DNA of 32,000 nt from Formosa sp. Hel1_33_131 (GCF_001735745.1 NZ_CP017260.1:2100001-2132000); one strand, 5' to 3'; shown: positions 1 through 32,000, counted from the first letter of the stretch. Made by a program: numbers and translations. Notes: a model not told the origin generated them from the letters alone.

Positions 1-1523
1 TTCCTTTTACGTCTATTGCAGACAGTTTAGTGTCGGTTAAGAAATCGGAAGTTGCAAGCTATGTCAAAGCAAATCCAAGCAAATACAAGGTTGAAGCTTC
101 AAGAGATTTAGTCTATGTTCAGTTTAAAGAAGTAGCTTCTTTAGAAGATGAGCAGCAAATCCAAGCGGATTTAACAGCCCTTATTGCTGATAAAGTAGAA
201 TTTAATGAAGCTGCCAAAGCCAACGAAACAGTGGTAGGCTTTCAAAATACAACAGATGTAAAAGCCTTTGTAAATGCCAATTCATCAGTTAAATATAACG
301 ATGCATATGTGTTTGCATCTAGCTTTCCAACGACTGTTGCAGATCAAATCACAGGGTTGAAATCAAATGAAGTTTTTGGACCTTATAAAGATGGAGCAGC
401 GTACAAGTTGTCAAAACAAGTGGCTAAAAAAATGATGTCAGATTCTACGAAAGTTCGTCACATCCTGATTCCATTTGTTGGGACGGTTCGTGCAGATGCC
501 TCAGTTACCAAAACAGATGCACAAGCAAAAACGACTGCCGATAGTATTTATAAAGTGATTCGTTCTAAACGTTCTAAATTCAAAAATTTACTGTCTTTAT
601 CATCTGATAAAGTGAGCAACGAAAAAGAAGGCGTTATTGAATTTGCTTATACAGACGCATTTGCAGAAGAATTTAAAGCCTATGCTTTTGAGAACCCTAA
701 AGGAAGTTTAGGCGTTGTAAAAACAGACTTTGGATATCATATTATTGAAATCTTAGATCAAGGAAAAAAACAAGAAGCATTTAAAATCGCAACGATCGTA
801 CAAGAGATTGAGCCATCAATTAAAACAATAGATGGCGTCTTTACAGATAAATCTAAATTTGAAATCGCGGTTGCCAATGCGGATTTCAATGAAGTTGCAA
901 AAGAAAATAACTATACAACATCCCCAGTAAGCAGCATTAAAGAATTGGACGAAACAATTCCAGGTCTTGGTGTTCAGAGAGCTATTGTAAGATGGTCTTT
1001 TGAAGAGGGTGTTGAAGTAGGAGACTTTAAAAGTTTCAATACATCAGGAGGTGGTTTTGTAGTTGCTAAGGTAACAGCTGTCAATGAAGCCGGATTAATG
1101 AGTGTTGAAAAAGCATCCATTACAGCACTTCCAGAAATCAGAAAAGAAAAGAAAGCGGAACTTATCAAAGACCGTATTACTGCAACCACTTTAGAAGCGA
1201 TTGCTTCTGACGAAGGACAGACGGTTAAAACAGCCCTGGCTGTAAACATGAAAAATCCAACGCTTTCAGGAGCAGGAAGAGAGCCTAAAGTCATCGGAAC
1301 GGCTTTTGGTTTAGCAGAAGGAGCCACCTCAAAATTAATCGTTGGTGCCAACGGCGTCTATGCAATTCAATTGACAAAGTTAACACCTGCTGAGCCGTTG
1401 CCAAATTATCAAGCATCTGCAAACCGTGTAGGTCAAGCCAAGTCAAGTGCTGTCAATACACAACTTTACAATGCACTGAAGGAAGCATCTGATATCGAAG
1501 ATAACAGAGCGACGTTTTACTAA
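1..1523 (+). CDS. Peptidyl-prolyl cis-trans isomerase / periplasmic chaperone of the PpiD-SurA type, 5'-truncated by the window edge
   Basis: The frame is open from base 3, with no stop upstream of the GTG at 30 used by the ORF track, so the N-terminus lies outside the window. It has a parvulin-type rotamase segment (KVRHILIPF ... GVVKTDFGYHIIEILDQ) followed by a long chaperone-like C-terminal region. It ends at TAA 1521-1523 and is followed by a hairpin terminator. Confidence 0.8.
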   Translation, partial: PFTSIADSLVSVKKSEVASYVKANPSKYKVEASRDLVYVQFKEVASLEDEQQIQADLTALIADKVEFNEAAKANETVVGFQNTTDVKAFVNANSSVKYNDAYVFASSFPTTVADQITGLKSNEVFGPYKDGAAYKLSKQVAKKMMSDSTKVRHILIPFVGTVRADASVTKTDAQAKTTADSIYKVIRSKRSKFKNLLSLSSDKVSNEKEGVIEFAYTDAFAEEFKAYAFENPKGSLGVVKTDFGYHIIEILDQGKKQEAFKIATIVQEIEPSIKTIDGVFTDKSKFEIAVANADFNEVAKENNYTTSPVSSIKELDETIPGLGVQRAIVRWSFEEGVEVGDFKSFNTSGGGFVVAKVTAVNEAGLMSVEKASITALPEIRKEKKAELIKDRITATTLEAIASDEGQTVKTALAVNMKNPTLSGAGREPKVIGTAFGLAEGATSKLIVGANGVYAIQLTKLTPAEPLPNYQASANRVGQAKSSAVNTQLYNALKEASDIEDNRATFY

Positions 1524-1550
1524 GTAGCACATTAAAATACTAGATATAAG

Positions 1551-1578
1551 AGGACTCAGAAATGGGTCCTTTTTTTTA
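1551..1578 (+). terminator. Rho-independent terminator of the PPIase gene
   Basis: Stem AGGACTC / GGGTCCT (7 bp including one G-U) with a 6-nt loop, followed by a T8 run. It starts 28 nt after the stop codon. Confidence 0.75.
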
Positions 1579-1647
1579 TGCTTTAAAATCTAGTAGAGAG
1601 TCTAGCCACATAGGTAATTTTTAAGCTGTCTAAAAAGTAGAAAATCT

Positions 1648-1725
1648 GTCATTCTGGATTTATTTCAGAATCTCAATTTTTTGAAATTTATTTTGTTTTA
1701 GAATCTGAAATAAATTCAGATTGAC
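1648..1725. repeat. Imperfect inverted repeat (two ~28-bp arms, ~21-bp spacer) of REP/MITE-like appearance
   Basis: GTCATTCTGGATTTATTTCAGAATCTCAA (1648-1676) pairs with the reverse complement of TTAGAATCTGAAATAAATTCAGATTGAC (1698-1725) at about 25 of 29 positions. Each arm also contains its own TTCTG...CAGAA mini-palindrome. Confidence 0.7.
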
Positions 1726-2125
1726 AAAGCAACCCCCTTTCCTATAGTCTTAGTTTCGATAGTTAGAAATATTTATTTCTTGGCGAATAGTAATTGAGAA
1801 TACAGAAAAAGCTTAGTTTTTATAAAACCATTTTAGATTCATCTATTAAAATTAGACCCTATTTTTTTGTTATCTCAAAAAATCGTGTAAATTTGATAAC
1901 ATTGGACCCCAAATCTAAATCTTCAATACGCAATTTAACCGAAGTTTTAGATCTAATTTTATTGAAATACGTTTTATAAACTACAGAGGTTTATAGTTGT
2001 CTGAGCAAAAATATTTTGCAAATAAAATAAGACACTGATATGTAAAAGAAATAAAGGCACGTTCCTTGAGTCTATCGAAAGGAGTGCGGATATTTACAAG
2101 TTACAAAACATTAAAACCAAATTTT

Positions 2126-2713
2126 ATGAAAAAAATTATTACAGGAATCCTACTTTTTACTGCTTTAATTTCACAAGCCCAAGAACTGATTTATGGAATA
2201 ACATTAGGTGGAAATATTAATGAAATATACTCTAATAGTGCTTTGAATAGCACAATACGTAATGAAGCAGGAACAAAGAAATTCAAACTTTATTTAGGCG
2301 GATTTGCTGATTATGGATTTACTGAAAATATTGGAGCAAAAGCACTAATAGCTTTTAACCAAAAAACTTTAGCTGTTGGAGAAGTTGTAGATTTTGGATT
2401 TTTAGATATTAGCACAAGCTTCAAATACAGTTTTGGAGATAATTACAGTGATGGATTTTATCTTCTTTTTGGACCAAGGTTCTCATTTTTACTAAATGCC
2501 GAATTTGACGGTGAAGATGTTAAGGATAATTTTGAAAACAGTAATATTGGATTACAACTTGGAGCTGGAACTTCAATTTACGAATTTTTAGAATTGGAAT
2601 TACGACTTGATTATGGATTGACAGCTTTATATGATGTTCTAGGAAATGACAGAAAAATATTTTGCGGAATTTTAGCTCTGAATTTGAATTTAGAAAAACT
2701 GTTGAATAAATAA
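2126..2713 (+). CDS. Outer-membrane beta-barrel (porin-family / OmpW-like) protein
   Basis: The ATG at 2126 gives a signal peptide, MKKIITGILLFTALISQAQ. The rest shows alternating aromatic/Gly-rich beta-strand patterning (YLGGFADYGF, FGPRFSFLLNA, LGLQLGAGTSIYEF, LELRLDYGL). The upstream 20 codons of the track ORF (2066) look like a non-coding leader. Confidence 0.7.
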   Translation: MKKIITGILLFTALISQAQELIYGITLGGNINEIYSNSALNSTIRNEAGTKKFKLYLGGFADYGFTENIGAKALIAFNQKTLAVGEVVDFGFLDISTSFKYSFGDNYSDGFYLLFGPRFSFLLNAEFDGEDVKDNFENSNIGLQLGAGTSIYEFLELELRLDYGLTALYDVLGNDRKIFCGILALNLNLEKLLNK

Positions 2714-2714
2714 C

Positions 2715-2880
2715 GTTTTGTAACCCCGCTTGCGCCACGCTTTTGCTCATGCCCAGTAAGCGAAACAAAACGAGCAAAGAGAAATAAATGAGTAGAACAT
2801 ATACTAATGAATTTGTTAACGGCATCACGCCAACAGCGTGACGCCAGCTTAGGCTAACCGCCACAAACCATATACAAAAC
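2715..2880. repeat. Island repeat copy A (full-length, ~166 bp), immediately 3' of the beta-barrel gene
   Basis: Starts 2 nt after the stop at 2713. Its termini are inverted (GTTTTGTA 2715-2722 / TACAAAAC 2873-2880). The core 2751-2824 is 74/74 identical to 3455-3528. Positions 2760-2878 match 4759-4877 with 5 substitutions. There is an internal hairpin GGCATCACGC-caaca-GCGTGACGCC (2821-2845). Confidence 0.9.
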
Positions 2881-2882
2881 TT

Positions 2883-3389
2883 GTGTGTAATGCAAAAAAC
2901 GAACAGAAAGTGAAAATAATAATTGGAGTTTTAATAGTTATAATCGGAATTTTAGCGATATTTAAAAAGCGCAATTTCGGAAAATTAAAAACCTATAAAT
3001 GGGAAACTGAAAAAGAAAAATTTGAGAAAGATTTCATACAAATATTATCGAAAAACCCGAATTTGGAACATTTGATTATTGAATTTGACTCTTATTATAT
3101 CCAATATAAAGGTTTTGTAAATAGTAAGGAATTTTATTCAGAAATTGTGAGTAATGAATTTCTGAATGAAACTAAAAAATACTCCGAAAATCAAATTGAG
3201 GAAATTTTAAATCTTGAGTTTTCAAAACCGAACGAAAAAGATAATGACGGAAATGTTTCGCCTAATTATACAAAATGGTATAACTTGACAACAATAAATG
3301 AAATTGAATTTATTCATAAAGAATTAATCAGAATTTTAAAATCTATTTTTGGTTTGGAAAATGGAAATAAATTTAAAGTTAGATATTAA
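2883..3389 (+). CDS. Hypothetical membrane-anchored protein (one N-terminal TM helix plus a ~130-aa Lys/Glu/Asn-rich soluble domain)
   Basis: A 168-codon ORF with no in-frame ATG near the 5' end, so the start must be GTG 2883 or GTG 2910. It has a hydrophobic stretch KIIIGVLIVIIGILAIF. I recognise no family motif. It is very AT-rich. Confidence 0.5.
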   Translation: MCNAKNEQKVKIIIGVLIVIIGILAIFKKRNFGKLKTYKWETEKEKFEKDFIQILSKNPNLEHLIIEFDSYYIQYKGFVNSKEFYSEIVSNEFLNETKKYSENQIEEILNLEFSKPNEKDNDGNVSPNYTKWYNLTTINEIEFIHKELIRILKSIFGLENGNKFKVRY

Positions 3390-3425
3390 AAACACTAAAC
3401 AGAACAAAGAACTGAGCTACAAAAA

Positions 3426-3528
3426 AACCCCCTCGAGCCACGCTTTAGCGTGGTGCCCAGTAAGCGAAACAAAACGAGCAAAGAGAAATAAATGAGTAGA
3501 ACATATACTAATGAATTTGTTAACGGCA
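3426..3528. repeat. Island repeat copy B (left arm plus core; right arm replaced)
   Basis: AACCCC..GCCACGCTTT..TGCCCAGTAAGCG is homologous to the left arm of copy A. The core 3455-3528 is identical to A. There is a perfect hairpin CCACGC-ttta-GCGTGG (3438-3453). The sequence diverges from A/C after ...GTTAACGGCA. Confidence 0.9.
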
Positions 3529-3556
3529 CAAGCGAGACGCCTTATTTCGGACGTTA

Positions 3557-3629
3557 TAGCTCATTTAGATAAACTATAAAGCTCAAGTGTTAATTAAAAT
3601 TGAGCTAAAAACACTATCTTTATGAGCTA
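3557..3629. promoter_or_regulatory. Nested dyad-symmetric TGAGCT array upstream of the fic-like gene (candidate operator or 5'-leader structure)
   Basis: Outer arms TAGCTCAT (3557-3564) / ATGAGCTA (3622-3629) extend to 13/15 complementary positions over 3557-3571 vs 3615-3629. Inner arms are AGCTCAA (3580-3586) / TTGAGCT (3600-3606). Both pairs share the same centre (~3593), and the heptamers start at 3557, 3579, 3601 and 3623, a 22-bp phasing. The array ends 13 nt before the ATG at 3642. Confidence 0.4.
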
Positions 3630-3641
3630 AATAAGTAAATC

Positions 3642-4682
3642 ATGATTACATCAAGAGAGACAGAAATAATTGCAACTATAAAATCAAGAGTAGAATGTTC
3701 ATCAAAAGAGGTGTTTGATAGTATCTCTGTGGAATTGAGTTATGCTACTCTAAAAAGGGCTTTATCAAAATTAGTTTCTGAAAATTACATTATAACCAAA
3801 GGAAAAGGTAAAGGAACTAAATATCTAATTTCACCGGTATATGAGCTGATTCAACCTGTTGATGTTGAAAAATATTACAAAAAAGAGATTGACCAACGTG
3901 AAATAAAACAAAATTTCAATTTTGAAGTTATAAATCAAGTACTAAAAAGACATAGTGTATTCACTAAAAATGAACTGGAAAAACTATCATTACTTCATAA
4001 CGATTATAAATATAATATTGCGCAACTTTCAAACATTGAGTACAAAAATGAGCTAGAAAGATTGGCGATAGACTTAAGCTGGAAATCTTCTCAAATTGAA
4101 GGCAATACTTATTCTCTTTTAGAAACAGAAAGATTGTTAAAGGAAAAAGAAACTGCATCGGGCAAAACAAGAGAAGAGGCAACAATGCTTTTAAATCATA
4201 AGGATGCTTTGGATTTCATTACAGATAATCCAGATTATTTACTTCCTCTATCTGTTTCAAAAATTGAAGATATACACAGTATATTAATAAAAGAACTTGC
4301 CGTAGAACGAAATCTCAGAAAAAGACGGGTAGGTATTTCTGGAACTAACTATCGACCGCTAGACAATGAATTTCAAATATTAGAAGCTTTAAGGAATGCA
4401 TGTGATGTGATAAACATAAAAGAAAATGTATTTGAAAAAGCATTAATTTCATTGGTGCTGATTTCGTACATCCAGCCATTTATGGACGGAAATAAAAGAA
4501 CAGCAAGAATCGTAAGTAATGCAATCCTGATGAATGAAAGTTATTGTCCTTTGTCGTTCAGGACTGTTGACTCGATTGATTATAAAAAAGCAATGTTGAT
4601 ATTTTATGAACAGAATAATATTTCAAGTTTTAAAGAGATATTTATCAATCAATTTGAATTTGCAGTGAATACTTATTTTTAG
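3642..4682 (+). CDS. Fic/Doc-family protein with N-terminal winged-helix DNA-binding domain and a degenerate active-site motif (QPFMDGNKRTAR)
   Basis: The N-terminal ~65 aa resemble a wHTH (SSKEVFDSISVELSYATLKRALSKLVSENYIITKGKGKGTKY). A class-II-type inhibitory motif [ST]xxxE[GN] is present as SSQIEGN. The Fic core position reads IQPFMDGNKRTARIVSNAIL instead of HxFx[DE]GNGRxxR. Confidence 0.8.
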   Translation: MITSRETEIIATIKSRVECSSKEVFDSISVELSYATLKRALSKLVSENYIITKGKGKGTKYLISPVYELIQPVDVEKYYKKEIDQREIKQNFNFEVINQVLKRHSVFTKNELEKLSLLHNDYKYNIAQLSNIEYKNELERLAIDLSWKSSQIEGNTYSLLETERLLKEKETASGKTREEATMLLNHKDALDFITDNPDYLLPLSVSKIEDIHSILIKELAVERNLRKRRVGISGTNYRPLDNEFQILEALRNACDVINIKENVFEKALISLVLISYIQPFMDGNKRTARIVSNAILMNESYCPLSFRTVDSIDYKKAMLIFYEQNNISSFKEIFINQFEFAVNTYF

Positions 4683-4712
4683 AATGATAAAAAACGAGCT
4701 TTAACAAAGTGT

Positions 4713-4889
4713 CATTTGTACTGCGACTCGCTGTTGCAACACCGCCAATTCCCACTATGCGAAACAAAACGAGTAAAGAGAAATAAATGAGTAGAACATA
4801 TACTAATGAATTTGTTAACGGTATCATGCCAACAGCGTGACCCCAGCTTAGGCTAACCGCAACAAACCATATACAAACACGTTGGCAAC
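4713..4889. repeat. Island repeat copy C (divergent left arm, core, full right arm)
   Basis: Positions 4759-4877 match copy A 2760-2878 with 5 substitutions. The left arm keeps CATTTGTA at the position equivalent to A's GTTTTGTA. The right edge runs into GTTGGCAAC (4881-4889). Confidence 0.85.
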
Positions 4890-4938
4890 TATAAAAACCA
4901 AGGCTTAAATTGAAGATTAATTTGCTAAATTAACTTTT

Positions 4939-4958
4939 TTGGTGCATATTAGCACCAA
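4939..4958. promoter_or_regulatory. Perfect palindrome upstream of parD (candidate ParD/ParDE autoregulatory operator)
   Basis: TTGGTGC-atatta-GCACCAA has 7-bp perfect arms and ends 11 nt before the parD ATG (4970). RHH antitoxins classically bind palindromic operators overlapping their own promoter. Confidence 0.5.
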
Positions 4959-4969
4959 AACAAAACAGT

Positions 4970-5203
4970 ATGGCAAGGCAAAGTATTTCTTTCACTGAAC
5001 CAAATGACGAGTGGTTAAAAAGTCAAGTGGACAAAAAAGAATATTCTACTAAAAGTGAATTGGTGAACGATTTAATTAGGCAAGCAAGAAAACAGCAAAG
5101 GAAAATTGATTGGATAAGTGCTAAATTGGAGAAAGCTGAAAATAGCGGATTTACGAATTTGAGTAAAGAACAAATATTAGCGGAATCGAAATCCGTGATT
5201 TAA
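4970..5203 (+). CDS. parD: Type II antitoxin, ParD family (ribbon-helix-helix)
   Basis: A 77-aa protein. MARQSISFTEPNDEWLKSQVDKKEYSTKSELVNDLIRQARKQ is the typical ParD/CopG-like N-terminus. Its stop overlaps the start of the toxin gene (TAATG at 5201-5205). Confidence 0.8.
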   Translation: MARQSISFTEPNDEWLKSQVDKKEYSTKSELVNDLIRQARKQQRKIDWISAKLEKAENSGFTNLSKEQILAESKSVI

Positions 5204-5493
5204 TGGCAAATTATAAACTAAGTAATTTAGCGAAAGAAGACTTAATAAGAATTCACCGATATGGAGTTGACAAATTTGGAATGACTCAAGCTGATAAATA
5301 TTTTGATTCATTCTTTGAATATTTTGATAGTATATCAAAAAATCCATTTTCATTTGAATCAGTCGAGTACATAAAGACTGATTATAGACGGTGTGTTTGT
5401 GGTTCTGATAGTATTTATTACAAAATAGGTGATAATAATAGTGTTGAAATTATGTCAATAATTGGAAAACAAGATTTAAAGAATATTTTATAA
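5203..5493 (+). CDS. parE: Type II toxin, RelE/ParE family
   Basis: A 96-aa protein. YKLSNLAKEDLIRIHRYGVDKFGMTQADKYFDSFFEYFDSISKNPF ... SIYYKI..NSVEIMSIIGKQDL matches the ParE fold pattern. It is translationally coupled to parD. Confidence 0.8.
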   Translation: MANYKLSNLAKEDLIRIHRYGVDKFGMTQADKYFDSFFEYFDSISKNPFSFESVEYIKTDYRRCVCGSDSIYYKIGDNNSVEIMSIIGKQDLKNIL

Positions 5494-5503
5494 CGCGGAA
5501 AAA

Positions 5504-5672
5504 TTACAGTTGCCAATTCCGTATAAACTTTATTGCTGGCTTTTTGCCTATTAGCGAAAGTCCTCTAAATTAAAGCGTGGCAGGTCGGATTTGCTACCTT
5601 GCCTGCGGCAGACAGGTTTCGGTTGTATTTTGCGTCATTAGATGCTTAAAAAACAAAACATATACAACAACG
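5504..5672. repeat. Island repeat copy D (highly divergent/mosaic member)
   Basis: Starts 11 nt after the parE stop. It shares GTTGCCAATTCC with the left arm of C (GTTGC..CCAATTCC), TTAGCGAAA with the core start, AAAGCGTGGC (the inverted form of GCCACGCTTT in A/B), and the right-end ACAAAACATATACAA (A: ACAAACCATATACAA). It also contains the GC-rich palindrome TGCCTGCGGCAGACAGG (5600-5616). Confidence 0.6.
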
Positions 5673-5703
5673 ATATAAAAGAACTCAAAAACGCCCTCTT
5701 TTT

Positions 5704-6612
5704 TTACAAAATCATTTCTGAATACCCAACAACCGTCGTATAACCTTTGGCCTTAAAATACTCTATAGCAGCTGCGTTTCCGGTTGCTAGGAAGAAGTCA
5801 CCACCCCAAGCGCCCAAACTCTTAATAGCGCCCTCATAATCCGAAAACAAGGCCTCTTTTAAAGGCGGTTGTTGGATGAGCGTAGAGATATAACCTTCAT
5901 GCTGTTCAATCAGCGATTCAAAGGTTTTTAAGTCTGTACAATTTAAGAGGTCTAAAGTCAAGCCATTCAGTGCCGAAAAATCAAGGGATTGATTTGCAGT
6001 CAGTGTTTTATAGGCTTGAATCCCATCTCTACTGTTTTGTTTTTGATTCCGATGCACAAAAAATAAAGCATCTGAAAATGGAGGTAAAAACTCCACTGGT
6101 TTGACCGTTGGTTTTCCTTTTTCTAACTGATATAAAACACCTGTTTCCTGTTGTGCGCAAGCAATGTCAAATCCACTGCCACCAAAAGTCAGTGCCAGTA
6201 ATTCAAAAGCATCTACTTTTGCCCATTTTGCTAAATTATTAATTAAAGTAGAGGAAGACCCCAATCCCCAATTTTCAGGAAATTCTAAGGTAGAAGTTAA
6301 TGCATAGCCTTTATGCGTTTCAAAAAGCAAAGGGTTCAACTGTTGTAAAGCGTCCAAAACTTGCACGAGACGAACGGCAATGTCTGAAGTATCTGTTGTG
6401 GATATTTTTAAAGCAGCATCAATCGTGAATTTTGCTTCAAACCAAACAGTGCCTTCATTGGAAATGCTTTTCCAAAGGATTGTATTTTCAGAAGTCGATT
6501 CAACTGATAAGGATTGCCCAAATTTAGTAGGCAATGCCAGAGCCAAAGCACCATCTAAGACCGCATATTCTGCACTGATCAATAATTTCCCATGACTGTA
6601 AAACGTTTGCAT
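5704..6612 (-). CDS. GHMP-family kinase of the mevalonate pathway (GYDIA-type; mevalonate/phosphomevalonate kinase-like)
   Basis: N-terminal HGKLLISAEYAVLDGALALALP, GHMP motif II NWGLGSSSTLINNLAKWA, and a GSGFDIACAQ block. Its start overlaps the stop of the upstream HMG-CoA reductase gene (TAATG). Confidence 0.75.
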   Translation of the reverse strand: MQTFYSHGKLLISAEYAVLDGALALALPTKFGQSLSVESTSENTILWKSISNEGTVWFEAKFTIDAALKISTTDTSDIAVRLVQVLDALQQLNPLLFETHKGYALTSTLEFPENWGLGSSSTLINNLAKWAKVDAFELLALTFGGSGFDIACAQQETGVLYQLEKGKPTVKPVEFLPPFSDALFFVHRNQKQNSRDGIQAYKTLTANQSLDFSALNGLTLDLLNCTDLKTFESLIEQHEGYISTLIQQPPLKEALFSDYEGAIKSLGAWGGDFFLATGNAAAIEYFKAKGYTTVVGYSEMIL

Positions 6613-7895
6613 TAGGCTCTTAAATTTTCAATTGCTTCCACCACCGCACTGTGGGTCACCGTATGGGTTTTGAAATGTTCGATTAAGTGTATCTTTTCAG
6701 TAGCATTCGCTTCAAATTGATTCAATATATTAAGCAAGTGCATTTTCATATGTCCTTGTTGAATGCCCGTCGTCGTGAGGGATTTTAAAGCCGCAAAATT
6801 TTGAGCCAATCCAGCCACGGCAACAATCTCCATTAATTCTTTAGCGGAAGGTTTTCCTAATAATTCCAAGGCTGTTTTTACCAGTGGATGCAAACCTGTC
6901 AGCCCACCCACAGTACCGAGCGCCAGCGGCAATTCAATCCAAAATTTAAACGCCCCATCTTCTATAGAAGCATGCGTTAAACTCGAATAACTTCCCGAGC
7001 GTGCCGCGTATGCATGTACGCCCGCTTCCACTGCTCTAAAGTCATTTCCTGTGGCTAAGACCACCGAATCTACGCCGTTCATAATTCCTTTGTTATGCGT
7101 CACTGCACGGTAAGGTTCTATTTCGGCTATGCGTACGGCTTGCAGAAAAGTATCTGCAAATTCTTGACCTGTATAGGTGTTTGTTGCGAGCGCATCTACC
7201 TTGCAACTCACTTCAGCACGTACCAAGCAATCCGGCACATAATTGGATAAAATACTCATCACCACCTGAATGTCTTTAGAACAACTTTTGAAGGTCGTTG
7301 CAATTTGCTCCAAACAAGAATTGATGAAATTTGCTCCCATGGCATCTTTCGTTTCAAAGGTGGTATGCAACTGGTAGTAGCCTGAAAGTTTTTCTGTTTT
7401 GTCCATCAATGCGATGTCTAAAATACCACCGCCACGCGCCTCCATGTTTTTGGTGATGGCTTTCGTTTCTTCGAAAAGTTGTGGTTTTATCGTTTTAAAA
7501 AGAGCTTCCAATTCAGAAAATGCTCCATGAAACATAAAATGAACCTGACCTACTTTGGTAGTCGATAGCACTTCTGCTTTGAAGCCCCCGCGTTCCATCC
7601 AAAATTTTGCAGCATTACTTGCCGCCGCAACTACCGAACTTTCTTCGATCGTCATTGGAATGACGTACATTTTATCGTTAATCAAAAAATTTGGAGCCAC
7701 TCCAAAAGGCAGGTAGAAATTAGAAATTGTATTTTCAGTAAACTCGTCATGAAGCTTTTGGAGCACTTCATCCGTATTCCAATACCGTTCCAAATCGGCT
7801 TTCGCTTTTGGATTATTTTGAAAATGATTTGCGATCAACCAATCAATTTTTTCAGCTTTTGTAAACTTTGAAAATCCAGAAACGGAATTCTCCAT
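6612..7895 (-). CDS. Hydroxymethylglutaryl-CoA reductase (class II-like)
   Basis: Motifs TIEESSVVAAASNAAK, DAMGANFINS, ALGTVGGLTGLHP and GHMKMHLLN. Preferred start is ATG 7895 (MENSVSGFSKFTKAEKIDW). The track's TTG at 7952 adds 19 implausible residues. Confidence 0.85.
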   Translation of the reverse strand: MENSVSGFSKFTKAEKIDWLIANHFQNNPKAKADLERYWNTDEVLQKLHDEFTENTISNFYLPFGVAPNFLINDKMYVIPMTIEESSVVAAASNAAKFWMERGGFKAEVLSTTKVGQVHFMFHGAFSELEALFKTIKPQLFEETKAITKNMEARGGGILDIALMDKTEKLSGYYQLHTTFETKDAMGANFINSCLEQIATTFKSCSKDIQVVMSILSNYVPDCLVRAEVSCKVDALATNTYTGQEFADTFLQAVRIAEIEPYRAVTHNKGIMNGVDSVVLATGNDFRAVEAGVHAYAARSGSYSSLTHASIEDGAFKFWIELPLALGTVGGLTGLHPLVKTALELLGKPSAKELMEIVAVAGLAQNFAALKSLTTTGIQQGHMKMHLLNILNQFEANATEKIHLIEHFKTHTVTHSAVVEAIENLRA

Positions 7896-8045
7896 GTGTG
7901 TCTGTTTTAGAAACACAAAGATACTATTCTTCATATTATTATGGAGCTGCAATTATTCTAATTGCGTATTTATCTGTTATTATCTCAGGTTTTCTGCTAA
8001 TTTTTTAGTAAACTTGACCTAATATTATCAAAAATTCTCTAAAAA

Positions 8046-10235
8046 ATGAAATCTCCTTTTATCTACCTACTCAGTTGTCTGTTTATTTTGACAGCGACCG
8101 CTCAAAAGAAAACCATTTCATTGGATCAAATTTGGGATGGCACTTTCAGAACGCAGGGCATGACCGCTTTGCATTCGATGAACAATGGACAGCAATATTC
8201 AGTTTTGAATTTTGACAGATCGGCACGATCGACTTCCATTGATTTATACGATTACAAAACTTTATCCAAAGTAAAAACCATTGCAAGCTCTCAATCGATG
8301 GATGCAATTCCGTATTTCACAAATTACACGTTTAGTGACGATGAGCGTCAAGTGATTTTAGAAACCGAAACAGAACCTATATTTCGGTATTCTGCTTTCG
8401 GAATTTTTTATGTATATAATATCAATTCTGAAAGTCTCGAAAAAATTTCTGAAGATAAAATTCAAGAACCTGCTTTTTCTCCAGATGGCACCAAAGTCGC
8501 TTATGGACGAAAGAACAATATATTTATAAAAGACCTTATCTCTGGAACCACAAAACAAATCACCTTTGATGGAGAGAAAAACAAAATCATTAATGGAATT
8601 ACGGATTGGGTTTACGAGGAAGAATTTGCTTTCGTAAGGGCTTTTGAGTGGAATGCTTCCAGCAATAAAATTGCGTTTATTCGTTTTGACGAAACCGAAG
8701 TTCCTGAATTTTCAATGGATATTTATGGGACTGACTTGTATCAAACTCAAGAAGTATTCAAGTACCCGAAAGCAGGGGAGAAAAATGCTGAAGTATCACT
8801 TCATTTCTACGATTTAAGCGCGGATCAAATTTCAACGGTTGCATTGTCTAAGGACTATAACGATTTTTATATTCCTCGAATTAAATGGACAAAAGATGCA
8901 AATATTCTGTCCGCTCAATATATGAACAGGCATCAAAATACTTTGGACCTTTGGATGATCAATCCAACAACGAACAAAGCCGATTTAGTGCTTTCTGAAA
9001 AAGACGACGCCTATGTGGATGTGACGGATAATTTGACGTTTCTAAAAGACTACAGCTTTATCTGGACCAGCGAAAAAGATGGGTACAATCATATTTATCA
9101 CTACACCAAAGAAGGGAAGTTAAAAAATCAAGTCACAAAAGGCAACTGGGAAGTCACTGCCTATTATGGGTACAATGAATCAGCTAAAACTATTTATTAT
9201 CAATCGGTAGAAAATGGTTCTATCAATCGAGATATCTATTCAATCCGATTGAATGGTAAAAACAAAAAACGACTCTCTTTAGAGGAAGGAACAAATGATG
9301 CTTCTTTTAGTGCAGATTTCACCTACTTTATCAAAACCTATTCCAATGCTACCACGCCTCAAAAATTTACATTAAACGATTCTAAATCCGGCAGACTGGT
9401 TAAAAATATCAAAGACAATTCGGCACTTTTAGAAACACTAGGGACTTATAAGTTTTCTAACAAAGAATTCAGTACCATTAACGTCAATGGAAACGATTTG
9501 AATATGTGGATGCTCAAACCCGCCGATTTTGATCCGTCAAAATCCTACCCACTTTTAATGTTTCAATACTCAGGGCCGGGGTCGCAACAAGTAGCTAACA
9601 GATGGTACAGTTCACGCGATTATTGGCATCAATATTTAGCCCAACAAGGTTATATTGTGGCTTGTGTAGATGGACGAGGAACAGGCTTCAAAGGAGCCGA
9701 TTTCAAAAAAATGACCTATTTAAATCTAGTCAAATACGAAACTGAAGATCAAATTCAAGCCGCAAAACAAATTTCAGAGTTATCCTATATAGACGAAAGT
9801 CGCATTGGAATTTGGGGGTGGAGTTACGGCGGTCATATGAGTACCAATTGTTTACTGAAAGGGAACGATGTTTTTAAAATGGCCATTGCGGTTGCTCCGG
9901 TGACAAGCTGGCGTTTTTACGACACTATTTATACTGAACGTTTTATGCGAACGCCTCAAGAAAATCCAAATGGATACGATGAAAACTCTCCATTTAATTA
10001 TCCAGAATTGTTAAAAGGCGATTACCTTTTAGTGCATGGCTCGGGTGATGACAACGTGCATGTACAACACACGATGCGCATGGTAGAAGCTTTGATTCAA
10101 GCGGACAAACAATTTGATTGGGCCATTTATCCCGATAAAAACCACGGCATCTATGGCGGAAATACCACCATGCATTTATACACTAAGATGACCAATTTTT
10201 TACATGAAAAATTAGGCGATAAACGAATGAACTAA
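8046..10235 (+). CDS. Dipeptidyl-peptidase IV (S9B serine peptidase), secreted
   Basis: Signal peptide MKSPFIYLLSCLFILTATAQ, a DPP-IV N-terminal beta-propeller region, the catalytic nucleophile motif GIWGWSYGGHMS, and later GSGDDNVH and a conserved His (KNHGI). Confidence 0.9.
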   Translation: MKSPFIYLLSCLFILTATAQKKTISLDQIWDGTFRTQGMTALHSMNNGQQYSVLNFDRSARSTSIDLYDYKTLSKVKTIASSQSMDAIPYFTNYTFSDDERQVILETETEPIFRYSAFGIFYVYNINSESLEKISEDKIQEPAFSPDGTKVAYGRKNNIFIKDLISGTTKQITFDGEKNKIINGITDWVYEEEFAFVRAFEWNASSNKIAFIRFDETEVPEFSMDIYGTDLYQTQEVFKYPKAGEKNAEVSLHFYDLSADQISTVALSKDYNDFYIPRIKWTKDANILSAQYMNRHQNTLDLWMINPTTNKADLVLSEKDDAYVDVTDNLTFLKDYSFIWTSEKDGYNHIYHYTKEGKLKNQVTKGNWEVTAYYGYNESAKTIYYQSVENGSINRDIYSIRLNGKNKKRLSLEEGTNDASFSADFTYFIKTYSNATTPQKFTLNDSKSGRLVKNIKDNSALLETLGTYKFSNKEFSTINVNGNDLNMWMLKPADFDPSKSYPLLMFQYSGPGSQQVANRWYSSRDYWHQYLAQQGYIVACVDGRGTGFKGADFKKMTYLNLVKYETEDQIQAAKQISELSYIDESRIGIWGWSYGGHMSTNCLLKGNDVFKMAIAVAPVTSWRFYDTIYTERFMRTPQENPNGYDENSPFNYPELLKGDYLLVHGSGDDNVHVQHTMRMVEALIQADKQFDWAIYPDKNHGIYGGNTTMHLYTKMTNFLHEKLGDKRMN

Positions 10236-10274
10236 AATTAACCAATAAACAATTTACTAACTAACATTAAATTT

Positions 10275-11813
10275 ATGTCAACTACAACTACTGCAAATCA
10301 AAAAGAACTCTGGGGACACCCCGTTGGATTATATGTACTATTTTTCACGGAGATGTGGGAACGGTTTTCTTACTATGGAATGCGCGCTATCTTGGTTATT
10401 TATATGATTGCTGAAGCCTCTCACATAGATGGCCCTGGATTGAGTTGGTCAAAACTTGAAGCGTATCAACTGTATGGTTGGTATGTTATGTTGGTATATG
10501 TAATATCAATTCCTGGAGGTATTTTAGCCGATAAAGTCTTGGGTCAGAGAAAAACGGTTATGCTTGGCGCTGTCATTTTATGTTTAGGTCATGGAACCTT
10601 AGCTATTGAGGCCGAATGGGCATTCTTTACAGGTTTGAGTTTGATTATTTTAGGAGTCGGTTGTTTAAAACCTAATATCTCCACAATGGTTGGAGGTCTT
10701 TATAAAAAAGGGGACATAAGACGTGATAAAGGGTTTAGTATTTTCTATATCGGAATTAATTTAGGTTCTTTATTAGCAACGTCCGTTATCGGACTTGTTG
10801 TAGCCAAATGGGGATGGCATGCTGGTTTTGGTTTAGCCGGAATTGCAATGTTATTAGGTTTACTGGTGTATGTTTGGGGACAAAAATACATTAGTCATGT
10901 AGGAAATAAACCTACAGTTGAAGAAATGAAAAATGATGTTTCTTTAGTTAAAATATTCTCAAATATTTTTAAATCACCTGCTCAATTAGCAGTTCTAGTC
11001 ATTTTATTAGCACTGTCTCTATACTCAGGATTTACTTTTGAAGGCGTTGACCATTGGGGTTATGGAGCTTTGTTTATCTTCCTTTCATTTGTTGTAGGAT
11101 TATTAATGATGATTTTTAAAAGTTTAGAAACACAAATATTAAAAGACCGTTTTTTAGTCTTATTACTTTCTTTTTTATTAGTCATTGTTTTCTGGGGCGC
11201 TTTTGAGCAAGCAGGTGGATTAATGAGTGTTTACACAGAAACAAAAACAGATAGAATGCTACTTGGCTACTTAATACCAACGCCAATGTTTCAAGGTTTA
11301 AATGCTGGATTTATCATATTACTGGCCGTTTGGGTCGCAAACATTTGGGCAAAACGAAAACTTAAAAACAAAGAAGCCTCCTCTTTATTTAAAATGGCAA
11401 CGGGAACAATAATTATGGGCTTAGGGTTTGTATTTATGATTTTAGCCGTAAGAGAATACGATGCGAACGGAAGTTCTGGAATGCAATGGTTGGTTCTAGC
11501 TTATTTATTCCATACCATTGGAGAGTTGTGTTCTTCTCCTGTATCCTTATCATTCGTAACCAAACTAGCACCCGTTAAATATGCATCTTTAATGATGGGA
11601 CTGTATTTTGCAGCCACTGGACTTGGAGGTAAAGTTGCAGGTATTTTAGGTGAGAAATCAGAACACTTTGGAGAGTACACTATCTTTACTGGAATTGTAA
11701 TCTTTACAGTAGCCTTTGGATTATTAGTAATTGCATTACTGAAACCATTAAAACGTTTAACGCATGGTGCCGAAGACAACGAAAGACTGTTAGACGCTTC
11801 AATCGCAGAATAA
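10275..11813 (+). CDS. POT/PTR2-family proton-dependent di/tripeptide transporter (512 aa)
   Basis: N-terminal signature GHPVGLYVLFFTEMWERFSYYGMRAIL, multiple TM segments, and a second PTR2 block (FSIFYIGINLGS). Confidence 0.9.
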   Translation: MSTTTTANQKELWGHPVGLYVLFFTEMWERFSYYGMRAILVIYMIAEASHIDGPGLSWSKLEAYQLYGWYVMLVYVISIPGGILADKVLGQRKTVMLGAVILCLGHGTLAIEAEWAFFTGLSLIILGVGCLKPNISTMVGGLYKKGDIRRDKGFSIFYIGINLGSLLATSVIGLVVAKWGWHAGFGLAGIAMLLGLLVYVWGQKYISHVGNKPTVEEMKNDVSLVKIFSNIFKSPAQLAVLVILLALSLYSGFTFEGVDHWGYGALFIFLSFVVGLLMMIFKSLETQILKDRFLVLLLSFLLVIVFWGAFEQAGGLMSVYTETKTDRMLLGYLIPTPMFQGLNAGFIILLAVWVANIWAKRKLKNKEASSLFKMATGTIIMGLGFVFMILAVREYDANGSSGMQWLVLAYLFHTIGELCSSPVSLSFVTKLAPVKYASLMMGLYFAATGLGGKVAGILGEKSEHFGEYTIFTGIVIFTVAFGLLVIALLKPLKRLTHGAEDNERLLDASIAE

Positions 11814-11828
11814 CATAAAACATTACAA

Positions 11829-11862
11829 ACCTCATAGATCATTTTCTATGAGGTTTTTTTTT
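11829..11862 (+). terminator. Rho-independent terminator after the first POT gene
   Basis: ACCTCATAGA-tcatttt-CTATGAGGT hairpin followed by a T9 run, beginning 16 nt after the stop. Confidence 0.8.
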
Positions 11863-11887
11863 GCAAAGTCGTTCGTAATTTAAATAC

Positions 11888-12442
11888 ATGGACAAAACCG
11901 AAATACTTACTGAAAGAATAAAATTAAGATTGATCGACGTATTAGATTTAGAGTCAATCCACAATCTACATTCTTTGCCAGAAACAGATGCCTATAATGC
12001 GTTGGGAATTCCAGAAAATATTGAAGAAACCAAGTCCATAATCGAACCGTGGATTTTAGAGAATCAATTGAATGAAATAAAAAATTATACGTTTGCAATT
12101 GACAACAAATCAAACGGAACATTCATGGGTTTGTTTGGACTAAAACTCGGCAATAAGAAATACAAAAGAGCTGAGGTCTGGTATAAAATACATTCAGATT
12201 ATTGGAACAAAGGCTACGCAACAGAATCGTTAAAAGCAATCCTAAATTTTGGTTTTGAGACGCTCAAATTACACCGCATTGAAGCCGGCTGTGCAGTAGA
12301 TAATACAGCCTCTTTTAAAGTTTTAGAGAAAGCAGGAATGATACGAGAAGGACGCCTAAGACAAGTATTGCCTTTGAAATCAGGGTGGTCGGATAATTTT
12401 GAATATTCAATCCTTGAAACTGACGAAAGAAAGAAAAAATAA
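11888..12442 (+). CDS. GNAT-family N-acetyltransferase (RimJ/RimL-like)
   Basis: A 184-aa protein. TERIKLRLIDVLDLESIHNL, FAIDNKSNGTFMGLFGL, WNKGYATESLKAILNFGFETLKLHRIEAGCAVDNTASFKVLEKAGMIREG is the typical Acetyltransf_3 pattern. Confidence 0.8.
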   Translation: MDKTEILTERIKLRLIDVLDLESIHNLHSLPETDAYNALGIPENIEETKSIIEPWILENQLNEIKNYTFAIDNKSNGTFMGLFGLKLGNKKYKRAEVWYKIHSDYWNKGYATESLKAILNFGFETLKLHRIEAGCAVDNTASFKVLEKAGMIREGRLRQVLPLKSGWSDNFEYSILETDERKKK

Positions 12443-12482
12443 ATTTTATTCAAAGTGTCTAATAGTGAATCGAATTTAGTAA

Positions 12483-12517
12483 ATTAACCAATTAACCAAT
12501 TAACCAATTAACCAATT
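12483..12517. repeat. Octanucleotide microsatellite (ATTAACCA) x 4.4 abutting the start codon of the second POT gene
   Basis: Perfect units at 12483-12490, 12491-12498, 12499-12506 and 12507-12514, then ATT (12515-12517) directly followed by ATG 12518. Confidence 0.95.
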
Positions 12518-14266
12518 ATGAGTATTGATATTAATGACATGTTCAAAGACAAAGTCTTGGGGCATCCAGCGGGACTTTTTGTATTATTTTTTACCGAGAT
12601 GTGGGAACGTTTTTCCTACTACGGAATGCGAGCCTTGCTCGTTATGTTTTTCACCGCATCACTCCTTGATGGTGGCTGGGGCTGGCCTCGTGAGCATGCC
12701 TATGCAATTTTTGGTACTTACACCTCACTGGTCTATTTATCGACCCTATTAGGAGGCTATTTTGCAGATAAAAAAATTGGCTATCGCTACGCCGTTGTCA
12801 TCGGTGCATTACTCATGACATTGGGCCACGGCGCCATGGCAATTGAAACACCGTTTTTCATCTATTTAGGGCTGACCTTATTAGTCTTTGGAAGTGGGTT
12901 TTTTAAACCAAACATGACCTCAATCATCTCTGAAATGTACAAAGGAAAAGACGAGAAAAAAGATGGAGCTTACACCATTTTTTATATGGGTGTCAATGCA
13001 GGTGCTTTTTTAGGAATTCTGTTGTGTGGATATCTAGGTGAACAAGTAGGCTGGCGTTGGGGCTTTGGCTTGGCAGGAATTTTCATGTTGTTTGGACTCC
13101 TTCAATTTTGGTTTGCTCAAAACATTTTTGGCGATATCGGAACAAAACCTGTAAAGGTGGATACTGCAGCGATAGAGCTCAGTGCAGACGAGCCGAAGCT
13201 CAACCCGTTTACACAGCTTCAATTAGTATTGATAGCAGTCGCAGGACTTTTGGGGATCTCGTGGATTTTTAACGATCCCATCTCTAAAATATCAGAAGGC
13301 GCTTATAATTTATTTGATTTTAGCATGTTTGGAATGGAAGGTTCTAACCTCGCAATTCTATCCGCTTTAGGGCTGTTTGTGTTGCTGTTAGTGATCCGAA
13401 TTCCTAAGTACGACAGAATCACACGCGACCGTATGTTGGCCGTGATGTTTTTCGCCTTTATCACGATTTTCTTTTGGGCTATTTTTGAACAAGCACCAAG
13501 TTCCTTAACCATTTTTGCACGGGATTATACCCAGCGCATCCTAGAAGGAAATTCAGCCTTTATTTTTAAAATTGTCAATACCCTTATGACCGTCATTCCT
13601 TTGGGGATTATCACTGGGGTTTTATGGTTACTATTCAAAAAAACATTTTCAAAATATGCACTCTCAAATATCTTTTTAGCGGTTAGTTTTATCATCATTT
13701 GGGCCATCGCCCTTTGGATGCTATCCGTTGAATTCGGAAAAGAAATTGCAGAAGTACCCGCCTCTTGGTTTGGGGTTTTAAACTCCTTGTTCATCATTGC
13801 GTTTGCACCCTTATTTTCGAGGTGGTGGGAAAGTAAATACAATCCAAATGCCAACATGAAATATGCGATAGGAATGGTTTTATTAGGAATCGGAATGGCC
13901 TGTGTTGCCATTGGCGCATCGTCTATTGAGCCCGGAGCAAAAACAGCTTCTGTCAGTATGATTTGGTTGATTATGGTGTACTTCTTTCATACCATGGGCG
14001 AATTGTGTATTTCACCAGTTGCCTTGTCTTACGTCAGTAAATTAGTTCCAGGCCGCATGATTGCCATGATGTTTGGAATCTGGTATTTAGCTGTTGCAAT
14101 TGGAATGAAGTTAGCCGGAGTGTTTGGAGAAGCGTCTGAAGGCATTGCCCAATCTGAAGGTTTGAGCTATTTCTTCTGGATTTTAACAGCAGTCGCTGTT
14201 GGACTCGGAGTACTGTCTGCGCTACTATATCCTGTAATTAAGAAATTAATGCATGGTGTTCGTTAA
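12518..14266 (+). CDS. POT/PTR2-family proton-dependent di/tripeptide transporter (582 aa, long form)
   Basis: GHPAGLFVLFFTEMWERFSYYGMRALL signature and FTIFYMGVNAGAF block. It has about 14 hydrophobic segments. It is a paralogue of 10275-11813. Confidence 0.9.
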   Translation: MSIDINDMFKDKVLGHPAGLFVLFFTEMWERFSYYGMRALLVMFFTASLLDGGWGWPREHAYAIFGTYTSLVYLSTLLGGYFADKKIGYRYAVVIGALLMTLGHGAMAIETPFFIYLGLTLLVFGSGFFKPNMTSIISEMYKGKDEKKDGAYTIFYMGVNAGAFLGILLCGYLGEQVGWRWGFGLAGIFMLFGLLQFWFAQNIFGDIGTKPVKVDTAAIELSADEPKLNPFTQLQLVLIAVAGLLGISWIFNDPISKISEGAYNLFDFSMFGMEGSNLAILSALGLFVLLLVIRIPKYDRITRDRMLAVMFFAFITIFFWAIFEQAPSSLTIFARDYTQRILEGNSAFIFKIVNTLMTVIPLGIITGVLWLLFKKTFSKYALSNIFLAVSFIIIWAIALWMLSVEFGKEIAEVPASWFGVLNSLFIIAFAPLFSRWWESKYNPNANMKYAIGMVLLGIGMACVAIGASSIEPGAKTASVSMIWLIMVYFFHTMGELCISPVALSYVSKLVPGRMIAMMFGIWYLAVAIGMKLAGVFGEASEGIAQSEGLSYFFWILTAVAVGLGVLSALLYPVIKKLMHGVR

Positions 14267-14347
14267 TTTTGGTATTATATTTGTTACCTATTAAAAAAAT
14301 ATAAAAATGAACCGAGCATGTTAAAGTGTTGTCATTTAGGGAAATGA

Positions 14348-14380
14348 TTAATAGCGAATCTGCCTGCGGCAGGCAGGCAC
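14348..14380. repeat. GC-rich palindromic element related to part of island repeat D
   Basis: TAGCGAATCTGCCTGCGGCAGGCAGGCAC. The stem is CTGCCTG-cgg-CAGGCAG. The 17-mer TGCCTGCGGCAGGCAGG (14361-14377) matches 5600-5616 at 16/17 positions. In both places it is preceded by TAGCGAA. Confidence 0.7.
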
Positions 14381-14412
14381 ATGTGACCGTTAAAAACAAT
14401 AAAAATAAACAG

Positions 14413-14958
14413 ATGAAAAAATGTATCATAGTTGTAGTTCTCTTATTGGGGACTACAACACTTTTTGCACAAACTATCAATTGGGTAAGTATGGACGAAG
14501 CCCTTGCATTGCAACAAAAAGCACCTAAAAAAATTCTGATTGATATGTACACCTCTTGGTGTGGACCTTGCAAAATGTTGGATAGAAATACCTTCACCAA
14601 TAAAGACTTGATTGCTTTTGTCAACGAACATTATTACGCAGTTAAATTCAATGCAGAAGGGAATGAGGTTGTCAATTTTAAAGATCAAAAATTTTCAAAT
14701 CCAAATTATAAACCTGAGATGGCCAAACGCCGAAATAGCCAACACGAACTGACGCGCTTTTTAGGAGTCAACGCCTATCCAACCATGGTGTTTTTAGGCT
14801 TAGATGCAGAATTACTCGCTCCAATTCCCGGATATCAAACAGCACAGCAACTGGAATTGTATTTGAAATTATTTAAAGACGATACCTATAAAGAGATGAA
14901 CAACCAAGAGGCATTTAATGGCTACTACAAAGCGTTTGTGCCTTCTTTTATGCCTTAG
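14413..14958 (+). CDS. Secreted thioredoxin-fold protein (CxxC)
   Basis: The ATG at 14413 gives a signal peptide, MKKCIIVVVLLLGTTTLFAQ. The active site is SWCGPCK. The track's upstream extension (14326) reads through the palindromic repeat and is rejected. Confidence 0.85.
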   Translation: MKKCIIVVVLLLGTTTLFAQTINWVSMDEALALQQKAPKKILIDMYTSWCGPCKMLDRNTFTNKDLIAFVNEHYYAVKFNAEGNEVVNFKDQKFSNPNYKPEMAKRRNSQHELTRFLGVNAYPTMVFLGLDAELLAPIPGYQTAQQLELYLKLFKDDTYKEMNNQEAFNGYYKAFVPSFMP

Positions 14959-16992
14959 TTAATAATCAACTCTAAAAAATCCCTTTTCACTTGTTTGATG
15001 AAACGGGATTTTTTTTGCTTCACACGTCAACTTCCAGCGCTCTTGATAGGTTCTGTAATTACTCCCATCCCAAATAATTAATTCAGGCTGCAGGCTGTCA
15101 ATCAAACGGTTTAAGTTTATTTTTGGAGATTGTCTCAATAAAACCCACTGCGGCTTGATACTTTTAACAGTATAAACCCCAAGACTGTCCACTACCAACA
15201 GCAGCTTGTCGTCAATTTTATAGAGACGTTGAATGGAATCTGTAGATTGGGTTTTAATCCCGGCACCAATTTTATAATTATCTATCATACGCTGATTGTT
15301 TATGCTGTCTAAATCGTGATGAATCTCAAGATGTTGGTTGGACTGCAATCCAAAAACGCTGTGTCTGGATTTATGAAAAACAACAAATGAATTTTTAGAT
15401 ATCAGTGCCGGGATCTGTTTTACAAAGACTTGAAAACTGAGGATGCAGATTCCCAAAATCAGAAGGTTTTTAAACGTTTTTTTATGATAAAAAATACCAA
15501 GTAAAAACAGGATGAGGTAACTAATCACAAGAGCGGTTAAATCAAATGAAATTTGTTCAAACAGAAAGGTTTCTTTAGATGCCACCCATTCCACAAACCG
15601 ATTCATCGATTGAATAATCCATGCTAAAGTGTGTACTAAAAATTCTGGAGGTTTGTAAACTACGGCTAAAATCATGGTTGCAATTCCCAAACCAAGTATA
15701 ACGATCAGACAGGGAACGACGACCATATTGGTCACAAAAAATAAGCCCGGAAATTGATGAAAATAATAGAGACTCAAGGGCAAAACACCTATTTGAGCGG
15801 CGATGGATACTTTGAGTAAATCAAGAAACCAATTGCCAACCCGGTTTTTAAAACTCCCCCACGAATCTAAAACAGGCTTCACAATGATAATGGAGGCGAC
15901 CGCTGCATAACTGAGTTGAAATCCCACATCAAAACAAAATCCAGGCCGTACCAATAAAAGTATAAATGCTGACACAGCTAAGATGTTTAACGAATTTGAA
16001 GACCGTTTTAATCCCCTTACGATTGCAAACAAACTAAACATCGTCACCGCTCTGACTACTGAAGGGGACAAGCCCGCCATCACAGCAAAGCTCCACAAAA
16101 CACAAAGAACGATAAGCAAACGCACAAATTCTCCTTGTCCAAAATACAGTAAAGGATTCAGTATAAATTGAAGAATTAACAACAGAATCCCAATGTGAAG
16201 TCCTGAAATGGCAAGAATGTGAATGGCTCCCGCTTTCGAGTAAGCCTCGTACACATCAGAAGTAATATCTTGGCGTTGCCCCAAAAGTAAGGCCTTTATA
16301 AAGGCGCGTTCAATCGGTTTGAAAGGCAGCTCTTTGAGGCGTTTGTTCAACGCTTCACGAATGGTTTCAGCATAGGCTGTAATGGTAGTTGGCGATTGTG
16401 GAATGGCTAAAACAATTTGGTCTTTCAGAAACACTTGACGGTAAATCCCCAGGCGCTTCAGATAGTTTTTATAATCAAATTGATAGGGGTTTAGAGGTGC
16501 GTTCACCTCTTTAAGAGATGCTGTGGTTAAAATTTTTTCATTCACATTAAAGTTTGCTGTGTTTGATTCCTTACTCAAATTAATCAACAGTGTTCCTGAT
16601 GCCAGAGTGGAATTAACTTTTAAAAGTTCCACATAATAGCGGTGGTTATAAGTGTTCGGTTTTAATCGTTTTTTGACTATAAATTCAAGTTGGTGTAAAT
16701 GCTCTTCCGCGATGGTTTCTAGATGGGAATAATGAGTTTTAGAGAATTTTGAGGAATGTATTTTAGAGACAAATACACCAAGTAATACCATCATTATAAG
16801 TACCATCAGCGATGGCCAATACAATGTTTTGCGGTGCTTTTTACAATAAAAATGTATTCCGATTAATACAAAGAGAATGAAGCCGATCCCTCCTAAAATT
16901 AGAGGTATGGGAACAACCATATAATCGCTGATTAGAATGCCAATCGCGAGAAAAATGGTAAGTTTTAATAGGGGGTAATGAAAGGCCTTCAT
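14959..16992 (-). CDS. ComEC/Rec2-family DNA internalisation channel protein
   Basis: A 677-aa polytopic membrane protein. It has an N-terminal DUF4131-like region and a competence-domain block (AYSKAGAIHILAISGLHIGILL ... RAVTMFSLF ... GFQLSYAAV). Confidence 0.85.
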   Translation of the reverse strand: MKAFHYPLLKLTIFLAIGILISDYMVVPIPLILGGIGFILFVLIGIHFYCKKHRKTLYWPSLMVLIMMVLLGVFVSKIHSSKFSKTHYSHLETIAEEHLHQLEFIVKKRLKPNTYNHRYYVELLKVNSTLASGTLLINLSKESNTANFNVNEKILTTASLKEVNAPLNPYQFDYKNYLKRLGIYRQVFLKDQIVLAIPQSPTTITAYAETIREALNKRLKELPFKPIERAFIKALLLGQRQDITSDVYEAYSKAGAIHILAISGLHIGILLLILQFILNPLLYFGQGEFVRLLIVLCVLWSFAVMAGLSPSVVRAVTMFSLFAIVRGLKRSSNSLNILAVSAFILLLVRPGFCFDVGFQLSYAAVASIIIVKPVLDSWGSFKNRVGNWFLDLLKVSIAAQIGVLPLSLYYFHQFPGLFFVTNMVVVPCLIVILGLGIATMILAVVYKPPEFLVHTLAWIIQSMNRFVEWVASKETFLFEQISFDLTALVISYLILFLLGIFYHKKTFKNLLILGICILSFQVFVKQIPALISKNSFVVFHKSRHSVFGLQSNQHLEIHHDLDSINNQRMIDNYKIGAGIKTQSTDSIQRLYKIDDKLLLVVDSLGVYTVKSIKPQWVLLRQSPKINLNRLIDSLQPELIIWDGSNYRTYQERWKLTCEAKKIPFHQTSEKGFFRVDY
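14974..15016 (+). terminator. Hairpin plus T-run terminator for the thioredoxin gene, embedded in the 3' end of the convergent ComEC gene
   Basis: AAAAAATCCCtTTTC ... GAAAcGGGATTTTTT (about 14 bp with one mismatch) flanked by A-run/T-run, so it is potentially bidirectional. It overlaps the last ~19 codons of the minus-strand ComEC ORF. Confidence 0.5.
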
Positions 16993-17063
16993 TGTACGAA
17001 AAAAAGCCGAACCATTATGAATGGATTCGAAGCAGGTTTAGATTAGGGTTTAATTTTAAACCT

Positions 17064-18176
17064 CTAATTTAACGAATTATAAATTAATTCTGCAACATTT
17101 TTACTGGCACCTGGTCCTCCAAGTTTTGTTTCAAGTTCATGATAGGCCTCAAATTGAGCCTCACGAACAGGGCCTTCCAAAATAGAAGAAAGCTCTTTTG
17201 CAATCCGTTCTGAGTTAAAATCCCCTTGAATTAATTCGGTCACAACCTCTTTATTTAAAATCAAATTCACCAAGGAAATAAATTTCAATTTCACCAACTG
17301 TCTTCCAATCTGATACGAAATCCAACTCGACTTATAGCAAACCACTTCTGGCACTTTAAACAAGGCAGTTTCTAAAGTAGCGGTTCCTGAAGTCACCAAG
17401 GCAGCATGAGAGACGCTTAATAAATCGTAAGTGCAGTTTTCCACAAAATACACGTTTTCGTTTGCAATAAACGAGCTGTAAAATTCAGGATCCTGACTCG
17501 GCGCTCCTGCAATTACAAATTGATAGTCACTAAAGGTTTTTACAATGCTCAGCATCCCCGCGAGCATCTTGTTAATTTCTTGTTTTCGACTGCCTGGTAA
17601 GAGCGCAATAATGGGTTTTTCGTTGAGTTGATGTGTTTTGCGAAACGCCGTTTCATCCACAGGAGTTCTGTCGGCAATGGCATCGATAAGTGGGTGCCCT
17701 ACAAATGTGACAGGCATGCCGTGTTTGTCTTCATAAAACTCTTTTTCAAAAGGGAGAATGACATACATTTTATCGACATCGCGCTTGATGGCAGTGATCC
17801 GATTTTCTTTCCAAGCCCAAATTTGTGGAGAAATATAATAATGAGTTTTAAAGCCTTCAATTTTTGCCCACTTCGCAATGCGCATATTGAACCCTGGGTA
17901 ATCAATAAAGATCAGACAATCGGGTTGGTAGTACTCAATGTCTTTTTTACAAAAGGATAAATTTTTGGTGATTGTTCTTAGGTTCATCACCACTTCAAAA
18001 AAGCCCATAAAAGCCAATTCTTTGTAATGCTTCACCAAGGTGCCCCCTACATTTTGCATCAAGTCACCACCCCAAAACCTGAATTCTGCATTCACATCTG
18101 TTTTTTTAAGGGCTTTCATCAGGTTTGCAGCATGCAAATCTCCTGAGGCTTCTCCAGCAATAATGTAATACTTCAT
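17064..18176 (-). CDS. lpxB: Lipid-A-disaccharide synthase
   Basis: MKYYIIAGEASGDLHAANLMKAL N-terminus, YISPQIWAWKENR, LLPGSRKQEI and SGTATLETALFKVPEVVCYK, characteristic of LpxB. Confidence 0.92.
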   Translation of the reverse strand: MKYYIIAGEASGDLHAANLMKALKKTDVNAEFRFWGGDLMQNVGGTLVKHYKELAFMGFFEVVMNLRTITKNLSFCKKDIEYYQPDCLIFIDYPGFNMRIAKWAKIEGFKTHYYISPQIWAWKENRITAIKRDVDKMYVILPFEKEFYEDKHGMPVTFVGHPLIDAIADRTPVDETAFRKTHQLNEKPIIALLPGSRKQEINKMLAGMLSIVKTFSDYQFVIAGAPSQDPEFYSSFIANENVYFVENCTYDLLSVSHAALVTSGTATLETALFKVPEVVCYKSSWISYQIGRQLVKLKFISLVNLILNKEVVTELIQGDFNSERIAKELSSILEGPVREAQFEAYHELETKLGGPGASKNVAELIYNSLN

Positions 18177-18470
18177 TTAAGATCTAATTAAAAAGGTTGC
18201 GAGTGCAATTATAATAGTAGCTGTCAAAACGCCTCCTGCTCGAGCATCCTGCCGTTTACGAATAAAATAAAAGAAACAAATTAAATTCAGAATGGCACCT
18301 AAACTAATGAGTTTACCCATGAACCCCTCGGTTTGAGCAGTCTCTAAAACTTTAAGAATAGTATCTGAACGCCCCGATAATTTACCCAAGACAACGGCTG
18401 CTATTACGAGCCCAATTATATTTGCGAAAAGGCCTACTATAAACCCTTGTAAAAGTTCTTTTTTATTCAT
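18177..18470 (-). CDS. Small integral membrane protein of unknown function (97 aa, three hydrophobic segments)
   Basis: The ORF sits tightly between surE (8-bp overlap) and lpxB (abutting), which suggests one operon. Its hydrophobic helices are FIVGLFANIIGLVIAAVVLG, LISLGAILNLICFFYFI and VLTATIIIALATFLI. Confidence 0.6.
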   Translation of the reverse strand: MNKKELLQGFIVGLFANIIGLVIAAVVLGKLSGRSDTILKVLETAQTEGFMGKLISLGAILNLICFFYFIRKRQDARAGGVLTATIIIALATFLIRS

Positions 18471-19239
18471 TGAAATCCCATTTATTTAATTCTTGAATGT
18501 AGTGATGTGCGGTCAAATCATAGTGGACAGGTACCACAGAAACAAAGCCGTTTTCTAACGCCCATTCGTCAGTATCCTCTCCTTTATCTAGGTTATTAAA
18601 CTCACCAGTCAGCCAGTAATAATCCCGACCCAAAGGAGTCTGACGTTTGTCAAATTTTTCAATCCAATTCGCATTGGCTTGTCGGCACACGCGGATGCCT
18701 TTTATCTCGTTTTCTAAAAGTTTTGGAAAGTTCACATTTAGAATAATGCCTTTTTGTAATCCTTGGTTTAAAACCTGTAAAGAGACGGTTTTTATAAACG
18801 ACTCAATTTGACTAAAATCGGCTTCCCATTTATAATCTAAAAGTGAAAATCCAATCGCAGGAATCCCTTCCATACCCGCTTCAATTGCGGCACTCATAGT
18901 CCCTGAATAAATCACATTCACAGAAGAATTTGATCCGTGGTTCACGCCTGAAACACATAAGTCTGGTTTGCGGTCCAAGAGTTCATGCACCGCTAACTTC
19001 ACACAATCCGCAGGCGTTCCTGAAGTACTGTATTCTGTTTGAGGCCCCTTATCAATCCGTTCTCTTTTACAATACAAAGTATCGTTAATAGTGATCGCGT
19101 GTCCCATGGCACTTTGTGGACTGTCAGGTGCCACAACGATAACGTCTCCAATCGTATTCATGACTTTTATCAAAGTACGTATTCCCGGTGCAGTGATGCC
19201 ATCATCATTGGTGACCAAAATCAAAGGTCTTTTTGTCAT
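18463..19239 (-). CDS. surE: 5'/3'-nucleotidase SurE
   Basis: ILVTNDDGITAPGIRTL N-terminal motif, SGVNHGSNSSVNVIYSGTMSAAIEA. Length is 258 aa. Confidence 0.92.
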   Translation of the reverse strand: MTKRPLILVTNDDGITAPGIRTLIKVMNTIGDVIVVAPDSPQSAMGHAITINDTLYCKRERIDKGPQTEYSTSGTPADCVKLAVHELLDRKPDLCVSGVNHGSNSSVNVIYSGTMSAAIEAGMEGIPAIGFSLLDYKWEADFSQIESFIKTVSLQVLNQGLQKGIILNVNFPKLLENEIKGIRVCRQANANWIEKFDKRQTPLGRDYYWLTGEFNNLDKGEDTDEWALENGFVSVVPVHYDLTAHHYIQELNKWDFNE

Positions 19240-19398
19240 TTATGTTGCGTTTAAGTTCCTACAAAAGTAAGTAATTTGTAGCTTATTTGATGATTTTAGA
19301 CGCTTTAACAAAAAATTATTACCATTCCATAAGGTTGGCATAATTTTTTCTTATATTTTAGAATATTATTTATGAGTCCCTAAAAACAGTTTATCCAC

Positions 19399-21504
19399 AT
19401 GAAGCGAAATATCAATATTTTTTTAGTCTCCATTCTTATCGCATTTGCGTCTTGTAGCTTTACGTCAAAATCTTTTGATGACCCTGACAAAGACAAGCTT
19501 TTAATGCAACTGATTACCTATCTATTAGAAGAAGGTCATTTTGAGCCAAAGGATATAAACGATGCCTTTTCGGAAGGTCTTTATATGAGCTTTTTAAATC
19601 AAGTGGATCCGTTCAAGAATTATTTTTATCAATCTGATATTAATGAATTTGAAAGCTATAAAACCGATTTAGATAATCAAATTTTAAACCATGATGTGAG
19701 TTTTTTCAATCTTGTGTATAAACGCTTATTGACACGAATTGAAGAATCTAGAAAGGTTTACAGCCAAGTTTTAGACACGCCTTTTGATTATGATTTAGAG
19801 GAAACCTTCAATACCGATTATGAGAATAAATCCTATGCGGCTTCCAAATCTGAAATGAAAGACAACTGGCGAAAACAGCTTAAATTTTCTACACTTTCAA
19901 ATTATCACGATTTAGTCACTGATGAAAAAGAAACAAAAAAATCTAATACAGAATTAGAAGTTGAAGCAAGAGAAACCACTTTGAAATCCTTAAATGAAAC
20001 TGCTAGTTATATCGATGATCTGAGACGTGAAGATTGGTTGTCAATGTATATCAATGCGATTGCTGAAGAATTTGATCCACACACGTTTTATTTCGCTCCT
20101 AAAGACAAGGACCGTTTTGATGCTCAAATGTCTGGAAAATACGAAGGAATTGGGGCGCGTCTTCAAAAACGAATGGATGAAATTAGTATTACAGAACTTA
20201 TTTCTGGAGGCTCTGCATGGCGTCAGAACAAACTAGAAGTTGGAGATATCATTTTGAAAGTCCGTCAAGAAGATGAGCTAGAAGCCGTGAATGTGGTGGG
20301 GATGCGATTGGATGATGCTGTCAAACTCATCAAAGGTCCAAAAGGAACGAATGTGATTCTCACGCTTAAAAAAGTGGATGGCACCGTTGAAGACTTAAGT
20401 ATCCCAAGAGACGAAATTGAACTTGAAGAAACCTATGCAAAATCGACCATCGTTGAAAAAGAGGGTGCTAAATTTGGTGTTATAAATCTCCCCAAATTCT
20501 ATATAGATTTTGAAGATATTAACAGTAGAAATGCTGCAACGGACGTAAAAAAAGAAATTGAACGATTGAAGGCTGAGGGCATGCAAGGGCTGGTCTTAGA
20601 TTTAAGAAATAACGGTGGCGGTTCTTTAAAAACGGTCGTTGATATGGGAGGCTTATTTATAGATGAAGGTCCAATCGTTCAGGTGCGTTCTACGGGGGAA
20701 GACAAAGAAGTTCTAAAAGATACAGATCGATCCATTGAATGGGATGGGCCTCTTGTTATTTTAGTCAATGAGTTATCCGCTTCTGCTTCGGAAATTTTAG
20801 CCGCAGCCATGCAAGACTATAAACGTGCCATTGTGATTGGGAGCAAACAAACCTACGGAAAAGGCACGGTTCAAAACATTGTTGATTTAAACCGTATGAT
20901 TCGAAGTAATACCAATGGAGACATGGGCGCTTTCAAATTTACAACTCAAAAATACTACCGAATTAATGGAGGCTCAACCCAGCTAGAAGGTGTTAAAAGT
21001 GATGTGGTCGTTCCAGACCGTTACAGTTACATCGATATTGGAGAAAAAGATCAAGACAATCCACTTGAATGGGACGAAATTGCACCCGCAAATTATAAGG
21101 TGTTGGAAAGTACTTTTGACTATGAGACGACGATTCAAAACAGTAAAAACCGCATGAATTCGAGTTCAGAAATTAAGCTTATTGATGACAATGCGCGTTG
21201 GATCAAAACCATGAGAGATCAATCGGTTTATCCACTCAATTTTTCAAAATATTCACAAGATATTGAATTGAATGAAACAGAGGCAAAACGTTATGATGTC
21301 TTATCAGAATACCAAACAGATTTAACATTTGAGTCGTTACCCTACGAGCGTCCTTTAATGGAGCAGGATTCTGTTTTCAAAATCAATCGCACACGTTGGC
21401 ATGAAAATCTTAGCAAAGACATTTATATGGAAGAAGCGATTAATGTACTAAGTGATTTAAAAAGTTCTTATAAAATCGATAAACTATCACAGGTTAAAGA
21501 TTAA
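19399..21504 (+). CDS. Carboxy-terminal processing (tail-specific) peptidase, family S41, lipoprotein
   Basis: Lipobox ...IAFASC, a PDZ segment (GIGARLQ...GGSAWRQNKLEVGDIILKV), and an S41 catalytic region (DLRNNGGGSL, SASASEILAAAMQD, TYGKGTVQ). Confidence 0.9.
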   Translation: MKRNINIFLVSILIAFASCSFTSKSFDDPDKDKLLMQLITYLLEEGHFEPKDINDAFSEGLYMSFLNQVDPFKNYFYQSDINEFESYKTDLDNQILNHDVSFFNLVYKRLLTRIEESRKVYSQVLDTPFDYDLEETFNTDYENKSYAASKSEMKDNWRKQLKFSTLSNYHDLVTDEKETKKSNTELEVEARETTLKSLNETASYIDDLRREDWLSMYINAIAEEFDPHTFYFAPKDKDRFDAQMSGKYEGIGARLQKRMDEISITELISGGSAWRQNKLEVGDIILKVRQEDELEAVNVVGMRLDDAVKLIKGPKGTNVILTLKKVDGTVEDLSIPRDEIELEETYAKSTIVEKEGAKFGVINLPKFYIDFEDINSRNAATDVKKEIERLKAEGMQGLVLDLRNNGGGSLKTVVDMGGLFIDEGPIVQVRSTGEDKEVLKDTDRSIEWDGPLVILVNELSASASEILAAAMQDYKRAIVIGSKQTYGKGTVQNIVDLNRMIRSNTNGDMGAFKFTTQKYYRINGGSTQLEGVKSDVVVPDRYSYIDIGEKDQDNPLEWDEIAPANYKVLESTFDYETTIQNSKNRMNSSSEIKLIDDNARWIKTMRDQSVYPLNFSKYSQDIELNETEAKRYDVLSEYQTDLTFESLPYERPLMEQDSVFKINRTRWHENLSKDIYMEEAINVLSDLKSSYKIDKLSQVKD

Positions 21505-21510
21505 TTGAGC

Positions 21511-22599
21511 ATGAAAAAACAAGGATTAACAACGTTAGCACTCCAGAAATTCAAAAAAAGTTTTTGGGGTGTTTTTAGTTTTTGGTTTATTATTTTTCTG
21601 GCATTCATTTCTGTTTTTGCTTATGTGTTAGCCCCAGACAATTCTCAGTTTGCCAATCAAATGCATTTATCGATCCACTCGAAACAACCGGGGTTTACAG
21701 TAGAAATGCTTGTGGTTCCAAACACCTTAAAGAACGATCAAGGTTTTTTGAACCGTGTTTTTTTTGGTAGCACAAATCCATCTTCGGAAATTCCGATTAC
21801 ATCTTATGAATCTGAACCCCATCAAATAAAATATGTGGAATACGCCTCAGAAGGCCTTGAGGGTTTAGAGAAAACGGTGAATATTCCGTCTGATATTGAA
21901 GCTTCACTACGCCCTTTTGTCACTCAAAAAACATTCTATTTTGGAACCGACAAGTATGGACGGGATCTTTTGAGTCGAATTTTAGTTGGTGCTCGAATTT
22001 CATTTTCAATTGGTTTTGTGGCCGTTTTTATTTCGCTTCTTATCGGAATTTTACTCGGAAGTATTGCAGGTTATTTTGGAGGTAAATGGGACAAACTGAT
22101 TATGTGGATCATTAATGTGACTTGGTCAATCCCTACGCTGCTTTTGGTCATTGCAATTACGTTGGCTTTGGGGAAAGGGTTTTGGCAAGTGTTTATTGCA
22201 GTTGGACTTACCATGTGGGTGGAGGTGGCCAGAATTGTAAGAGGGCAGGTGATGAGCGTCAAAGAAATGCAATACGTCACTGCAGCACGTGCATTAGGCT
22301 ACACAGATTTCAGAATTATATTAAAACATATTTTACCAAACATATTAGCCCCTGTTATTGTCATTTCGGCAGCTAATTTTGCAGCGGCTATTCTGATTGA
22401 AAGTGGACTCAGTTTTTTAGGCATTGGGGCACAACCTCCCATGTCTAGTTGGGGTGCGATGATCAAAGATCATTATAACTATATCATTTTAGGGAAACCC
22501 TATTTAGCACTCATTCCGGGGCTTTGCATCATGAGTTTAGTCATGGCGTTTATGCTGATCGGAAACTCTTTGAGAGATGCTTTGGATGTAAAATCTTAA
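21511..22599 (+). CDS. ABC transporter permease, DppC/OppC-like (binding-protein-dependent transport inner-membrane component)
   Basis: The C-terminal ~200 aa carry the permease pattern (GTDKYGRDLLSRILVGARISFSIG ... EAA-like loop YVTAARALGYTDFRIILKHILPN). ATG 21511 is preferred over TTG 21505. No ATPase or binding-protein gene is adjacent. Confidence 0.85.
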   Translation: MKKQGLTTLALQKFKKSFWGVFSFWFIIFLAFISVFAYVLAPDNSQFANQMHLSIHSKQPGFTVEMLVVPNTLKNDQGFLNRVFFGSTNPSSEIPITSYESEPHQIKYVEYASEGLEGLEKTVNIPSDIEASLRPFVTQKTFYFGTDKYGRDLLSRILVGARISFSIGFVAVFISLLIGILLGSIAGYFGGKWDKLIMWIINVTWSIPTLLLVIAITLALGKGFWQVFIAVGLTMWVEVARIVRGQVMSVKEMQYVTAARALGYTDFRIILKHILPNILAPVIVISAANFAAAILIESGLSFLGIGAQPPMSSWGAMIKDHYNYIILGKPYLALIPGLCIMSLVMAFMLIGNSLRDALDVKS

Positions 22600-23132
22600 A
22601 GTTCTATTTCGGGAGGATAGCTACACAAAATTGAAGTCACAAAAGTATTGATACGTTCGTCTTTATGCTTCACACTGGATGTTAAATTCCCACGTCCAAT
22701 TCCTTGCCAAATGAGTTCTTTTCGCGTCGTATCAATCAAATCAATATACAAGGTGCCTTGAGTCGAATTTGAAACATTGTAATGTGTTCCTAAATAAGGG
22801 CCGCGAGCCCAACCCCAACCATACCCAAAAGAATTGTAGTTGTTATTATAGATATTAATTTCTTGTTTTTCTTTCGTAAAAAAGTTGACAAGCAAGTCGG
22901 GTGTGTCTGATTTTGTAAAGCCTTTTTCAAGAAGTGCCGTTTCAATAGCACCTAAAATACGACGTTTGTCTAAATCGCTAATTTCTGCACGGTCCACACC
23001 TTCTTTATGAAAGCCAAAGGTTTTATAGGTTTTGAAAGGAGCTACTTTATCATAATCCGTCACCACACGTACCGACTGACAAGAGGTTAGAAAGAGGAGG
23101 GCGATTACAAAAGAGAGTGTTTTAGTTTTCAT
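22596..23132 (-). CDS. DUF4136-like lipoprotein
   Basis: Lipobox LFLTSCQS followed by VRVVTDYDKVAPFKTYKTFGF and LYIDLIDTTRKELIWQG, the pattern I associate with DUF4136. It overlaps the convergent permease gene by 4 bp. Confidence 0.65.
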   Translation of the reverse strand: MKTKTLSFVIALLFLTSCQSVRVVTDYDKVAPFKTYKTFGFHKEGVDRAEISDLDKRRILGAIETALLEKGFTKSDTPDLLVNFFTKEKQEINIYNNNYNSFGYGWGWARGPYLGTHYNVSNSTQGTLYIDLIDTTRKELIWQGIGRGNLTSSVKHKDERINTFVTSILCSYPPEIEL

Positions 23133-23153
23133 GTCTTTATGTTTATTGGTTAT

Positions 23154-25154
23154 TTATAGTTTTTCCAAAAGTGATTCATCTACACTGTTTGGGATTGTTA
23201 TTTTTAAAAGTGGTTCAGTTTCCATCGCCCGTTTAATCGCAAAGATGGCGCCTTCATTTCGAGCCCAGTTCCGTCGTGCAATGCCATTATTGACATCCCA
23301 GAACAACATGGATTTTAAACGCCTGTCTGCTTCTGCAGTACCATCAAGAACCATACCAAAGCCGCCATTGATCACTTCGCCCCAGCCAACACCGCCGCCA
23401 TTATGGATGCTTACCCAGGTGGCACCCCGAAAACTATCGCCTATCACATTTTGAATGGCCATGTCTGCCGTGAATTGAGAGCCATCATAAATATTACTCG
23501 TTTCTCTATAAGGGGAATCCGTTCCTGACACATCGTGGTGATCACGTCCCAATATGACCGTGCCAATTTCTTTGTTGGCAATGGCTGTATTAAAGGCTTC
23601 TGCAATTTTCATACGCCCTTCAGCATCGGCATATAAAATCCGTGCTTGCGATCCAACAACCAGTTTATGGTCTTGCGCCCCTTTGATCCACTGGATATTG
23701 TCCGTCATTTGTTGTTGAATTTCCTGCGGAGCTTTTTTCTTAAGTTCCTCTAAAACACGACACGCGATGGCATCCGTTTTCGCGAGATCTTCTGGAGTTC
23801 CTGAAGCACATACCCATCGAAAAGGCCCAAATCCATAATCAAAACACATCGGGCCCATAATGTCCTGAACATAACTCGGATACTTAAAATCAATCCCGTT
23901 TTCCGCCATAATATCTGCGCCCGCACGCGAAGCTTCTAATAAAAACGCATTTCCATAATCAAAGAAATACGTACCCTTATCCGTATGTTTTTGAACAATG
24001 GCAGCATGACGTCTTAAGGATGCTTTTACCTTTTCTTTAAACAATTCTGGGTCTGTCCCCATCAATATATTGGCTTCCTCATAACCCATTCCGGCAGGGT
24101 AATAGCCTCCAGCCCACGGATTGTGTAAGGACGTTTGATCGCTTCCTAAATCTACATGAATGTCAGATTCGTAAAATCCTTCCCACACATCAATCACATT
24201 TCCTAAATACGCAAGAGATACAATTTCTTTATCACTTTTTGCTTTGCGAACGCGTTGAACGAGCACTTCTAAATCGGTAAAAACTTCATCAACCCAACCT
24301 TGTGAATGGCGGGTGTAAATTGCTTTCTCGTTTACTTCAGCACAGACGGTAATACAGCCTGCAATGTTTCCTGCTTTTGGTTGCGCACCACTCATGCCTC
24401 CTAAACCTGCGGTCAAAAAGATATTTCCAAGAGGTGATTTTTTTATTTTTCTAAAAGCATTCAATACTGTAATTGTAGTGCCATGAACAATGCCTTGAGG
24501 ACCAATGTACATATAACTACCAGCGGTCATTTGACCGTATTGAGACACGCCTAAGGCATTAAATTTCTCCCAGTCATCAGGTTTTGAATAGTTAGGAATC
24601 ATCATACCGTTGGTGACCACCACTCTTGGTGCTTCTGAGTGAGACGGGAATAATCCCATGGGATGCCCAGAATACATAACCAATGTTTGGGTGTCGGTCA
24701 TTTGTGACAAATACTGCATTGTCAGTCGGTATTGTGCCCAATTTGAAAACACGCTGCCATTGCCTCCGTAAGTAATCAATTCGTGCGGGTGTTGTGCGAT
24801 GGCATCATCCAAATTATTTTGAATCATCAACATGATGGCGGCGGCTTGTTTGCTATTGGCGGGATAGTCGTCAATGGGACGCGCCACTATTTTATGGGTA
24901 GGGCGGAAGCGGTACATATAAATACGCCCATACGTCTCCAATTCGTTTTTGAATTCTTCAATAAGAATTGCATGGTGTTTTTTATCAAAATAACGCAACG
25001 CATTTTTCAAAGCCAGTTTAGTTTCTTCCGCACTTAAAATCGATTTTCGTTTCGGAGCATGGTTATAGCTGCTGTCATACGTCCTTTTTTGGGGCAACGT
25101 CGCTGGAATTCCTTCTAAAACCTCCTCTTTAAATGTAAGTTCTATCGCGTTCAT
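23154..25154 (-). CDS. hutU: Urocanate hydratase (long form)
   Basis: A 666-aa protein with LGGMSGAQPKAG, GPQGIVHGT, YVQDIMGPMCFDYGFGPFRWVC and VSIHNGGGVGWGEVINGG, all diagnostic urocanase blocks. Confidence 0.93.
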   Translation of the reverse strand: MNAIELTFKEEVLEGIPATLPQKRTYDSSYNHAPKRKSILSAEETKLALKNALRYFDKKHHAILIEEFKNELETYGRIYMYRFRPTHKIVARPIDDYPANSKQAAAIMLMIQNNLDDAIAQHPHELITYGGNGSVFSNWAQYRLTMQYLSQMTDTQTLVMYSGHPMGLFPSHSEAPRVVVTNGMMIPNYSKPDDWEKFNALGVSQYGQMTAGSYMYIGPQGIVHGTTITVLNAFRKIKKSPLGNIFLTAGLGGMSGAQPKAGNIAGCITVCAEVNEKAIYTRHSQGWVDEVFTDLEVLVQRVRKAKSDKEIVSLAYLGNVIDVWEGFYESDIHVDLGSDQTSLHNPWAGGYYPAGMGYEEANILMGTDPELFKEKVKASLRRHAAIVQKHTDKGTYFFDYGNAFLLEASRAGADIMAENGIDFKYPSYVQDIMGPMCFDYGFGPFRWVCASGTPEDLAKTDAIACRVLEELKKKAPQEIQQQMTDNIQWIKGAQDHKLVVGSQARILYADAEGRMKIAEAFNTAIANKEIGTVILGRDHHDVSGTDSPYRETSNIYDGSQFTADMAIQNVIGDSFRGATWVSIHNGGGVGWGEVINGGFGMVLDGTAEADRRLKSMLFWDVNNGIARRNWARNEGAIFAIKRAMETEPLLKITIPNSVDESLLEKL

Positions 25155-25321
25155 TTTGTTAGATTTTGTGTGTTCGTTTGGGTGTTATATCCATAGGGGC
25201 AATGCTTGCATCCACTCTCACAGCAATAGCCGCGTTTGAGGTGGTATTGAGCTGTAAAACAACGATACCCTTCTGCTGTGAGGTAGTAATCGTCTGTTTC
25301 TATAGGGATGTATTTTTTCAT
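25151..25321 (-). CDS. Small Cys-rich protein (DUF5522-like), translationally coupled to hutU
   Basis: The ATG at 25321 gives MKKYIPIETDDYYLTAEGYRCFTAQYHLKRGYCCESGCKHCPYGY (56 aa). Its stop overlaps the hutU start by 4 bp. The track's longer start (25354) is not needed. Confidence 0.6.
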   Translation of the reverse strand: MKKYIPIETDDYYLTAEGYRCFTAQYHLKRGYCCESGCKHCPYGYNTQTNTQNLTK

Positions 25322-25442
25322 AGTTAACAAAGATAATCTAAATTTTAGACACACAATTTTTGACGGTTTTTTGCTTTATTAGTTCTATGCTGAACACTAT
25401 CATTAAAGTATTTAGTATTTTTACATTTCAGTTTTTACAGCA

Positions 25443-26333
25443 ATGCTCTCTATCAAAACGTTAGAAAATATCCGTTTAAATACTCAGGTTTCATTGAAGC
25501 CAGATTATTTGATTCACCCTACAGTGTCGGGAAATAAATATAGAAAGCTAAAGTATAATTTACAGAAAGCCCAATCCGAGAATTATAAAGGTATTCTCAC
25601 CTTTGGTGGCGCATTTTCAAATCATATTGCGGCCACAGCGGCAGCAGGTCTGGCCTTAAAAATTCCTACGGTAGGGATTATTAGAGGGGATGAGTTAGCC
25701 TCAAAAATCGATTTGAATTCGACCTTGAAATATGCACAATCTTGCGGGATGCATTTAGAGTTTGTCTCACGATCGGTTTATAAACAAAAAACAGATCCAG
25801 CGTATTTAAAGACGCTTTTAGAAAGCTTTGAGAATTTCTATATCATACCTGAAGGGGGCACTAATGCGCTCGCTATTAAAGGCTGTGAAGAAATTTTAAC
25901 AGAAGAAGATCATGCTTTTGATACCATTTGTTGTGCCGTAGGAACGGGCGGTACCATCGCAGGGCTTATAAACTCGAGTTTACCCACCCAAAAAATTATT
26001 GGATTTCCAGCCCTTAAAGGCGGTTTTTTAAACGAAGATATTTGTAAATTTGCCACACAGTCTAATTGGGAATTGTGGGAAGCCTATCATTTTGGAGGCT
26101 ATGCCAAAGTGGATTCTAAATTAATAACATTTATGAACCACTTTAAAACCACTTTCAAGATTCCTTTAGACCCTGTTTATACCGCTAAAATGATGTATGG
26201 TATTTTTGATGCGATTCACACGGGTGAAATCCCAAAAGACGCCAAAGTTTTGGCAATTCATACGGGAGGATTGCAAGGCATAGAGGGAATGAATTTAAGA
26301 TTGAAACAAAAACAATTAGAAACAATAATTTAG
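25443..26333 (+). CDS. PLP-dependent enzyme of the ACC deaminase / D-cysteine desulfhydrase family
   Basis: GNKYRKLKYNL (PLP-lysine region), FGGAFSNHIAATAAAG, CAVGTGGTIAGL and HTGGLQG blocks. Length is 296 aa. Confidence 0.8.
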   Translation: MLSIKTLENIRLNTQVSLKPDYLIHPTVSGNKYRKLKYNLQKAQSENYKGILTFGGAFSNHIAATAAAGLALKIPTVGIIRGDELASKIDLNSTLKYAQSCGMHLEFVSRSVYKQKTDPAYLKTLLESFENFYIIPEGGTNALAIKGCEEILTEEDHAFDTICCAVGTGGTIAGLINSSLPTQKIIGFPALKGGFLNEDICKFATQSNWELWEAYHFGGYAKVDSKLITFMNHFKTTFKIPLDPVYTAKMMYGIFDAIHTGEIPKDAKVLAIHTGGLQGIEGMNLRLKQKQLETII

Positions 26334-26335
26334 AT

Positions 26336-27091
26336 ATGAACCGCATTATAACTTTTATTTTATTAGGATTTTTAGTTACCAGTTGTGGGTCGCGCAAAAA
26401 GGTGAAAGACCGACCAACTCCTCCAAAAGTGGTGGTCAAGGCTTCTAAAAAAACGCCTGTTATCAATAATACTTTGGAATACATTGCGTATTTCAAACAA
26501 GCTGCTGTCAAAGAAATGCAATTATTTGATATTCCAGCGAGTATCACTTTGGCACAAGGAATTTTAGAATCTGGATCTGGAAAAGGACGTTTGGCACGAT
26601 TGGCAAATAATCATTTTGGGATCAAATGCCACGATTGGACCGGCGCTCGCGTTTACCATGATGATGATAAAGATCAAGAATGTTTCAGGAAATACAAAGA
26701 CCCGAGTCAATCTTTTAGAGACCATTCGGAATTTTTAGCCTATCGTAAGCGCTATGCTGCATTGTTCAAATTAAGAAAAGATGATTATAAAGGATGGGCG
26801 AGAGGTCTCCGGAAAGCGGGCTATGCAACCGATCCAAAATACCCTCAAAAACTCATTTCTTTAATTGAGCGTTATGAGCTTTATAAATTTGATACAAAGT
26901 CAAAAAATTCACGTTCCAAAAAACAGACGACTTCCAAAACCACAAAAAAACGTCATACGATCAGAAAGGGCGATACGTTGTATTCCATTTCTAAATTATA
27001 CAATACGACAGTGGATGCGATCAAACGACAAAATAATCTCAAGTCAACAGATTTAACCATTGGGCAAAAACTTATCATTACTTCAAACTAA
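26336..27091 (+). CDS. Peptidoglycan hydrolase: N-acetylglucosaminidase domain plus C-terminal LysM, lipoprotein
   Basis: Lipobox GFLVTSCGS, a glucosaminidase block ([29 protein letters not shown] ... [18 protein letters not shown]), and LysM ([42 protein letters not shown]). Confidence 0.85.
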
Positions 27092-27095
27092 TTTC

Positions 27096-28382
27096 ATGAA
27101 ATACCAACGCAGTAGTCAATTATTCAGAGCCGCTTCGGAGGTGATTCCGGGGGGTGTTAATTCTCCAGTACGTGCTTTTAAAGCCGTTGGTGGAACGCCT
27201 ATTTTTGTAAACAAAGCGAAGGGTGCTTATTTGTATGATGCCGATGGCAACCGACTTATTGATTATATCAATTCTTGGGGGCCGATGGTTTTGGGGCATG
27301 CATTTCCACCTGTCATTGAGGCGGTCATAGAGAAAGCCCAATTGGGAACTTCTTTTGGAATGCCTACAGAAATTGAAACTAAAATAGCGGAATTGGCAGT
27401 GTCAATGGTGCCCAATATTGATCAAATTCGATTTGTGAATTCAGGAACTGAGGCCTGTATGAGTGCCGTGCGTTTGGCGCGTGGATTCTCAGGAAAAGAA
27501 AAAATCATCAAATTTGCAGGCTGTTACCATGGTCATTCAGATTCTTTTTTGATTCAAGCGGGGAGTGGTGCGGTTACTTTTGGAAGTCCTAACAGTCCAG
27601 GGGTGACGGAAGGCACTGCCAAAGACACGCTTCTAGCACCTTATAATAATTTAGAAGCCGTTGCTGCTATTTTTGAGGCCAACCCTTCTGAAATCGCGTG
27701 TATCATTGTGGAACCTGTTGCAGGAAATATGGGTTGTATTCCGCCAGATTCGGGATTTTTAGAAGGTCTTCGTGCCTTGTGTGATGCACATGGTTCTGTT
27801 TTAGTATTTGATGAGGTGATGACCGGTTTTCGTTTGGCACGCGGTGGGGTTCAAGAACTGTATGGCGTGAATGCGGATATTGTGTGTTTTGGAAAAGTGA
27901 TTGGGGGTGGATTGCCCGTTGGTGCTTTTGCAGCACGCCACGAAATTATGAGTCATTTAGCTCCTTTAGGTCCTGTGTATCAAGCAGGAACTTTGAGTGG
28001 GAATCCCTTAGCTATGGCGGCAGGTTATGCCATGTTGCAGGCTTTAGAGTCTGATGCGGAAGTTTTTGAACGCTTAGCTCAGAAAACAGAATACTTACAT
28101 AAAGGGATTGCAGCGAGTTTAACGGCTCATAACATCACACATACAATTAACCGAATAGGATCTATGATTTCGATTCATTTTTCTGAAACTCCAGTGGTCG
28201 ATTTTGAAACGGCTGCAGAAGGAAACAATGAACGTTTTAAAACCTTTTTTCATGGGCTTCTTGACGCGGGAATTTATATTGCACCCAGTGCTTTTGAAAC
28301 CTGGTTTATTACAGATGCATTAACCTACGAAGATTTGGACGAAACGATTGCGGCGGTTACCAAAATTGCTCCGAACTTATAA
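27096..28382 (+). CDS. hemL: Glutamate-1-semialdehyde 2,1-aminomutase
   Basis: ATG 27096 gives [33 protein letters not shown]. Further motifs are FDEVMTGFR and [13 protein letters not shown] (PLP-Lys region). The track start at 27060 overlaps the previous gene and is rejected. Confidence 0.93.
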
Positions 28383-29150
28383 GGGTTTCAACACTAACTT
28401 TCGAATACCGACAAATACGATTATCAAGGCGGAGTAGCCAATAAAAAAGGGAATCACATAAGCTTCTAGTTGAAAGGCTAGCATGACTGCCATAAACAAA
28501 AGTTGAAATCCAAGGCCGTACATTGATACGAGTGTCATAAACCACTTTGGAAAAGGAGGACTGTCACTGGCGTTTTTATCCATATAATACATGATCTTGT
28601 CAAAGGTGATGTATAGAATATCGTAGATTTTATAAAATATATTCACCGTGCGTTGGCTTTCGCCTTTGAGTGCTTTTGGTGCTGCATCTTCAAAAATCCG
28701 ACTGGTGGAATCGCCTTCTACGGCGTTTCTTAAAATCACATAATAATAGTTGTACACCGTACCTTGTAATTGAATTCCAAAAAAGGCAATTAACATATAG
28801 ATTATAGAGCCTTCTGTGATGTGCCAAAAGGCGAGTAAGAAACAAAAATTAAGAACAAAATCGGCAATAGAGTCGTAGTAGCGCCCTGTATAAGATGGCG
28901 TATTTTTTAGTCGAGACAACTCTCCGTCGGCGGCGTCCAAAATAGATTTTAAGATGATAAAAAAGGCAGCTGTTTTGTAGTGTCCATTGAGCATACACCA
29001 AATAGCAATGAGCCCTGCAACAATAAAAAGTGTTGTCACATGAATTGGCGTCGCTCTCGTGTTTTTAAGTTGGCTCGCAATCCAATTGCCTGCAGTACGA
29101 CCGTAGTCGGATAAGTCTAAAAACTGGTATTGTTTTGGAAGTTTTGCCAT
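28377..29150 (-). CDS. CDP-alcohol phosphatidyltransferase family protein
   Basis: The signature D(x2)DG(x2)SR...G(x3)D(x3)D is present as [28 protein letters not shown]. It is a polytopic membrane protein. It overlaps convergent hemL by 6 bp. Confidence 0.85.
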
Positions 29151-29294
29151 GCCTAGCCGGTTGTAAATTGGTTAATTATATAAGCTCCCAAATGTACAAT
29201 CATTTTTTGGACTTTTATTTTACAAATATACCAGTCTAATGCGGCTTAAAATAAATGAGCACTGTTTAGTTGTGCGACTGTTTTAAGAAGGTTA

Positions 29295-29471
29295 CTATTT
29301 GGGGTCGTTCGTATTTCCCTTCTCTTGTTGATCTAAATAACTACCTATTCCACAGCCAATTGCGATACCTAAACTTAGCCATAACCCAATATTATCTGTC
29401 AGTGCGCCAATGATAACTCCAAAAGCGACTCCGTAAGCAGCCCCTAATGTTGTTTTTTTTTCGGGTTTCAT
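29295..29471 (-). CDS. Small glycine-zipper membrane protein (58 aa), below the ORF-track size cut-off
   Basis: Hand translation gives MKPEKKTTLGAAYGVAFGVIIGALTDNIGLWLSLGIAIGCGIGSYLDQQEKGNTNDPK*. It has an ATG start and a TAG stop. Two GxxxG-rich hydrophobic segments are flanked by charged termini. Confidence 0.5.
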   Translation of the reverse strand: MKPEKKTTLGAAYGVAFGVIIGALTDNIGLWLSLGIAIGCGIGSYLDQQEKGNTNDPK

Positions 29472-29643
29472 GTGTAAGTGTTTGTAAAATTTAACTGCTA
29501 AAGTAGGTAATGAAATAGAACTAGAAGAATCTTTCTCTTTTATTCTATTCTCAATCCCCCAAATACAATCCCCATGTTAGCATTAGTTGTTTTTAAAAAG
29601 CTATATATTTGTAGGTCTGCAGTTTTTGCAAGTTTTTATATTT

Positions 29644-30333
29644 ATGATGACGTCTTTAGAGAAAAAATTAAAAAACCCTGTGTGGTTCTCCTTAAAGGAG
29701 ACTCATAACAAGTTTATTATTGAATATGATGGTGTTCATTTTTACCATCCAGATGTCTGTACATTTGGGGCTTTTACGGATGTTACCAAAACTGCTAAGG
29801 CCTTAAATGAATATTCAAAATTATCTAAAAATTTCTTTTTAGTTTCAGAACATGAAACGCCGCTAATAGATAGCAATACCGTATTTCTAGAAAAAAAAAT
29901 TGATGGCTGCCAGATGGTTTTAGAGAATTTAGTCGCTATTGAAATCACAGAAAACATTGTTCCATTAACAGAACAACACATCGACGAGATTTATGAATTA
30001 ATATGGTTGGTGATGCCAGGGTATTATCAAAAAAAATCTTTTGATATGGGTAGTTTTTTTGGGATATTTAAGGATCAAAAGCTTGTTTCAATTTCGGGTC
30101 AACGTATGCAGTCAGATGATTTTATTGAGGTCAGTGCAGTGGTTACACATCCCGATTATAAAAGAAGAGGGTTTGCAAAACAGCTGGTTGCACATACCAC
30201 AAAAGAAATTTTAAAACAGCACAAACTTCCTGTTTTGCATACTGATAAAGGAAATACGGCCATACCGCTTTATGAAAAATTAGGTTATAAAATTAGTCGT
30301 GATATGAATTGGTGGCTTTATTGTAGCAAATGA
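29644..30333 (+). CDS. GNAT-family acetyltransferase (FR47-like two-domain type)
   Basis: The C-terminal acetyl-CoA-binding pattern is VVTHPDYKRRGFAKQLVAHTTKEIL ... LHTDKGNTAIPLYEKLGYK. ATG 29644 (MMTSLEKKL) is preferred over the TTG at 29587. Confidence 0.7.
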   Translation: MMTSLEKKLKNPVWFSLKETHNKFIIEYDGVHFYHPDVCTFGAFTDVTKTAKALNEYSKLSKNFFLVSEHETPLIDSNTVFLEKKIDGCQMVLENLVAIEITENIVPLTEQHIDEIYELIWLVMPGYYQKKSFDMGSFFGIFKDQKLVSISGQRMQSDDFIEVSAVVTHPDYKRRGFAKQLVAHTTKEILKQHKLPVLHTDKGNTAIPLYEKLGYKISRDMNWWLYCSK

Positions 30334-30340
30334 TTTCATT

Positions 30341-30994
30341 CCCTATATAAACCCTTTCTCTCTAGCCGAAACTATGAGTTGTCTATCATCTAGTTTTTTC
30401 ACATTGAACATACTTTTAAGGTTACGTTTTCTTTTTTCTATGCTTGCGATTGAAAGTGGTAATATATTTGGAAGGTCTTTCATTCGTGTGCCAATCGATA
30501 GCTCATACAATATTTTACGATCATAATTGTCCAGAATAAAATCATTTACAACTTGATCGCGAAGTAACTTTAACACTGTTTTGCTATAGTAAGGAGGGTC
30601 GTTGATTACAATGCGAATGGTTTCTAAAAGCTCAAGAGGTGTAATGTCATTTTTTATTAAAAGCCCTCCCTATATAAACCCTTTCTCTCTAGCCGAAACT
30701 ATGAGTTGTCTATCATCTAGTTTTTTCACATTGAACATACTTTTAAGGTTACGTTTTCTTTTTTCTATGCTTGCGATTGAAAGTGGTAATATATTTGGAA
30801 GGTCTTTCATTCGTGTGCCAATCGATAGCTCATACAATATTTTACGATCATAATTGTCCAGAATAAAATCATTTACAACTTGATCGCGAAGTAACTTTAA
30901 CACTGTTTTGCTATAGTAAGGAGGGTCGTTGATTACAATGCGAATGGTTTCTAAAAGCTCAAGAGGTGTAATGTCATTTTTTATTAAAAGCCCT
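30341..30994. repeat. Perfect tandem direct duplication, 2 x 327 bp
   Basis: By eye, 30341-30667 is identical base for base to 30668-30994. The unit covers the last 108 codons, the stop codon and 2 downstream nt of the response-regulator gene. The junction reads ...AAAAGCCCT|CCCTATATAA... Confidence 0.95.
30343..30669 (-). pseudogene. Duplicated 3' fragment of the response-regulator gene (receiver alpha5/linker plus LuxR-type HTH), without its own ATG
   Basis: It encodes GGLLIKNDITPLELLETIRIVINDPPYYSKTVLKLLRDQ...SAREKGFI*, identical to residues ~120-227 of the upstream gene. It is in frame immediately after that gene's TAG. The only possible independent start is GTG at 30576 (77 aa). Confidence 0.6.
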
Positions 30995-31353
30995 TCGGGG
31001 TTGATGTTTTTAAGAATATTATGTACACGAAAATTGTCGTTAAATGTGGTAGAAACTATGATTCTTGGATTCGGTAATTGGTCTCTTATGAGCAATCCCA
31101 AATCTTCACCTGAGAGAATTTCACCATCCCTTGATGGTGGTAACTTTATATCTAAAAACACTATGTATTTGTGCTCCTCTGATTTCAGAGCCCTCTTTAT
31201 TAGTAAACGTCCACTGTCACAATCATTCGCTGTTTTAATTGAAAAATCGACGGTCTCATTGTGTTTGCTGTAATAATCTAAAGCCGTGATGTATGCCTCT
31301 GTTATCAAGGGATGGTCATCTATGATGAGTACAAAATATTTTTTTGATTTCAT
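30670..31353 (-). CDS. Two-component response regulator, NarL/FixJ (LuxR-type HTH) family
   Basis: Receiver domain (VLIIDDHPLITEAY ... VFLDIKLPPS ... IIVSTTF) and a C-terminal LuxR HTH (DRKILYELSIGTRMKDLPNILPLSIASIEKRKRNLKSMF). It lies 11 nt downstream of the kinase gene. Confidence 0.9.
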   Translation of the reverse strand: MKSKKYFVLIIDDHPLITEAYITALDYYSKHNETVDFSIKTANDCDSGRLLIKRALKSEEHKYIVFLDIKLPPSRDGEILSGEDLGLLIRDQLPNPRIIVSTTFNDNFRVHNILKNINPEGLLIKNDITPLELLETIRIVINDPPYYSKTVLKLLRDQVVNDFILDNYDRKILYELSIGTRMKDLPNILPLSIASIEKRKRNLKSMFNVKKLDDRQLIVSAREKGFI

Positions 31354-31364
31354 ATTTATAAGAT

Positions 31365-32000
31365 TTATATAGGAATTTGGATTGTCAGTAGCGTGCCTTT
31401 AGTGGGTTCAGATAAAACTGTGAATACCCCCTTTAATTTTTTTATTCTGGATGTCATATTTTTCATGCCGATTCCTTTTCGTTTTTTTTTGCAATCGAAA
31501 CCAACCCCATCATCTTTAATTTTCATAATTATTTTGCTCTCATCAGTATCAAAGGATATAATTACATTTTTAGCTTGCGCGTGTTTAATGATGTTTTGTA
31601 AGGCCTCTTGTAAAATCCGGTATAGGTTTATTTTAATGATTTGGTTGACCTGTATCCAATCAATTGATTCGTCAGGATTGAGCTCAAATTTAAAGTCACC
31701 TAGTTTGCTATTTGTTTCTAAGACCTCATTAATAATAATCAAAAAATTAATTTGAGAGTTGTCAAAATTGTCACTTAATTCATGAGACACATCGCGTATT
31801 TCTTTTTCGATTGTTTGTAACTCATCTATATATAATTGATGTTGTTTTAATGTTTTTTTATCGCCTTCAATTGCTAAAAACCCAAGGTTCATTCGTGTTC
31901 CAAATAATTTACCCAACACACCATCATGCAATTCTTCTGAAATCCGATTGCGCTCTTTTATTTTTTCGTTTTCTAATTTTTCTTGTTGTTTTAAGCTGAT
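31365..32000 (-). CDS. Sensor histidine kinase, HisKA_3 / HATPase_c type (5'-truncated by window edge)
   Basis: The frame stays open to base 32000 (…ISLKQQEKLENEKIKERNRISEELHDGVLGKL), so the ORF-track Met at 31931 is internal. It has an H-box EELHDGV, an N-box QEALQNIIKHAQA, and G-boxes DDGVGFD and GIGMKNM. Confidence 0.88.
   Translation of the reverse strand: MSLKQQEKLENEKIKERNRISEELHDGVLGKLFGTRMNLGFLAIEGDKKTLKQHQLYIDELQTIEKEIRDVSHELSDNFDNSQINFLIIINEVLETNSKLGDFKFELNPDESIDWIQVNQIIKINLYRILQEALQNIIKHAQAKNVIISFDTDESKIIMKIKDDGVGFDCKKKRKGIGMKNMTSRIKKLKGVFTVLSEPTKGTLLTIQIPI

Follow-up and report, generated by a model that had tools for sequence, protein, structure and literature searches.

A strain-variable accessory islet of Formosa sp. 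Hel1_33_131 punctuated by repeats that appear to be ORF-less shells of a REP-associated tyrosine transposase gene

The window, i.e. the whole stretch of 32,000 nucleotides analysed here, contains an island (1580-5700) between the PPIase gene (30-1523) and the mevalonate operon, represented by a GYDIA GHMP kinase gene (5704-6612, minus strand), with HMG-CoA reductase also among the flanking genes. Its four accessory units lie on the same strand, and on the 3′ side of each comes a repeat belonging to a single family. GC content is 0.24-0.34 in the island versus 0.35-0.47 in the flanks, confirming the AT richness remarked in an earlier, sequence-only reading of this DNA. The first unit encodes an outer-membrane beta-barrel protein (2126-2713, plus strand; Pfam OMP_b-brl_2, E = 1.4e-15) and the second a 168-aa membrane-anchored protein of unassigned function (2883-3389, plus strand), for which the Pfam search gave no family. 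The third corresponds to a SoFic-like wHTH-Fic protein (3642-4682, plus strand; Pfam Fic, E = 5.7e-14; PADLOC SoFic, E = 6.8e-18), and the last to a toxin-antitoxin pair (4970-5493, plus strand) composed of ParD (4970-5203) and ParE (5203-5493) and bounded by the 13-nt inverted repeats TTGGCAACTATAA / TTACAGTTGCCAA. The single-strand cargo described by the sequence-only reading, with a barrel protein, a membrane-anchored unknown, a Fic protein and ParDE, was recovered, Pfam retrieving OMP_b-brl_2, Fic, ParD and ParE.

By alignment, the repeats read in a common order. A REP hairpin comes first, then the 5′UTR and first codons (ATGAGTAGAA.ATAT) of a gene for a RAYT (REP-associated tyrosine transposase), a domesticated transposase that binds hairpins. 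The 3′UTR of this gene (ACTAA..TTTGTTAAC) follows, and a second REP hairpin, in inverted orientation, closes the repeat or precedes a tail of ~35 nt. Shell A (2724-2885, plus strand) has a decayed forward REP (2724-2760), a core of RAYT 5′UTR, start codons and 3′UTR (2751-2824), an intact inverted REP hairpin GGCATCACGC-caaca-GCGTGACGCC (2821-2845, stem of 10-12 bp) and a tail ending in ..CATATACAAAACTTG. Shell B (3428-3555, plus strand) retains an intact forward REP, with its CCCCC foot and the hairpin CCACGC-ttta-GCGTGG (3438-3453); its inverted REP (GGCACAAGCGAGACGCC, 3525-3541) is truncated within the stem, and the shell ends in ..GGACGTT. Its core (3455-3528) is identical to that of A, BLAST agreeing with the 74 out of 74 positions previously counted. 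Shell C (4713-4889, plus strand) combines a diverged left arm, a core (4759-4821), a decayed inverted REP (4820-4844) and a tail end ..ACACGTTGGCAAC; from 4761 on it is 96% identical to contig L021, from another species. A repeat finder assembles 2749-2878 (A), 3453-3582 (B, 71% full-length) and 4748-4877 (C, 94%) into one family, A and C being 94% identical over 130 nt. Element D (5495-5677, plus strand) matches this family in fragments only, as previously stated. From one species to another its left part (5495-5578) accompanies ParDE, and its right part has a tail-like end ..AAAACATATACAACAACGATAT; we read it as a putative degenerate shell because contig L039 carries a clear REP hairpin and UTR at the same position. 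Both hairpins singled out by the sequence-only reading, at 2821-2845 and 3438-3453, are real. The repeats do stand 3′ of the units as it proposed, but they start at the C-run (2724, 3428) and not right after the stop codons. Chance is excluded as their source by the levels of identity and because 13 independent metagenome contigs carry this family at the corresponding locus.

Where the repeats come from becomes apparent in contigs L021 and L041 of a sister species, where the same array includes a 180-aa RAYT, located between an OMP gene and a shell plus ParDE next to the mevalonate operon. This protein matches Pfam Y1_Tnp (PF01797, E = 1e-9), passes the cut-off of the NCBIfam equivalog NF047646 for REP-associated tyrosine transposases (95.4 > 80 bits), and displays an HUH motif (SHVH) and a tyrosine motif (YIHNNP). 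In L021, perfect inverted repeats of 31 nt enclose its gene, and the hairpin-flanked arrangement also occurs in L041, L048, L049, L052 and L053. When the ORF of an L021-type locus was deleted in silico, the resulting virtual locus aligned end to end with A (z = 13.3), B (z = 11.5) and C (z = 7.4), forward and inverted hairpins being kept in the window around the UTR remnants. These alignments identify the repeats, at the level of sequence, as ORF-less shells of a RAYT gene. No RAYT ORF was detected in the window by tblastn; the strain, whose proteins are matched exactly by those of the window, encodes one elsewhere in its genome (P0015 / WP_069677491.1). The fallback of the sequence-only reading, some other and undescribed system of cassette capture or of MITE type, is not far off: the repeats are non-autonomous derivatives of a Y1/HUH transposase (RAYT) unit. 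In Tenacibaculum piscium and Cellulophaga, ORF-less shells cluster next to intact RAYTs, in arrays punctuated much as in Formosa. Tandem shell duplications also adjoin intact RAYTs. Of the 28-nt dif-like site (11-6-11) that bounds each module of Xer-dependent IMEX or dif-module arrays, the core shows no more than a weak 7-8-7 dyad seen by eye (AACATAT-ACTAATGA-ATTTGTT), with the CATAA..TTATG arms missing; the RAYT UTR junction explains the same stretch.

The REP hairpins have constant outer GCGC/GTGC pairs and, at one position, five distinct inner stems, all fully complementary, according to a custom script applied to 21 copies, the MAFFT alignment having come out of register. Such apparently compensatory changes show the hairpin to be maintained as a structure. 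Shells also occupy the 3′ side of all units, in the orientation of the coding strand. They could in principle be chiefly RNA elements, whose 3′ hairpins would end transcripts or make them more stable and shield neighbouring cassettes from each other, recombination being a by-product; PMC3733652 presents a role of REPs in transcription termination and mRNA stabilisation as a hypothesis. We consider this unlikely. The hairpins are not followed by a T-run, and no terminator was called at any shell in the terminator scan; moreover, an RNA role leaves unexplained the remnants of RAYT UTRs and codons, as well as the presence of the same shell on unrelated genes in different strains.

The island has other structured parts (an indel, a leader and bounding repeats), left out of the earlier inventory, which was correct for the hairpins it named but incomplete. 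Imperfect direct repeats of ~35 bp bound the island, the left one (GATATAAGAGGACTCAGAAATGGGTCCTTTTTTTTA, 1546-1580, plus strand), recognised by sequence reading, coinciding with the PPIase intrinsic terminator found by the terminator scan, and the right one (GATATAAAAGAACTCAAAAACGCCCTCTTTTTTTA, 5672-5706, plus strand) overlapping the GHMP kinase stop codon; in other strains the pair is identical at 32 of 35 positions (left of L003 versus right of L040). Next to the left repeat, a 198-bp indel (1588-1785) with a long hairpin (arms 1647-1676 / 1697-1726; RNA fold of -31 kcal/mol, z = -5.7) is missing in L001/L003/L004-type strains and recurs inside the array of L025 together with a second copy of the leader. 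This conserved mosaic leader (1786-2125, plus strand) precedes the first gene, the most variable one, and retains 84-95% identity between strains whose first genes differ. In L012, the island is duplicated in tandem (1786-5704), and at the junction the right and left bounding repeats are fused into one hybrid copy. Together with AT richness, such features could suggest that the whole island is a single element that entered site-specifically at the PPIase terminator, the terminator-like repeats being attL and attR and the inner repeats incidental, the L012 junction being of the kind that a circular form, or else unequal exchange, would produce. However, no integrase was found in or near the island and no empty site was found, the sister-species array next to the mevalonate operon has another left flank devoid of the direct repeat, and most variation is internal, shell by shell. 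L012 is furthermore a short-read metagenome scaffold. A single mobile element seems very unlikely to us.

The PPIase-mevalonate interval is hypervariable, with at least 18 gene families in ~30 related contigs, among which SoFic-like Fic, two ParE toxin-antitoxin pairs, PDC-M19, an HNH nuclease and SieB. The place of the barrel protein gene is occupied in other strains by lipocalin-like lipoproteins, PDC-M19A/B, SieB and others. All array cargo is in one orientation and consists largely of anti-phage defence and toxin-antitoxin genes, which marine Formosa strains that are closely related exchange with one another. The order is kept: ParDE is always last, adjoining the mevalonate operon in every case, and Fic precedes it. 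The ParDE unit is 96-98% identical between species, with 96% for species whose backbones share only 79%; taken with its shell, it is 96-97% identical where backbones share 79-84%. The cassette-like character of the array proposed earlier is borne out by this comparison, gene content differing in near-identical strains and being common to different species. The 168-aa gene is present or absent between strains otherwise 99.9% identical, and strains without it have one chimeric shell made of A-left, core and B-right. This chimera places the crossover of the gain or loss inside the identical shell core; it is the one event whose crossover has been mapped within shared homology. Scans with a core 22-25-mer rather than the hairpin alone as query, the source genome being covered by its 32-kb window, placed all true copies at the PPIase-mevalonate locus: one hit in GTDB representative genomes, 13 of 13 true hits in metagenomes, and no further copies within the 32-kb window or ±10 kb of related loci. 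The scattering that the sequence-only reading had envisaged for ordinary intergenic repeats is not seen in this material.

That reading had seen an integron or CALIN-like layout. As such, the repeats would be the attC sites of a sedentary array with IntI encoded elsewhere. There are indeed resemblances: single genes or TA pairs arrayed on one strand, each with a structured 3′ repeat of 130-170 bp, strain-level cassette turnover with the first position most variable, a TA/Fic and defence cargo, and isolated near-core motifs (GGCTAAC ... GTTAGCC in L003). Yet a heuristic scan for RYYYAAC...GTTRRRY pairs, used instead of the IntegronFinder covariance model, detected 0 pairs 55-150 nt apart and at least 6/7 complementary on both strands of 1500-5799, against 3.6 ± 2.6 in shuffles, in keeping with the convincing core sites that the sequence-only reading had itself failed to find. 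The ssDNA folds it had proposed give two separate local hairpins with unpaired repeat ends and no end-to-end attC stem, and a search of the repeats against Rfam returned nothing. Several right ends carry ACG|TT with no partner R″ site. No integrase lies within ±10-26 kb and no tyrosine or serine recombinase was found in window ORFs of at least 100 aa or 10 kb upstream; the absence of a recombinase noted at the outset extends over the 32-kb window and the 10 kb upstream in related contigs. The 168-aa unit is exchanged mid-repeat, in the 74-bp core, and not at the G|TT or 3′ end expected of integrons, window cassettes carry their own promoter/operator regions, and the repeats have another origin, being homologous to RAYT gene flanks. 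We reject the integron reading and give it almost no chance of being correct.

Our preferred explanation, which we consider probable, is that of a strain-variable accessory islet established on what is left of a REPtron, i.e. a RAYT gene and its flanking REP hairpins, with shells serving as portable homology. The latter role is suggested by the 75-170 bp that shells share at 90-100% identity. Shells would have multiplied locally, as next to intact RAYTs in other Flavobacteriaceae, to stand now 3′ of every cargo unit, and recombination between them, as well as between leaders and flanks, would allow cargo to be gained, lost or replaced, within the population and across species. We infer that cargo is exchanged today mostly by homologous recombination of the RecA type, with imported DNA as substrate. 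Shells may have arisen and been amplified through nicking of REP hairpins by RAYT, which may also still initiate some junctions; its current action on the window shells is doubtful because several of their hairpins are decayed (A forward REP, both of C) or truncated (B inverted REP). Counting against this explanation, unrelated cargo joins the forward REP sharply at its C-run foot, at the same nucleotide, in at least 8 cargo contexts, and right ends have sharp junctions at ..ACGTT; homologous recombination alone does not make such junctions to unrelated DNA. The comparison also draws on metagenome contigs, which may hold assembly errors (L020 has a scaffold gap, L012 shows a duplication).

The same junctions, by their recurrence, rather point to an active HUH cassette system, in which a RAYT acting in trans would nick and rejoin ssDNA at shell REP hairpins and thereby move shell-bounded units. 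Fic and HNH units begin within the inverted REP stem, and in Cellulophaga a 1.38-kb two-gene indel falls exactly at the shell hairpin, the shorter allele having a chimeric hairpin. The tandem shell duplications beside intact RAYTs and the RAYT encoded in the same genome go in the same direction. TnpAREP cleaves and recombines REP/BIME ssDNA in vitro, including strand transfer, and models of tandem unit amplification and of flanking-gene ‘sequestering’ have been proposed (PMC3333891). On the other hand, no conserved target or cleavage motif was seen beside the junctions, nor any circular junction or relocated cassette, many window hairpins are decayed, the fixed cargo order (ParDE last, Fic before) fits replacement better than transposition, and homology explains the 168-aa event equally well. 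We find this active system possible but rather unlikely. Only tentatively could flavobacterial subclass-2.6 RAYTs and REP shells be proposed as an unrecognised HUH-endonuclease-driven gene-cassette system, where a domesticated transposase, working in trans on single-stranded hairpins, would take up defence genes bounded by shells, multiply them and rearrange them in chromosomal arrays dedicated to this purpose. If so, RAYT would stand for IntI and REP shells for attC, an integron-like function would have evolved from an IS200-type ancestor, and RAYTs would gain a host-level role.

The islet, as we interpret it with shells as portable homology, recalls the minimal mobile elements of Neisseria, in which a single site flanked by conserved genes hosts varied gene cassettes, along with intergenic repeat arrays, and the cassettes are exchanged by homologous recombination with imported DNA. 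These differ in organisms and repeat families, whereas in Formosa the repeats separate all units from one another and have a transposase gene as their source. REPINs, the REP doublets that RAYTs mobilise (Bertels & Rainey 2011, PMC3116915), likewise consist of two inverted REP hairpins around a spacer and are non-autonomous and derived from RAYT flanks. Here, in contrast, the spacer of ~95 nt still holds recognisable RAYT UTRs and start codons, and copies are few, at a single locus, with no sign of genome-wide replication in the scans done; the many extragenic copies of dispersed REPs, REPINs or MITEs were not encountered in the 32-kb window, ±10 kb loci, GTDB representatives or metagenomes. 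The closest known kind appears to be the REPtron (Ton-Hoang et al. 2012, PMC3333891), with RAYTs of Bacteroidetes subclass 2.6 / Bertels group 5 (Quentin et al. 2018, PMC6006769), its cassette role appearing undescribed. A RAYT of this type is present in the sister array, surrounded by inverted hairpins to which the window repeats are homologous, and extra copies cluster locally. Unlike a REPtron, the window array comprises shells only, with the RAYT ORF elsewhere in the genome, its copies are apparently confined to one locus rather than dispersed, and strain-variable protein-coding cargo separates them.

Between the PPIase gene (30-1523) and the minus-strand GYDIA GHMP kinase / HMG-CoA reductase (mevalonate) operon, both facing the island (1580-5700) by their 3' ends, the positions of genes bear out the four plus-strand accessory units claimed by the sequence-only reading: an OMP beta-barrel gene (2126-2713), an ORF of 168 aa with no family assigned (2883-3389), a Fic gene (3642-4682) and a ParDE pair (ParD 4970-5203, ParE 5203-5493). 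The window proteins are exact matches of AOR29057-AOR29064 of Formosa sp. Hel1_33_131. The island is indeed AT-rich, with a GC content of 0.24-0.34 compared with 0.35-0.47 in the flanks, and on either side it is bounded by a terminator-like direct repeat (1546-1580 and 5672-5706; about 35 bp each). The repeat family is also real. A repeat search of the window returned a single family, whose members A, B and C lie at 2749-2878, 3453-3582 and 4748-4877; A and B have an identical core of 74 nt, A and C are 94% identical across 130 nt, and element D (5495-5677) matches the family in fragments only.

The origin of these repeats can be read from a sister species (L021/L041), in which the array beside the mevalonate operon is ordered OMP, 180-aa gene, repeat, ParDE. 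The 180-aa protein matches Pfam Y1_Tnp, i.e. a Y1 HUH transposase, and the NCBIfam model 'REP-associated tyrosine transposase' (RAYT) with 95.4 bits (cut-off 80). Its HUH (SHVH) and tyrosine (YIHNNP) motifs are the signature of subclass 2.6, which is mostly from Bacteroidetes and 'flanked by atypical secondary structures' (Quentin et al., PMC6006769). Perfect 31-nt inverted repeats are located on both sides of this RAYT gene; of these, the upstream one is what forms the 'left arm' in the window repeat family, and the right-arm hairpin of the window is the same hairpin inverted. The core consists of the RAYT 5'UTR and first five codons fused directly to the RAYT 3'UTR, with ATGAGTAGAACATAT in the core matching ATGAGTAGAAAATAT of the gene on the start side, and ACTAATGAATTTGTTAAC matching ACTAACTTTAGTTTGTTTAA on the 3'UTR side. 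Because A, B and C align end to end with a virtual ORF-deleted RAYT locus constructed from L041 (z = 13.3, 11.5 and 7.4, respectively), we identify the window repeats, by their sequence, as ORF-less RAYT shells, that is, relics of a REPtron.

Among 21 hairpin copies, tabulated by script (the MAFFT alignment being out of structural register), the outer GCGC/GTGC pairs are constant and five distinct, fully complementary inner stems occupy the same position. To judge from this covariation, what conservation acts on is the hairpin structure. Several of the window's own hairpins are decayed or truncated. The window contains no RAYT ORF, and a RAYT is present in trans, elsewhere in the source strain (P0015, WP_069677491.1). 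The 5' end of P0015 may be altered, because its annotated start (MQFHNES...) departs from that of the family (MSRKYKFHNES...); the deviating start involves the same five codons retained in the shells. Two mini-ORFs were rejected as functional candidates: the plus-strand MSRTYTNEFVNG, considered as a leader peptide, is the RAYT start remnant, and the minus-strand hydrophobic PLTNSLVYVLLIYFSLLVLFR, considered as a type I toxin, has ends varying from copy to copy and is antisense to UTR remnants.

The integron/CALIN interpretation initially proposed for this array has to be abandoned, the repeats being RAYT-derived. Using a heuristic that requires RYYYAAC...GTTRRRY at attC spacing with at least 6/7 complementarity, no pair was found on either strand versus 3.6 in shuffles, and no recombinase is encoded within the window or 10 kb upstream. 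When folded as ssDNA, as the sequence-only reading had suggested, each repeat forms two separate local hairpins and no attC-like end-to-end stem. A dif/Xer interpretation of the core dyad was likewise set aside once this stretch had been recognized as the RAYT start/3'UTR junction. Rfam in E-value mode on window 1-8000 gave nothing on the repeats, its yield being sub-threshold miRNA/snoRNA noise located entirely on the 1647-1726 hairpin. This hairpin (arms 1647-1676 / 1697-1726) is very stable (RNA fold -31 kcal/mol, z = -5.7) and belongs to a 198-bp segment (1588-1785) that is missing in L001/L003/L004-type strains; the L025 array contains part of the segment again, accompanied by a second leader copy (the leader being 1786-2125 in the window). 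It is conceivable that the segment is an independent small module, mobile or regulatory.

The cassette-like character of the array is upheld, genes turning over between repeats among strains and species. Public assemblies queried with the Fic and GHMP-kinase proteins yielded 20 contigs from the same or very close strains, and repeat-core scans added one genome locus and 13 true metagenome loci. Six of the 19 metagenome 22-mer matches were rejected as chance (gene starts, MSRTYI..; phage-like contigs and one unrelated genome), the viral contigs scanned for the core gave 0 matches, and an extra partial repeat in L020 is really a scaffold gap of N's. The PPIase-mevalonate interval is hypervariable, with at least 18 gene families at this single site; its content is therefore clearly not identical in all relatives, as it could be for ordinary intergenic repeats. 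Besides the window's own OMP-168-Fic-ParDE, the layouts comprise OMP-Fic-ParDE, lipocalin-Fic-259aa, DUF488+274aa-Fic-259aa, shell-HNH-138aa-ParDE, 140aa+DUF5677-ParDE, 187aa+SieB-..., a second ParE-type TA pair with three more genes preceding the 168-aa gene, and further ones. Nor are the copies scattered without relation to gene ends: every true repeat copy found lies at the PPIase-mevalonate locus, 3' of a cargo unit. Many cargo families are known or candidate defence genes, namely a SoFic-like Fic, PDC-M19A/B (E = 1e-124 and 1e-128), an HNH protein similar to type IV restriction enzymes, and SieB. The first cassette of L010 (8054-9763; also in L001) is a two-gene candidate defence system in which PADLOC recognizes PDC-M19A (DUF488, 293 aa) and PDC-M19B (274 aa).

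Some strains lack the 168-aa gene; their remaining sequence is 99.7-99.9% identical to that of the window, and they carry one chimeric repeat composed of the A left arm, the core and the B right arm; the crossover therefore took place inside the identical core. In strains with a backbone of about 94% identity, a different first gene stands between the conserved leader and the left boundary of the following repeat, and 4887-5677 (ParDE and D) is replaced by a 259-aa gene. For the repeat + ParDE unit (4761-5578), identity reaches 96% in L021 against only 79% for the backbone, and 96.7% in L039 against about 84%. These comparisons indicate that the unit was recently exchanged between species at this one site. 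Two 13-nt inverted repeats, TTGGCAACTATAA / TTACAGTTGCCAA (4882-4894 and 5508-5520), enclose the ParDE unit, which in L021 is additionally bracketed by a 10-nt direct repeat, AAAATACGTT; the motif ACGTT is seen repeatedly where shells and cassettes end on the right. As the leader is a mosaic with several breakpoints, the idea that it contains one attI-like junction was rejected. On the metagenome scaffold L012 (reverse complement, 3560-10009), the entire island (1786-5704) is tandemly doubled, and a hybrid repeat, formed from the right and the left terminator-like direct repeat, marks the duplication junction; in the second copy the 198-bp segment is missing and the leader differs slightly. 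L012 is a short-read scaffold, in which the doubling may be genuine, may stand for a circular form or may be a strain chimera.

RAYTs of 76-97% identity are widespread across Flavobacteriaceae, in varied genomic contexts. In Tenacibaculum piscium, two ORF-less shells precede the RAYT and one follows it, L049 carries a tandem duplicate of REP, UTR and eight codons, and in Cellulophaga lytica the order is RAYT, Imm49 gene, two shells, three genes, inverted REP, gene, forward REP. Because of these similar arrays, shell-punctuated accessory arrays seem to be a recurring trait of subclass 2.6 RAYTs. Intact RAYTs with tandem ORF-less or 5'-truncated REP+UTR+start copies are seen at L049 9870-10003, L053 5750-6000 and 6580-6900, and L052 7425-7740; in C. 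lytica, GAATCAATATAAAAACAAAA (about 20 nt) lies on both sides of two such copies.

Most likely, a RAYT acting on its own flanks would have generated and locally multiplied the shells; tandem unit addition has been modelled for TnpAREP (PMC3333891). Today, the shells would mainly provide portable homology for recombining imported DNA. ComEC is encoded in the window. The main rival explanation, in which cleavage and joining by the RAYT at the hairpins continue to this day and move shell-bounded genes, draws on junctions too sharp to be produced by homology alone. The forward REP C-run foot is joined to unrelated cargo in at least eight contexts and the inverted REP stem contains the start of two cargo units. 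Moreover, in a comparison of three Cellulophaga genomes whose RAYTs are identical, two genes (1.38 kb) are inserted in one of them precisely at the hairpin of a shell, and the shorter alleles carry a chimeric hairpin. However, cargo order is conserved, the hairpins of the window are decayed, and neither a circular junction nor a relocated cassette was seen; portable homology is the reading that we favour.

The idea of RAYT-moved, shell-bounded genes has precedent in the literature, but our search found no description of a comparable strain-variable cassette array, nor of a RAYT host role like the one considered here. While the role of RAYTs for their hosts is unsettled, here gene-stripped RAYT flanks separate each unit of a defence array, so that a REPtron/REPIN-derived structure is the scaffold of a defence-gene hotspot. 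The turnover of this array involves co-occurring strains of a flavobacterium abundant in spring blooms and extends across species, which ties RAYT/REP biology to the dynamics of defence islands. The forward and inverted hairpins, whose junctions are known, are testable substrates with which to ask if genes can be moved by a RAYT; this makes a possible host-level role directly testable, and the shell core can be used as a metagenome marker for such arrays. Even if shell recombination were purely homologous, this would still be a clear case of relic mobile-element sequence becoming the scaffold of a hypervariable locus.

Elsewhere in the window, a 327-bp unit is duplicated exactly and in tandem (30340-30994; 2.0 copies, 100% identity); a GNAT acetyltransferase gene and a 227-aa minus-strand ORF flank the duplication, which overlaps the 3' part of the ORF. 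Two paralogous PTR2/MFS peptide-transporter genes have in common a 94-nt stretch of 77% identity in their 5' regions (10306-10399 / 12552-12645), and a AATTAACC microsatellite (4.6 copies, 12482-12518) lies upstream of the second gene.
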